A stretch of 64,000 nt of DNA, taken from assembly GCA_965207025.1 (NCBI GenBank), contig OZ242258.1, forward strand, positions 858,841 to 922,840, written 5' to 3'. This document shows positions 1 through 64,000 of the stretch, one piece after another. The notes beneath the pieces are model-generated. The model was not told where the DNA came from. It ran no database searches and saw only the letters and a list, made by a program, of their open reading frames with translations. The position numbers and the translations under genes were made by a program. This DNA is from Dehalococcoidia bacterium (lineage in GTDB: Bacteria > Chloroflexota > Dehalococcoidia > Lucifugimonadales > UBA3495). Each line of letters opens with the position of its first letter. Positions within the stretch are counted from its first letter, which is position 1.

Positions 1-238
1 GGAACCCGGTTCAATCGTTTGCGCTTTATCTGCTGATTAGTGAAAGGAAGCAAGAAAGTTTGTGTTTGTTTCCGGCAAATTTGCCGGGGACAGCGGATTT
101 TCTCAGGGAACCTGCGCTCTGACTCCGGGAGCCCATAGGGGCTTCGACCAGACGAGCCGAAGAGCAGGAACATCCACTGATTGACCTGGGAGTGAGCCGA
201 CTTGCACTCTGGGAGTGGTTATCGACTATAGGTCTCCC

Positions 239-1753
<1,515 letters not shown>

Positions 1754-1840
1754 AGAACCTTACTTCCTTTCACTATTCAGCTGTTAAAGTGCCTGCTCCC
1801 GCCGGAGGCTTTCAGCCGTCAACGACGATTGCGTTCGGGT

Positions 1841-1869
1841 ACTGTACTCCATCGTTCGTGCATTGTCAA
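1841..1869 (-). promoter_or_regulatory. putative sigma70-type promoter for the 16S gene
   Basis: On the minus strand: TTGACA (1869-1864), a 17 nt spacer, then TACAGT (1846-1841). It lies about 90 nt upstream of the mature 16S 5' end. Confidence 0.3.
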
Positions 1870-2064
1870 CACCATGTTCGCGCTCATCCTAGCGTATTTT
1901 CTTACCGACCGACTGTCGTTGCGCCTCCCAACCCGATGCCGAGCGCAATCTCATCCGCACGGCCAGCGTGGAGGTGGGCGCCAGCGTCCGATTCATCAAC
2001 GCTGAACAGATCTGAGGCATGGGCTATACTGTTCGCCGATCCTTCGGTCCATCAACGATTGATA

Positions 2065-2862
2065 ATGATTTCACAGTGCGTACAATGCGACGCTGCGCTA
2101 CTGCCGGGCGCAAAATTCTGCCCCAGCTGCGGTATGGAAGTGGAGTCCAGCTCCCGCATCGATTCGGCGCCGGCTTCCAGGTTTCCCGGTGCAAATGGAA
2201 CCGCCACGTGGGGCCTGGCCGCGCCGGCCCTTGGCGTAATGGCGTTGATCCCGTCCGCCATCCTGGTGTCTTTGCTTGGACTGGTGTTGCCCCTCAACGC
2301 TACGACAGCAATAGCGACCTTTTTACTCGGGATGGTGCAACTGGCGCTGGTTTGGTTGTTGACCACCCGCTCCTGGCCGGTGCAACCCGTTCTGTTTGGC
2401 TTGAAACGTCCGACCATCCCGTGGTGGCGGGCGCTGATTTCCGGCGCCTTCGTGCTCGGCGCCAGTTTGGGCGGGATTCAACTCTATTTGATGGCCGTCA
2501 ACTGGTTGGGCATGGCTTATCTGGTTCCACCCGATTTGCCTGAAGATCTGCTTCTGCCCGGCGCATCCGTTGTTTTTACCTTTGTGGCATTGGCGGTCAT
2601 AACGCCCATCGCGGAAGAAATTTTTTTCCGCGGATTCCTGATGAGAGGATTGGTCAACCGCTGGGGCGTAACGCCGGGAGTCATCGCCTCCGCGGTGGTA
2701 TTCGCCGGGCTCCACTTCCAGCCGCCGGTTCTGGTGCCGGTTTTCATAACCGGTCTCCTTCTCGGCTCCCTATATTGGCGAACCGGGTCGCTGTGGCCCG
2801 GAATTGTGGTTCATGCGGCCCAGAATCTCATCGCCACCTTGGGAATCATCCTGGGGTTGTAA
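2065..2862 (+). CDS. CPBP-family intramembrane metalloprotease with N-terminal zinc ribbon
   Basis: Starts MISQCVQCDAALLPGAKFCPSCG (CxxC...CxxC), followed by multiple hydrophobic segments and the CPBP motifs EEIFFRGF and HAAQN. The ORF-track start at 1567 runs into the rRNA, so the ATG at 2065 was chosen. Confidence 0.8.
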   Translation: MISQCVQCDAALLPGAKFCPSCGMEVESSSRIDSAPASRFPGANGTATWGLAAPALGVMALIPSAILVSLLGLVLPLNATTAIATFLLGMVQLALVWLLTTRSWPVQPVLFGLKRPTIPWWRALISGAFVLGASLGGIQLYLMAVNWLGMAYLVPPDLPEDLLLPGASVVFTFVALAVITPIAEEIFFRGFLMRGLVNRWGVTPGVIASAVVFAGLHFQPPVLVPVFITGLLLGSLYWRTGSLWPGIVVHAAQNLIATLGIILGL

Positions 2863-2913
2863 CATGGCCGGAGCCGCTGAATACTTGGGGTATAATTCCG
2901 CGCGCAATTCGGT

Positions 2914-3552
2914 ATGGAGCATTGGCAGATGGCCATTCAACACGATGTGGTTTGGCAAAACTTCGCCGTAACAACCTCCGATCGCGCGAAACTGCTGAAG
3001 CAGACGCCCTTTGTTATATGGTTCACGGGGCTGTCCGGGGCCGGAAAAACCACGCTGGCTAATCTGGTTGCCAGGCAGTTGCATGATTTGCGATATCACG
3101 CCTACGTTTTGGATGGCGACAATCTGCGGCATGGACTGAATCGCGACTTGGGGTTTACCGTGGAGGACCGGCAGGAAAACGTCCGGCGCATGGCCGAGGT
3201 TGCCAGGTTGGTTTGTGACTCCGGGCTCATTGCTCTGGCGGCCTGCATCTCTCCCTTTGCGGCGGAACGGGAATTTGCCCGCAGCCTGTTTCCCGACGGA
3301 CGATTCATAGAGGTATTCGTGGATGCTCCCCTGGAACTCTGCGAGCAACGCGACAACAAGGGCCTATATCGAAGGGCAAGGGCCGGCGACATTACCGATT
3401 TCACCGGCATTGACTCTCCCTTTGAGCGCCCGGTGAATCCGGAACTGGTCATGGATACCGATCGCCGGACTCCGATTGAGTGTATGGACGAAATCATGGC
3501 CTACCTGGCGGACAGGGAACTCGTCGCCGACTGGACAGCGCCCCAACCGTAG
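2914..3552 (+). CDS. cysC: adenylyl-sulfate (APS) kinase
   Basis: P-loop FTGLSGAGKTTLA, a DGDNLRHGLN block, and a length of about 210 aa, all typical of CysC. Confidence 0.9.
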   Translation: MEHWQMAIQHDVVWQNFAVTTSDRAKLLKQTPFVIWFTGLSGAGKTTLANLVARQLHDLRYHAYVLDGDNLRHGLNRDLGFTVEDRQENVRRMAEVARLVCDSGLIALAACISPFAAEREFARSLFPDGRFIEVFVDAPLELCEQRDNKGLYRRARAGDITDFTGIDSPFERPVNPELVMDTDRRTPIECMDEIMAYLADRELVADWTAPQP

Positions 3553-3593
3553 GCTAGATTGTTTCGCATTCCCAATTGTCATCTGGATGCCAC

Positions 3594-4409
3594 ATGGTTG
3601 CCGAAACTATCACCCACACTGACCGCATCGCCGCTAAATTCGCGGTGGCTAAAGCCGAAGGACGCCCCGCGTTGTTGATGTTTGTGACCGTTGGTCATCC
3701 CTACCGCGATGCTGCTATGGATATCGTGCCTCACCTCGTTGCCGCCGGCGCCGACGCGATTGAGCTGGGGATCCCCTTCAGCGATCCCATCGGAGAAGGC
3801 CTCGTGATTCAGGAGTCAAGTTTTGCGGCGCTACAGAACGGCGTCACGCCGCAGGATTGTCTCGACACCGCCCGGGCCCTTCGTCCGTTGATCGGCGACA
3901 CTCCGCTGATACTAATTGGCTACTACAACAGTTTGATTTCCTACGGCTTACGGCGCTTCGCGGCGGCGTGCGCGGATGCTACGGTCGATGGCCTGATTAT
4001 TCACGATCTGCCCGTCGGAGAGGCCGGCTCGTTGGTTGAGGAACTGGCCCCATACGGTATTCACCTGATTCCGCTGCTGGCGCCCACCAGCACCGACGAA
4101 AGTATTGCGCAAGCAGCCGAAATCGGCGGCGGTTTCGTCTATTGCATCAGCGTAACCGGCGTGACGGGTGTCCGGTCCCAGGTATCGAGTGAAGGCTTGG
4201 ACCTGGCTAGCCGAGTTCGTCAACACAGCGATTTGCCAGTCGCCATCGGGTTCGGCATCTCCAGCCGTGAACACGTTCTCGATGTGGGCCGGCGGGCTGA
4301 TGGGGCCGCCGTGGGTAGCGTCCTCGTGCGCGCCATTGCCGACGGGCCGCCGGAAGGCGCAGCCGCCCGCGGCGCCCGCGTGGTGGCCGAACTTGCGGGC
4401 CGCGACTAG
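3594..4409 (+). CDS. trpA: tryptophan synthase alpha chain
   Basis: ELGIPFSDPIGEGLVIQ and GFGIS motifs. The ATG at 3594 was preferred over the TTG at 3576. No trpB is adjacent. Confidence 0.88.
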   Translation: MVAETITHTDRIAAKFAVAKAEGRPALLMFVTVGHPYRDAAMDIVPHLVAAGADAIELGIPFSDPIGEGLVIQESSFAALQNGVTPQDCLDTARALRPLIGDTPLILIGYYNSLISYGLRRFAAACADATVDGLIIHDLPVGEAGSLVEELAPYGIHLIPLLAPTSTDESIAQAAEIGGGFVYCISVTGVTGVRSQVSSEGLDLASRVRQHSDLPVAIGFGISSREHVLDVGRRADGAAVGSVLVRAIADGPPEGAAARGARVVAELAGRD

Positions 4410-4474
4410 CGGCGGCAGCGGCGCTACTATTTCGAGCGTATTGTCGGATTGCGCAAAAAAGCCGGTTAATCCCG

Positions 4475-4503
4475 TTGACAACGGCCCGGGGGCGGCGTAG
4501 GAT
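4475..4503 (+). promoter_or_regulatory. sigma70-type promoter (TTGACA-17-TAGGAT)
   Basis: TTGACA at 4475-4480, an exact 17-nt spacer, and TAGGAT at 4498-4503. The predicted transcription start is about 4510-4512, on the ATG of the leader ORF. Confidence 0.5.
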
Positions 4504-4511
4504 TTGCAACG

Positions 4512-4616
4512 ATGGTTTCCGCAAACACACGTATCCGCTTCGGGTATTACTGCCCGTTCTATTTTTACGCTTACCGCCGCTCGGTCAGCGTGAATCCGGC
4601 GTGTGAGGCCCGATAA
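4512..4616 (+). CDS. putative Tyr/Phe-rich leader peptide (34 aa) of DAHP synthase
   Basis: Translated by hand as MVSANTRIRFGYYCPFYFYAYRRSVSVNPACEAR with stop TAA at 4614-4616. Codons 10-21 hold 3 Phe and 5 Tyr. The ORF is below the ORF-track size cut-off. Confidence 0.5.
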   Translation: MVSANTRIRFGYYCPFYFYAYRRSVSVNPACEAR

Positions 4617-4636
4617 CCTTCGTGAAAACCACTAAG

Positions 4637-4675
4637 AAAGGACTTCAGCCGGAGCAAGGCTGAAGTCCTTTTTTC
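4637..4675 (+). terminator. intrinsic terminator / attenuator hairpin
   Basis: AAAGGACTTCAGCC (4637-4650) pairs perfectly with GGCTGAAGTCCTTT (4658-4671) around a 7-nt loop, followed by extra Ts to 4675. It lies 50 nt upstream of the DAHP synthase ATG. Confidence 0.75.
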
Positions 4676-4724
4676 ATTAACAACCCAGTTGGCGCTGTCA
4701 AGCCCACCCACGCAGGAGGACAAT

Positions 4725-5798
4725 ATGGCAATCTCACCGGCCAAGGACGTAAATGTGATGAGCAACAACGCGTTGATTCGACCATCGGAACTGGAAGCTC
4801 GGATTCCATTGAGTTCCACCGCTGAGCAGACCGTTCTGGAAGGACGCCGTCAACTCGAAGCGGTACTCAATCGTGAGGACGAGCGTTTCGCGGTGATCGT
4901 AGGACCTTGCTCGATCCACGATCACAAGACGGCGCTGGATTACGCGGAGCGTCTCAAGCCCCTGGCTGATCGCCTGAGCGATCGCATCATGCTCGTGATG
5001 CGGGTCTATTTTGAAAAGCCTCGCACCACCGTGGGCTGGAAGGGCCTGATCTACGATCCCAACCTCAACGACACCTACGAGATCGAGGATGGTTTGCACC
5101 GCGCTCGCAAGTTGCTCATGGAAATCTCCGAGGCCGGACTCTATTCCGCCACCGAGTTTCTCGACCCGATCGTCCCCCAGTACGTCGCCGACCTGGTGAC
5201 CTGGGCGGCCATCGGGGCCCGCACGACGGAGAGTCAGATTCACCGTCAGATGGCGTCCGGCTTGTCCATGCCGGTGGGATTCAAGAACGGCACCGACGGC
5301 GACCCTCAAACCGCCGTGGACGCCCTGGTTGCCGCTGCCACACCGCAGGCGTTCCTCGGCATTGACCATGAGGGGCAGGCATCCATCGTGGAGACGCGGG
5401 GCAACAAGAACTGTCACCTGGTGATGCGCGGCGGGCGCAGCGGCACCAACTTCGACGCCCGCTCCATCGCCGTTGCCGAGGACGCTCTGCGCAAGGCCAA
5501 CGCGCCCCTCAACGTAGTAGTCGATTGCAGCCACGGCAACTCCAACAAGGACCACACCCGCCAGCGTATCGCCTTCGAGGACGTGGTTAGCCAGCGGATG
5601 GGGGGAAACGACAACCTGGTTGGCGCAATGCTGGAAAGCAACATCAATGCCGGCGCCCAGAAACTCGGACCCGACCCCTCCACCCTGGAGTACGGCGTTT
5701 CGATCACCGATTCCTGTATTGCCTGGGATGAAACGGTGGACCTGCTCGATTGGGCGTACGACCGGTTGGGACGGGAAGCAGCGGTCGCGGCAAACTAG
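4725..5798 (+). CDS. aroG: 3-deoxy-7-phosphoheptulonate (DAHP) synthase, class I; isozyme specificity unknown
   Basis: KPRTTVGWKGLIYDP, GARTTESQ.HR and DCSHGNS blocks. SD AGGAGG at 4714-4719 precedes the ATG at 4725. Confidence 0.9.
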   Translation: MAISPAKDVNVMSNNALIRPSELEARIPLSSTAEQTVLEGRRQLEAVLNREDERFAVIVGPCSIHDHKTALDYAERLKPLADRLSDRIMLVMRVYFEKPRTTVGWKGLIYDPNLNDTYEIEDGLHRARKLLMEISEAGLYSATEFLDPIVPQYVADLVTWAAIGARTTESQIHRQMASGLSMPVGFKNGTDGDPQTAVDALVAAATPQAFLGIDHEGQASIVETRGNKNCHLVMRGGRSGTNFDARSIAVAEDALRKANAPLNVVVDCSHGNSNKDHTRQRIAFEDVVSQRMGGNDNLVGAMLESNINAGAQKLGPDPSTLEYGVSITDSCIAWDETVDLLDWAYDRLGREAAVAAN

Positions 5799-5844
5799 CC
5801 GCCGGTTGCGGGGCGTTTGATGCGTCCTCTCCAGGCCTATTTTT

Positions 5845-5874
5845 CGGGGCGGGTGCAGAGCCCGCCCCGTTTGC
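5845..5874 (+). terminator. intrinsic terminator after DAHP synthase
   Basis: CGGGGCGGG (5845-5853) pairs with CCCGCCCCG (5861-5869), followed by TTTG. Confidence 0.55.
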
Positions 5875-5887
5875 TGTCGTGTTGCCG

Positions 5888-5896
5888 TGATATAAT
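5888..5896 (+). promoter_or_regulatory. extended -10 promoter (TGATATAAT)
   Basis: TG at 5888-5889 plus a perfect TATAAT at 5891-5896, about 75 nt upstream of the GNAT ATG. Confidence 0.4.
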
Positions 5897-5971
5897 CGCG
5901 TTATCCTCAAAAATAAGAGTTTCCGATGCGAGCCAATTGCCGATTGCGTTTTCAGATTGAGGAGGACTGCC

Positions 5972-6559
5972 ATGTTTCCACAGGTTAGTCTCACCACGGA
6001 TGTTTCGCGAGATGATGTTGGGCGGATTCGCGATTGGTTGCGCGATCCCGAAGTAAGCTCTCTCTGGTATGGAACTGACGATTCCGACGGTCACGCTCTC
6101 CACATCGGCTACGCCCCCGAGCGTGTTCAGGATGCCGCCGCTGATGAGTGGCGCCAGGTATTCAATCAGGACGAGCGGCGCATCTATTCGATCTACTCCA
6201 CCGAAGAAGCGCACATCGGCGAGGCGCAATTGCTGGTCGAATGGCCCCTGGAAGAAGCGCAACTGTTCATCCTTATTGGACGTAAGGACCTCTGGCACCA
6301 TCACTACGGAACGGCGGCGCTGGTGGCCATGCTGGACGAAGCCTTTGACAGCCTCGAGTTGCACCGCGTCTGGGTGGACGTGCCGGAGTATAACGAGCAC
6401 GCGCTGCAAATGTTCCGGCACTTGGGTTTCGTGCTTGAGGGCCACCTGCGTCGGACCCACCGCAAGGACGGCAACTGGTACGATTCCTTTGCCATGGGCC
6501 TGCTGACCGACGAGTACCATCGCCGGCGCAGTCGGGTCCTGGCTCAGTACGGCGCGTAG
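5972..6559 (+). CDS. GNAT family N-acetyltransferase
   Basis: The acetyl-CoA-binding region resembles RimJ/RimL-type GNATs (ILIGRKDLWHHHYGTAAL...HRVWVDVPEYNEHALQMFRHLGF). SD GAGGAGG sits just before the ATG at 5972. Confidence 0.75.
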   Translation: MFPQVSLTTDVSRDDVGRIRDWLRDPEVSSLWYGTDDSDGHALHIGYAPERVQDAAADEWRQVFNQDERRIYSIYSTEEAHIGEAQLLVEWPLEEAQLFILIGRKDLWHHHYGTAALVAMLDEAFDSLELHRVWVDVPEYNEHALQMFRHLGFVLEGHLRRTHRKDGNWYDSFAMGLLTDEYHRRRSRVLAQYGA

Positions 6560-6588
6560 CCAGAGGGCAGCGGGGTTGGAGGATAACT

Positions 6589-7296
6589 ATGCCGGTCATA
6601 ACCATCAACGGGGTCATTGGCAGCGGTACCCTTGAAATCGGGCACATGGTCGCACAGAATCTGGGAATCAACTACGTGGACCGCTACATCTTCTCTGAGG
6701 CGGCGCGCTTGGTCGGTTCCCCGATCGGCCAACTGATCGAAAAGGAACAGCGAGTAGTGCCCTTTCGCGAGAAGGTGGCGCGCTTCATGCAGGGCGTACT
6801 GGAGCGTTCCGCCGTGGCCGGCGCCGGCGCCGAACCGTATTTCGGACGCGGCATCGAGATGCTCCCCGCCGAAGCCTACACCGAGTTGGTTTCCGACGCG
6901 GCCGCCACGTCGCCGGTGCATGACCGAGCGTTCATCGAAGCGACCACCTCGGTGATCAAGGAACTCGCCGGCGGCGGCGACGTCGTCATAATCGGTCGCG
7001 GCGGAAACATGATCCTGGCCGACACTCCGGGCGTGATCCACGTTGGGTTGATCGCCCCGATGGATGTGCGTATCGACACCATGGCCAAGCGGGAAATGTT
7101 CTCCAGCGAAGAAGCCCGCGCCTATGCCGAGGATCTGGAAAACGCCCGGGTCACGTTCTATCGCAAATTCTTCCGGGTCAATGCCAATGACCCCACCAAA
7201 TTCCACCTGATGCTCAACATCGGGCGCATTTCCCAGAGCACCGCCGCCGAGATCATAGGGCACGCTGCCGAGGACATCGCAGGAGCCGCAACCTAG
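6589..7296 (+). CDS. cytidylate kinase-like family protein
   Basis: N-terminus ITINGVIGSGTLEIGHMVAQNLGINYVDR and a length of about 235 aa, typical of the cytidylate-kinase-like (AAA_17/CMK-like) family. SD GGAGG is upstream. Confidence 0.6.
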   Translation: MPVITINGVIGSGTLEIGHMVAQNLGINYVDRYIFSEAARLVGSPIGQLIEKEQRVVPFREKVARFMQGVLERSAVAGAGAEPYFGRGIEMLPAEAYTELVSDAAATSPVHDRAFIEATTSVIKELAGGGDVVIIGRGGNMILADTPGVIHVGLIAPMDVRIDTMAKREMFSSEEARAYAEDLENARVTFYRKFFRVNANDPTKFHLMLNIGRISQSTAAEIIGHAAEDIAGAAT

Positions 7297-7298
7297 CC

Positions 7299-8108
7299 GT
7301 GCTTCCAATCGCCGATGCGGGGCGTTTTCGCGGCACGTTTCCGTACGTCAACGTCGCCCTGCTCACCCTGAACTCCCTGGTTTTCCTCTACGAGATCGGG
7401 GTCGGTGGATTCGGGTTCCTCTTTGGCGGCAGCACCCTCGGCGTCACGGTGTTCTTCCTGAAGTTCGGCTTTATACCGGCTGAGTTGTCGTCAGGGCAGG
7501 GGTTCGAGATTTTGCCGCTGGGCCGGGGCGTTGACATCGCCTCGCCGATACCGACGTGGGCTACGTTGCTGTCATGTATGTTCATCCACGGCGGGCTGAT
7601 GCACTTCATCGGCAACATGCTGTTCCTGTGGGTGTTCGGCGACAACATTGAGGACACCTTCGGCCACGTCAAGTACCTGGTCTTCTACCTGGTGGCCGGA
7701 GTGTTGGCCACGCTGGCGCACTTCGCCATCGACCCGTCGTCCCAAACCCCGCTGGTGGGCGCCAGCGGCGCGATCTCCGGCGTGATGGGAGCCTACCTGC
7801 TCCTTTATCCACGGAACCGCATTCGGACGCTGATCATCTACTTCCTAATCACCGTGGTCGAACTGCGCGCCATCTGGCTGCTCCTGATCTGGTTCGGTCT
7901 TCAGACCATACAGGGATTGCTTTCCATCGGCGTGAGCGAGCAGGTTAGCACAGCGTTCTTCGCCCACATCGGCGGGTTCGTGGTGGGCGCAGGGGTGGGC
8001 TTGGTGGTGAGGATGTTCCGACGGCCGCCCGGCCCCGCCGGGTACGGTGGCGGGAGGGGAGGCTACGATCAGCCGGCGCAGTATTGGCGCGGGCGGCGGA
8101 TTGATTGA
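7299..8108 (+). CDS. rhomboid family intramembrane serine protease
   Basis: The catalytic GASGAISGVMGAY motif and a downstream AHIGGF motif, with at least 6 hydrophobic segments and a Gly/Arg-rich tail. Confidence 0.85.
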   Translation: MLPIADAGRFRGTFPYVNVALLTLNSLVFLYEIGVGGFGFLFGGSTLGVTVFFLKFGFIPAELSSGQGFEILPLGRGVDIASPIPTWATLLSCMFIHGGLMHFIGNMLFLWVFGDNIEDTFGHVKYLVFYLVAGVLATLAHFAIDPSSQTPLVGASGAISGVMGAYLLLYPRNRIRTLIIYFLITVVELRAIWLLLIWFGLQTIQGLLSIGVSEQVSTAFFAHIGGFVVGAGVGLVVRMFRRPPGPAGYGGGRGGYDQPAQYWRGRRID

Positions 8109-8161
8109 GCTGCCCGGATGCTTTACGATTTGGGATATCCGGGGATACAGCGGAGAGCCTT

Positions 8162-8440
8162 ATGGACGTGAAGGATGCTACCAATAAAGCTCGGGAGTAC
8201 GTAACCGCCGTATTCGCCGATGAAGAAATTACGCAACTCGGTCTCGAAGAGGTGATGTACGACGTGGCTTCCGAACAGTGGCGCATTACCTTCGGCTTTT
8301 CTCGGCCTTGGGACCAGCGAAATACTGTGGCTGTGAGGATGGGCCTGAAAACCCCTCGCGCCTATAAAGTAGTTCACGTCAACAACGACGGCAGCATCGC
8401 AGGGTTGACCGACCGCCTGTTGCCGGACTTGAAAGCTTGA
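8162..8440 (+). CDS. hypothetical small protein (92 aa), possible antitoxin-like partner of the downstream PIN-like gene
   Basis: ATG at 8162 preceded by GGAGAG. Its stop TGA (8438-8440) overlaps the next ATG (TGATG). No family was recognised. Confidence 0.5.
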   Translation: MDVKDATNKAREYVTAVFADEEITQLGLEEVMYDVASEQWRITFGFSRPWDQRNTVAVRMGLKTPRAYKVVHVNNDGSIAGLTDRLLPDLKA

Positions 8441-8898
8441 TGCCACTGCTCGGATACTTTGTCGACGCGAACCTGCTTATTTTGCTGGTGGTAGGCAGTG
8501 TTGACCCGCGCATTATCGCTAAGCACAGACGATTGGATGAATTTACCGCCGATGATTACGATTTTCTGCTCGTTGTGCTGAATGAAGTTCGCCATATCTT
8601 CGTGACCCCCAACACGCTCACCGAAGCCTCCAACCTGCTGCGACAACACGGAGAACCGGAACGCTCCCGCCTGATGGACCGCCTCGCGTATCTCATTGAG
8701 GAAAGCGACGAGGTAGTAGTCGCCAGCGCCGAGGCCGCCGCCAACCCCCACTTCGGTCAGTTGGGCCTTACCGATGCCGCGCTATTGGAATCCATCGGCC
8801 CCCAAACTCCCCTGCTGACCGTTGACCACGACTTGTACGTGGCCGCTCTGGCGACCGGGACGGACACGGCGGTGAATTTCCTGCATTTAATGGGGTAG
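8440..8898 (+). CDS. PIN-like domain protein (putative ribonuclease/toxin)
   Basis: Acidic residues sit in PIN-like positions: FVDANLL (N-terminus), LTEASN, LTDAALL and TVDHDL. Length is about 150 aa. Confidence 0.5.
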   Translation: MPLLGYFVDANLLILLVVGSVDPRIIAKHRRLDEFTADDYDFLLVVLNEVRHIFVTPNTLTEASNLLRQHGEPERSRLMDRLAYLIEESDEVVVASAEAAANPHFGQLGLTDAALLESIGPQTPLLTVDHDLYVAALATGTDTAVNFLHLMG

Positions 8899-8956
8899 CG
8901 TTGGTAGTTCGTAGCTATCTACAAGCCTTGATGAACCATCCGGATGGAGCATTACA

Positions 8957-9244
8957 ATGGAATGGGACACCCGTTTTGAAATGCAAATTTTGCAAGCAAT
9001 TGAATAACACCCGGGTCCGCGTAATTTTGGGCATTATGACTTGTCCAAAATTGTTGAGGATGATAGGTACGTTGAAGCTACCCTTTACGTCAAACGAATG
9101 TACGACGATGGACTGGTCACCGCCACTGACCCTCCAAAACTAACCCTACAAAGCCGAAGTTATGGGTCTATCTTGGGTGGTCTTACCCAGCAAGGGCGAA
9201 AACGCCTCAACAAACTGATGGAAATGCAGGACGCAGATCTTTAG
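8957..9244 (+). pseudogene. DUF2513-like gene interrupted by an in-frame TAA
   Basis: MEWDTRFEMQILQAIE, stop (TAA at 9005-9007), then in the same frame HPGPRNFGHYDLSKIVEDDRYVEATLYVKRMYDDGLV...GLTQQGRKRLNKL. Local G+C is lower than the flanks. Confidence 0.4.
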
Positions 9245-9294
9245 AGGCGAAGCAACGGTGGTAGGGTCTTGTCTTGAACACAAGGGATCAACGC

Positions 9295-11046
9295 CTACGG
9301 CGGCGTGGCCTGCCCATGCTCGTTGTCGCCCCAGCAAACCACACTACCATCAGTTTTCACCCCGCAAGCATGTAATGCGCCGGCGCTAACCTGTCGAAAT
9401 GTCCCTGCTGGTGGCGAGGCGCGTCCTATGAAATTTCCCGATAGGTGATTGCTGCCCCAGCAGACAACGCCGCCGGCAGTATTAATACCGCAGGTATAGA
9501 ACAAGCCGGCACTGACTTGCTGAAATGTCCCCGAGGGCGGCGACGCTTGCCCCTCACTGTCATCGCCCCAACAAGAGACACCCCCATTTATCTTCACTCC
9601 ACAGGCGTGATCGTTTCCAGTGCTGATTTGCTGGAAGTCCTCCGATGCGGGTCCGCCGATATCGTCGTCACAGATGACGTATCCATCGAATGGGTTGTCC
9701 ATCAACCCACAGAGGTGATTTAGACCGTTACTGATCTGCTTGACAGGGATGATAGAGGGCAGTGGAGTTCTGATCCCCCAGCACTCAACGGTGCCATCCG
9801 TTTTCAGCCCGCAGGTGCTATTGCCACCCGCGCTTACCTGCTGAAAAGTACCTGTAGGTGGTATGGACTCACCATCAGCGTTGCTGCCCCAGCAAACGAC
9901 GCTGCCGTTGGACTTCACCCCGCAAGTATGGCCCCTGTCGTTAAAGCCGCTACCGCCAGCGCTGATCTGCTGAAAATCAGCATCGGAGGGAGGCGGATAG
10001 TCGTAGGTCTTGCCCCAGCAAACGACCGTGCCGTTAGTCCTCAACCCGCAGGTGTGCTTATGGCCAGCGGAGACCTGCACGAAATCCCCTGCCGCTGATA
10101 GTGTCATCGTAGCCGTTGGCTGCGCTGTTGCGGTAGGCATGGGACGAGCCAAGAAGGCCAAGCGGCTATCTATTTCGCTTACTGACAATGCAAATCCCAC
10201 CCCCTCTGCAGTGGAATGCTTGGAAGTGTTCATGCCAATCACTTCGCCATCCAGATTGACCAACGGTCCGCCACTGTTGCCCGGGTTGAGCGCAGCATCG
10301 GTTTGGAAATACTCGTAGCCGTCTATTTTTCGTTGCGACGATATGATTCCCCGGGTGACCGTTAGGTCGCCCCCTAATGTTGAGCTCAACGGAAACCCTA
10401 AGGCAATTACGTCGTCGCCAACTGCAACCTGTCGGGTGGTGCCCATGGCGATGGTGTCAAAATCGCTGCCGGAGTTCAGTCGCACTATTGCCAAATCCAT
10501 CTTGTCATCCCGGCCCAAGACGGTGCCCTGGTGTCTTTCACCTCCCAAAATCACCGTGACGTTGCGGCAGCAATCCACCCCGTGGGCATTGGTCGCTATC
10601 AACCCGCTGCTGTCATAAACGAACCCTGATCCGCTGCCGGAGGTCGTGACAATTCGCGCCACACTGGTTTGCATCCGGGATACCAAGTCTGCGACCGTAG
10701 GTGTCGCGGTGGGGAGAGGACGCGGCGTGGAAGTTGGCGGAGGTAGAGGCGTCGTTGTTGGCGATGGCCGGGGTGTATAGGTAGCGCGGGGCGTGTCAGT
10801 TGGAACGGGAGGCTGGGTAACCATGGGATGCGGCGCAATCGTTGGCGTGCTGGCAGGCGCGGTATCGGCAGTCGCCGGCACGTGAGGAGTCGCATCGCCG
10901 GCAACCCGCGTCAGCTCTGCGGAGACCGTTGCCGATACATCGGGCGCTTCCGGTGTTTCGACTGTGATGCAGCCCGACGCTGCCAGGGCCGCTGCCAGCA
11001 TGATGAGTGCGCAGCAGCTTGCGGCTACGCTAATCTCCCGCCGCAT
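9295..11046 (-). CDS. lipoprotein: trypsin-like (S1/HtrA-type) serine protease domain fused to a 7-repeat RCC1-like beta-propeller
   Basis: Signal peptide plus lipobox (LAASGC), a Pro/Thr-rich linker, protease motifs TNAHGV, DLAIV and GNSGGPLV, then seven repeats of the type H.CG.K.NG.VVCWG. Confidence 0.8.
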   Translation of the reverse strand: MRREISVAASCCALIMLAAALAASGCITVETPEAPDVSATVSAELTRVAGDATPHVPATADTAPASTPTIAPHPMVTQPPVPTDTPRATYTPRPSPTTTPLPPPTSTPRPLPTATPTVADLVSRMQTSVARIVTTSGSGSGFVYDSSGLIATNAHGVDCCRNVTVILGGERHQGTVLGRDDKMDLAIVRLNSGSDFDTIAMGTTRQVAVGDDVIALGFPLSSTLGGDLTVTRGIISSQRKIDGYEYFQTDAALNPGNSGGPLVNLDGEVIGMNTSKHSTAEGVGFALSVSEIDSRLAFLARPMPTATAQPTATMTLSAAGDFVQVSAGHKHTCGLRTNGTVVCWGKTYDYPPPSDADFQQISAGGSGFNDRGHTCGVKSNGSVVCWGSNADGESIPPTGTFQQVSAGGNSTCGLKTDGTVECWGIRTPLPSIIPVKQISNGLNHLCGLMDNPFDGYVICDDDIGGPASEDFQQISTGNDHACGVKINGGVSCWGDDSEGQASPPSGTFQQVSAGLFYTCGINTAGGVVCWGSNHLSGNFIGRASPPAGTFRQVSAGALHACGVKTDGSVVCWGDNEHGQATPP

Positions 11047-11049
11047 TCA

Positions 11050-11937
11050 CTACGCCTCCGGGAACGGATTCAACCCTAGCATCTCCCGCGCCTGTTGCGG
11101 CGTTGCCGGCTCCCGGCCGTGCAGCCGGGACATGGTGACCGCCCACTCGATGTACTCGGCGTTGGATTTGGGCTGTGGGTTGTTGGGCAGGTATGGGCTG
11201 TCCTCGAACCCGACGCGGATGTGGTAGCCGGTGGCGATGGCGATGGCGCACAGCGGGAAAGTCTGCCCCAGGCTGCTGTGGGCCAGCCACGTGGATTCGG
11301 GGTATCGCTCGCGGATGGTTTCGGCGATGAGGGTGTAGTTGCGCGGGGAGCCGACCATCGACTGCCGGCCGTCGCCCCAGTGCGCGCCCGGCTCCACCAG
11401 GAAATACCGAGTGTCCTTGATGTAGCCTTCCTGCATCAGGGTAAAGGCGTTGTTCACATCGCCCATGTCATGCACCGCCGGCTCGGGGAAAGTGCCGCGC
11501 TGGTAACAGGCGTCCAGCGTCGCGGTGATGTCCTCGAAGGAGTTGGGTGAAATCACGGTCCGTCGCCGACCGGTTTCGGGATCTGCTGCCCACCGGACAC
11601 CCATGCCGAGGTTGAGGGACACCATCTCCACCGGCTGGGGCGTTTCCAGCAGGTAGCGGGTTACGGCTTCCACCGGGACGTGGGACTGGCGGGCCGTGGT
11701 GTGGTTGAGTACCAGGTCGCACTGAGCGCGGATCATGGCGTCGGTCTGGGCGTACCACGCCGGGTCGTAGCTGATGCCCCCGTCGGGAGTGCGCGCGTGG
11801 ATATGCACGATGGACGCGCCGGCCTCGTAGCATCGCACTGCTTCCTGCGCCACTTCTTCGGGAGTCCAGGGTACGTGGGGATTGTGCTCGCGCCCCCGGC
11901 TGCCGTTCAAACATCCTTTGATAATGATGGTGTCCAT
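11050..11937 (-). CDS. 3-keto-5-aminohexanoate cleavage enzyme family (BKACE/DUF849)
   Basis: MDTIIIKGCLNGSRGREHNPHVPWTPEEVAQEAVRCYEAGASIVHIHAR is typical of the BKACE N-terminus. The ATG at 11937 was chosen. Confidence 0.8.
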   Translation of the reverse strand: MDTIIIKGCLNGSRGREHNPHVPWTPEEVAQEAVRCYEAGASIVHIHARTPDGGISYDPAWYAQTDAMIRAQCDLVLNHTTARQSHVPVEAVTRYLLETPQPVEMVSLNLGMGVRWAADPETGRRRTVISPNSFEDITATLDACYQRGTFPEPAVHDMGDVNNAFTLMQEGYIKDTRYFLVEPGAHWGDGRQSMVGSPRNYTLIAETIRERYPESTWLAHSSLGQTFPLCAIAIATGYHIRVGFEDSPYLPNNPQPKSNAEYIEWAVTMSRLHGREPATPQQAREMLGLNPFPEA

Positions 11938-12061
11938 ACTACTCTGCCTCTGTCTCTGTCTTATTTGGTTGGCTATGCTATCATAGGCCCGCCGGGGCCG
12001 CCTGCCGTGCCGTTTCCGGCATCTCATTTGCCTGTTCAGAAGTTTCACGGAGGAATTGCCG

Positions 12062-14386
12062 ATGCCGGACTACACCCCCAACATGGTCCTGACCAGCGAC
12101 AAGCAGTACAAGGTCGTTGGCACTCGCCCGGTGCGCCACGACGGCGCCGACAAAGTCACCGGGCTGGCCCGCTACAGCGCCGACCTTAACCTGCCCGGAA
12201 TGCTCTACGGGAAGGTCTTGCGCAGCCCTCACGCGCATGCCCGCATCAAGTCGATTGACACCAGCAAGGCCGAGGCCATGCCCGGAGTGCGCGCCGTGGT
12301 AACCGGCGCCGACATCGTGGAACCCACTGGCCGCGCGTCCGACCTGGCGGAAGGCGCAATGATCAACTTCAAGTTCCTGAGCAACAACATCATGGCCCAG
12401 GACAAGGCGCTGTACAAGGGACACGCCATCGCCGCCGTCGCTGCGGTCAACGCGCACCTGGCCGAGGAAGCCCTGAGCCAGATCGAGGTCGAGTACGAGG
12501 TGCTCCCTCCGGTGATGCACGCCCAAGAAGCGATGGCCGACGGCGCGACCTTGATCCACGAACGACTGGCCGCTTTCCACACGGCGGGCACCCGCGCCGG
12601 CGGCGTCCTGGATGACGACGACGACACCGCGGGAACCAACGTAGCCAACCACTTCGAGTTCCGCATGGGCGACATGGACGCCGGTTTCGCCGACGCCGAC
12701 GTGGTGGTGGAGCGCAGCGTTTCCACGTCCGCCGTTCACCAAGGCTACATCGAGCCACACGCAGGGACGGCCATGTGGCACGACGACGGCAACCTTACCA
12801 TCTGGTCCAGCAGCCAGGGCCACTTCACCGTCCGCGACCACACCGCGCGCCTGGTTGGCCTCCCGGTATCCAAGGTCAAGGCGATTCCCATGGAAATCGG
12901 CGGCGGATTCGGCGCGAAGCTGGCCGTGTACATGGAGCCGGTGGCCGCGCTGCTGGCCCGCAAGGCTCACGCCCCTGTCAAGCTCGCCATGAACCGCACC
13001 GAAGTCTTTGAGGCCACCGGGCCTACCTCTGGCACTGAGATTTCCTGCAAGATCGGCGCAACCAGCGACGGAAAAATCACCGCCGCCGAAGTGCATTTGA
13101 TCTTTGAGGCTGGCGCTTTCCCCGGTTCCCCCGTGCCCGGCGCCGCCAACTGCGTGCTGGCCGCCTACGATATCCCCAACACTTGGATTGAGGGATACGA
13201 CATCGTGGTCAACCGCCCCAAGACCGCGGCCTACCGCGCCCCCGGATCTCCGGCGGCGGCCTACTGCGTGGAAGTCGCGCTGGACGAACTGGCCGAAAGG
13301 TTGGGCATCGACCCCATCGACCTGCGGGTGATTAACAGCGCCAAGGAGGGCACCCGCCGTCCCACCGGCCCGCTAACTCCTAAAGTCGGCTATATCGAGA
13401 CACTGGAAGCTACCAAGGCGCACCCGCACTACACTGCCTCCAAGGACGGCAAGCGTCGCGGGCGTGGCGTCGCCTCGGGATTCTGGGGCAACAACACCGG
13501 CCCGTCCGCCGCCGTTGCGTTGGTGAACCCCGATGGCACTGTTACCCTTACCGAGGGTTCGCCAGACATTGGCGGCACCCGCGCCTCCGTTTCCCAACAA
13601 CTGGCCGAGGTGTTGGGCATACCCGTCGAGGACGTGAACCCGCAGATTGGCGACACCGACAGCATCGGCTTCACCTCGAACACCGGCGGCAGCAGCGTAA
13701 CCTTCAAGACCGGCTTCGCAGCCTACACCGCCGCCCAGGACATCAGGCAGCAGATGATCGCCCGCGCCGCCCGCATCTGGGAAGTGGAGCCGGAGGACGT
13801 GGAGTTTGAAGACGGCGTGCTCAAGCACCGGGCCGACGACCAGTTGCAGATGACCTTCCAGCAGCTTGCCGCCCGCCAGGTGCCAACCGGCGGCCCAATC
13901 GTGGGACGTGGCGGCGTCAACCCCGGCGGAGCCGGCCCGTGCATCGGCGTTCACATCGTTGACGTTGAGGTTGACGAGGACACCGGCAAGGTTGAAATCG
14001 TCCGTTACACCGCCGTCCAGGATGCCGGCAAGGCAATCCACCCCTCTTATGTGGAGGGCCAGATCCAGGGCGGCGCAGTGCAAGGCATCGGCTGGGCGCT
14101 CAACGAGGAGTATTACACCAACGATCAGGGCCACATGGTCAACTCCAGCTTCCTGGACTACCGAATGCCCACCAGCCTGGACTTGCCCATGATCGACACC
14201 TGCATCGTTGAGGTTGACAACCCCAACCATCCCTACGGCGTGCGCGGCGTCGGCGAGGTGCCGATTGTGCCTCCCATGGCCGCCATCGCCAACGCCATCT
14301 ACGACGCCATCGGCGTCCGCCTGACCGTGCTGCCCATGAACCCGGGCAACGTCCTGGAAGCCCTCTGGGACAAGAACGGCAGCTAG
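12062..14386 (+). CDS. xanthine dehydrogenase / aldehyde oxidase / CO-dehydrogenase family molybdopterin-binding subunit
   Basis: About 775 aa. The N-terminus VGTRPVRHDGADKVTGLARYSADL...GKVLRSPHAHARIKSID, plus GGGFGAK and the C-terminal YGVRGVGE block, are typical of the large subunit. SD GGAGGA is upstream. Confidence 0.88.
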   Translation: MPDYTPNMVLTSDKQYKVVGTRPVRHDGADKVTGLARYSADLNLPGMLYGKVLRSPHAHARIKSIDTSKAEAMPGVRAVVTGADIVEPTGRASDLAEGAMINFKFLSNNIMAQDKALYKGHAIAAVAAVNAHLAEEALSQIEVEYEVLPPVMHAQEAMADGATLIHERLAAFHTAGTRAGGVLDDDDDTAGTNVANHFEFRMGDMDAGFADADVVVERSVSTSAVHQGYIEPHAGTAMWHDDGNLTIWSSSQGHFTVRDHTARLVGLPVSKVKAIPMEIGGGFGAKLAVYMEPVAALLARKAHAPVKLAMNRTEVFEATGPTSGTEISCKIGATSDGKITAAEVHLIFEAGAFPGSPVPGAANCVLAAYDIPNTWIEGYDIVVNRPKTAAYRAPGSPAAAYCVEVALDELAERLGIDPIDLRVINSAKEGTRRPTGPLTPKVGYIETLEATKAHPHYTASKDGKRRGRGVASGFWGNNTGPSAAVALVNPDGTVTLTEGSPDIGGTRASVSQQLAEVLGIPVEDVNPQIGDTDSIGFTSNTGGSSVTFKTGFAAYTAAQDIRQQMIARAARIWEVEPEDVEFEDGVLKHRADDQLQMTFQQLAARQVPTGGPIVGRGGVNPGGAGPCIGVHIVDVEVDEDTGKVEIVRYTAVQDAGKAIHPSYVEGQIQGGAVQGIGWALNEEYYTNDQGHMVNSSFLDYRMPTSLDLPMIDTCIVEVDNPNHPYGVRGVGEVPIVPPMAAIANAIYDAIGVRLTVLPMNPGNVLEALWDKNGS

Positions 14387-14393
14387 CCACAAC

Positions 14394-14422
14394 GTAGGGG
14401 CGGGTTTCAAACCCGCCCCTAC
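14394..14422. repeat. palindromic element GTAGGGGCG...CGCCCCTAC (copy 1), terminator-like
   Basis: GTAGGGGCGGGTTT c AAACCCGCCCCTAC, with perfect 14-bp arms. Confidence 0.85.
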
Positions 14423-14454
14423 CAACATGGTTGACCATATTGAGGGGATTGACA

Positions 14455-14724
14455 ATGCCCGACGTTTGGATACCCGCACAAATGCAGCGCATCACCGGCG
14501 CTCCCGACCGGGTGCAGGTGGAAGGCGCAACCGTCCGGCAGGTCATCAACAACCTGGAACGGATGCACCCCGGCATCAAAGAGCTCCTCTACGATGAGGA
14601 GCTGGACGACATAACGCCGGGCCTCGCAGTCATCGTAGATGGCGACGTGAGCCAACTGGGTTTGATGGAGCGGGTCAGCGAGGATGCCGAAATGCACTTC
14701 CTACCCGCCATCGGCGGCGGGTAA
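14455..14724 (+). CDS. MoaD/ThiS-family ubiquitin-like sulfur-carrier protein
   Basis: About 89 aa ending ...FLPAIGGG (C-terminal Gly-Gly). SD GAGGGG precedes the ATG at 14455. Confidence 0.7.
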   Translation: MPDVWIPAQMQRITGAPDRVQVEGATVRQVINNLERMHPGIKELLYDEELDDITPGLAVIVDGDVSQLGLMERVSEDAEMHFLPAIGGG

Positions 14725-14757
14725 GGCAATCGCTGACATTCAGCGTAGGAGCGAAAG

Positions 14758-14785
14758 GTAGGGGCGAATCATTATTCGCCCCTAC
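14758..14785. repeat. palindromic element GTAGGGGCGAAT-N4-ATTCGCCCCTAC (copy 2), bidirectional terminator-like
   Basis: Perfect 12-bp arms (14758-14769 and 14774-14785), located between convergent genes. Confidence 0.85.
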
Positions 14786-14797
14786 GGTTTTCGCCAC

Positions 14798-16621
14798 CTA
14801 CTCCGGCAACAGCGTCAAGACCGCAACGGTACGACTGTAGTCTGTTCCCAAAGCAGACCCGAAGGTCACTACGCCCAATCCCTCTTGTGCCACTCGGAGG
14901 CGTTCCGGTTCGACGCCGAGGTCGTCCGCATCCAGTTGATTCAGGATGCTGCTGACGTTGATGTAGCCCAGGAACTGCCGGTCGGCCATCAGGTGGTCGG
15001 ACGCGCGTTGGTATTCAGCGTCTGCGGCCAGATTGACGCCGTTGCCGTCCTGCACATCAATGATGGCAGACAGGGCATCTTCGGTGCTCCCGATAGTCAG
15101 ATACTGGTCGTGCAGCACGTAGCCGGGCCGATAGGCTATCTCCCCACCCATCATCATTCCCAATAAGTCCAGGTCGAAAACGACGGCGGCGCTTTCCGCA
15201 CCCACGTCAGTTCGATTTGCCGCCAGCCCAACGTGCATTTCCAGCAAGTCCGCCACTTCGCCCATGGTGTCGGTCAAGCCGTCCTCGCCTTCCTCCAGGT
15301 AGGACAGCATTAGCGTCGCGTCAACGGCGTTGGCCGTCGGGTCATCGGATACGGCCTCGAAGTCGAACTCGTTGACGGCTACTATCATTTCGCCGGCCAG
15401 GTGTCCGAAGAAATCCGTTTCCAGGTCGATGCCCGTGAATTGTTTCGCCAGGTCGAAACCCAGGTCAAGAGCGTCCGCCAGCGTAGCGTCATTGTCAAAC
15501 GGTGGCGCTCCGTCCGGCGTCATACCGGCCAAATTGCTGTTGATCTCGTCCAACAGATTGGGGTCGGGCAACACGTCTCGGAGGTAATACTCCGCCAGTG
15601 CCTTGCGCCAGTTGTCAACGTTCGGGTCGAAGCCGGCGGCCATGAATCCCAGCGTGTCGTCGGGCAGCAGCAGCGCCGGGTCGCGCAGCTCGCTCACCTC
15701 AAGGCCAAAATCGGTGACGGTGGGAGATACCATCTCAACCACGACGCCACGCTCCACCCAACTCCCCGACATGGCTATCCATTCCGGGGCGCTTTCAGCG
15801 AATGTTGCCGGGCCGATTACTCCGGGCACGACGGGACCGAAGTCCCCGGCAGCGTCGCCGAGTAGATCGAGAGCCTGTTGGTAGTCAACGTACCCGGAGT
15901 GGAAGCGACGCTCCGGCAACGCCGTCCGCGCTGCTTGAAATTTCGCTTCGTCCGCTAAGGAACCATCTGCATCGCCATCTATGCGGTTCAACACGGAATG
16001 GAGAATTGACTCGTGGGTGGCATACACCAGCCAATCGCCGGTTAGACCATAGGCTTGGTGTTCCGAGTCGTCCACCCAGGTAGTGTTGCCACGGTGCGAG
16101 CCCGTGTCGAACTGTGCACCCGTTTCGTCCTCCATGTACTCTCGCCACTTCTCCATGAAGGTTCTTGCTGTGTCTTCATCGCGCACCTGGATGGTTATCG
16201 CGGCAGTTGGCAACTCCTGGTCAAGGTTGAAGTCGATTAGCCCCGCCGAAATCTCAGGGCCGGCCCAGGGCAGGACATCCTGTTCAAAGTCAATGCCGGT
16301 CTCGGTCAGAAATTCAAGCTTCATCTCGTCCACAAGGTCACGGAAACCGGGATATTCATTGAAACTACTCCAAATATCCGTCATATCTTGGACCTGGCCT
16401 TCGCCGGGCACCAGCGTAACCCAGGCGTAGGCGATGGTATCCGCCGGGTAATAGCGCGCCGAGTATTCCGGCTCTTTTGAATCCACCAACAGGGCCAGAA
16501 TCGCTCCCGGTATCGGAATCAGCCGGAAGTACATCGCCACTCCTACGGCAATTGCACCCACGATGACCACTGCAACTATTGCTCCCAGGATCTTCAAAAC
16601 TCTCATCCCGGTATTTTCCAT
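14798..16621 (-). CDS. membrane-anchored DUF3352-like protein
   Basis: Starts MENTGMRVLKILGAIVAVVIVGAIAVGV (N-terminal TM segment), followed by a large acidic extracytoplasmic domain. The family assignment is from memory of DUF3352 architecture. ATG at 16621 with GGAGAA upstream. Confidence 0.5.
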   Translation of the reverse strand: MENTGMRVLKILGAIVAVVIVGAIAVGVAMYFRLIPIPGAILALLVDSKEPEYSARYYPADTIAYAWVTLVPGEGQVQDMTDIWSSFNEYPGFRDLVDEMKLEFLTETGIDFEQDVLPWAGPEISAGLIDFNLDQELPTAAITIQVRDEDTARTFMEKWREYMEDETGAQFDTGSHRGNTTWVDDSEHQAYGLTGDWLVYATHESILHSVLNRIDGDADGSLADEAKFQAARTALPERRFHSGYVDYQQALDLLGDAAGDFGPVVPGVIGPATFAESAPEWIAMSGSWVERGVVVEMVSPTVTDFGLEVSELRDPALLLPDDTLGFMAAGFDPNVDNWRKALAEYYLRDVLPDPNLLDEINSNLAGMTPDGAPPFDNDATLADALDLGFDLAKQFTGIDLETDFFGHLAGEMIVAVNEFDFEAVSDDPTANAVDATLMLSYLEEGEDGLTDTMGEVADLLEMHVGLAANRTDVGAESAAVVFDLDLLGMMMGGEIAYRPGYVLHDQYLTIGSTEDALSAIIDVQDGNGVNLAADAEYQRASDHLMADRQFLGYINVSSILNQLDADDLGVEPERLRVAQEGLGVVTFGSALGTDYSRTVAVLTLLPE

Positions 16622-16800
16622 GGGTTTCTCCTGGCAGACATCCTCTGCCGCTAAACTGGTATAGGTTCCAGTGTAACACCCTATTCTCCTGCTTCTAATG
16701 CACCTGTCAGTCCCGCGATGACCGAATTTCCCGTTGACAACCGTTCCCGGTAGGGCTACATTGTTGAGACGCATCGTGCGCTTAAAACTTGAAAGTCATA

Positions 16801-16974
16801 CACCGGGCGCCATTACCCAAGTTCGGCTTAATTGGGAAGACGGTGAGAGTCCGTCGCGGTTGCGCCACTGTAAACGGGGAGCCGGCCGACGAATTGCCAC
16901 TGCCGCCGCAAGTAGCGGAAGGCGGGAAGGCGTCGGCGAGGCTTGGAGCCGTAAGCCAGGAGACCTGCCCGGTG
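16801..16974 (+). promoter_or_regulatory. cobalamin (B12) riboswitch aptamer
   Basis: AATTGGGAAGACGGTGAGAGTCCGTCGCGGTTGCGCCACTGTAA core, GCCACTG, and the B12 box AAGCCAGGAGACCTGCC (16953-16969). P1 is CACCGGGC (16801-16808) paired with GCCCGGTG (16967-16974). Confidence 0.92.
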
Positions 16975-17078
16975 TTGCCTTGGAATCCCGCTCTGCGCCA
17001 AACAGGGTCGTTCCACGAGGCATTGACCGGTTCACCGGTTTACATAGATGCCCTCTCCACCATTTGGTGGCGCTTACG

Positions 17079-17113
17079 ACCCTGGCTCAGTAGATATGCC
17101 AGGGTTTTTCTTT
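17079..17113 (+). terminator. riboswitch expression-platform terminator
   Basis: ACCCTGGC (17079-17086) pairs with GCCAGGGT (17098-17105), followed by TTTTCTTT. It lies 25 nt before the first gene. Confidence 0.65.
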
Positions 17114-17137
17114 AGTACGCAATAACGGACATAGCAG

Positions 17138-17836
17138 ATGACTACCGCCGAGACCGGCATCACAATGACCATAGTGGCCGTTGGGCCAGGCGACCCCGAG
17201 TTCCTGACCGTCAAAGGTCGGGAAGCTCTCGCTGGCGCTGACCTGGTGGTGGGCTTCAAGACCGTGCTGGACGTGGTGGCGGATCACACCGGGGGAGCCG
17301 AAGTGCGCCCGATGGCGTACCGCGACCAAGAGGCGGTGTTGGACTATGCCCAGGAGCAGGCGCAGCAGGGCAAATCCTGCGTGGTCTGCGTCTGGGGAGA
17401 CCTCAACGTGTCGGCGAAAGAGTTGCTCAACCGCGTGCGGCGTCGCGCCGATACCGTGAGATTGGTGCCCGGCGTCAGCAGCGTGCAAATCGCCTGCGCC
17501 CGCGCCGGCATCTCGCTCGAAGAATCGCTGTTTATCACGTTGCACCAGCGCTGGGACCGCGGCTCGGAGTTGGGTGAACTGGTCGATACCCTGCGCCAGG
17601 GCCGGCGCAACGTCATTCTGCTGCCGCGCCCCTTCGACTTCATGCCGCCGGCCATCGCGGCCAACGCCGTTTCCGACGGCGCAGACCCCGAGCATCCGGT
17701 GACCGTGTTCCAGCGCCTGAGCCTGCCCGACGAGCAGCGTTGGGACGGCACCCTGGCCGAATGCTCCCAACTGCCCGACGAGTTCAGCGACCTTTCCATC
17801 ATGGTGTTTCCCCGACCTGCCGAGGGCCACGACTGA
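17138..17836 (+). CDS. tetrapyrrole (corrin) methylase family protein, CbiE/CobI-like
   Basis: The N-terminus MTIVAVGPGDPEFLTVKGREALAGADLVVG is typical of TP_methylase enzymes. About 230 aa. The exact step cannot be assigned by eye. Confidence 0.6.
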   Translation: MTTAETGITMTIVAVGPGDPEFLTVKGREALAGADLVVGFKTVLDVVADHTGGAEVRPMAYRDQEAVLDYAQEQAQQGKSCVVCVWGDLNVSAKELLNRVRRRADTVRLVPGVSSVQIACARAGISLEESLFITLHQRWDRGSELGELVDTLRQGRRNVILLPRPFDFMPPAIAANAVSDGADPEHPVTVFQRLSLPDEQRWDGTLAECSQLPDEFSDLSIMVFPRPAEGHD

Positions 17837-17838
17837 AT

Positions 17839-20800
17839 ATGACCACCCAAACGCCGACCGATACCGCCACCATCGTATTGGTGACCACCGCCGATACGGA
17901 CATCCTGACCGCCGAACGCGCGCTGGTCGGGATGACCTGGGGAGATGGCGTCAGCGTGTACGCCTGCAACCCGGTCTCCCTGGAGGGTGACGGCGAATCT
18001 GCCGGGACTGCCCGCGAGGATTTGTTGCAGGCGGTGGGGCGTTCCTCGGCCGTGGTGCTGCGTCTGCTGGGCGGTCGGCGCGCGCTTGGCGACGTTTTTG
18101 AGCCGCTGGTGGAAATTTGCCGCGCCAACGGCATACCTTTGATTGCCTGCCCCGGTCACCAGGAATGGGACGAGGATCTGGTCACCGCCTGTACCGCGCC
18201 GGTTGCCGAGGTGGAAACCGTATTTTCCTACCTGATGCGCGGCGGCGTGCTCAACTTCCGCAACCTGTTCCTGTTCCTCGCCGATACGTACCTCGGAGCC
18301 GACTATGGACACGAAGCGCCGGCGCCCATGCCGTGGCAAGGCGTGTATCACCCGGAAGTCCCTGAAGGAACCGGCGTCGCCGAGTACATGGCGAACCGGT
18401 TCAAGTCGGATCGCCCGTCAATCGGTGTGCTCTTCTACCGCGCCCATTGGATGAGCGGTAACCTGGCGTTCGTGGATGCCCTCATCGCCCGGCTGGAAGC
18501 CCAGGACGTGAACGTGCTGCCCGTTTTTTCGTACAGCCTTAAGCATCAACCCGAGGAAGATGAAGGAGCGGGAGGGCACACCCTCACGGAATACATGGTG
18601 GACGCGGCCGGCGTACCCCGGGTTGACTGCATCGTCAATACCATGGGCCTCGCCATGAGCGACCTTGACCATCAGCAGGGCGGTACGGGCGCCACCGTGG
18701 CCACCGGCTGGTCTCAGGAACTGCTGGACAAACTCGACGTGCCCATCATCCAGGGCATCGTCAGTACCGGCAGCCGCTCAGAATGGGAGGACAGTTCGCT
18801 GGGCCTGGGCCCCATAGATACGGCGATGAACGTCGCGTTCCCCGAGTTTGACGGCCGCATCATCACCGTTCCCGTGTCGTTCAAGGAAGAGACCGATGCC
18901 GCCGGTAGTGGATTGTCGGCTGGTCGGATGCAACGCTACGTGCCACAGCCGGACCGCATGGACCACCTGGCCCGCCTGGCCGCCCGGCACGCCACGCTCC
19001 GCCGCAAGGGCAACGCCGACAAGCGCGTCGCCATCATCCTGAGCAACTATCCCACCAAGGACGCCCGCATCGGCAACGCGGTCGGCCTTGACACTCCCGC
19101 TTCCGCCATCAATCTCCTTCACGCCCTCAGATCGGCCGGTTACTACGTCGAGGATATACCCGCCGATGGCGACGAGTTGGTGCAGCGCATCATTGCCCGT
19201 TGCAGCAACGACACGGACACGCTGACCGAAGAACAGCTGCGGCTGGCAGCGGGACACGTCGAGCGACGCCAGTACGCGGAGTGGTACGCCGGGTTCCCGG
19301 CGTCGGTGCGGGCCGAACTGCAAGAGGCGTGGGGCGACCTGCCGGGCCATGTGTACCGGACCGGCGATCAGCTGGCCATCGCCGGCGTTCCCATGGGCAA
19401 CGTCTTTGTGGGATTGCAGCCGCCCCGGGGTTTCGGCGAAAACCCCATATCGGTATATCACAACCCCGATTTGACTCCGACGCACCACTACATTGCCTAC
19501 TACCGCTGGATACGTGACGTGTTCGGCGCCGATGCGATGATCCACATCGGCAAACACGGCACGCTGGAGTGGCTCCCCGGCAAGGGCGTGGGCCTGTCCG
19601 CCGCCTGCTATCCCGAGGTTGCGCTGGACGACATCCCGCTGTTCTACCCCTTTATCGTCAACAACCCCGGCGAAGGCACCCAGGCCAAGCGCCGCACCCA
19701 CGCCACCATCATTGACCACCTGATTCCGCCCATGACCACCGCTGACTCCTACGGCGACATCGCCAAGCTGGAGCAGCTGATGGACGAACATTACCAGTGC
19801 CAGACCCTTGATCCGGGGAAACTCCCGACGCTGGAGGCCCAGATCTGGGAAATGGTGCAGCAGGCGGAATTGCACCGCGACCTCGGCGTTGACGAACAGC
19901 CCGACGATTTCGGCGAGTTCATGCTGGAAATCGACGGTTACCTCTGCGAAATCAAGGACGCGCAGATTAAGGACGGGCTGCATACCCTGGGCGAACCTCC
20001 CACGTCCGAGCAAATGGTGGGCCTGCTGTGCGCGTTGACCCGGCTGGACAACGGCGCTGTGCCCAGCCTGCGCCGCTCTCTGGCCGAGGCTTTGGGCTAC
20101 GACTACTACGACCTGCTGGAAAACCCGGCGGCGGCGGTGAACGGCAGTACGCCGGCCGCGCTGACCGCATCAGACGGCGCCGCGCCCATACGCAACGCCG
20201 GCGATGTGATCGAAGCTTTAGAGGGCCTGTGCCGGCAGGCTTACCAGCGCCTGTGCGATGATGGCTTTGCGGCGCATCTCATACCTACCGTAGTGACCGA
20301 CATACTGGGCAAAGCCGACCCTCGCACCGAGGGTGTCCTGTCGTATGTTGGCCAGCACATCTACCCGTCGCTGCTCCGCACCACCGACGAGATTGACAAC
20401 CTGTTGCGGGGACTGGAGGGGCGATTCGTTCCGCCCGGGCCATCGGGAGCGCCGACCCGGGGCATGGTCAACGTTCTGCCTACGGGCCGGAATTTCTACT
20501 CGGTGGACCCGCGCGCGCTGCCTTCCCCTACCGCGTGGGACGTCGGCAAGTCCCTGGGCGACGCGCTGTTACAGAAGTACCTGGACGAAGAGGGCGCGTA
20601 CCCGGAGATGGTCGGCGTCGTGGTCTGGGGTACGTCGGCGATGCGTACCCATGGCGATGACATCGCCCAGATCCTCTACCTGTTGGGAGTCAAACCGATC
20701 TGGCAGGCTGAAAGCCGGCGCGTGAGCGGGTTGGAAGTTATCCCGATCTCTGAGCTTGGTCGCCCCCGCATCGACGTAACCGTTCGCATTAGCGGCTTTT

Positions 20801-21735
20801 TCCGGGACGCCTTCCCCAATCTCATCTACCTGATTGACCAGGCGGTGGCCCTAGCCGCGGCGCAGGACGAGTCCGCCGACCAGAATTTCGTGGTCAAGCA
20901 CGTGCGGGAAGACGCCGAACGCCGCGCGTCTGCGCCGGACGAAGAGGCCACCGAAAGCGCCGGCAACCCGGCCCTGTTCCGGATCTTCGGGAGCAAGCCC
21001 GGATCCTACGGCGCGGGCATCCTCGGCGTGCTGGATGAGCGCAACTGGGAATCGGTTCACGACCTGGCCGAGGTGTACACTGCGTGGGGCGGATACGCCT
21101 ACTCGCGCCAGGACTTCGGGGTTACCGCCCGCAACGAGTTCCGCGCCCGTTTCGGTCAGATCGTCATCGCTGCCAAGAACCAGGACAACCGCGAGCATGA
21201 CGTGTTCGACAGCGACGACTACATGCAGTACCACGGCGGCATGATCGCCACCGTGCGCTCCCTCACCGGGCGCAACCCGCGCCAGTTCTTCGGCGACAGC
21301 AGCGACCCGACCCGCGCTCGCGTGCGCGATTTGCAGGACGAGGCGCGGCGGGTCTTCCGCAGTCGAGTGGTCAACCCCAAGTGGATGCAGTCCATGCAGC
21401 GCCATGGGTACAAGGGCGCATTCGAGCTTGCCGCCACCGTAGATTACATGTTTGGGTATGATGCCACGGCGCAGGTCATTGAGGACTGGATGTACGAGGA
21501 CGTTACGGAAGAATACGTCCTGAATCCAGACATGCAGGAATTTTTCCGGCAGAGCAATCCCTGGGCGCTGCGTGGTATCGTAGAGCGGCTGCTGGAGGCG
21601 GTGCAACGAGGGCTGTGGGAAAACCCGCCGCCGGAAATGCTGGAGCAGCTTCGGCAGATGTACCTGGACCTGGAAACCGACATCGAAGCCCGGCAGGAAG
21701 CCGGCGCAATGCGAAGCCAGGCGCCCGCTACGTGA
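17839..21735 (+). CDS. cobN: cobaltochelatase large subunit CobN
   Basis: About 1298 aa with CobN/Mg-chelatase H-family blocks (HFGKHGTLEWLPGK, VNNPGEGTQAKRR, VNVLPTGRNFYS). It lies directly under the B12 riboswitch. Confidence 0.92.
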   Translation: MTTQTPTDTATIVLVTTADTDILTAERALVGMTWGDGVSVYACNPVSLEGDGESAGTAREDLLQAVGRSSAVVLRLLGGRRALGDVFEPLVEICRANGIPLIACPGHQEWDEDLVTACTAPVAEVETVFSYLMRGGVLNFRNLFLFLADTYLGADYGHEAPAPMPWQGVYHPEVPEGTGVAEYMANRFKSDRPSIGVLFYRAHWMSGNLAFVDALIARLEAQDVNVLPVFSYSLKHQPEEDEGAGGHTLTEYMVDAAGVPRVDCIVNTMGLAMSDLDHQQGGTGATVATGWSQELLDKLDVPIIQGIVSTGSRSEWEDSSLGLGPIDTAMNVAFPEFDGRIITVPVSFKEETDAAGSGLSAGRMQRYVPQPDRMDHLARLAARHATLRRKGNADKRVAIILSNYPTKDARIGNAVGLDTPASAINLLHALRSAGYYVEDIPADGDELVQRIIARCSNDTDTLTEEQLRLAAGHVERRQYAEWYAGFPASVRAELQEAWGDLPGHVYRTGDQLAIAGVPMGNVFVGLQPPRGFGENPISVYHNPDLTPTHHYIAYYRWIRDVFGADAMIHIGKHGTLEWLPGKGVGLSAACYPEVALDDIPLFYPFIVNNPGEGTQAKRRTHATIIDHLIPPMTTADSYGDIAKLEQLMDEHYQCQTLDPGKLPTLEAQIWEMVQQAELHRDLGVDEQPDDFGEFMLEIDGYLCEIKDAQIKDGLHTLGEPPTSEQMVGLLCALTRLDNGAVPSLRRSLAEALGYDYYDLLENPAAAVNGSTPAALTASDGAAPIRNAGDVIEALEGLCRQAYQRLCDDGFAAHLIPTVVTDILGKADPRTEGVLSYVGQHIYPSLLRTTDEIDNLLRGLEGRFVPPGPSGAPTRGMVNVLPTGRNFYSVDPRALPSPTAWDVGKSLGDALLQKYLDEEGAYPEMVGVVVWGTSAMRTHGDDIAQILYLLGVKPIWQAESRRVSGLEVIPISELGRPRIDVTVRISGFFRDAFPNLIYLIDQAVALAAAQDESADQNFVVKHVREDAERRASAPDEEATESAGNPALFRIFGSKPGSYGAGILGVLDERNWESVHDLAEVYTAWGGYAYSRQDFGVTARNEFRARFGQIVIAAKNQDNREHDVFDSDDYMQYHGGMIATVRSLTGRNPRQFFGDSSDPTRARVRDLQDEARRVFRSRVVNPKWMQSMQRHGYKGAFELAATVDYMFGYDATAQVIEDWMYEDVTEEYVLNPDMQEFFRQSNPWALRGIVERLLEAVQRGLWENPPPEMLEQLRQMYLDLETDIEARQEAGAMRSQAPAT

Positions 21736-21751
21736 GCAGGAGGGTAATGCT

Positions 21752-22162
21752 ATGGAAAACACTCTGGATTTGCTCAAGGAACTGACCAGCGACCCCAAGA
21801 TGATGTGGGTAGTAGGTGGCGGTTCCGTGGTCAGCGAGAACCACGCCCACGGCATCAAGGAGCCTGAAGTGCATGGTGGATGGGCCACGATTGAGGCCGA
21901 CAACTGGCACTTCCATCTCCAGCTGGAGCAGATTGACGGAATCCAGTTTGTTGAGGCCACCAGCCACGGCAACCTGAAATCGTACTACGTCCGGTTCTCG
22001 CACAACTGGGACGATACGTTGGTGCGCTGTTACTTTCCCAATCCGTACCTGGATGACAACGAAAAGCGCACTGAATTGCAGCCCGAAAAGTTGCGCGCGT
22101 TTGAAGAGGCGCGCGACCGCTGGGTCGGGAAGGAGGACGACCTGATTTTCGTCGAGCGTTAG
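21752..22162 (+). CDS. hypothetical protein (136 aa) inside the B12-regulated operon
   Basis: Tight spacing: 16 nt after cobN. His-rich core ENHAHGIKEPEVHGGWATIEADNWHFHLQLEQIDGIQFVEATSHG. A faint resemblance to ChuX/HutX-type tetrapyrrole-binding proteins is a recollection only. Confidence 0.55.
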   Translation: MENTLDLLKELTSDPKMMWVVGGGSVVSENHAHGIKEPEVHGGWATIEADNWHFHLQLEQIDGIQFVEATSHGNLKSYYVRFSHNWDDTLVRCYFPNPYLDDNEKRTELQPEKLRAFEEARDRWVGKEDDLIFVER

Positions 22163-22279
22163 GCCACGCTACTGGCGATATTGTCCGCCTGCCGGTATTG
22201 TGCAACCGTCGGCAAGGTACTACAATGCCCGCTATTGATACGACGTAATGCGTCTATCACCACAAAGAGGAGTGAAAAC

Positions 22280-22480
22280 ATGGGTATCATCAACCGCTTC
22301 CTTTCCGCCACCGATACCGCCGCATGGGCGCCGTGGCTCGTCGTTGGCGCCATCGCCCTGTATTTGGTCGGCTACGTTGACGGTGGTGTCCACGCCGCTT
22401 CCATCGGCGCGCCGGGCATCCTGACCACTGTCCACGAGTTCTTCCACCACGCGCGCCACGTCGCGTTCATGTGCCATTAG
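22280..22480 (+). CDS. cbtB: cobalt transporter subunit CbtB
   Basis: 66 aa with one TM segment and a C-terminal HEFFHHARHVAFMCH motif characteristic of CbtB. SD AAGAGGAG is upstream. Confidence 0.8.
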   Translation: MGIINRFLSATDTAAWAPWLVVGAIALYLVGYVDGGVHAASIGAPGILTTVHEFFHHARHVAFMCH

Positions 22481-22488
22481 GCACCAGC

Positions 22489-22525
22489 GCCGGCCCGACT
22501 CCCATGGGGTACGGGCCGGCTTTTT
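22489..22525 (+). terminator. hairpin plus T-tract between cbtB and cbtA
   Basis: GCCGGCCCG (22489-22497) pairs with CGGGCCGGC (22512-22520), followed by TTTTT. Confidence 0.6.
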
Positions 22526-22694
22526 CGTCCGGGATTCCGGACTCACATCTGGCGTTTTTCGCTGCGCGAACGCTGTAGAAGCGTTAGGAGGAGTGCGCCG
22601 CGAATCTGCCTGAGTGGTTTCGCCATTTTTACAAAAACTGGCTGATTTTCGGCTGGTGGACCTGACCAGACAGATTTGCATCGGGAGGTACTCC

Positions 22695-23480
22695 ATGACG
22701 CGTATTTTACCCACTTCTATAGTAATGGGAGTCTTAGTGGGGCTCCTGGTGGCCGCCTACATGAACATCTTCAATGTGCCCGTGATGGAATGGGCGATTG
22801 AGTTGGAAGGCTGCGACAGAGACCGTGCCGGTTGCGCCCAGCAATTGGCTGAGGCTGAAGAAGAAGATCCCCTGCCGCTGGCGTTTCTGACCAGCTTGGG
22901 TGTACAGCGGATCGGCATGAGTTTCGGCCTGGCCGTCATCGGCATTCTCTTCGCTGCCGTATTCACCGGTTTGTACCACCTGATGCGTAACGCCACTCCA
23001 GGCTGGAATCCGTGGGCCTGGGCGGCGGCCGCCGGTCTGCTCGGCTTCTGGGGCGTGTCGATGTACGCCCAACTCAAGTTCCCGCTCAACCCGCCGGGCA
23101 TCGGCGAAGACAGTACGTTGCTGGCACGCCAGGGCTTCCAGTTTCTGTTCATGTTCGTTTCCGGCGTCGCGGTTGCCCTGGTGATCTACGGCGTGGGTCT
23201 GGTCAACCGCAGTTCGGAGGGTGGCGGCCGTTGGATCCGTTACGCCGGCATCGGCATCGCTTACGCGGTGGTCGCCCTGCTGCTGGCCTACGCTGTCCCC
23301 AGCGTGCGTGATGCTGCCCCCGAGTGGCTGCCGCCGGGTCTGACCATCCTGTTCCGCACCTTCACCGCCGTCGGGCATTTCCTGCTCTGGATGGGCATCG
23401 CCTTCGGCACCGTTGGCTACCGCCTCTACCGCGAGCGGAACGCCCACGCCTACCCGCAGTCGTCGGCCACCACGGCCTGA
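22695..23480 (+). CDS. cbtA: cobalt transporter subunit CbtA
   Basis: About 261 aa, multi-TM, adjacent to cbtB in a B12/cobalt context. SD GGGAGG precedes the ATG at 22695. Confidence 0.7.
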   Translation: MTRILPTSIVMGVLVGLLVAAYMNIFNVPVMEWAIELEGCDRDRAGCAQQLAEAEEEDPLPLAFLTSLGVQRIGMSFGLAVIGILFAAVFTGLYHLMRNATPGWNPWAWAAAAGLLGFWGVSMYAQLKFPLNPPGIGEDSTLLARQGFQFLFMFVSGVAVALVIYGVGLVNRSSEGGGRWIRYAGIGIAYAVVALLLAYAVPSVRDAAPEWLPPGLTILFRTFTAVGHFLLWMGIAFGTVGYRLYRERNAHAYPQSSATTA

Positions 23481-23491
23481 CTGGTAGCGCC

Positions 23492-25558
23492 ATGACTGAA
23501 CCCACCGCCGGGCGCGAGCCTCGTTTCCCCTTTACCGCCATCGTCGGCCAAACGCCGATGAAGCGCGCATTGCTGCTCAACGCTATCAACCCGCGCATCG
23601 GCGGCGTGCTGGTGCGCGGCAAAAAGGGAACCGCCAAAAGTACCGCCGTGCGGTCGCTGGCCGCGCTGCTTCCCCAGGTGCCGGTGGTTCCCGGCTGTGC
23701 GTACAGTTGTCAGCCGGAAGCCCCGCAGGAGGTTTGCCATTGGTGCCAGGAGGCCCCTCGGACCGGCGGCAGTGCGGCCCGCCAGGTGCGGATCGTTGAC
23801 CTCCCGGTGGGAGCCACCGAGGACCGCCTGGTCGGCTCCCTGGACATTGAGCAGGCCATCAGGTCCGGCGAAAAGAACTTTGAGCCGGGGCTGATTGCCG
23901 CGGCCCATCGCGGCATCCTTTACATCGACGAGGTTAACCTGCTCAACGACCACCTGGTGGATGTTCTGCTGGATGCCGCCGCAATGGGCCGCAACTACGT
24001 TGAGCGCGAGGGAATTTCCGTCAGCCACGACGCCGAGTTCATGCTGGTTGGCACCATGAACCCGGAGGAGGGCGACCTGCGCCCTCAATTGCTGGACCGT
24101 TTCGGCCTCGCTGTGGAAGTTGACGGCGTGTTCGAGCCGGCGGAGCGGCGTGAAGTAGTGCGCCGGCGTATGGCCTTCGAGTCCGCTCCTTTTGACTTCA
24201 TGGATTCCTGGGCCGAAGCGGAGCAGGCGGAACGGGATCGCCTGTTGTCCAGCCAGCAGTTGCTCGGCGAGGTGATTGTCCCCGATGACATCCTGGAGCT
24301 GATTACCGACATCTGCGCCGAGTACCAGGTGGACGGGCTGCGCGGCGACATCGTGATGTACAAGACCGCCAGCACCATCGCCGCCTATGAAGGCCGCATC
24401 GTGGTTGACGTGGAGGACGTGCGCGAAGCCGCATTGATGGCCCTCCTGCACCGCCAGCGACGCCAGCCGTTCCAGCAACCGCACCTGGTGACCGAGCAAC
24501 TGGACAATATGCTGGAAGATTTCCAGAACCAGCAACGCGACCGTGAGCCGTCCGCCGACAACGACTCCCATCAGGATGACCCCGCCGACGATAGCGATAG
24601 AGAACCCCATCCTCCCGACGAGGAAGCCGAGGATCCTGCAGACGCCGCTCTGGGCGACGAATGGTTCGAAGTCGGCGATCCCTACGCCGTCCAGAACCTC
24701 CAGGTCCAGCCGCCCGACCGCCGCGCTCGCCGTTCGTCGGGACGCCGCGCCACTACCGTTAGCGGCTCATCCACCGGGCGTTACGTGGCTGCCCGTGTCC
24801 CCGATGGCCCGACCGTAGATTTCGCCCTTGACGCTACGCTGAGGGCCGCCGCGCCATACCAGCAATCTCGTCGCCAATCGTCCGACGCCGATTCCGCGGC
24901 CTTGCTGATTGAACCCTGGGACGTTCGGGAGAAAGTCCGCGAGACTCACACCGGCTCATTGATCCTGTTCGTCGTCGATGCCAGCGGCTCCATGGGAGCC
25001 CAGCGGCGGATGGTTGCCGTAAAAGGGGCTGTCATGTCTCTGCTCCTCGACGCCTACCAGCGCCGCGACCGTGTCGGCCTGGTCGCGTTTCGCGGAACCG
25101 GCGCCGAGCTGCTGCTGCCCCCCACCGGCAGCGTCGAGATGGCCCAGTGGCGCCTCCAGGAAATGCCCACCGGCGGACGTACACCTCTCGCCCATGCCCT
25201 GTACGTCGCCATGGAGACGCTGGAAACTGAACGGCTCAAAGACCGCGACGTGCTGCCGCTGCTGGTGTTGCTATCTGACGGGCGCGCCAACGTTTCGCTA
25301 TCGGGCGATCAGCTGACCCAATTGGCGTACGGCGATGCCGAAGTGCATAACCTGGCTCGCACCATCTCCGACGCCAGGATCCCCGCCGTGGTCGTGGACA
25401 CCGAGCAGGACTTCATCAAGTTGGGGCTGGCGCACGGCATTTCGGATGCCATGTCGGCCCGCTACATCAAACTGGATGATCTGGCCGCTGAGAGCCTGGC
25501 CGACGCAGTGCGCCGGGAGTTGCCGGGAGAGGTCTCAACCGCTGCTGTGGTAACATGA
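23492..25558 (+). CDS. ChlI/ChlD-type AAA+ / vWA chelatase subunit (CobN partner)
   Basis: N-terminal AAA+ domain (FPFTAIVGQ, GKKGTAKST, ILYIDEVNLL), an acidic linker (DPADDSDREPHPPDEEAEDPAD), and a C-terminal vWA domain with MIDAS motif (VVDASGSM). Confidence 0.88.
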   Translation: MTEPTAGREPRFPFTAIVGQTPMKRALLLNAINPRIGGVLVRGKKGTAKSTAVRSLAALLPQVPVVPGCAYSCQPEAPQEVCHWCQEAPRTGGSAARQVRIVDLPVGATEDRLVGSLDIEQAIRSGEKNFEPGLIAAAHRGILYIDEVNLLNDHLVDVLLDAAAMGRNYVEREGISVSHDAEFMLVGTMNPEEGDLRPQLLDRFGLAVEVDGVFEPAERREVVRRRMAFESAPFDFMDSWAEAEQAERDRLLSSQQLLGEVIVPDDILELITDICAEYQVDGLRGDIVMYKTASTIAAYEGRIVVDVEDVREAALMALLHRQRRQPFQQPHLVTEQLDNMLEDFQNQQRDREPSADNDSHQDDPADDSDREPHPPDEEAEDPADAALGDEWFEVGDPYAVQNLQVQPPDRRARRSSGRRATTVSGSSTGRYVAARVPDGPTVDFALDATLRAAAPYQQSRRQSSDADSAALLIEPWDVREKVRETHTGSLILFVVDASGSMGAQRRMVAVKGAVMSLLLDAYQRRDRVGLVAFRGTGAELLLPPTGSVEMAQWRLQEMPTGGRTPLAHALYVAMETLETERLKDRDVLPLLVLLSDGRANVSLSGDQLTQLAYGDAEVHNLARTISDARIPAVVVDTEQDFIKLGLAHGISDAMSARYIKLDDLAAESLADAVRRELPGEVSTAAVVT

Positions 25559-25591
25559 TTCAATCCCCAACTTTGACCGCGAGGAGCCACG

Positions 25592-26911
25592 ATGCCGCGC
25601 ACTCTCCCCTACGCCGATATGGATAAAATCCTTTCCCTGTCCAAGCGACGGGGTTTCGTCTTTCAGTCCAGCGAGGTGTACGGCGGGCTGGGGTCAACCT
25701 GGGACTACGGCCCCCTAGGCGTGGAACTCAAGCGCAACGTCAAGGAGGCCTGGTGGCGCTCCGTCGTGTCCGAGCGCGACGACGTGGTGGGCCTGGACGC
25801 CGCGATCCTGATGCACCCCCGCGTTTGGGAAGCCAGCGGCCACGTGGAGAACTTCAGCGACCCGTTGGTGGAGTGTCGTGCGTGCCACCGCCGTTTCCGC
25901 CAGGATCAGTTGGAGACCGTCAATTGCCCCGTATGCGGCGGCGTGTTCACCGAACCGCGCCGGTTCAACCTGATGTTCCGCACCTTCATGGGGCCGGTTG
26001 AGGAATCCAGCGCCGAGGTCTTCCTGCGCCCCGAAACCGCCCAGGGCATCTTCGTCAACTTCCAGAACGTACAGACCGCGACCCGCAAGAAACTGCCCTT
26101 CGGCATCGCCCAGATCGGCAAGGCGTTCCGCAACGAAATCACCCCCGGCAACTTCACCTTCCGCACCCGTGAGTTCGAGCAGATGGAAATCGAGTTCTTC
26201 GTCAAGCCCGGAACCGATGAAGAATGGTTGCAACAGTGGGTGAAGGACCGTTTCGACTGGTACGTGAGCTACGGCATCCGCGCCGAAAACCTCCGGCTCC
26301 GCGAACACGCCGGCGACGAGCTGGCCCACTACGCCAAGGCAACCTACGACATCGAGTATCGCTTTCCCTGGGGCTGGGGTGAGCTGGAAGGCATTGCCGA
26401 CCGCACCGACTTCGACCTGGGCCGGCACAAGGAATTCAGCGGCGAAGACCTGACCTACTTCGACGACGAGATCCACGAACGCTACCTGCCCTACGTCATC
26501 GAGCCATCCGGCGGCGTCGATCGCGCCACGCTGGCATTCTGGCTGGACAGCTATGATGACGAGCCGGACGGCAACGACACTCGCACCGTGCTGCACTTTC
26601 ACCGCGCCCTTGCGCCGGTTACCGTGGCGGTGCTGCCGTTAAGCCGTAACGCCCGCCTCACGCCCACGGCCCGCTCCGTGTATGACCTGGTGCGCCGCCG
26701 ATTCCGCGCCCAGTTCGACGACGCTCAAAGCATCGGCCGACGCTACCGTCGCCAGGACGAAATCGGCACCCCTTACTGCGTAACGGTAGATTTCGACACC
26801 CTGGACGACCAGGCCGTGACGATCCGCGACCGCGACACCATGGTCCAGGAACGCATCCCTATCAGCCACTTGCTGGACGTGCTCCAGGACCGCTACGACC
26901 ATGGCTGGTGA
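25592..26911 (+). CDS. glyQS: glycine--tRNA ligase (homodimeric type)
   Basis: [46 protein letters not shown], and a length of about 439 aa. Confidence 0.92.
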
Positions 26912-27739
26912 GTGCAGTCGATGCCGCGCTCCGTCGTTGCCCAGATGCTCCGTACCGGCCTGTACACGGCTATCATCGGCAGATCCGTTCGCTACTACCA
27001 GTCCACGGCGTCCACGATGGATGATGCTGCTCGGTGGGCGCACGATGGGGAAGACGAGGGCGCGGTGGTGGTCGCCGAAACCCAGACTGCCAGTCGGGGC
27101 CGATTGGGTCGCCGCTGGGTATCGGACGCCGGCAACCTCTACTTCTCGGTTCTCTTCCGACCTGACGCATCCACCCTGCCTATGCTCAGCCCGTTGGCCG
27201 GCGTCGCCGTAGCCCGCTCAATCCGGCAGGTGGCCGGGATGTATCCGGCCATCAAGTGGCCCAATGACATAATCATTGATGGCCGCAAGGTCGCCGGCAT
27301 ACTGGCGGAAAGCACGCTATCAGGCCCGCGAATCCAACACGCAGTGGTCGGGGTCGGCGTCAACGTTGCGTTGGACGTATCCGCCGACCCGGAAACTTCG
27401 GAAACCGCGGCCAGCCTTAATGACCTGGCTGGCTCCGAGGTTGACCGCTCCGAGTTGTTGCGCCGCACGTTGCAGCATATGGACGCCCTGTACCTGGACC
27501 TGCGGCGCGGACGCTCGCCCATACCCGAGTGGCGGCGGTGGCTCGACACCCTCGGTCAGCGCGTCGTCGTAACGCACCACGACGTCAGCAATACCGGCCT
27601 GGCCGAAGACGTGGACGAACACGGCAACCTGCTGCTGCGCACCGACGACGGTCAATTGTTGACCCTGACTGCCGGAGACATTACCCTGCGAACGAAAGAA
27701 AAACTCCCTCTCCCCGTTGTGGGAGAGGGGTTGGGGTGA
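26912..27739 (+). CDS. birA: biotin--[acetyl-CoA-carboxylase] ligase (no N-terminal HTH)
   Basis: ETQTASRGRLGRRW and KWPNDIIIDGRKVAGILAE motifs. The last roughly 12 codons lie inside a repeat element. Confidence 0.88.
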   Translation: MQSMPRSVVAQMLRTGLYTAIIGRSVRYYQSTASTMDDAARWAHDGEDEGAVVVAETQTASRGRLGRRWVSDAGNLYFSVLFRPDASTLPMLSPLAGVAVARSIRQVAGMYPAIKWPNDIIIDGRKVAGILAESTLSGPRIQHAVVGVGVNVALDVSADPETSETAASLNDLAGSEVDRSELLRRTLQHMDALYLDLRRGRSPIPEWRRWLDTLGQRVVVTHHDVSNTGLAEDVDEHGNLLLRTDDGQLLTLTAGDITLRTKEKLPLPVVGEGLG

Positions 27740-27743
27740 GGGG
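27704..27743. repeat. palindromic element CTCCCTCTCCCC..TGTGGGAGAGGG..GGGGTGAGGGG (copy 1)
   Basis: Near-identical to 61611-61648. It overlaps the birA stop. Confidence 0.8.
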
Positions 27744-27750
27744 CCGCCCA

Positions 27751-35051: not shown

Positions 35052-36387
35052 ACAAGTTCGCGGATTGGCCGCCGCCGATTCCGTCCTCACCCGCATCGAC
35101 CCGCTGGACCTATCCTCGCTTCCCGACGCTGCGTTACAGCGCACCCGGGATCTGTTCGGTCCTGAAGCTACTCCGGAGTCGTCGGTGCTACAGATGCTGC
35201 GCGACGTTCGCGCTGAGGGTGACTCCGCTGTCCGCCGTTACGCCAGCCTGCTGGATGACGCGGACCTGGACGAACTGCAAGTCCCCGCGGCGGAACTCGA
35301 AGCAGCCTGGCAATCGACGCCCGACGACCTGAAACACGCTCTGGAATTGGCCGCCGAGCGGATCACGAGATTTCACGAGGCGACCCTGCCCCGTGATTGG
35401 GTTGATCTGGGGGACGGCCTGGGCGAGTTGGTGCGTCCCCTGGAGCGCGTCGGACTCTACGCGCCCGGAGGCACGGCCGCGTACCCGTCCACTGTGCTGA
35501 TGACCGCGATTCCGGCGCGGGTGGCCGGCGTCAAGGAAGTCGCCCTTGCTACGCCTCGCCGTGGCAGCGAGCCGCTCAACGCTATCGTCCTGGCTGCCGC
35601 CCGCATTGCCGGCGTGGACGCTGTGTACCAGGTTGGCGGGGTTCCCGCAATCGGTGCGCTCGCCTACGGCACCGAGAGCATACCCAGGGTCGATAAAATC
35701 TGCGGTCCCGGCAACGTTTTCGTCGCCTACGCCAAGCGCATGGTGCAGGGGCAGGTTGACATCGATGGCGTCTTCGGCCCCACCGAGACCATTGTGCTGG
35801 CCGACGAGACCGCCAACCCGGTTTTCTGCGCCGCCGACCTCATCGCCCAGGCTGAACATGATCCCATGGCCTCGGCCATCCTGGTGACCGATTCGAGTGA
35901 CCTCGTCAATGCCATCGAGTCAGAACTTGAGGCGCAAATCTCCTCGAATCCGCGGGCGGATACGATCCGCCACTCCCTGGAACGCCAGGGTTGCATTGTC
36001 ATGGTGGACGATTTTGACGAAGCCATTGCAGTCGCAAACCGGATTGCCCCCGAGCACCTCTGCCTCATGGTAGCGGACCCGTGGGCGTGGGCCGGGCACA
36101 TCAAAAACGCCGGCGGCTTGTTCCTCGGCGAGTTTTCGCCTGAAGTAATGGGCGATTACATCGCCGGCCCGTCGCACGTGATGCCCACCGGCGGAACGGC
36201 GCGCTTCAGTTCCGCCCTCAGTGTCCACCATTTCGTGCGAACCATGCCCGTGGTCGGCCTGAGCCCGCAGCGTTTCTCGGCATTGGGCTCCGCTGCCGTT
36301 CGCATCGCCGAGGCGGAGGGCCTGCCCGGCCATGCCGGAGCGGTTCAGGCGCGCCTTGATCACCTGGCTGCAACCCAAACCCGCTAG
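35041..36387 (+). CDS. hisD: histidinol dehydrogenase
   Basis: VRAEGDSAVRRY, CGPGNVFVAYAKR, AQAEHD and APEHL blocks. GTG start. Confidence 0.92.
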   Translation: MQLKQVRGLAAADSVLTRIDPLDLSSLPDAALQRTRDLFGPEATPESSVLQMLRDVRAEGDSAVRRYASLLDDADLDELQVPAAELEAAWQSTPDDLKHALELAAERITRFHEATLPRDWVDLGDGLGELVRPLERVGLYAPGGTAAYPSTVLMTAIPARVAGVKEVALATPRRGSEPLNAIVLAAARIAGVDAVYQVGGVPAIGALAYGTESIPRVDKICGPGNVFVAYAKRMVQGQVDIDGVFGPTETIVLADETANPVFCAADLIAQAEHDPMASAILVTDSSDLVNAIESELEAQISSNPRADTIRHSLERQGCIVMVDDFDEAIAVANRIAPEHLCLMVADPWAWAGHIKNAGGLFLGEFSPEVMGDYIAGPSHVMPTGGTARFSSALSVHHFVRTMPVVGLSPQRFSALGSAAVRIAEAEGLPGHAGAVQARLDHLAATQTR

Positions 36388-36441
36388 TATCACCGTAGGT
36401 GCAACCCCTGTGATTGCCCAGCCCGACGCCAGGATTGTCCG

Positions 36442-37539
36442 ATGATGACTAATATTGAAGAACTCCTGCTGCCGCACATCAGCCGCCTGAAGACCTACCA
36501 GGGCGTATCTCCCAGCGAGACTTTGGCCGAAGAAGCCGGCGTCCCATTGGATCAGGTTATTCGCTTGAACGGCAACGAGAATCCCTATGGACCGTCGCCG
36601 CAGGTAGCGGAAGCCCTCGGCGCCTTCCGCGACTACAACCACTACCCGGACCCCGACCAACGCCGTCTGCGCGCCGCTTTGTCCGAATACCTCGGCGTTC
36701 CTGAGGCCAACATCGTGGCCGGCAACGGCAGTGATGAAATCATCGACCTGCTGATGCGCATGTTCCTGGCTCTGGGCGACGAAATCATCATCCCCGTGCC
36801 AACTTTCGGGATGTATTCGTTCTCCGCTGACGTCGCCGGCGCCAATGCCGTTTCCGTCCCGCGCGACGAAAATTTCGACATCGACATCGAAGCTATCAAA
36901 GGCGCAATCTCCCCTCGAACCAAGGCTATCTTCTTCCCCAGCCCCAACAATCCAACGGGAAATCTCGTCACTGAAGCGCAAGCCCGCGCTCTGTTGGACA
37001 CCGGCCTTTTGGTGGTAGCGGATGAAGCTTACTACGATTTCTGCGGGCAGACCTTGATGCACCTGCTGCCCGAATACCGGAACCTGGTGGTCCTCCGCAC
37101 CTTCAGCAAATGGGCTGGGCTTGCCGGCCTCCGCATTGGCGCCGGCGCCATGGACCCGGAACTCGCTGCCACCATGATGGGTGTCAAACCGCCGTACAAC
37201 GTCAACCTGGCCGCTGAGGTCGCTTTGTTGGCATCTCTGGCCGACACTCGTAATTTGCTGGAGCGCGTGGATGCCATCGTGGAGGAACGGGCCCGCATGT
37301 ACCGGTTGCTCTGCGAGATACCGGGTATCGCCGTTTGGCCGTCGCAGGCCAACTTCATCCTGTGTAAAATGCCCGATGGACGGGGCCGTGAGGTGTATGA
37401 AGCGATGTGCCGACGGGGGGTTTTCCTGCGGTACTTCGATAACGATCTCCTCCGGGATTACATCCGTTCCAGCGTTGGCAAACCGGAAGAAACCGATGCC
37501 GTGGTATCAGGATTCCGCGAAATTCTCGGAGCGAACTGA
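36442..37539 (+). CDS. hisC: histidinol-phosphate aminotransferase
   Basis: LNGNENPYGPSP, NPNNPTG and TFSKWAGLAGLRIG (PLP lysine) motifs. Confidence 0.92.
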   Translation: MMTNIEELLLPHISRLKTYQGVSPSETLAEEAGVPLDQVIRLNGNENPYGPSPQVAEALGAFRDYNHYPDPDQRRLRAALSEYLGVPEANIVAGNGSDEIIDLLMRMFLALGDEIIIPVPTFGMYSFSADVAGANAVSVPRDENFDIDIEAIKGAISPRTKAIFFPSPNNPTGNLVTEAQARALLDTGLLVVADEAYYDFCGQTLMHLLPEYRNLVVLRTFSKWAGLAGLRIGAGAMDPELAATMMGVKPPYNVNLAAEVALLASLADTRNLLERVDAIVEERARMYRLLCEIPGIAVWPSQANFILCKMPDGRGREVYEAMCRRGVFLRYFDNDLLRDYIRSSVGKPEETDAVVSGFREILGAN

Positions 37540-37541
37540 CC

Positions 37542-38159
37542 ATGGCGACGCCGCCTGCCGGGGCAGTCCGCGCCGCCACTTTGGAGCGCGAAACCGCCGA
37601 AACCAGCATCTCCGTCTCCGTTGACCTTGATGGCGCCGGACAATACGTCGTCGATACCGGCAACGGTTTCCTGGACCACATGGTCAGCCAAATCGCCCGC
37701 CACGGCCTTTTCGACATCGAGCTCCGGGCCCAGGGCGATACCCACGTCGGTTGGCATCACTTGGTGGAAGACACGGCCATCATGCTGGGCCGCGCTTTCG
37801 GACAAGCCCTCGGGGAACCTCGGGGAATCCGTCGCATGGGCCACGCCATCGTCCCACTGGATGAAACCCTGGTGATGGTAGCCGTCGATTGGAGCGGACG
37901 CCCCTACGCATCGGTTGAAACCACCTTGAACGACTCCATGGTGGAAACGCTGTCGGGCGACCTCATTGCCCATTTTCTTGAATCCTTCGCCATCGAGGCG
38001 AGAATCAATCTGCACGCCAGGGTTATGGCGGGAGTAAGCCCCCACCACAAAGCCGAGGCGCTGTGCAAGGCCCTTGCCCGGGCCCTGCGCGACGCCGTCG
38101 AGCCGGACCCTCGAGCCATCGGTCAGGTCCCCAGTACCAAGGGGACTCTGGACGGCTAG
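37542..38159 (+). CDS. hisB: imidazoleglycerol-phosphate dehydratase (monofunctional, no phosphatase domain)
   Basis: RETAETSISV, GFLDHM, HHLVEDT and HHKAEA motifs. At 205 aa there is no HAD domain. Confidence 0.92.
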   Translation: MATPPAGAVRAATLERETAETSISVSVDLDGAGQYVVDTGNGFLDHMVSQIARHGLFDIELRAQGDTHVGWHHLVEDTAIMLGRAFGQALGEPRGIRRMGHAIVPLDETLVMVAVDWSGRPYASVETTLNDSMVETLSGDLIAHFLESFAIEARINLHARVMAGVSPHHKAEALCKALARALRDAVEPDPRAIGQVPSTKGTLDG

Positions 38160-38311
38160 CGCATCCGGCAACCCTTTGCGGTACCGCCTGCGCCCGGCTG
38201 TCTGCTGCGGCGTCTTCCTTGAGGCTTCGGCTGGGCGCGGAACTCGCCGGCTGCCAACTGCCCGCTGATTTTCTGTACAATGGGGAAAGGTAACGTTCTC
38301 AGGAGTAAAGC

Positions 38312-38707
38312 ATGCCGATAGTCCAGAACAACATCAACCGCGTCAACCGGATGATTGAAAACATCCTGGATCAACCGATAGTGATCCGAGTGATGTCGCC
38401 AATGCAGCCCATCGCTAACACGCTCACCACGCGTTATCTGGACTACGCAATGCCCACAGCGGACCGGGGGGTGATCACCCGTCCCGTTTCATACACGATA
38501 GTGAATTCCCGAGGCGAGATCTCATGGCACGGCGATACCGCATTGCTTGCGCAACGGCCTGAGCGCCGCCGCAAGAATGTTCAGATACCCCCAATTCCAC
38601 GTAAGCCGATTTCATATTCGGTGGTCGATTCAAGCGGTCAGATCGCATGGGAAGGGGACACCGATCTGCTGCCGTTGCACTTGCAACGCCGTAGGCAGCA
38701 AGATTAA
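38312..38707 (+). CDS. hypothetical protein with an internal tandem duplication
   Basis: SD AGGAG sits 7 nt before the ATG. Two repeats of about 33 aa: RPVSYTIVNSRGEISWHGDTALLAQRPERRR and KPISYSVVDSSGQIAWEGDTDLLPLHLQRRR. A hairpin lies at its end. Confidence 0.6.
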   Translation: MPIVQNNINRVNRMIENILDQPIVIRVMSPMQPIANTLTTRYLDYAMPTADRGVITRPVSYTIVNSRGEISWHGDTALLAQRPERRRKNVQIPPIPRKPISYSVVDSSGQIAWEGDTDLLPLHLQRRRQQD

Positions 38708-38740
38708 AAAGAAGACCCTCCAGAACTTTCGGAGGGTCTT
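38705..38740 (-). terminator. intrinsic terminator of the enoyl-CoA hydratase gene (the hairpin is shared with the convergent + gene)
   Basis: GAAGACCCTCC (38710-38720) pairs with GGAGGGTCTTC (38730-38740). The T-tract is on the minus strand (plus-strand AAAAA at 38705-38709). Confidence 0.7.
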
Positions 38741-38763
38741 CGTTAGCGCACGATTCGCGGGGT

Positions 38764-39624
38764 TTACCCGCTGCGCACCGGTCGCCCCCGGCGCGCCAGG
38801 AAATCGGGGAACGCTTCTTCCGCCAGAGTCCCGCGCAGCACGTTGGTGGTGAAATCTCTTTCGTTGGCCCACTGTTGTTCCAGCGACTCACCCATGTGCT
38901 CCAGCAGCAGGCGCTTGATACCTATCACCGAGGGCACGTCGTTGGTGGCAATCTGCGTCGCCACCTCCATCGTCTTTTCCCGCAGACGATAAGCCGGAAC
39001 CAAGTGATTCAACAGCCCGATGCGATACGCTTCTTCCGCCTCCACGATCCGCGCCGTAAACAGCAACTCTTTGGCCTGGGGCCAACCCACCTGGTTCACC
39101 AGCGTCCAGGTCGAATTGATCCGGCCGTAGGCGGCCGCCAGGAATCGAAAGCGGGCTGCATCCGAGCCGATCCGGATGTCCAATGAAGACGACAACACGG
39201 CTCCACCGCCGTAAGCCAGCCCGTTAATCATGCCAATCACCGGCTTAGCCGAGGCGCTCACCTCGTAGCTGCCCCTTTGTCGTCTCGCGGACTGCGAGTC
39301 CATGTCATCGCGCGTCAAAGTCCCGGCGTTCAATGCCGCCTGGTCTTCGCGCTGCTGGTGAATGTCGCCACCGGCGGTGAAAGCCGGCACGCGGGGGTGC
39401 GTGTCCGCCCCGGTGATCACGATGCAGCCGATGTCCGGGTCTTCGTTGGCGGCGCTGACGGCGTCGTGCAACTCACCGGTGAGTTGCCGGTTCATCGCAT
39501 TCAACACTTCGGGACGGTTCATCGTCAGGAACGCGACATAGCCGACCTTCTCGCGCCGCCGTTCTCCGCTGCCCTCAAACCGCGAAACCCGTTCTTTGTC
39601 GTACAGGATGTACTGGTAATCCAT
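38764..39624 (-). CDS. enoyl-CoA hydratase/isomerase (crotonase) family protein
   Basis: VAFLTMNRPEVLNAMN and INGLAYGGG blocks. ATG at 39624. Confidence 0.85.
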   Translation of the reverse strand: MDYQYILYDKERVSRFEGSGERRREKVGYVAFLTMNRPEVLNAMNRQLTGELHDAVSAANEDPDIGCIVITGADTHPRVPAFTAGGDIHQQREDQAALNAGTLTRDDMDSQSARRQRGSYEVSASAKPVIGMINGLAYGGGAVLSSSLDIRIGSDAARFRFLAAAYGRINSTWTLVNQVGWPQAKELLFTARIVEAEEAYRIGLLNHLVPAYRLREKTMEVATQIATNDVPSVIGIKRLLLEHMGESLEQQWANERDFTTNVLRGTLAEEAFPDFLARRGRPVRSG

Positions 39625-39772
39625 CGAAATTCGCGCTCCTCTTGATATCCGAATTGTCCGCATTGTATTGGTACTGCCCTGCTACCGTCAAACCGAGAGC
39701 GCCACGGCCGGGGTCCCGCTCAAAATTGACATATCGTGCGTTCGGGCCGATGATGAAACCAGGTGACCAGTC

Positions 39773-41191
39773 ATGCGAGTACGCAAGCCAAATTCCCTGA
39801 TTCTCCTGCTCTGCTCGATACTCGTGTGCGTTGGCCTGTTCGGAGCGTTCTTGCGCCACTACCCCGTTGAGGCCGAAGCCCCTGCGGTGTTCCGCCTCCG
39901 GATCGAAGACACTATCAATCCGATCAAGTCGCGCGTAATCGCCCGTGCCGTGGCCGCCGCTATTGAGGCCGACGCGCAACTGTTGGTCATTGAACTTGAC
40001 ACCCCGGGCGGCTTGTACGACAGCACGCGCGAAATCGTCGAGACCCTGCTGGAATCCGATGTCCCAGTGGCCGTCTTTGTTTCCCCGCGTGGCGCCCAGG
40101 CCGGATCTGCGGGCACATTCATCACCGCGGCCGGACATATCGCCGCCATGGCTCCCGGCTCTAATATCGGCGCCGCGACGCCCGTTTCCGGCAGCGGCGA
40201 GGACATCGGCGAAACCCTGGCCGACAAGGTCACCAACGACGCGGCGGCGCTGATCCGGTCCATCGCCGAGGAGCGGGGCAGAAACCCCGACCCTCTGGAG
40301 CAAACTGTTCGCACCGCCGCGTCTTACTCCGCCACCGAAGCGTTGCAGGCCAACATAATTGACCTGCTGGCCGATGACCTACCCGACTTGCTCACACAGT
40401 TGGATGGCCGGACCGTAGTCACCGTCTCCGGCGAACGTACCCTGGAGTTGGCGGACTACGACCTCCAATCGGTCGAGATGCAGTGGCGAGAGAAGTTTGT
40501 CGATTTCATTGCCAACCCCAACATTGCCTTCCTTCTTATCAGTCTGGGTAGCCTGGGCCTGGTGTTCGAGCTAATGACTCCAGGAACCATTGGACCGGGT
40601 ATTGCCGGTATCATCTGTCTGGGCTTGGGATTCCTGGCATTGGGCAACCTGCCGTTCAACTGGGCCGGAATTGCCTTCATTGTTCTGGCCGTCGTCCTTG
40701 CCGTACTGGAGATTTTCGTGTCCGGCTTCGGCGCGTTGGGTATTGGCGCGGTAGTCAGCCTGATTATCGGCGGCGTACTGCTGTTCGGCAGCTTCGGTGG
40801 CGGTGAAGTACCAGTGAACTTCCCTGACGTGTCCGTAAGTCTCTGGGTGCTGGTCGGCGTGGGTGGCTTTCTTGCTCTCATCGCCGGCTATTTCGCCTAC
40901 GAAGCCATCTCATCTCGGGTGCTGGGACGCCGCGCCGTGGTGGCCGGAGGCGAGTTGTCCGACAGCGACGGTCGCAGCTCCACCGGGCATCTTCTGGGGC
41001 AAACCGGGCGCGTGACGAGGGTGTTGGATCCCAGGGGAATAGTGAACCTCGGTGATGAAACATGGTCCGCCGTCAGCCAAGATGGATCTACTATCCGGGA
41101 GGGCAGTCAAATCCGCGTGATTGCAGTCAGCGGTCTGTTGCTCACCGTCGAATCCGTCGCTTCCCCGCCGGCCGTGGAAGGACAGGAATGA
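39773..41191 (+). CDS. NfeD-family membrane-bound ClpP-class serine protease
   Basis: N-terminal TM segment, a ClpP-like domain (LDTPGG, GAQAGSAGTFI), multiple TM segments, and a C-terminal NfeD OB-like domain. It is followed by an SPFH gene. Confidence 0.82.
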   Translation: MRVRKPNSLILLLCSILVCVGLFGAFLRHYPVEAEAPAVFRLRIEDTINPIKSRVIARAVAAAIEADAQLLVIELDTPGGLYDSTREIVETLLESDVPVAVFVSPRGAQAGSAGTFITAAGHIAAMAPGSNIGAATPVSGSGEDIGETLADKVTNDAAALIRSIAEERGRNPDPLEQTVRTAASYSATEALQANIIDLLADDLPDLLTQLDGRTVVTVSGERTLELADYDLQSVEMQWREKFVDFIANPNIAFLLISLGSLGLVFELMTPGTIGPGIAGIICLGLGFLALGNLPFNWAGIAFIVLAVVLAVLEIFVSGFGALGIGAVVSLIIGGVLLFGSFGGGEVPVNFPDVSVSLWVLVGVGGFLALIAGYFAYEAISSRVLGRRAVVAGGELSDSDGRSSTGHLLGQTGRVTRVLDPRGIVNLGDETWSAVSQDGSTIREGSQIRVIAVSGLLLTVESVASPPAVEGQE

Positions 41192-41246
41192 TGATAAGAT
41201 TATCCTTGAACCACCCCTCGAAAACAGCCAATAAGGAGGCTTGAAC

Positions 41247-42164
41247 ATGGCCAGCGGGCTGATAGTTGTCCAACAGTACCAACGAATGGTCGTCCAGCGT
41301 TTCGGCACCTACATTGGGTCCAGGCGCCCCGGCCTCCATTTCCTGATCCCGGTCCTCTACAGTGGCACCAAAGTTGATCTGCGAGAACGCGTAACTCGTG
41401 TGCCCACCCAAAAATACATTACCGCCGACAACGTGGTGGTGGACATGGACTTTGTCATCTACTACCGCGTTATGGAGGACGCCGTTGATCGCGCCGTGCT
41501 TGAAGTGCAGAACTTCGAGGCCGCTGTGATCAATCTGGCTTTCGCTACCCTTCGCTCCGTCATCGGCGCAATGGACCTGGCGACCACGCTGTCCGAGCGG
41601 GAGCGAATCCGCGACGACGTGCAGGTCCGCATGGACGAGGTGACCGAGCGCTGGGGCGTCAAGGTATCTCAGGTCGAAATCAACGAGGTGGACCCGCCTC
41701 CGGGCGTCAAGGCGGCCATGGAGCGGCAGAAATCGGCCGACGCCATCCGCACCGCTGAAATCACTGAATCCGAGGGACAAAGGCAGGCTGCGATTAACCT
41801 GGCCGAGGGTGAGCGCCAATCCGCGATCTTGAGGGCCCAGGGTCAGCGCGAGTCCGAAATCCTGCAAGCCGAGGGCGACCAGCAGGCCACCGTCCTGCGC
41901 GCCGAGGGTTTCAGTACCGCTCTGGAACGCATCTACAACGTCGCCAGCACCGTTGACGCTCGAACCATGAGTCTCCAGTATTTCGATACGCTCAAGTCGC
42001 TGGGCAGCAGCCCGTCCACCAAGTTCATTTTCCCCATGGAGTTCACCTCCATGCTATCGCCCTTCCTGGGCATGGGCAGCATGAACCAGCAGGACGGCGG
42101 CAACAACGCCAACCGGGGTAGCCAAACGAACGGCACAAACGAGGACGGAGATAGCCGCAACTGA
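41247..42164 (+). CDS. SPFH/band 7 (stomatin-like) protein
   Basis: VVQQYQRMVVQRFGTY...TQKYITADNVVVDMD...RWGVKVSQVEI, and an Ala/Glu/Gln-rich coiled coil. SD AAGGAGG is upstream. Confidence 0.88.
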   Translation: MASGLIVVQQYQRMVVQRFGTYIGSRRPGLHFLIPVLYSGTKVDLRERVTRVPTQKYITADNVVVDMDFVIYYRVMEDAVDRAVLEVQNFEAAVINLAFATLRSVIGAMDLATTLSERERIRDDVQVRMDEVTERWGVKVSQVEINEVDPPPGVKAAMERQKSADAIRTAEITESEGQRQAAINLAEGERQSAILRAQGQRESEILQAEGDQQATVLRAEGFSTALERIYNVASTVDARTMSLQYFDTLKSLGSSPSTKFIFPMEFTSMLSPFLGMGSMNQQDGGNNANRGSQTNGTNEDGDSRN

Positions 42165-42194
42165 TGGCTGTAATGTGCCGCGCTAAAAAGTGGA

Positions 42195-42224
42195 GGGGCA
42201 ACCATAGCGGTTGCCCCAGATTTT
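42195..42224. terminator. bidirectional terminator hairpin
   Basis: GGGGCAACC (42195-42203) pairs with GGTTGCCCC (42209-42217), followed by AGATTTT. It lies between convergent genes. Confidence 0.6.
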
Positions 42225-42228
42225 AGTC

Positions 42229-43197
42229 TCAGCGGTTTCCGGTTAATACCTGCTGCAACCCAACATCATCATCCAGCAGGCGCATCGCCTCGGCGTATGG
42301 CTCGGCGGCCTTGCCTTCGATGTCTTTCAGCAGGTTGCCCAGGCTAGCGTGGTCAGCCAGCCGTGTGGTGATGCGCCGATGCAGTTCTTCCTGCACCGTT
42401 TCCAGGAACTCCGTGCGTCGTCGCCCAGCGCGCCGTTCTTGTAGCCCGCCGCTGTCTGTCAGATACGACCGATGCGCGCCGACACTGTCCCACAACTCGG
42501 CGATGCCTACGTTGGCGTAAGCCTGCGTCAGTAGCACTTGCGGATTCCACCCGTCGCTCAGGTCCGCCATCTGGAGCGTCCCCACGACAGCCGTAGCCAA
42601 CTGGTTGGCTCCGTCCCGGTCGGCTTTGTTGATGACATAAAGGTCGGCAATCTCCATGACGCCGGCCTTGAGCGTTTGTATCGAGTCGCCGGATTCGGGC
42701 GTCATCGTCACCACCACCGAGTCGGCCACACCCATGATTCCCAACTCGGTCTGGCCCACCCCCACCGTTTCCACCAGCACCACGTCTTTGCCGGCGGCGT
42801 CCAACGCGCGCACCATGCTCTTGACGATGCGGGGCAGCCCGCCGGATTGTCCCCGCGTGGCGACGCTGCGGATGAAAACGCCTTCGTCCAGGTAGTGCCG
42901 CTGCATCCGGATCCTATCCCCTAGCAGCGCGCCGCCAGTGAATGGGCTGGTGGGGTCAACCGCCAGGATGCCGACGGTGAGTCCTTGGGCGCGCAGGTGC
43001 TCGGCGAGCCGATCCACCAGCGTGCTCTTGCCAACCCCAGGCGGCCCGGTGATGCCTACGGTGTACGCGTTCCCGGTGTGCGGGTCCAGTTGTTCCATCA
43101 CCGAGCCTGCCTCCGGACTCCCCCGCTCCAGGAGGGTCAACGCTCGGGAGAGCGCCCGGAGTTCGCCCATCAGGACGCGGTCGGCCAAGTCGTTCAT
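42229..43197 (-). CDS. meaB: methylmalonyl-CoA mutase-associated GTPase MeaB/ArgK
   Basis: GITGPPGVGKSTL, VETVGVGQ and INKAD motifs. Confidence 0.88.
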   Translation of the reverse strand: MNDLADRVLMGELRALSRALTLLERGSPEAGSVMEQLDPHTGNAYTVGITGPPGVGKSTLVDRLAEHLRAQGLTVGILAVDPTSPFTGGALLGDRIRMQRHYLDEGVFIRSVATRGQSGGLPRIVKSMVRALDAAGKDVVLVETVGVGQTELGIMGVADSVVVTMTPESGDSIQTLKAGVMEIADLYVINKADRDGANQLATAVVGTLQMADLSDGWNPQVLLTQAYANVGIAELWDSVGAHRSYLTDSGGLQERRAGRRRTEFLETVQEELHRRITTRLADHASLGNLLKDIEGKAAEPYAEAMRLLDDDVGLQQVLTGNR

Positions 43198-43246
43198 CTA
43201 TCCAAGTGAACCAGGGGTCTGGAGTGCAGTTGAACCTTGCCTAAGA

Positions 43247-43711
43247 TCAGGCGTGGCCTTCGGTCCCGTTGGCGCCGTTGCTGAAATTGGGCAGCCGCTC
43301 GCCCGTGTCTGGATCTATTCCGTTGCGCAACAGGCGTTCACGATATGCTGCCGCTTGAGTTTGAAATTCCGCCCGCGCTTCAGCGTAAGCTTCAGCGTAA
43401 GCTTCAGCATAAGCTTTGGCAGCGGCTTTGGCAGGACGCTCTTTCCACCAATCCCAAGCTAGTCCGATTGTCATGGAAACCACACCTCCGGTGAATTCGA
43501 TCAAATAGGCCAACGCTATGCCTTGCCACAGATATGGTCTGGCATGACCCAGAATATTGACAACCGTATGTTGAAGTCCGTTACCACAGCCGTCTCGGCT
43601 ACATACCGCCAATGCTGCGAGAAGATAGGTTAGCAACAGACCGAGAGCGACTACCCTGGTCAACTCCCGCCGAACTTTACCCAGCACTATGAATATTGAC
43701 GGATCTATCAT
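43247..43711 (-). CDS. hypothetical membrane protein with a C-terminal (AYAE)n repeat
   Basis: Three hydrophobic segments followed by AKAAAKAYAEAYAEAYAEARAEF. ATG at 43711 (the alternative TTG is at 43726). Confidence 0.5.
   Translation of the reverse strand: MIDPSIFIVLGKVRRELTRVVALGLLLTYLLAALAVCSRDGCGNGLQHTVVNILGHARPYLWQGIALAYLIEFTGGVVSMTIGLAWDWWKERPAKAAAKAYAEAYAEAYAEARAEFQTQAAAYRERLLRNGIDPDTGERLPNFSNGANGTEGHA
43387..43446. repeat. 12-nt tandem repeats inside a CDS
   Basis: GCTTCAGCGTAA x2 plus GCTTCAGCATAA (43387-43422), then GCTTTGGCAGCG and GCTTTGGCAGGA (43423-43446). Confidence 0.85.
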
Positions 43712-43775
43712 AACGCCGTAGTGCAAGGTAATTGTATCATCCGGGACACGATGGGAGATTTGGGCATCCTAGACA

Positions 43776-44549
43776 TCAAGAGCGCAAATCCGCAAGGAAC
43801 CGGCCGGCGCTCTGGCGGATAAAGTCCTGCACGTTGACCGACATCAGATGCACGCCGCGCTCGGCGAACTGTCGGAACCGAGCTACGTTGTCCACCGTCA
43901 TGCCGGCTCCGGCAACCCCAATGATCTTGCCCTCGGCCAGCGTCCCTTCTATCACCTGTGTTATCGCGGCGTCCACGTCGGATTGCGGTGGCATTCCCAT
44001 GGCTTGCGTCAGGTCGCTGCTTCCTACCAGGATGGCGTCCACTCCGTCCACACTGGCGATTTCGCGGACATTCGCTACGGCCTCCGGCGTTTCAACCATG
44101 CAGATCACCAGGGTCTCCCGATTTGCTGCATCGTAGTACTCTGCCGGCGGGAGTCCGCTGCCCAGACGGTTGGTGCGTCCGCCGGTAGCGCTGCTGCGGT
44201 CGCCCATCGGGTAGTAGTGCGACGCCTGGGCCACCGCCACCGCCTCGGCGCGGTTGTTGATGTGCGGAACAATCAGCCCCTGTGCGCCCCGGTCGAGAAA
44301 ACGCAGCAGTGTGGAAGGCTCGGCGTTGGGTACCCGCACCACCGGCGTGATATCGTGCAACTCCGCCGCGCGGATCATGTTCTCCGACTCAGAATCGTTG
44401 GACGACCCATGTTCGCAGTCGATCCAGACCCAGTCGAATCCCAGGACCCCGCAGAGCTCTACCAGTATCGGGGCATAAAAGTTAACGCTGCCTCCCACGG
44501 CAATCTCTCCGGCGAGCAGCTTGGCTTTGGCGCGATTAGTGCGGACCAT
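43776..44549 (-). CDS. HpcH/HpaI-family aldolase
   Basis: FDWVWIDCEHGS and the VRVP block. The ATG at 44549 has AGGAG 8 nt upstream (a longer ORF runs to 44594). Confidence 0.82.
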   Translation of the reverse strand: MVRTNRAKAKLLAGEIAVGGSVNFYAPILVELCGVLGFDWVWIDCEHGSSNDSESENMIRAAELHDITPVVRVPNAEPSTLLRFLDRGAQGLIVPHINNRAEAVAVAQASHYYPMGDRSSATGGRTNRLGSGLPPAEYYDAANRETLVICMVETPEAVANVREIASVDGVDAILVGSSDLTQAMGMPPQSDVDAAITQVIEGTLAEGKIIGVAGAGMTVDNVARFRQFAERGVHLMSVNVQDFIRQSAGRFLADLRS

Positions 44550-44621
44550 AACGGGTACTCCTGATTGGTGTAGCAGGGGCGAATAATCATTCACCCCTGC
44601 GGTTGTAATGTCGTCTGTTTT

Positions 44622-45011
44622 GGAGAAAGCCGGGCGGCCTGTAAGCCGGGTTCTGTATCCGCCTGGTGGCGGACGGTGACCATCTATCTAGCCCTAGCGT
44701 TGCCACTGGGGTCAAGCAGCCAACCCGGGAACGGGCCGGACGCCCATGGTTCCCCTATTTGGCCTTGCTCCAGGTGGGGTTTGGCCGCCGGCGCGTCACC
44801 GCACTCGGCCGGGCGCTCTTACCGCCCGATTTCACCCTTGCCGCAGCTGCTGGGCAGTAACGGCGGTATGTTTCTGTGCCACTTTCCGTCCCCTCGACGC
44901 GAACGCCTCGGAGCCTGGGAGTTACCCAGCACCCTGTCCGGTGGAGCCCGGACTTTCCTCCCCGAGACCCTTCGGCCTCGCGGCGGCCACCCGGCCGGCC
45001 CGGCATTCTCC
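44622..45011 (-). ncRNA. rnpB: RNase P RNA, bacterial type A
   Basis: The reverse complement of 44943-44961 is GGAGGAAAGTCCGGGCTCC. The reverse complement of 44642-44656 is ACAGAACCCGGCTTA. P1 pairs GGAGAAUGCCGGGCCGGCC (5' end) with GGCCGCCCGGCUUUCUCC (3' end). Confidence 0.93.
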
Positions 45012-45042
45012 TAAAACGAGTCTAGCATAGTTTCGGGCGAAA

Positions 45043-45996
45043 CTACTCTGTGTCGGGATGGGTGGTTATGAACCGGGAAGAGCGCTCCGGGTCCACGTGC
45101 GGGGCCCGAACTTCCACGCCGGCCTGTTCTTCCTGGAGCCGCACGGTGCTGCTGCTGTCGGCGTTGCCCCAGCCGCGGTTCATGGCCTGGAGGGAAATCT
45201 GCTGCGCCAGCGTGGACATGGGCATGGGCACGTCGTACTCGCGGGCCAACTCCGTGGCAAGGGAAATGTCCTTGTGGGCCAGGTTCAGTGCGAAACTCGC
45301 CGGTTCGAACTCGCCGCGGAACATGGTGCGCACCAGCCCCTCATGCAAAAATGACATCCGGCCCAACGCGCCGCGCCGCACGCATTCCCATAGCGGCTCA
45401 GGATCAACGCCGGCCTTGACCCCCAGCGTCAGCCCCTCAGCGATGGCCTGCCGAACGCTGTGTCCGATCATGTTGTGGACCAACTTGGCCACGCTGCCCG
45501 CTCCAATCTCGCCGGCGTAGAAGACCTTGTCGCCGAAAGAGTCCAGTATGGGCTTCACACGGTCGAATACTTCACGATCTCCGCCCACCATCACGGCCAG
45601 GTTGCCCGACGCCGCGCCCGTCTTGCCGCCGCTGACCGGAGCGTCCAGTACATGGCAATCCTTGGCGCGAAATTGCGGCTCGATCTCCCGTATCAGCGTA
45701 GGCCGACTCGAAGAGAGGTCGATGTACACGCCGCCGGGCCGGAGGCCCTCAAGCACTCCCTCCGGTCCGGTTGACACCGATTCCACCTCATACGGTCCTG
45801 GCAGCGACGTGAATGTGACGTCGCAGGCGGCCGCGACCTCGGCCGGCGTGTTGGCGAGTCTCGCCCCGCCTTCCAGCAGGGGGAGCGCCGCTTCCTCACG
45901 CAGGTCATAGACGACCATGGGATAGCCGGCGCGCTGGATGTTGGCCGACATGCCGCCGCCCATGTTGCCCAAACCAATAAATCCTACGGTTTCCAT
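45043..45996 (-). CDS. NAD(P)-dependent 3-hydroxyisobutyrate / 6-phosphogluconate dehydrogenase-family oxidoreductase
   Basis: The Rossmann N-terminus METVGFIGLGNMGGGMSANI, plus the DAPVSGG block. Confidence 0.85.
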   Translation of the reverse strand: METVGFIGLGNMGGGMSANIQRAGYPMVVYDLREEAALPLLEGGARLANTPAEVAAACDVTFTSLPGPYEVESVSTGPEGVLEGLRPGGVYIDLSSSRPTLIREIEPQFRAKDCHVLDAPVSGGKTGAASGNLAVMVGGDREVFDRVKPILDSFGDKVFYAGEIGAGSVAKLVHNMIGHSVRQAIAEGLTLGVKAGVDPEPLWECVRRGALGRMSFLHEGLVRTMFRGEFEPASFALNLAHKDISLATELAREYDVPMPMSTLAQQISLQAMNRGWGNADSSSTVRLQEEQAGVEVRAPHVDPERSSRFITTHPDTE

Positions 45997-46094
45997 AAGC
46001 TGTCACATCTCCATGCGACCCGCCTCGGCGGGTAGATGGCGGCAGTATAACCCACCCACCGGGCGCACCGGTCGGATGCTATAATTTACCTAGA

Positions 46095-46168
46095 TGCCCC
46101 GTGGTGTAGCGGTAGCACGTCAGCCTTTGGAGCTGTAAGCCCTGGTTCGAACCCAGGCGGGGCAGCCA
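46095..46168 (+). tRNA. tRNA-Gln (anticodon TTG)
   Basis: Hand-folded cloverleaf: acceptor 1-7/64-70 with U1-A70, U8, D stem GTGT/GCAC(GU), anticodon loop CTTTGGA (anticodon 46127-46129), T arm CCTGG TTCGAAC CCAGG, discriminator G, and an encoded CCA. Confidence 0.9.
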
Positions 46169-46228
46169 CGCCGTCCTGCCCTTGATGGAGCGTCCGCCTT
46201 TCCCAGGCTTAGCGGTCAATGCAAGCCG

Positions 46229-47626
46229 TTAGTTCCTTCGCTCCAACAACAGGGGCATACCGCCTTTCGGTCTCAGGGACACCAGCGGCACCAGTTCGAT
46301 GGTGTGTTGCGGGTCGTGGCTCATGCTCCAATGCTGGCCCATAGTCGCCAACAGCAGCTTGGCCTCCATCCAGGCGAAACCCTCTCCAATGCAGAGGCGT
46401 GGCCCGCCGCCAAAGGGAAAGTACGCGAATGCTGGGAGGTTCTCACCGAACTCCGGCGTCCAGCGGTTAGGCTGAAATTCCAGCGGATCGTCAAACCAGC
46501 GCGGATCTCGCTGTATGACAAACGGCGGCGATACCAGAGCCGCCCCGGCAGGAATTTGGTAACCGCCCAATTCAATCGGCTGGAAAGTCATCCGCCCGGT
46601 GGACCAGATGGGTGGGTAAATCCGCATTGACTCGGTGAGTATCCGGTCGGTGAGGGTAAGGTTGGGCAGGTCGTTCACCGTTGGGACACGTCCGCCCAAA
46701 GTTTCGTCCAGCTCGGCGTGAAAGCGTGCCTGTACTTCGGGATGCGTAGCCAGCAAATACCAGGTCCAGGTCAACGCCATAGCCGTGGTTTCGTGCCCGG
46801 CGGCGAACAGCGTTATCACTTCGTCCCGCAGCTGCCGGTCGGTCATCACGGCGTCCTCGGGATTTTCCGCCTCTTCGTCCCTGGCTTGCAGCAGCAGCGA
46901 GAGCAGGTCGCTGCCCTCCCGGTCGGACTGCCGGTGCTGTTCAATCAGGTCATAGACCGTTTCGTCCAGGAAGGCCAACTCCCGCTTGAACCGTCGGGTG
47001 AAAGGCAGCGGCATACTATGGAACAGATTGCGGAGGCCAGGGGGTTGATTGTCCCGGGCCTTGATGTAGTTGTTGCTCAGTTCAAAAGACGCCCCGATGC
47101 GCTGCACCGTGTCGGCCAATTCAAGGTCGAAAAGGGTCTTGACGACGATGTGCAGGGTCAGCTCGCTCATTTCCCGGGCCATGTCAACCCTGTCCCCGTC
47201 CCGCCAGCGCTCTTCGTGCCTCAGCGTGAAGTCTGTCATAATCTCGCCGTAGCCCTCAATGCGGCGGTGGTGAAACTGCGGCTGCATCAGCCGGCGTTGG
47301 CGTAGATGCAGCGGGCCGTCTGCTGTAACCAGCCCCATGCCGAGCAGGTATCGCAACGTGTCAGTCAAGCGTCCGCGCCCGACGCTCCGATTGTTGACGA
47401 CCAATAGCTCCCGCACCAGTTCCGGGTGGTTGACCAGATACACCAGAACCGGCTTGACCGACACCGTAACCAGGTCGCCGTAAGTGGCGGCCTCGCGCAT
47501 CAACCCCAGCACGTCGGATACGTAGCGGAAAGACTGCCCTACGATGGGCAGTTCCCGCGGACCGGGGGGCAAGGCAGCCCGGTCAATCACTGGTTTCGGT
47601 GGATAGGGCAGAGTATTGACGTTCAT
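46229..47626 (-). CDS. cytochrome P450 (paralog 1)
   Basis: Heme-binding FPFGGGPRLCIGEGFA, I-helix AGHETT, ExxR, and an N-terminal PPGP motif. Confidence 0.9.
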   Translation of the reverse strand: MNVNTLPYPPKPVIDRAALPPGPRELPIVGQSFRYVSDVLGLMREAATYGDLVTVSVKPVLVYLVNHPELVRELLVVNNRSVGRGRLTDTLRYLLGMGLVTADGPLHLRQRRLMQPQFHHRRIEGYGEIMTDFTLRHEERWRDGDRVDMAREMSELTLHIVVKTLFDLELADTVQRIGASFELSNNYIKARDNQPPGLRNLFHSMPLPFTRRFKRELAFLDETVYDLIEQHRQSDREGSDLLSLLLQARDEEAENPEDAVMTDRQLRDEVITLFAAGHETTAMALTWTWYLLATHPEVQARFHAELDETLGGRVPTVNDLPNLTLTDRILTESMRIYPPIWSTGRMTFQPIELGGYQIPAGAALVSPPFVIQRDPRWFDDPLEFQPNRWTPEFGENLPAFAYFPFGGGPRLCIGEGFAWMEAKLLLATMGQHWSMSHDPQHTIELVPLVSLRPKGGMPLLLERRN

Positions 47627-47629
47627 AGT

Positions 47630-49078
47630 TCACCTCCGGGCAGCGGCGGCGCCGACGGGCGGGCTTGCTTGCACGGAGTGGCGTCTTTCTAGGAACATCG
47701 GCATCCCTCCCTTCGGCCTCAGGGAAATCAGGGGCAGCATCTCTGCCTTGTGTCTGGGGTCGTGGCGCATGGTCCAGCGCCGCCCGATTGTCGCCAGGAT
47801 CAGCTTGGCCTCCATCATCGCAAAGCCCTCGCCGATGCAGCGTCGCGGCCCGCCGCCGAATGGGTAATACGCGAATTGGGGCAGGTTGGTTTTGAACTCA
47901 GGAGTCCAGCGATCCGGCCGAAACTCCAGCGGCGCGTCGAAAAACCTCGGGTCCCGTTGCGCGATCAGCTGCGGGGCCAACAGAAACGCCCCGACCGGAA
48001 TGTGGTACCCGCCCAGGTCAAACGGCTGGAACGCCATCCGCCCCCAGAACCAGATGGGCGGATAAAGTCGTAAGGCCTCTTCCAACACCTGGTCCATGAA
48101 CGTCAGGTTAGGCAGATCGGCCAGCGTCGCGGCGCGGTCGCCGATAACCTCGTCCAGCTCGCCCTGGAACCTGGCCTGCAACTCCGGGTGCGTCGCCAGC
48201 AGATACCACGTCCAGATCAGCGTCACGGCTGTGGTCTCGTGGCCGGCGGCGAACATCGTCACCGTTTCGTCCCGCACCTGTTCGTCGGTGAGGGCTGCCG
48301 TGCCTGATCCTGCGTCCCCATCGTCCTCCAACCGGGCCTCTAATAGCAGCGACAGCAGGTCATCTCCCGGCTCGGCAGCAGCGCGCCGCTCCGCAATCAG
48401 CCCGTAGATAATCTCGTCCAGGTCGGCCTTGGCGCGCTTGAACCTCACGCTGTACGGCAATGGGAGGCGATGGAACAATTTGCGCATCCGGGGTGGTTGG
48501 TTCGCCCTGGTAGTGATGTAGTTGTTGCTGAGTGCAAAAGCCGCTCCAATCCGGCGTACTTCATCTGCCAGGTCGGTACCGAAAAGCGTCTTGACCACGA
48601 TCCGCAACGTCAGTTGAGACAACTCACGGCCCAAATCCACTGGCTGGCCATCTGCCCAATCGTCCTGGTGCGCCATGGCATACGACTGCATGGTCTCCGC
48701 GTATCGTTCGATGCGGTCTCGCCGGAGGCTGGGTTGAATCAGACGCCGTTGTCGCAGGTGATCCGCGCCCGTGGCGGTGATCAGACCGTTGCCCGTCAGC
48801 AACTTCATCACCTCGGTGTTCGGACCCCGGTCCACCTTCTGGTGGTTGGTGACTATGAGGTCCCGGATCAGATCGGGATGGTTCACCAGGTACACCAGCG
48901 CCGGTTTGATGGAAAGCGTGACCAGATCGCCGTACTTCGACGCTTCCTGCATGAACCCTATGGGATTCCACATATACCGGAAGGTTTGACCTACCAGCGG
49001 CAACTCGCGCGGCCCCGGCGGCAGCATGATCCGGTCAATCGCCGGCCGTGGTGGATATGTGGTTTGTGCGGACGCCAT
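47630..49078 (-). CDS. cytochrome P450 (paralog 2)
   Basis: Heme-binding YPFGGGPRRCIGEGFA, AGHETT and PPGP motifs. Its stop lies 3 nt from the start of paralog 1. Confidence 0.9.
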   Translation of the reverse strand: MASAQTTYPPRPAIDRIMLPPGPRELPLVGQTFRYMWNPIGFMQEASKYGDLVTLSIKPALVYLVNHPDLIRDLIVTNHQKVDRGPNTEVMKLLTGNGLITATGADHLRQRRLIQPSLRRDRIERYAETMQSYAMAHQDDWADGQPVDLGRELSQLTLRIVVKTLFGTDLADEVRRIGAAFALSNNYITTRANQPPRMRKLFHRLPLPYSVRFKRAKADLDEIIYGLIAERRAAAEPGDDLLSLLLEARLEDDGDAGSGTAALTDEQVRDETVTMFAAGHETTAVTLIWTWYLLATHPELQARFQGELDEVIGDRAATLADLPNLTFMDQVLEEALRLYPPIWFWGRMAFQPFDLGGYHIPVGAFLLAPQLIAQRDPRFFDAPLEFRPDRWTPEFKTNLPQFAYYPFGGGPRRCIGEGFAMMEAKLILATIGRRWTMRHDPRHKAEMLPLISLRPKGGMPMFLERRHSVQASPPVGAAAARR

Positions 49079-49123
49079 GAGCTACGCCGCTCGCATCCCT
49101 TCGATGCACCGACTGGGCGCGCG

Positions 49124-49462
49124 CTAGTTATCCAGGGGGATCGTTGCGGTCAGTCGCGGCCCGTCGCCCACCGCGCGGGTCGTGTGTCCCTGGCCGGTTA
49201 AGTCCTCCGCCAGCATGGCCTGCCCGGGACCAAATCTGTGCATCGAACCGTCGCCGAGTCCGATTTCAACCTCGCCTTCCAAGGTGATGACGAACTGGCG
49301 GCGCGGAGCGCAATGCCAGTCGCTGAAGTATCCCGACTCCACCCGGCGAAACACAATGCCGCTGGTGTCCTGCATTGCAGCCAGTTCGGGATGCGTGTCC
49401 AACTCCAGATGCTCGATATGAGATTGGCCGTCGTCTCCGGTATAAAGCCTGGCGATTGGCAT
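49124..49462 (-). CDS. cupin domain protein
   Basis: 112 aa with a small beta-barrel pattern (WHCAPRRQFVITLEGEVEI...G). First gene of the cupin-P450-P450 unit. Confidence 0.6.
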   Translation of the reverse strand: MPIARLYTGDDGQSHIEHLELDTHPELAAMQDTSGIVFRRVESGYFSDWHCAPRRQFVITLEGEVEIGLGDGSMHRFGPGQAMLAEDLTGQGHTTRAVGDGPRLTATIPLDN

Positions 49463-49576
49463 GTGGAGCCTCCTTTCGTGTTCGTTGAAATGTTCCGTTT
49501 CATTCTATCAAACCCCCAGGCTCCCATGCTTGGGACGGTCCCGCGCCACTCCGCAATCTGAAGAATGCGCCCTTGT

Positions 49577-49605
49577 TGAGGATGGCATCCCTACTCCGCT
49601 ATAAT
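49577..49605 (+). promoter_or_regulatory. sigma70-type promoter (TTGAGG-17-TATAAT) upstream of dnaJ
   Basis: TTGAGG at 49577-49582, a 17-nt spacer, and TATAAT at 49600-49605. Confidence 0.45.
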
Positions 49606-49637
49606 CAGAGCCTAACCTGTTGCTTTTACGTAATCAT

Positions 49638-50906
49638 ATGCCAGTCGATTATTACGAGACCCTCGGAGTTGACCGGGCGGCTAACGACGAACAGATCCGT
49701 CGCGCCTTCCGACGCAAAGCCATGGAGTTCCATCCGGACCGGAACAAAACTCCCGGCGCCGAGGATAAGTTCAAGGAAATCAACGAGGCCTACCAGGTCC
49801 TTAGCGACCAGGAGAAGCGCTCCCGGTACGACCGGTTTGGGCACGCCGGCGTCAACGGCGGATCCGACCGGCCTTTTGACGGCTTCGACCCGTTCGGCGG
49901 TTTCGGCGACATTTTCGACACCTTCTTCGGCGGCGGAGCTCAGACGGCCAGGCAACCCCGCGCCGGCGAGGACATCGCCCAACGGGTGCAACTGACCTTC
50001 GAGGAAGCCGTCTTCGGCTGCGAACGCGACATCGATATCCAGCGCGTCGAACCGTGCCACCTCTGCTCCGGCGCCGGCAACGAACCCGGGACTCCGGTTT
50101 CTACCTGCTCCACCTGCAACGGTTCGGGTCAGGTTCGACGGGCCCAGCGCAGCGTTTTCGGACAATTCGCCGTAACCTCCCCCTGCTCCGCCTGCAACGG
50201 CTCTGGACGCTATATCGAAACCCATTGCCACAACTGCCGCGGTCGCGGCTACGAGCGGCGCCAGCGCACCCGTACCGTCACCATTCCCGCCGGCGTCAAC
50301 GATGGTATGCAGGTGCGAATCACGGGAGAGGGCGACGCCGGCGCTAACGGCGGCCCGCCGGGAAATCTGTACGTGCAGGTCAGGGTGCAAGAGCACCCGT
50401 TGTTCGCCAGGGAGGATGAAGACTTGTTGCTGCGGTTGGATCTCAACATCGCGGAAGCCGCTTTGGGCTCTACCAAGCTGGTGCCTACTCTGGAAGGCGA
50501 ACAGGTTCAACTGGACATTCCCGCCGGCACCCAGTCCGGCCGCGTGTTCCGCGTCCGCGGCTATGGAGTGCCCAGATTGCGCCGCGATGGCCGTGCCACC
50601 AGCCGGCGCGGGGACATCAGGGTAGTCGTTGATGTTAACGTCCCTCAGCGGCTTAACAAGTACCAGCGGCAATTGTTGGAAAACTTGGCTTACTCATTCG
50701 ATAACCGCGGCAATGCGCCGCCCGGACCCGCCAAATCTCAGTCCGACCGCCGCCGTAAATCGGGAAATTCTGCCCAGCCGGAAGCCGAAACCGATGAACC
50801 CCCCTCGGCCAGCCCAGCCCAGGACACCGCGGAGCCTTCCGGAGAAGACAAACAGAAAGGTCTATTTGACCGTATCAAGGATACCTTTGCCCCCGGCGAC
50901 GACTGA
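49638..50906 (+). CDS. dnaJ: molecular chaperone DnaJ
   Basis: J domain (DYYETLGV...HPD), a G/F region, four CxxCxGxG zinc-finger repeats, and a long acidic/Pro-rich C-terminal tail. Confidence 0.93.
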   Translation: MPVDYYETLGVDRAANDEQIRRAFRRKAMEFHPDRNKTPGAEDKFKEINEAYQVLSDQEKRSRYDRFGHAGVNGGSDRPFDGFDPFGGFGDIFDTFFGGGAQTARQPRAGEDIAQRVQLTFEEAVFGCERDIDIQRVEPCHLCSGAGNEPGTPVSTCSTCNGSGQVRRAQRSVFGQFAVTSPCSACNGSGRYIETHCHNCRGRGYERRQRTRTVTIPAGVNDGMQVRITGEGDAGANGGPPGNLYVQVRVQEHPLFAREDEDLLLRLDLNIAEAALGSTKLVPTLEGEQVQLDIPAGTQSGRVFRVRGYGVPRLRRDGRATSRRGDIRVVVDVNVPQRLNKYQRQLLENLAYSFDNRGNAPPGPAKSQSDRRRKSGNSAQPEAETDEPPSASPAQDTAEPSGEDKQKGLFDRIKDTFAPGDD

Positions 50907-50990
50907 TCGGTGGTACGTACATGGCGCTGGCCGCTACTTCATTTCCCACTGCTGTTCCGACATATCTCTCCTGACAATCCTTCCAGCCCG

Positions 50991-51851
50991 ATGTCTTGGC
51001 ACGAACTCAGCATCACCGTTCCATTTGAGTACGTGGAGCCGGTGTCCTACCTCTTTGAACGTTACGGCTACGGTCTCAGTGTGGAGACCAAACCGGGCGA
51101 CCACGCGATTCTGCGCTCCTACCTGCCCAGCTTGTCCCGCCAGCGGCTCGCCCACATCGAGGTCGGCATCAAGCTGGCGTCTGCCGTCGCAGACCTGGGC
51201 GAACTCCAGATCACTCCCCTGGGAGCCGACGAGGACTGGCGCGATTCATGGAAGCGGCACTTCACCCTTTTGCGCGTTGGAAAAAACCTGGTAGTCAAAC
51301 CGTCGTGGATCGAATATGAGCAGCAGCCGGGCGATGTGGTCATCGACCTCGATCCCGGCTTGGCCTTTGGCACCGGCTACCATCCCACCACCTACTCTTG
51401 CCTTGAAGCTTTGGAAGAGTTGGTCAGACCAGGACACTCCCTGCTAGACGTGGGCACCGGTTCCGGCATCCTGACCATCGCTGCCGCCAAGCTCGGCGCT
51501 GGGCATATCACGGCCGTGGATATTGACGGCCATGCCGTCCGTGCCGCCGGGAAAAACTTCCGCCGCACCGGAATCTCCGACCGCGTGTCCGCCGAATCCG
51601 GTAGCATCCCTAATTCGGCCACCCGCGGGCGGACCTACGACATCGCCGTCGCCAACATCAGCGCCCGCGGTATTCGCATGGTGTCGCCGGCGATCCCCGA
51701 CTTGCTCCGCGCCGACGGTGTATTTGTCGCGTCGGGCATCATTGTAGATCAGCACGACGAGGCGGTCTCCGCTATATCTGATGCCGGTCTCGTCGTGGAT
51801 GAACTGCGCCAGCGCGAGGATTGGCTGACTATCCTCTGCCGCCACGGTTGA
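50991..51851 (+). CDS. prmA: ribosomal protein L11 methyltransferase
   Basis: DPGLAFGTGYHPTT, the SAM motif LDVGTGSGILTIAA, and the classic position after dnaJ. Confidence 0.88.
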   Translation: MSWHELSITVPFEYVEPVSYLFERYGYGLSVETKPGDHAILRSYLPSLSRQRLAHIEVGIKLASAVADLGELQITPLGADEDWRDSWKRHFTLLRVGKNLVVKPSWIEYEQQPGDVVIDLDPGLAFGTGYHPTTYSCLEALEELVRPGHSLLDVGTGSGILTIAAAKLGAGHITAVDIDGHAVRAAGKNFRRTGISDRVSAESGSIPNSATRGRTYDIAVANISARGIRMVSPAIPDLLRADGVFVASGIIVDQHDEAVSAISDAGLVVDELRQREDWLTILCRHG

Positions 51852-51866
51852 TGGATCTCTCTGCCC

Positions 51867-52885
51867 ATGGAAATTTTGTCGCTTGATCGGTTTGAACTTG
51901 TGGGGCCACTTGGCAGCGGCGCGGATTATGAAGTGCGGGCCGCCGTTGACCGGGAAACCGGGCAGCAGGTGGTTTTAAAGCGGCCTTCGCCGCAGGTTGT
52001 CCGTCGCCAGATGCACGGTCCCATCGAAGAACGCACCACCCGAACGTTGGAAGCCTACGAGAGGGCCGGACAACACTGTGATGCCGTGCCCCGCGTGCTC
52101 GGTGTTACCGAGGCGGTCATGCACGACTCCTTTTTCGGTGATGACGTGGGCCAGCCCTATCGCGTCCGCGTGGAGGCGCGCGCGATGGGCATCCCCCTGG
52201 TGGGCGACCCACGCAGCCGCATCTTGCGGGTCCCTATCGGCCTCGGACAGAACCTGTTTGCTTTGCACCCGTTGGTTCTGCCCGGCGGCGCCGATCCCTG
52301 GCCCGTGCAAACGCAAATCCTGGCTGCTCAGGAGGTCTTTCAGGCTGCCGGTTATACCTTGCTGGATATGGGCCCGCACAATGTTTTCTACTCCCCGGGT
52401 TCCGGGCGAGTCTCGCTTGTGGATGCCTCGGCTCTGGTTGGGCATGGGGTTGAAACATCCGTGGGCAATCGCGGGCCTCAGGATGTCCACGATTTCTGCC
52501 TGGAGATGCTCAAGTTCTACGTCGCTCCCGAACTGCCTCCCATCGACCCCGCCGGTTACTACGATCCATACAATCAGCGCCCGGTGATCTCGCTGGAACA
52601 GGAGTGTGACGACTTGACCCGGGCCTTCTCGACTGCCGACGCCAATGTCAGGGATGCCGCTGAGTGTGCCTCGGGAAAATCAGGGCCCGCAGCTATGGTT
52701 CCGTTGCCGAATTCACCGGGGACTTGCAGGATTGTTTGGCTCAAATTACCATCCGCTGTGATGGCATGTCCGATCGGGACTCGGCGGTGGATGCGTGGCG
52801 GAGCGCGTTGGGGCGGCTCGCCGAAAGCCACTGGACACGATATGTATTCGACGCAGACACCGAGTTGACGGAGTTGTCTGCCTGA
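51867..52885 (+). pseudogene. atypical protein-kinase-like gene with a -1 frameshift at an AAAA run
   Basis: GPLGSGADYEV (G-loop), VVLKRP (Lys), LLDMGPHNVF (D..N catalytic loop) and LVDAS (DFG-like). After 52676-52679 the plausible reading continues in another frame as IRARSYGSVAEFTGDLQDCLAQI...TELSA. Confidence 0.55.
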
Positions 52886-52923
52886 TCATCCACAGTCTTT
52901 AACGCAGTGAGGGTTGAAGTGCT

Positions 52924-53598
52924 ATGTTGACCGGTTCCTTGGCAATTATTCACGACAATGCGGCGCACGGCGAGGATAACTACCTCACCCGTGACTTGGG
53001 TGGGGGAAACTTCCTGGATGTCGTTCTGGACGGCGTCACCGGGCATGGGGGCGACGAAGCCAGCGGGTCCGTCGCCGATGCTCTCCAACAGGCGAGCATC
53101 ACCGGCCCGGGCGATATAGTGGCCGTACTCGAGGAGATGAACTCCGATTTCCACCAGGTGGGTGGGGGCCGGTTCCTACTGACCACCGCGTCGGCTGCGC
53201 TGTATCTCAACGACAAGCTGCACATCGTCTCTGTGGGAGATAGCCCTATCTATGTGATTCGCCCCGATGCCTACGAGCAGTTCAGCGGGCGCATGGGCGG
53301 CCTGATCCGGCTTGGAGTGTCCAAGGCCGTGGGAGCGGAAGCCACTTTGTCGGTCTTTCAAACCGAGTTGGAGTTGTCTGCCGCCGACCGCCTCGTCTGC
53401 TGCACCGACGGCATCAGCGACAACCTGCTCGGCGACGAGCTCATGGAGATCGTCAGAGAGTCGGCCGACGCTGATGAAGCCTCCGGCCGGGTCAAGGCGC
53501 TGGTGGACCAGCACATTGAGCAGGGCCGGGACATTCGATTCCGGGGCGGACGGTTCCGGCACGACGACGAGACCGCCATATTCCGATTCTTTGCGTAA
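52924..53598 (+). CDS. PP2C-family Ser/Thr protein phosphatase
   Basis: GEDNYL, VLDGVTGHGG, VGDSPIY and TDGISDNL motifs. Confidence 0.8.
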   Translation: MLTGSLAIIHDNAAHGEDNYLTRDLGGGNFLDVVLDGVTGHGGDEASGSVADALQQASITGPGDIVAVLEEMNSDFHQVGGGRFLLTTASAALYLNDKLHIVSVGDSPIYVIRPDAYEQFSGRMGGLIRLGVSKAVGAEATLSVFQTELELSAADRLVCCTDGISDNLLGDELMEIVRESADADEASGRVKALVDQHIEQGRDIRFRGGRFRHDDETAIFRFFA

Positions 53599-53759
53599 GG
53601 TTAGGCGATTCCGGCCCGCCCTTTCCACGTGCCTCGTTCTCCGCAGCCTCCGCGCCCGGTGTGTTAGACTGTCTGGCAGCGTATTTCACTCGAACACGAA
53701 CGGTTCGACTGCTTTGAACAACGGTAGCCGACCATTGTTGGGCCGCAAGGAGATCTCAA

Positions 53760-54863
53760 TTGGGCAAGATTAACGTTGCCATCATCGGCGTGGGTAACTG
53801 CGCTTCATCTTTGGTCCAGGGCATTCACAAATATGTCGAGGTGCCCGACGACCAGCCGATACCCGGCGTGATGCACAACCGCATCGGAGACTATCGCATC
53901 GAGGACATCGAGGTGGTGGCGGCTTTCGACATTGACCGCAACAAGGTGGGCAAAGACCTGTCCCAGGCGATTTTCACCGAGCCCAACAACACCATTAAGT
54001 TTGCTGACGTGCCCCATTTGGGCGTCCCTGTAGAGCGCGGCATGACCCACGACGGAATCGGTCGCTATCTTTCCGATGTCGTCGTTAAATCGCCTCACAG
54101 CACCGCCGACATTTCCGGCATTCTGCGCGACCGGGAAGTGGATGTGGTCATCAATTACCTCCCCGTAGGCAGCGAGATGGCCACCAAGTGGTACGTGGAA
54201 CAGATCCTGGACGCTCGTTGCGCCATGATCAACTGCATACCCGTCTTCATCGCCCGCGAAGACTACTGGCGTGGCCGGTTCGAGGAACGCGGTGTCCCCA
54301 TCATCGGTGACGACATAAAGTCCCAGGTCGGCGCAACCATCGTCCATCGGGTTCTCACTCGCCTCATGGAAAACCGCGGCGCCGAAATCGACAACACCTA
54401 CCAGCTCAACTTCGGCGGCAACACCGACTTCCTCAACATGCTGGAACGCGACCGCCTCGTCTCAAAGAAAATCTCTAAGACCGGCTCCGTAACCAGCCAG
54501 ATGGACGAAGAGCCTGAAGCGGACGCCATTCACATCGGCCCCAGCGACCATGTGCCCTGGCTTCAGGATCGCAAGTGGTGCTATATCCACATCGACGGCA
54601 AGGTCTTCGGCGGCGCTCCCGTCAAAATGGAGGTCAAGCTGGAAGTGTGGGATAGCCCCAACTCCGCAGGGGTGGTCGTGGACGCCATACGCTGCGCCAA
54701 GTTGGCTATGGATAACGGACAGAGTGGTGCCGTGTTCGCCCCGTCCGCCTACTTCATGAAGAGCCCCCCCATCCAGTTCACGGATGCCGAAGCCCATGAT
54801 ATGGTCGAGGCCTTCATCGCTGATCCTGCTGTCAATTCCGTACAGGTAACGGCGCGAAGCTAA
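53760..54863 (+). CDS. ino1: inositol-3-phosphate (myo-inositol-1-phosphate) synthase
   Basis: [27 protein letters not shown] and GDDIKSQ.GAT blocks. TTG start with AAGGAG upstream. Confidence 0.85.
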
Positions 54864-54895
54864 CGCGCCGCGCTCCGGAGAAGGCGGGCGTGGCA

Positions 54896-56050
54896 ATGAA
54901 AATCGCCATGGTCTCGCCCTACGATTTTGCCTGGCCCGGCGGGGTTAACTCCCATGTCGTCCAGTTGTCTGCTGAGCTGCGCAACCGGGGCCACGAGGTT
55001 TTGGTAATCGCGCCCCATTCGCCGTCCAGGTCCCCTGCCGTCAATCCGCCCGCAGACCAGTTCATCCCCATGGGTCGGTCCGTGCCCCTCTCCGCCGGCG
55101 GTTCCACGGCTCGCGTCACCTTCGACTGGTGGCTGTATCCCCGGGTGCGCGCATTGATGGATCGCGGGCAGTTCGACGTCGTCCACCTGCATGAACCCCT
55201 TGCACCCCTGCTGCCCCTTATGGTTCTGCAACACTCCAGGGCGGTCAATGTTGGCACCTTTCATGCTTATTCCCACCGCCAGCGCCTTTACCGCATGTGC
55301 CGTCGAGCCGTCGGCAGATGGCAAAAGCGCCTCCACGGACGCATCGCCGTTTCCGCCGCTGCCCGCGCTTTCGTTTCGCCTCACTTCCCCGGTCACTCGT
55401 ACTGCGTAATCCCCAATGGGATCGATTTCGCGCGCTTCGCCCACGCCCAACCCCTCCCCGAACTGCGCGACGGTAGGCTCAATGTCCTTTTCGTTGGTCG
55501 CAAGGACGAGCGAAAGGGATTGAGGTATCTCCTGGAAGCTTTCTCCATCCTGCGTCAAACGCGAGAGAATGCGCGCCTCATCATCGTCGGCCCTGGTGAT
55601 CCTGACCGTGAGTGTGCGGCCCTGCTCAACGCCGTCAACTCCAACTATCCCGATTCCATTCGCGTAACCGGCTCCGTATCGTCCGAGGACCTGCCCAGAT
55701 ACTACGCCAGCGCCGACCTGTTCTGTAGCCCGGCCACCGGTGGTGAGAGCTTTGGCATCGTGCTGCTGGAAGCCATGGCCGCCGGCGTGCCCGTAGTGGC
55801 CTCCGACATCGACGGTTACCGCGATGTCGTATCCCACGAGGTGAACGGCCTGCTCGTCCCTCCGCGGGATGCTCCTGCCATCGTAAGCGCTTTGGACCGC
55901 GTCCTCAATGATCCACTATTGACCGACGAGCTGGTAAAATCCGGCCGCGCCGCCGCGTCCGAATTTCGTTGGGAACGGGTCGCGTCCCAAATCGAGGACT
56001 ATTACCACCAATGCATCGAGGAGGCTGAACGAAGTGGCGCTGCCAGGTAG
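54896..56050 (+). CDS. GT4 glycosyltransferase, PimA-like (phosphatidylinositol mannosyltransferase candidate)
   Basis: MKIAMVSPYDFAWPGGVNSHV...LRNRGHEV, and the C-terminal ESFGIVLLEAMAAG (E-x7-E region). Confidence 0.75.
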   Translation: MKIAMVSPYDFAWPGGVNSHVVQLSAELRNRGHEVLVIAPHSPSRSPAVNPPADQFIPMGRSVPLSAGGSTARVTFDWWLYPRVRALMDRGQFDVVHLHEPLAPLLPLMVLQHSRAVNVGTFHAYSHRQRLYRMCRRAVGRWQKRLHGRIAVSAAARAFVSPHFPGHSYCVIPNGIDFARFAHAQPLPELRDGRLNVLFVGRKDERKGLRYLLEAFSILRQTRENARLIIVGPGDPDRECAALLNAVNSNYPDSIRVTGSVSSEDLPRYYASADLFCSPATGGESFGIVLLEAMAAGVPVVASDIDGYRDVVSHEVNGLLVPPRDAPAIVSALDRVLNDPLLTDELVKSGRAAASEFRWERVASQIEDYYHQCIEEAERSGAAR

Positions 56051-56681
56051 AGAGGAACTGCGCGGAGCCGTCCTGCGCTACGTCGAGATTCCCGGAGCCC
56101 GCGCATTCAATGCCGTTGGCTTGACGCCCAACAGCATCACGCTGATTGGATTCACGGTCTGCGCCGCGGCCGCGGCTGTTGTTGCCCTGGGATGGCCGCT
56201 ATACGCTGGCGTCGTCTTTCTGCTGGGTGGCATCCTGGACCTCTTCGACGGCGCGCTGGCCCGGCTCACGGGAAAGGCGTCGCCTTTCGGCGCCCTCCTG
56301 GATTCAGTGTTCGACCGTCTTGGAGAAGCCTCACTGTTTGTAGGTTTGGGCATTTACTATCTGCTGGCCGATCTGCCCTCCGCCCAACTCATCGTGAGCA
56401 TGTTGGCGGTGCTGTTGGGCCTGGTTTTCTCCCAGGGCGTTTCCTACCTGCGCGCCCGCGGCGAGGGCCTGGGCGCTTTTACCCGTTCCGGCATCATGAC
56501 CCGCACCGAGCGGGTGATAATCCTGGGCGCGGGCTTGATCGTGGAAGGATTCGCCCCGGTGCCCATCATGGTATGGGTACTGTGGGTCATCGCCGGCGTG
56601 TCGTGCTTCACCCTTTTCCAGCGCATGTTCACCATCCGGGGAATCCTGGAACAACAGGAGCGTGAGGATGTTTCCCGGTAA
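56034..56681 (+). CDS. CDP-alcohol phosphatidyltransferase (phosphatidylinositol-phosphate synthase candidate)
   Basis: The motif DLFDGALARLTGKASPFGALLDSVFDRLGE (D-G-x2-A-R-x8-G-x3-D-x3-D), multi-TM. It overlaps the previous gene by 17 nt. Confidence 0.8.
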   Translation: MALPGREELRGAVLRYVEIPGARAFNAVGLTPNSITLIGFTVCAAAAAVVALGWPLYAGVVFLLGGILDLFDGALARLTGKASPFGALLDSVFDRLGEASLFVGLGIYYLLADLPSAQLIVSMLAVLLGLVFSQGVSYLRARGEGLGAFTRSGIMTRTERVIILGAGLIVEGFAPVPIMVWVLWVIAGVSCFTLFQRMFTIRGILEQQEREDVSR

Positions 56682-56737
56682 AGGTGTACGCCGTGATAAT
56701 ATGGCGCACGGGTTATCAGATCTAGGAGGTTGCCAGA

Positions 56738-57640
56738 ATGGCGTCACATTCCATGGGACTTTCGCTGCACGACGCGGCGAGGCAGATGGGGGTTCCTTTC
56801 ACCGTCGAGAATGAACCCGAAGACAGGCAGGTCAAGGTCAATGGCCTCAATCTCCACTATCTGGAATGGGGCGACCCGGACCAACCTGCCATCGTCATGC
56901 TTCACGGCATCCAGCAGCAGGCCCATAGTTGGGATTTCATCAGCCTGCCCCTCTCCGTCAACTATCGCGTCATCGCCGTTGACCAGCGCGGCCACGGCGA
57001 TAGCGATTGGTCACCCGACGGCGACTACTCAACCGATGCCTACGTTGGCGATGTTCAGAACCTGGTTGCCGCGTTGGGCCTGAAGAATTTTCACCTGATG
57101 GGACATTCCATGGGCGGACGCAACAGCCTGGCCTGGGCATCGCAAAACCCCGGAGTCCTCAAGTCCTTGACCATCGTTGACACCGGCCCTGAAACCCAGC
57201 GCCGTGGTTCCGACCGGATCCAGCGGTTCCGCGAACTGCCCGATGAATTGGATACCCTGGAAGAGTTCGCCCAGCGGGTCATGGAATACACCGGCCGCTC
57301 CCGGGAGCAGACCCTGGGCGCTCTCAAGTACAGCATCCGCCAGCGTGATGACGGCAAATGGACCTGGAAGTACGACAAGGTCATCCGCGCGCGCGGTTTC
57401 CGTGCCCCCGCCTGGACACCGGAGCAACTGTGGGAAGGGTGGCGCAGGATAGATTGCCCGGTCCTGGTGGTGCGCGGCGCCCGCAGCGACATCTTCGCCG
57501 ACGAAACCATGCAACGCATGGCGTCAGAGCACCATGACTGCACCACCGTCACCGTCTCCAACGCCGGCCACCTCGTGCAAGGTGACAACCCGCCGGAGTT
57601 TCTGGTGGCGGTGAAAGGACTGCTGGGACGGTTCGAGTAG
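56738..57640 (+). CDS. alpha/beta hydrolase
   Basis: The nucleophile elbow HLMGHSMGG, the HG oxyanion motif (VMLHG), and a C-terminal GH. Confidence 0.85.
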   Translation: MASHSMGLSLHDAARQMGVPFTVENEPEDRQVKVNGLNLHYLEWGDPDQPAIVMLHGIQQQAHSWDFISLPLSVNYRVIAVDQRGHGDSDWSPDGDYSTDAYVGDVQNLVAALGLKNFHLMGHSMGGRNSLAWASQNPGVLKSLTIVDTGPETQRRGSDRIQRFRELPDELDTLEEFAQRVMEYTGRSREQTLGALKYSIRQRDDGKWTWKYDKVIRARGFRAPAWTPEQLWEGWRRIDCPVLVVRGARSDIFADETMQRMASEHHDCTTVTVSNAGHLVQGDNPPEFLVAVKGLLGRFE

Positions 57641-57654
57641 TTTTTGGGTACATG

Positions 57655-57680
57655 TAGGGGCGAGGCATACTTCGCCCCTA
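57655..57680. repeat. palindromic element TAGGGGCGA-N8-TCGCCCCTA (copy 3)
   Basis: Arms at 57655-57663 and 57672-57680, located between convergent genes. Confidence 0.8.
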
Positions 57681-57696
57681 TTTGGTTACGGGCAGT

Positions 57697-58947
57697 TCAG
57701 AACCCCAGCAATCGAGGCAGCGCCTCGCCCAGCGCGTAACCCAACGCCGCCGACACCGCGCCGATGCCCAGGATTTCCAGCCCCTGCAAAATTGGTGACT
57801 TCTGCACCAACCGTCCTTTTACCAGGCCCAGACCGAACAGGCCTGCCAGTGAAAGCCCGATGGACCACCCAATCGCCGCCCAACCCACGTTGAGGAAAAG
57901 GAACGGTATGATTGGGATTATCGCCGCCCCTCCGAACGAGACGCACATCACAGCCGCGTCTTTCAGCGGGTTTCCGCCCAGGTCCGGGCTGATGCCCAAC
58001 TTCTTTTCCAACAACGTGTTGAGCCACAGTGTCTCGTTGTCTGCGATCTGATTGGCGAGCCGCACTGCCTCGTCGTAGGTGTTGCCTTCCCGCTGGAACA
58101 GAATGACCAACTCGGCCAGTTCCTCTTCCGGTTTCTCGGCCAGGTCCTGGATCTGACGGGCAATCGCCGCCTCCCTAACGTCCTCTTCGGCCCGGGATCC
58201 CAGGTACGCTCCCGCCGCCATACTGATCATTCCGGCAGCCGCAGCAGCCAGCCCTGCCACCAGGACCGTCCCGGTGGTTCCCACCGCGATGGCTATGGAC
58301 GTGGTCAGCGCCAGGGTGCTTATGATCCCGTCCTGCGCCCCGAACACCACTTCCCGCAGCCGGCCCAGGTTGGCTACCCGGAACGGTTCTTTGTCCAGCG
58401 CCAGCGCCGCGTCAATGTAGTTCTCCAGATCCAGCGGCAGCACCGGCTGTTCTCCCCCGGACGGAATAGGCCCGGCTTCCACGGGCGCATACGACACCAC
58501 CGGAGTCTCCGCCAGGGCCGCTGCTCCGTCGTCATTCTGGATGTGGAGCCATGACAATGCGTCGGAAAACGCTATCTGGTGCTCCTTTTCCTGTTCCATC
58601 GCGTCGGTGAACGCGACCACGGCCGCGGTGTGGTTGTCTGCCACCGCTTCGTTGATCATGCGCGGGTACGTGCGCGTGTACTCCCGGGTCTCCCCTTCAA
58701 TCACCTTGCTCAGGTTGGCGGCGGTGTTGTCCACGGCCCCTGCCACCTTCAGGTAACTCAGTCCGTGCAGCGTTTCGGCTTTGGCGATTTCCTCGAACAC
58801 CTCGGCGATTTCCGGGTATCCTTCCTCACGCGCTTGCTCCGCGTATGCCGTGTAGGTGAGGTTGGCTATGGCTTCGGCTACGATTGCCTGCCACAGGTTT
58901 CGGTCGGTGGCCGTTATATCCACCGCTCCACTTCTTGAACGAGCCAT
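57697..58947 (-). CDS. ferritin/rubrerythrin-like domain fused to a VIT1/CCC1 iron transporter
   Basis: N-terminal EAIANLTYTAYAEQAREEGY...EEIAKAETLHG (diiron-type E...ExxH). The C-terminal VFGAQDGIISTLAL and TM bundle are typical of VIT1. ATG at 58947 with GAGAGGA upstream. Confidence 0.8.
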   Translation of the reverse strand: MARSRSGAVDITATDRNLWQAIVAEAIANLTYTAYAEQAREEGYPEIAEVFEEIAKAETLHGLSYLKVAGAVDNTAANLSKVIEGETREYTRTYPRMINEAVADNHTAAVVAFTDAMEQEKEHQIAFSDALSWLHIQNDDGAAALAETPVVSYAPVEAGPIPSGGEQPVLPLDLENYIDAALALDKEPFRVANLGRLREVVFGAQDGIISTLALTTSIAIAVGTTGTVLVAGLAAAAAGMISMAAGAYLGSRAEEDVREAAIARQIQDLAEKPEEELAELVILFQREGNTYDEAVRLANQIADNETLWLNTLLEKKLGISPDLGGNPLKDAAVMCVSFGGAAIIPIIPFLFLNVGWAAIGWSIGLSLAGLFGLGLVKGRLVQKSPILQGLEILGIGAVSAALGYALGEALPRLLGF

Positions 58948-58954
58948 GATCCTC

Positions 58955-59350
58955 TCAGAGTCGCGGCGATGCGTGGTGGGCAATTACCAGCCACCCGTCG
59001 CCGTCGCGCACGAATATATTGGTCGCCAGCACCCCGAACCCCTGCGCCTGTCCCTCTACCACGCTCGTGATGCTTTCTACGCAGGTAACGAATCCGCAGT
59101 TGCCTTCTATGGCAATGTTGACATAATGAATATTGAAGTGCATCAACGCCGCGCCGTTGAATATCCCCTGCCAGGAACGGCGAATGTCGGCCCAACCGAC
59201 GATGGGCTGCCACCCCGGATGGACGCACAGCGCCCGGTCCGATTGTTCCCAAACGCCATCCATCTGATCCATGTCCAGCGACCCGAAGGCATCGTAGAAT
59301 CGCTGGTTGGCATCGCGCAGCGACAGTATGTTCGCGTTTTCAGACAACAT
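58955..59350 (-). CDS. nuclear transport factor 2 (SnoaL-like/DUF4440) family protein
   Basis: 131 aa with ANQRFYDAFGSLDMDQMDGVWEQSD...CVHPGW...W, the pattern of the family. Confidence 0.7.
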   Translation of the reverse strand: MLSENANILSLRDANQRFYDAFGSLDMDQMDGVWEQSDRALCVHPGWQPIVGWADIRRSWQGIFNGAALMHFNIHYVNIAIEGNCGFVTCVESITSVVEGQAQGFGVLATNIFVRDGDGWLVIAHHASPRL

Positions 59351-59375
59351 AGCGAAATTGTTCCATATCCTTGCC

Positions 59376-59406
59376 CGTCATTCCGGTGAAAGCCGGAATC
59401 CAGAAG
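59376..59406. repeat. palindromic element CGTCATTCCGGTGAAAGCCGGAATCCAGAA (copy 2)
   Basis: Matches 28576-28606. Confidence 0.85.
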
Positions 59407-59421
59407 GGAATTTGACCTGTC

Positions 59422-60267
59422 TCAAGCAAGCAACCGACGCGCGTAGTCGTCCAGCTGCCGGAGGGCGTCGTCTCTCGGCGCGCTCTCCGCGAATACCATG
59501 GCCCGCGTGGCTCCCGCGTCCTCGTATGCTTTCAGAATCTCGGGGTCGGCCGGCTGACCGAATACGGATACCTCAATCGTGTGTGGGTCTCGTCCCGCCT
59601 CTTGCGCCAGCCGTACTATCTCCTCCCTCCCCGTGTTCAGCTGCTCTGGCGTGATGCGATTGGGCATCCACCCGTCGCCCCAGCTCACTACCCGGCGCGC
59701 CACGCTCGGAGCGTTCCCGCCGATCAGCACTGGCGGATGCGGCTTCTGCGCCGGTTTCGGTGACGAGTAAATCGGCGGAAAATCGATATGCTTCCCGTGA
59801 AACTCGCCCGTCTCCTTCGTCCACAACTCTTTCATCGCCAGTATCGACTCGCGGGTGTACCCGATCCGTTGCCCGAACTCGATGCCGAACAACTCGGTTT
59901 CTTCCCGCAGCCAGCCGGTGCCGATGCCGAACAGGAACCGCCCGCCGCTGAAGTAGTCCAGCGTGGCGATCTCCTTGGCCAGCAGAATCGGATTCCGCTC
60001 CGGCACCAGGCATATCCCAGTTCCGAGTTTCAGGGTGGAAGTCACCGCCGATGCCCGGCCCAGCGCTACGAATGGGTCAACACACTCGTAGTACATCTGC
60101 GGAATCACGCCGTCGGGCGATCCGGGCCAGGGCGTTTTGGGACCGGCGGGTATGGCCGGATGCTCGGGAACCCAGAGCGATTCAAAGCCGTGACCCTCGC
60201 AGGCTTGCGCCAGCTCCGCAACGTCTATCGAAGACTGGGTCACGAACATTGCAATGCCGATGTTCAT
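59422..60267 (-). CDS. luciferase-like (LLM class) flavin/F420-dependent oxidoreductase
   Basis: MNIGIAMFV...GFESLWVPEHPAIP...LGTGICLV...GGRFLFGIG is typical of LLM-class enzymes. The cofactor is not determinable by eye. Confidence 0.75.
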   Translation of the reverse strand: MNIGIAMFVTQSSIDVAELAQACEGHGFESLWVPEHPAIPAGPKTPWPGSPDGVIPQMYYECVDPFVALGRASAVTSTLKLGTGICLVPERNPILLAKEIATLDYFSGGRFLFGIGTGWLREETELFGIEFGQRIGYTRESILAMKELWTKETGEFHGKHIDFPPIYSSPKPAQKPHPPVLIGGNAPSVARRVVSWGDGWMPNRITPEQLNTGREEIVRLAQEAGRDPHTIEVSVFGQPADPEILKAYEDAGATRAMVFAESAPRDDALRQLDDYARRLLA

Positions 60268-60325
60268 AGTGCTTGGCCTCAATTGTCGAGAATGAACGGT
60301 AGTGATTCACTGCGTCAATTATAAC

Positions 60326-60353
60326 GTAGGGGCGAATAAACATTCGCCCCCGT
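60326..60353. repeat. palindromic element GTAGGGGCGAAT-N4-ATTCGCCCC (copy 4)
   Basis: Arms at 60329-60337 and 60342-60350. Confidence 0.8.
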
Positions 60354-60377
60354 AATTATCGCCGTGTCATCACGACT

Positions 60378-60995
60378 TTAGGCATGTGGCGAGAAGCTGG
60401 CCGGCACCAGCACCTTGGTTGATTGGTTCACCAGGAACTCCCGGGTCGGCGGCGGCCAGTGCGGCGTCGCCGATGCCTCGGAGCGAATCCGGTCCCGTTC
60501 GGCCAGGTCTTTGTATGGCCATACATGGACCCACTTGTTCAACCCGCCGATGTCGCTGTACATCCCGGCGGCGAGCGGCGAGAACTTCTCCCGATGCTCA
60601 ATGGCCGCGCCCCAGATGTCCAGCACCTTCGGGATAGAACCGTTCTGGTATTCGTAAATCCGCATCTCGTAAACGTTGCCCTGCTTTTGGCCGCCTCCCA
60701 TGGGCCGCATGAACGGCGCCGGATGAAAGATCTCCGATTCCATATGCAGAATGGTGCCTTGGCTGTCCGGCGGCCAATTCGGGTCCTTTGCCGAGGCGGC
60801 CCGAACCTCGGCGCGCTCGTCCAGGCTCTCATAGGGCCAGATATGGATCACCTGGTTCAGCGGGCCTATCTCCGTATGGAAAAAAGCCGCCAGCTTCGAA
60901 TACTTCTCTCGATGCGGGAGCGCCTTCTCGAAAGCCTCTTCAAAAATAGGCACGCCGCCGGGCTTGAGGTCATAAGTCCGGACTTCGTAAATCAT
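60378..60995 (-). CDS. NIPSNAP family protein (two domains)
   Basis: MIYEVRTYDLKPG...HIWPYESLDERAEVR, repeated as YEMRIYEYQNG...HVWPYKDLAERDRIR. AGGAGG precedes the ATG at 60995. Confidence 0.85.
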   Translation of the reverse strand: MIYEVRTYDLKPGGVPIFEEAFEKALPHREKYSKLAAFFHTEIGPLNQVIHIWPYESLDERAEVRAASAKDPNWPPDSQGTILHMESEIFHPAPFMRPMGGGQKQGNVYEMRIYEYQNGSIPKVLDIWGAAIEHREKFSPLAAGMYSDIGGLNKWVHVWPYKDLAERDRIRSEASATPHWPPPTREFLVNQSTKVLVPASFSPHA

Positions 60996-61520
60996 CAACC
61001 TACCTCCTGGATTTCCGTGATGTCGCCGACTGAACCGCTCATCGCTGGCGCGCCGCGACGCCGGCAGTCTAGCAAATGCCTCATTGACCGGCAACTGCGC
61101 TGCGCTCTTATCCTCTTACGTTCCCGCTTTGCGCAATCTGCCATTTTCGCGAGGCCAAAGAAAATGATGACAGCGCGCCGTTGCAGCCCCATTGCAAAAC
61201 CCCGTATCCTTGATTCATCTAGATAAAACACGTGTTTGCAACCCAAAATCAGAGAGGCAGGATTCCAGCATCGACGGCCAACCCCGTCAGTGTCAGTAAA
61301 AATCGCATACCCAGGGTTACAGGACTGCCGATGTCCGCCGTTGCTTCACGGATATGGCCGTTACAACCCCAGCGTCAGCCACAGCGCGCCGTGCTGCGTC
61401 ATCGATCCTGATGGACGGTTGACGTGGGCCACGGGAAATACCGGGCAAACTACCATGCGTACCCAATCCGGCCGTATGCTGACAACGATGCTAGGGAATC
61501 CTGCCTCTCGCCAACCCACC

Positions 61521-61799
61521 GCTCATGGTGAGCCTGTCGAACCATCATCCTGAGCCCGTCGCAGGACAAAGGAGAAAGCCCACCGAAACACTACCAACGA
61601 CGTACCTGAACTCCCTCTCCCCTTGTGGGAGAGGGCTGGGGTGAGGGGTATAGCCCCTATTTCCCGCAAAGGGAGAGGGTTGGAGCCTGCCCCGCACTTG
61701 ATGCGGGGGTGAGGGGTATAACCCCGGCATTGTCGCTTGGCCAACACATTCTTCGGAACGCCGCCCAATGGCGGGGCCTGCGAAAGCCGGCCCCGCCAT
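61521..61799. repeat. cluster of at least four different short palindromic/REP-like elements
   Basis: 61521-61544 equals 28650-28673. 61611-61648 approximately equals 27704-27743. There is a hairpin CCCCGC/GCGGGG at 61690-61708 and an 11-bp stem ATGGCGGGGCC/GGCCCCGCCAT at 61768-61799. Confidence 0.8.
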
Positions 61800-61913
61800 G
61801 TAGGCGTGAACAATCATTGGCCACGTTGGCGTCACCAGATTGACGCTGTACGCTGCGCCGGGTATCGTTGGCGGCAGTTTGAACACCCATGAGTGTGCTG
61901 CCCGGAGGCTCCT

Positions 61914-63677
61914 ATGACTGCCCAGCGACGCCAATATCAGGTTATCCGCGAACCCGACGTAATGGTGCCCATGCGGGACGGGACGCGCCTCGCCACCGAC
62001 GTTGTTCGACCGGATGCTCCCGGCCGGTTCCCCGTGCTCATCAACCGGGGCCCCTATAGCAAGGATAGCTACCTCGATAACCCGGATCATTCCATCTGGT
62101 TTTTGCCCCGCAACGGCTATGTCCTGTTGAGTCAGGATGTGCGCGGGCGGTTCAATTCTGAAGGGGATTACAATCCTCTTTTCCAGGAAGCCCTGGACGG
62201 ATACGACACGGTGGAATGGGCCGCCCGGCAACCCTGGTCCACCGGACAGGTGGCGACAACCGGCCAGAGCTATCTTGGCGCCACCCAGTACACCCTCGCC
62301 GGCAAACGGCCTCTGCCGCCGCATCTGCGGACTATGGCGACGGTGTCGGCGTCTTCGGATTTCCACCAGTCCTGGGTTTACCACACCGGCGGAGCCATGG
62401 AGTGGGGATGGACCGTACCCTACGCCATCTTAAAGGGTCGCAACACACTGGCCCGAGGCGGCCACGAAGCCCTGCTTGCCAAGATGGATGACTATGTGAT
62501 CGAACCGGGCAATTTCGGACAACCACTCTCCGACGAGTGGTACCGCCACCTGCCGTTGCGGGATTGGATCGACCGCCTGCAGGAAGCTGCCCCCTACTTC
62601 CACGAATACTTCGATCAGGAACTGGACGGCCCGTACTGGTGGGACGTGAACCTGATGCGCCACGCCAGCAACGTTACCATCCCCATGTTCCACGTCAGCT
62701 CCTGGTACGACATCTTCCTGGAAGGCGCCCTGAACGCCTTCCAGAGCATCCAAAAGTATGGCGGCAGCGAGTTGGCTCGTAGCAACCAGAAGCTGCTCAT
62801 TGGCCCGTGGGCCCACCTGCGCCCGTTCACCGAGCCGACCACCGGGGGAGCCGGCAATATCGATTTCGGACCCGAGGCGGCTATTGAACTTCACGACTTC
62901 TTGCTGCGCTGGTACGACTACTGGCTCAAGGGTGAGGAGACCGGCATCATGGACGATCCTCCGGTCCGCCTTTTCGTGATGGGGGAAAATCGTTGGCGGG
63001 ACGAGCAGGAATGGCCGTTGGCCCGCACTCAGTACACCCGTTGGTACTTACACTCCGGTGGCAACGCCAACACCCGCAGCGGCGACGGCGCTTTGTCCAC
63101 CATCCCACCGGACGCCGGCGAACCCGCCGACCAGTACACCTACGACCCGTCGGACCCTGTCCCCACCTTGGGCGGCAACACCCTCATCATCGAATACGGT
63201 GTCTTCGACCAGAGCCCTGTCGAAGATCGTCCCGACGTTCTATCCTTCACCTCCGAACCTCTCGATTCCGATCTGGAAATCACCGGCAATATCTCGGTGG
63301 CGCTGTACGCTGCAACCACCGCTACGGATACCGACTTCACCGCCAAGCTGGTGGATGTGCGCCCCGATGGTTTCGCCCATAACCTACAGGATGGTATCGT
63401 CCGTGCCCGTTACCGAACCTCAGTGCGCCAACCGTCTTTCGTTCGGCCCGGCGAGGTTCACTGCTACGAGATCGACTTGTGGGCCACCAGCCATGTCATC
63501 AAGGCCGGCCACCGGATTCGCGTGGACATTTCCAGCAGCAACTTCCCACGGTTCGACCGCAACCCCAACACGGGAGCCCCTCTGGGCGCCGACACCCGTC
63601 TGGATACTGCCCGGCAGACGGTACACCATTCGGCCCAGTACCCATCCCACATCACCTTGCCGGTCATCCCCCGGTAA
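61914..63677 (+). CDS. CocE/NonD family hydrolase (S15 X-Pro dipeptidyl-peptidase-like)
   Basis: VPMRDGTRLATDVVRPD...PVLINRGPY, GQSYLG (nucleophile), and the C-terminal FPRFDRNPNTG block. SD GGAGG is upstream. Confidence 0.88.
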   Translation: MTAQRRQYQVIREPDVMVPMRDGTRLATDVVRPDAPGRFPVLINRGPYSKDSYLDNPDHSIWFLPRNGYVLLSQDVRGRFNSEGDYNPLFQEALDGYDTVEWAARQPWSTGQVATTGQSYLGATQYTLAGKRPLPPHLRTMATVSASSDFHQSWVYHTGGAMEWGWTVPYAILKGRNTLARGGHEALLAKMDDYVIEPGNFGQPLSDEWYRHLPLRDWIDRLQEAAPYFHEYFDQELDGPYWWDVNLMRHASNVTIPMFHVSSWYDIFLEGALNAFQSIQKYGGSELARSNQKLLIGPWAHLRPFTEPTTGGAGNIDFGPEAAIELHDFLLRWYDYWLKGEETGIMDDPPVRLFVMGENRWRDEQEWPLARTQYTRWYLHSGGNANTRSGDGALSTIPPDAGEPADQYTYDPSDPVPTLGGNTLIIEYGVFDQSPVEDRPDVLSFTSEPLDSDLEITGNISVALYAATTATDTDFTAKLVDVRPDGFAHNLQDGIVRARYRTSVRQPSFVRPGEVHCYEIDLWATSHVIKAGHRIRVDISSSNFPRFDRNPNTGAPLGADTRLDTARQTVHHSAQYPSHITLPVIPR

Positions 63678-63705
63678 ACCGGCTGTCCAGAGTGGAGACC
63701 ATACT

Positions 63706-64000
63706 ATGACGACTCAAATCGCAAAGCCGGCCGCTACAATTGCCGACGATCCGGCGGAGCATAGAGTTGCTGCTATCCTCGACCGGATGGAGGAAGGCCC
63801 TTGGGGGTTCCCCGTGGTGTTGGATATACGCCCACTGCTGGGCGGCAGGACGCTGGCGGAGATTGACGTAGATGTCCTGGAGGCATTTTCCCACGCCAAC
63901 GACTTGTACGCCATCGAGTACAACGAAACCGGGGAACTGTTTATAATGCCGCCGATGTTGATGCCAGGGGGCAATGACGAAGCCACCCTGATTGCCGCCG
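63706..64000 (+). CDS. partial (5' part) Uma2/DUF820-like putative endonuclease; runs off the window
   Basis: Hand translation gives MTTQIAKPAATIADDPAEHR...YAIEYNETGELFIMPPML.PGGNDEATLIAA, which resembles the E..GEL..MPP core of the Uma2 family. No stop occurs before the window end. Confidence 0.4.
   Translation, partial: MTTQIAKPAATIADDPAEHRVAAILDRMEEGPWGFPVVLDIRPLLGGRTLAEIDVDVLEAFSHANDLYAIEYNETGELFIMPPMLMPGGNDEATLIAA

Follow-up and report, generated by a model that had tools for sequence, protein, structure and literature searches.

The window, a 64-kb stretch of DNA, comes from an uncultivated sponge-associated Chloroflexi symbiont that is known from metagenome assemblies alone. On its plus strand, a type-I DAHP synthase (DAHPS) gene occupies positions 4725 to 5798 (357 amino acids; PF00793, E 2.5e-81), preceded by the Shine-Dalgarno sequence AGGAGG (4714 to 4719) and followed by a terminator-like hairpin of its own (5845 to 5869). 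Immediately upstream on the same strand lies trpA (PF00290), with its stop at 4409, and the interval between the two genes holds a promoter, a short open reading frame (ORF) rich in Tyr and Phe codons, and an intrinsic terminator. The gene order trpA, leader, DAHPS, GNAT, and cytidylate-kinase-like gene was kept in nearly all close relatives retrieved, the exception being locus L172, in which the upstream gene is not trpA. A previous reading made from the letters of the DNA (here the sequence-only reading) had proposed that DAHPS is controlled from this interval by a ribosome-mediated attenuator. The gene assignments that it gave, namely, the Shine-Dalgarno sequence with the DAHPS ATG at 4725 and trpA directly upstream, agree with the positions and protein family matches found here.

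Leader ORF and its aromatic codons

The leader ORF (4512 to 4616, plus strand) consists of 34 codons from an ATG at 4512 to a TAA at 4614 to 4616 and encodes MVSANTRIRFGYYCPFYFYAYRRSVSVNPACEAR. The putative regulatory Tyr/Phe codons lie within it at 4539 to 4574, and codons 10 to 21 include three Phe and five Tyr codons, giving the 8 aromatics in 12 codons that the sequence-only reading had counted. This density was reached in 0 of 5,000 dinucleotide shuffles of positions 4410 to 4724, and 6 aromatics in 8 codons were reached in 7 of 5,000. No other stop-free stretch, in any of the six frames of the whole window, has 6 or more aromatics in 8 codons. Chance is excluded as the source of the aromatic run.

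Close relatives were gathered via homologous proteins and the contigs that encode them, and the resulting set comprises 13 distinct sequences from sponge Chloroflexi with DAHPS proteins that are 82 to 93% identical; leader peptides were compared over 22 further loci (23 with the window). All 13 close sequences keep the promoter, the ATG, the frame, the aromatic codons, and the terminator, and a codon-by-codon table shows the ORF to be free of indels. At codons 12, 13, 16, 17, 19, and 21, an aromatic residue is encoded by 12 or 13 of the 13 sequences, with TAT alternating with TAC and TTC with TTT, and the changes at aromatic codons in the close clade are either synonymous or a swap to another aromatic residue. 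Tyr itself occupies codons 13, 19, and 21 in 12 or 13 sequences and is found at codons 12 and 17 in 11, and Phe positions are more replaceable than Tyr positions. The N-terminal codons 2 to 10 are free to vary; the codons within the RNA segments described below as regions 1 and 2 and hairpin B are fixed, third positions included, and the stop codon alternates between TAA and TAG. Conservation of the aromatic codons in relatives had been put forward as a check on the sequence-only reading, and the ORF, its start, its frame, and its aromatic codons were kept in every relative retrieved. The proposal that the charging of Tyr- and Phe-tRNAs is sensed is supported by this comparison, but the conserved signal is mainly Tyr.

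Promoter and predicted transcription start

A sigma-70-type promoter, TTGACA-17-TAGGAT, is found on the plus strand at 4475 to 4503, where the sequence-only reading had placed it, and matches the consensus at 10 of 12 positions. In the close-relative alignment (A2), all 13 sequences have TTGACA unchanged and a -10 box of the form TAnnnT, and conservation is lost 5' of the -35 box. The leader ATG lies 8 nt beyond the end of the -10 box in the window and 7 to 10 nt beyond it across the close clade, and at 5 of 6 more distant loci TTGACA lies 33 to 40 nt 5' of the leader ATG. This fixed distance places the ATG at the predicted transcription start, in line with what had been suggested from the window. 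The leader ORF has no Shine-Dalgarno sequence, and promoter geometry predicts that it is translated from a leaderless or near-leaderless 5' end.

Terminator

The hairpin and T-run that the sequence-only reading had noted beyond the ORF are present. A perfect 14-bp stem, formed by AAAGGACTTCAGCC (4637 to 4650) and GGCTGAAGTCCTTT (4658 to 4671), starts 20 nt past the leader stop codon and extends to a G+C-rich helix of 17 bp (4634 to 4674; -27.2 kcal/mol) that overlaps a T6 run. On the plus strand, the 5' arm and loop make up region 3 (4634 to 4657), and the 3' arm and T-run make up region 4 (4658 to 4680). The terminator is conserved in 13/13 close sequences, and the DNA downstream of the T-run diverges. 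The core pairs are 100% kept, with variation limited to A-to-G or C-to-T changes that give G-U pairs, and GACTTCAGCCGGA (4641 to 4653) does not vary among the 13 sequences; it takes in the first three bases of the loop, for which the antiterminator provides the only pairing. An invariant 5' arm facing a wobble-tolerant 3' arm is the pattern expected when one strand must pair with either of two partners.

Given the position of trpA, it could be argued that the hairpin and T-run are a mere trpA terminator or insulator and that the small ORF is open in the spacer only by chance, and no other terminator-like site lies between the trpA stop and 4634. However, the hairpin is located 225 nt past that stop and 3' of a conserved promoter, the aromatic run is far beyond chance, and relatives keep the ORF and its aromatic codons while these vary synonymously. 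Moreover, a leader and terminator precede DAHPS at loci L172, L176, L177, and L180, where the upstream gene is either not trpA or on the opposite strand. Ending trpA read-through is possible as an extra role of the hairpin but leaves the rest unexplained, and we consider it very improbable that this is all that the element does.

Alternative helices

Two further plus-strand segments can pair in ways that exclude one another. Region 1 (4540 to 4554) covers codons 10 to 15 (F-G-Y-Y-C-P) and overlaps the first Tyr codons, and region 2 (4595 to 4613) covers codons 29 to 34 and ends at the stop codon. Region 2 is common to a protector helix, 1:2 (4540 to 4554 with 4598 to 4613; -16.2 kcal/mol), and an antiterminator, 2:3 (4595 to 4611 with 4640 to 4653; -16.1 kcal/mol). 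As a duplex with the terminator 5' arm, the conserved segment 4595 to 4611 gives -18.7 kcal/mol. The 5' strand of the antiterminator ends 3 nt ahead of the leader stop, and since region 2 ends at the stop codon, a terminating ribosome would cover it. Inside the 1:2 loop lies hairpin B (4564 to 4594, plus strand; -14.4 kcal/mol), a candidate RNA polymerase pause hairpin, and region 1 of the window has an alternative local fold, hairpin A (4541 to 4556, plus strand). These elements, their conservation, and their helix energies are observed, as is the mutual exclusivity of the helices.

The sequence-only reading had assigned the antiterminator strand to GCGTGAATCC (4588 to 4597). The pairing of this segment is weak (-7.0 kcal/mol) and relatives do not keep its TGAA core; we therefore replaced it with 4595 to 4611. 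The modeled protector helix is conserved and is an addition to that reading. Another protector, CACACG...CCG (4525 to 4537) with 4597 to 4605, appears in the minimum-free-energy fold of the window; its upstream segment is not conserved across relatives, and for this reason, it was not adopted.

With region 3 absent, 7 of 10 relatives have 1:2 as their minimum-free-energy structure, and 86.8% of its cells are paired, compared to 30 to 41% in whole-structure slid controls. The 5' strand of hairpin B is the invariant block TTACGCTTACCGC (Tyr-Ala-Tyr-Arg codons), third positions included, and its 3' strand has wobble-compatible changes only, though the peptide that it encodes varies; 93% of the hairpin B cells are paired in the close-relative alignment. 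The antiterminator and hairpin B were also predicted independently by RNAalifold on RNA cut before the 3' arm, and the three structure sets tested were 88.5 to 90.5% pair compatible overall, versus 22 to 48% in slid controls. Compensatory changes are almost absent from the helices in the close clade. One interior 1:2 pair shows the path G-C, G-U, A-U among these highly conserved sequences, while the near-invariant terminator, antiterminator, and hairpin B have no informative double change, the lone double change in the terminator sitting at its poorly aligned outermost pair. Because the helices are near invariant in the close clade, shuffle controls cannot separate them from chance.

Such conservation of the RNA could also mean that the leader is read by a factor other than the ribosome, such as a metabolite-binding riboswitch, a T-box-like sensor of tRNA, or a TRAP- or PyrR-like RNA-binding protein, acting through the same terminator and antiterminator with the ORF being incidental. 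The strong conservation of TTACGCTTACCGC and region 2, fixed at third codon positions, does indicate a constraint at the RNA level, and translation of the leader ORF is itself deduced from sequence. On the other hand, codons 12, 13, 16, and 17 vary in their nucleotides yet stay aromatic, which indicates selection on decoding and not on the RNA sequence, and the ATG, the frame, and the position of the stop beside region 2 are conserved. Distant lineages with a different RNA keep the aromatic ORF and the architecture only. A cmscan search of positions 4300 to 4800 with E values up to 10 gave no leader, T-box, or riboswitch family and only chance-level unrelated matches, and the leaders of 15 related loci had no Rfam match at gathering scores. 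Overall, we find a non-ribosomal factor improbable.

The least probable of the alternatives is that the product of the ORF is itself functional, as a Tyr-rich small protein or a RiPP-like precursor peptide that happens to lie upstream of DAHPS, and that the terminator merely ends its transcript. The core GYYRPFYFYAYR and the C terminus P(A/V)CEAR are indeed well conserved in the close clade, but the conserved nonaromatic residues fall on the strands of 1:2, hairpin B, and 2:3, where their nucleotides are fixed as well. In three relatives, the ORF stops at codon 31, and in another, at codon 34, with no other change, the peptides of distant lineages have the aromatic run alone in common, and no modifying or export genes are adjacent in the window or at the loci of the relatives.

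Folding with a ribosome mask

For the window, the probability that the terminator 5' arm is sequestered was about 0.72 with a ribosome on the aromatic codons and 0.25 with the ribosome at the stop. For loci L002 and L180, sequestration was 0.10 to 0.16 without a ribosome, 0.58 to 0.93 with a stalled ribosome, and 0.11 to 0.18 with the ribosome at the stop, and for L003, L164, L171, and L175, the equilibrium model does not tell a stalled ribosome from one at the stop. Without a ribosome on the window RNA, the equilibrium model still predicts the antiterminator (0.69), so termination of untranslated RNA rests on the kinetic argument that 1:2 forms first.

More distant loci

Four more distant lineages, with DAHPS proteins that are 57 to 65% identical, have leader and terminator sequences unrelated to those of the window in the same layout: TTGACA (at 5/6 loci), a run of aromatic codons, a terminator, and a segment complementary to the terminator 5' arm on the leader stop or close to it. 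The best such segment in the window group falls at -20 to -2 nt relative to the stop codon; across all lineages tested, it lies at most 35 nt from the leader stop, and in most, it overlaps or abuts the stop. At least 6 aromatics in 8 codons occurred upstream of DAHPS at 6 of 80 genome loci, compared to 11 of 1,982 control tiles.

Aromatic upstream ORFs were also found without a canonical terminator (L035, L036, L050, L010, and L012), which suggests that nonterminator mechanisms probably exist in the phylum. Extended to the window, this would mean that regulation of DAHPS by the leader ORF involves no transcription switch and acts, for instance, through Rho-dependent polarity or translation-linked mRNA stability. 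We give this very little credence, since the window has a strong intrinsic terminator (-27 kcal/mol, T6) together with a conserved and mutually exclusive antiterminator, and the DAHPS Shine-Dalgarno sequence lies 40 nt past that terminator in nonconserved, unstructured sequence.

Proposed attenuation mechanism

The proposal that DAHPS is under ribosome-mediated attenuation is supported by the ORF, promoter, terminator, and exclusive antiterminator of the relatives. Judged on this comparative evidence, we think it likely that the leader is a classical four-region transcription attenuator that makes DAHPS expression dependent on charged Tyr-tRNA and secondarily on Phe-tRNA. The course of events that we infer, from transcription start and ORF translation through stalling and pausing to termination or read-through, would be as follows. 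Transcription from the promoter at 4475 to 4503 would start at the leader ATG (4512) or a few nucleotides from it at most. When Tyr- and Phe-tRNAs are charged, the ribosome would reach the stop at 4614 and cover region 2 (4595 to 4613), allowing regions 3 and 4 to form the terminator (4634 to 4674 plus the T-run), and transcription would end about 45 nt ahead of the DAHPS start. When these charged tRNAs are scarce, the ribosome would stall in codons 12 to 21 and keep region 1 off region 2, and the free region 2 could then pair with region 3 (4640 to 4653) once this is transcribed, blocking the terminator and giving read-through into DAHPS. RNA that is not translated, for example, from trpA read-through, should fold 1:2 first and then terminate. 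Hairpin B is probably a pause hairpin that synchronizes the polymerase and the ribosome.

The attenuator reading implies that transcription and translation are coupled and that leaderless mRNAs are translated in the host lineage. It also makes the element a concrete candidate for a regulator of aromatic amino acid synthesis; in the literature searched, no regulatory element of this kind was described for uncultivated sponge-associated Chloroflexota. DAHP synthase of Escherichia coli is under repressor control by TyrR and TrpR (PMC11802643); entry into the shikimate pathway here appears instead to be gauged by tRNA charging, mainly that of Tyr.

Comparison with known systems

The closest precedent appears to be aroR-aroF of Corynebacterium glutamicum. 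As the work of Neshat et al. (2014) is summarized in the sources cited here, the aroR leader peptide (Phe-Tyr-Phe) attenuates aroF, which encodes a DAHPS; stalling at the leader Phe/Tyr codons raises transcription of the enzyme gene, and the regulation is reported as responsive to Phe and not to Tyr (PMC11802643, PMC4046766). In both systems, a DAHP synthase gene is preceded by a leader peptide ORF that contains Phe and Tyr codons. In contrast to the actinobacterial aroR with its Phe-Tyr-Phe, the leader here is from Chloroflexota and has 7 to 8 aromatic codons, of which Tyr is best conserved, and homology seems unlikely in a comparison made by description, with the Phe-Tyr-Phe motif as quoted in PMC4046766. 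In the searchable literature, we found no DAHPS leader peptides outside Corynebacterium and no Chloroflexi attenuators.

The architecture resembles that of E. coli trpL, pheL (pheA), and pheST in its four regions with a protector 1:2, an antiterminator 2:3, and a terminator 3:4, in having the regulatory codons in or beside region 1 and the stop codon beside region 2, and in the energy ranking, with 1:2 and 2:3 being similar and both weaker than 3:4. Unlike these leaders, however, to which it has no sequence or covariance-model similarity (no Rfam leader-family match), it has no Shine-Dalgarno sequence and a predicted leaderless 5' end, carries the extra hairpin B within the 1:2 loop, and uses a mix of Tyr and Phe codons, with occasional Trp, to control DAHP synthase. 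Leaderless leader peptides with mapped 5' ends are known from Streptomyces lividans (trpL1, leuL, and ilvL; PMC8079986), where, as here, an ORF at the transcription start is followed by hairpins, a U-rich tract, and an amino acid biosynthesis gene, but the leaderless start of the window is deduced from promoter geometry and the amino acids, genes, and phylum differ.

The attenuation mechanism itself is textbook, and the conceptual advance is therefore modest; the lineage and the sequence family, however, have no counterpart in Rfam or in the literature searched. On balance, we lean slightly towards the view that leader-peptide attenuation of DAHPS is a widespread and repeatedly arisen strategy and not a curiosity of Corynebacterium. 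The window element would then represent a Chloroflexota family that is leaderless and mainly Tyr sensing, with a [FY]-G-Y-[YW] core, and if this view is true, it would further count as evidence that uncultivated Chloroflexota couple transcription to translation and initiate on leaderless mRNAs. The window element and the other DAHPS leader classes are absent from Rfam, and new families could improve the annotation of metagenome-assembled genomes.

Other leader classes

A scan of metagenome contigs with the DAHPS protein gave, among the matches listed, only relatives with at most 57% identity, which were of no use for covariation, and it yielded a second leader class. Besides that of the window, type-I DAHP synthase genes are preceded by at least two unrelated leader classes. 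One of them occurs in Desulfobacterota-type genomes and has peptides ending in ...GLPxxR and a stem that encloses the aromatic codons, and another is found in some Gammaproteobacteria.

The DAHP synthase leader

The DAHP synthase (DAHPS) gene (AGGAGG at 4714-4719, ATG at 4725) encodes a 357-aa protein that matches Pfam DAHP_synth_1 (E value of 2.5e-81), and it carries a terminator-like hairpin of its own at 5845-5869. In front of it lies a sigma-70-type promoter, TTGACA-17-TAGGAT (4475-4503), which matches the consensus at 10/12 positions and whose -10 box ends 8 nt before the ATG (4512) of a 34-codon leader open reading frame (ORF) closed by TAA at 4614-4616. The leader peptide, MVSANTRIRFGYYCPFYFYAYRRSVSVNPACEAR, has 3 Phe and 5 Tyr residues in codons 10 to 21. 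A perfect 14-bp terminator hairpin (4637-4650 with 4658-4671) begins 20 nt past the leader stop and can be extended to 17 bp (4634-4674, -27.2 kcal/mol), leading into a T6 tract. The sequence-only reading had described this succession of promoter, Tyr/Phe-rich ORF, terminator, and Shine-Dalgarno sequence with the DAHPS start codon, and every element was found where it had been placed. Upstream of the leader are trpA (3576-4409, PF00290), which is separate from the other trp genes, its upstream neighbor encoding APS kinase (2914-3552), and, before that, a gene for an Rce1-like CAAX protease with a zinc ribbon (1567-2862).

The aromatic leader exceeds chance. Eight aromatic residues in 12 codons of a stop-free stretch did not occur in any of 5,000 dinucleotide-preserving shuffles of the 315-nt spacer, and six in eight occurred in 7 of 5,000. 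The leader is also the sole stop-free stretch with at least six aromatics in eight codons in the six frames of the 64-kb window (61% G+C), and its RNA fold was better than those of 200/200 shuffles (z = -4.2).

Conservation in the close clade

A protein search with DAHPS gave about 90 clusters at 82 to 93% identity and a second group at 62 to 65%, with part of the relatives deposited under the sponge Geodia barretti; the nearest genome match was a sponge-associated Chloroflexi MAG (VXOG01000028, DAHPS 92% identical). Flanking DNA was sought for eleven of these relatives, one of which (P0043) had no record. The close clade keeps the order trpA, spacer, DAHPS, GNAT acetyltransferase, and cytidylate-kinase-like gene, and the adjacency of trpA, leader, and DAHPS.

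All relatives carry the leader ORF. In the alignment of 13 close-clade leaders, conservation is poor in the DNA before the -35 box and in that after the T-run. Between these limits, TTGACA and the leader ATG are invariant, the -10 box reads TAnnnT in 13/13, and the ORF is free of indels. A codon-35 stop (TAA or TAG) is found in 12 of the 13 sequences; four have an earlier in-frame stop, at codon 31 in three and at codon 34 in the remaining one, which has no stop at codon 35. Codons 12, 13, 16, and 17 are aromatic in 12 or 13 of the 13 despite nucleotide changes (TAT/TAC, TTC/TTT, Tyr to Phe, and Tyr to Trp), as predicted if selection acts on decoding by aromatic tRNAs, and codon 18 is aromatic in 9/13. 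The best-conserved signal is Tyr, present at codons 13, 19, and 21 in 12 or 13 sequences and at codons 12 and 17 in 11/13. Codons 2 to 10 are essentially unconstrained. Constraint at the RNA level is seen in codons 19 to 22 (TAC GCT TAC CGC), codon 29 (CCG), and most of codons 30 to 34, which are fixed including their third positions.

Predicted alternative RNA helices

The antiterminator was folded with the leader cut before the terminator 3' arm, for the window alone and as a consensus of ten relatives, and both gave the same three short helices: UCCGGC (4595-4600) with GCCGGA (4648-4653), UGAGG (4604-4608) with CUUCA (4643-4647), and CC (4610-4611) with GG (4640-4641). This predicted structure (-16.1 kcal/mol) ends 3 nt before the leader stop codon. 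The antiterminator proposed in the sequence-only reading, at 4588-4597, is worth no more than -7.0 kcal/mol and is free to vary in its TGAA core, so that the pairing strand is better placed at 4595-4611. All relatives share an unchanged 13-nt block, GACTTCAGCCGGA, made up of the terminator 5' arm and the first three bases of the loop; it is only in the antiterminator that these loop bases are paired. A-to-G and C-to-T wobble changes are tolerated in the 3' arm, the asymmetry expected when one strand has two alternative partners.

When the terminator 5' arm and loop were omitted, a long-range protector helix formed in 7/10 relatives. In the window it pairs the Gly-Tyr-Tyr-Arg-Pro codons (4540-4554) with 4598-4613, enclosing a hairpin (hairpin B) at 4564-4594, with -16.2 kcal/mol. 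The first strand (region 1) and the stretch immediately following it hold the regulatory codons, and the second strand (region 2) has the stop codon at its end. In these folding models, protector (-16.2), antiterminator (-16.1), and terminator (-27.2 kcal/mol) make up a textbook attenuator arrangement. The nonaromatic residues of GYYRP and P(A/V)CEAR would be conserved because they are encoded by strands of the RNA helices.

Across the 13 sequences, 88.5 to 90.5% of pairs were compatible for the three structure sets tested and 86.8% for the protector alone, compared to 22 to 48% when partners were slid by 1 to 3 columns. One-sided changes were all wobble compatible. Compensatory double changes were essentially absent since the strands barely vary, which also makes shuffle controls uninformative, and the path G-C, G-U, A-U was seen at only one interior pair, in the protector. 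The case for attenuation therefore rests on the conservation pattern, the mutual exclusivity of the helices, and the recurrence of the architecture.

A terminator scan also flagged 4541-4556 (CGGGTATTACTGCCCG followed by U-rich Phe/Tyr codons), a local hairpin (hairpin A) inside the leader ORF and region 1. Only the window has the 6-bp form, with TGC at a place where CGC stands in relatives. The hairpin could be a site of pausing or a mere by-product of the U-rich aromatic codons.

Proposed mechanism

Leader-peptide attenuation is a well-known kind of regulation, and we consider it likely that the DAHPS leader works in this way. The sequence-only reading of a ribosome-mediated attenuator is thus supported, with the antiterminator corrected and the protector helix added. 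With plentiful charged Tyr/Phe-tRNA, the ribosome would reach the stop codon and mask region 2, and the terminator would form. With scarce charged tRNA, it would stall in codons 12 to 21 and prevent the protector, leaving region 2 to capture the terminator 5' arm and allow read-through into the DAHPS gene. In untranslated RNA, including any trpA read-through, the protector would fold first and lead to termination. The invariant Tyr-Ala-Tyr-Arg block forms the 5' strand of hairpin B, which could plausibly serve as a pause hairpin.

The -10 box ends 7 to 10 nt before the leader ATG in the close clade, and this geometry recurs in distant lineages. It leaves no room for a Shine-Dalgarno sequence, and the DAHPS gene has a strong one. 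In line with the leaderless start suggested earlier, we infer from this promoter geometry that leader translation is leaderless or nearly so. In actinobacteria, mapping has shown leaderless 5' ends for leader peptides (PMC8079986). The DAHPS leader would be a well-supported, mechanistically textbook regulatory element from a little-studied lineage that is uncultivated, and it would bear on leaderless translation and coupling.

Distant Chloroflexota loci

Six loci with DAHPS 57 to 65% identical (L002, L180, L176, L003, L177, and L005), all from Dehalococcoidia or Chloroflexota, have leader and terminator sequences that differ from those of the window but follow a like plan: TTGACA 33 to 40 nt upstream of the leader ATG in 5/6, aromatic-rich peptides (MRELPANRYFGYYFYRTDCEVVG, MRNATANSYYGYYYFSWATVVG, MMISSHRFYGYYWLF..., MSSTHTFGYWSYYYF..., MIQNYFTYYYYF...), and a hairpin plus U-run terminator at each. 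For the terminator 5' arm, the best upstream complement is on or close to the leader stop (e.g., -7 to +9 in L002, L180, and L176). In a simple equilibrium folding model with the ribosome footprint masked, L002 and L180 respond as a textbook attenuator would, the probability of a sequestered 5' arm being 0.10 to 0.16 without a ribosome, 0.58 to 0.93 with the ribosome at any aromatic codon, and 0.11 to 0.18 with the ribosome at the stop. The corresponding values for the window are 0.69, 0.72, and 0.25, and this crude model did not discriminate between ribosome states in L003, L164, L171, and L175.

Directly upstream of the leader-DAHPS unit of L180, a 62%-identity relative, are transposase genes (DDE_3 and DDE_Tnp_1, L180:1-936); the leader goes with the DAHPS gene and not with its upstream neighbor. 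Downstream of the DAHPS locus on the related Chloroflexota contig L177 is a cobalamin riboswitch (RF00174, 98 bits, 3166-3351). At five other Dehalococcoidia loci (L035, L036, L050, L010, and L012), the upstream ORFs are longer and contain aromatic motifs (...YFGYSYTGGLFTYGLSYRS and ...YRWTYICRRRA, each before the stop), and the DAHPS gene is not preceded by a canonical intrinsic terminator; their mode of control may be another one, translational or Rho-dependent.

Other DAHPS leaders

As in the window, a leader peptide precedes a DAHPS gene in Corynebacterium glutamicum, where aroR, a leader with Phe-Tyr-Phe in front of aroF, provides an experimental precedent (PMC11802643, PMC4046766, PMC3890552). 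The searchable literature, subscription journals aside, yielded no account of an element of this kind from Chloroflexi and none of a DAHPS leader outside Corynebacterium, and neither the window leader nor the leaders of 15 related loci matched an Rfam family.

An aromatic-rich upstream ORF was not seen at most other proteobacterial loci of the set. Small Phe/Tyr/Trp-rich ORFs followed by a terminator (e.g., ...GFFWFGFYYFFEK and MKKFFYTYYYFRL, each before the stop) do precede DAHPS in two gammaproteobacterial MAGs (L067 and L069; Pseudomonadales and TMED1) and in an unclassified metagenome contig (L084). In Desulfobacterota-type MAGs and on metagenome contigs (L041, L055, L085, L111, L116, L118, and L128), type-I DAHP synthase is preceded by aromatic leader ORFs of a second, unrelated class, also without an Rfam match, with peptides such as VGHFFAGGYFWFWYYFYTGLLPGVR and ...DFFWYYFFYGKGLPVLR, both ending at the stop. 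Most of these loci have a conserved stem, approximately CAGGCAGAC with GGUCUGCCUG (encoding G-L-P), around the aromatic codons. Downstream there are one or two hairpin plus U-run terminators.
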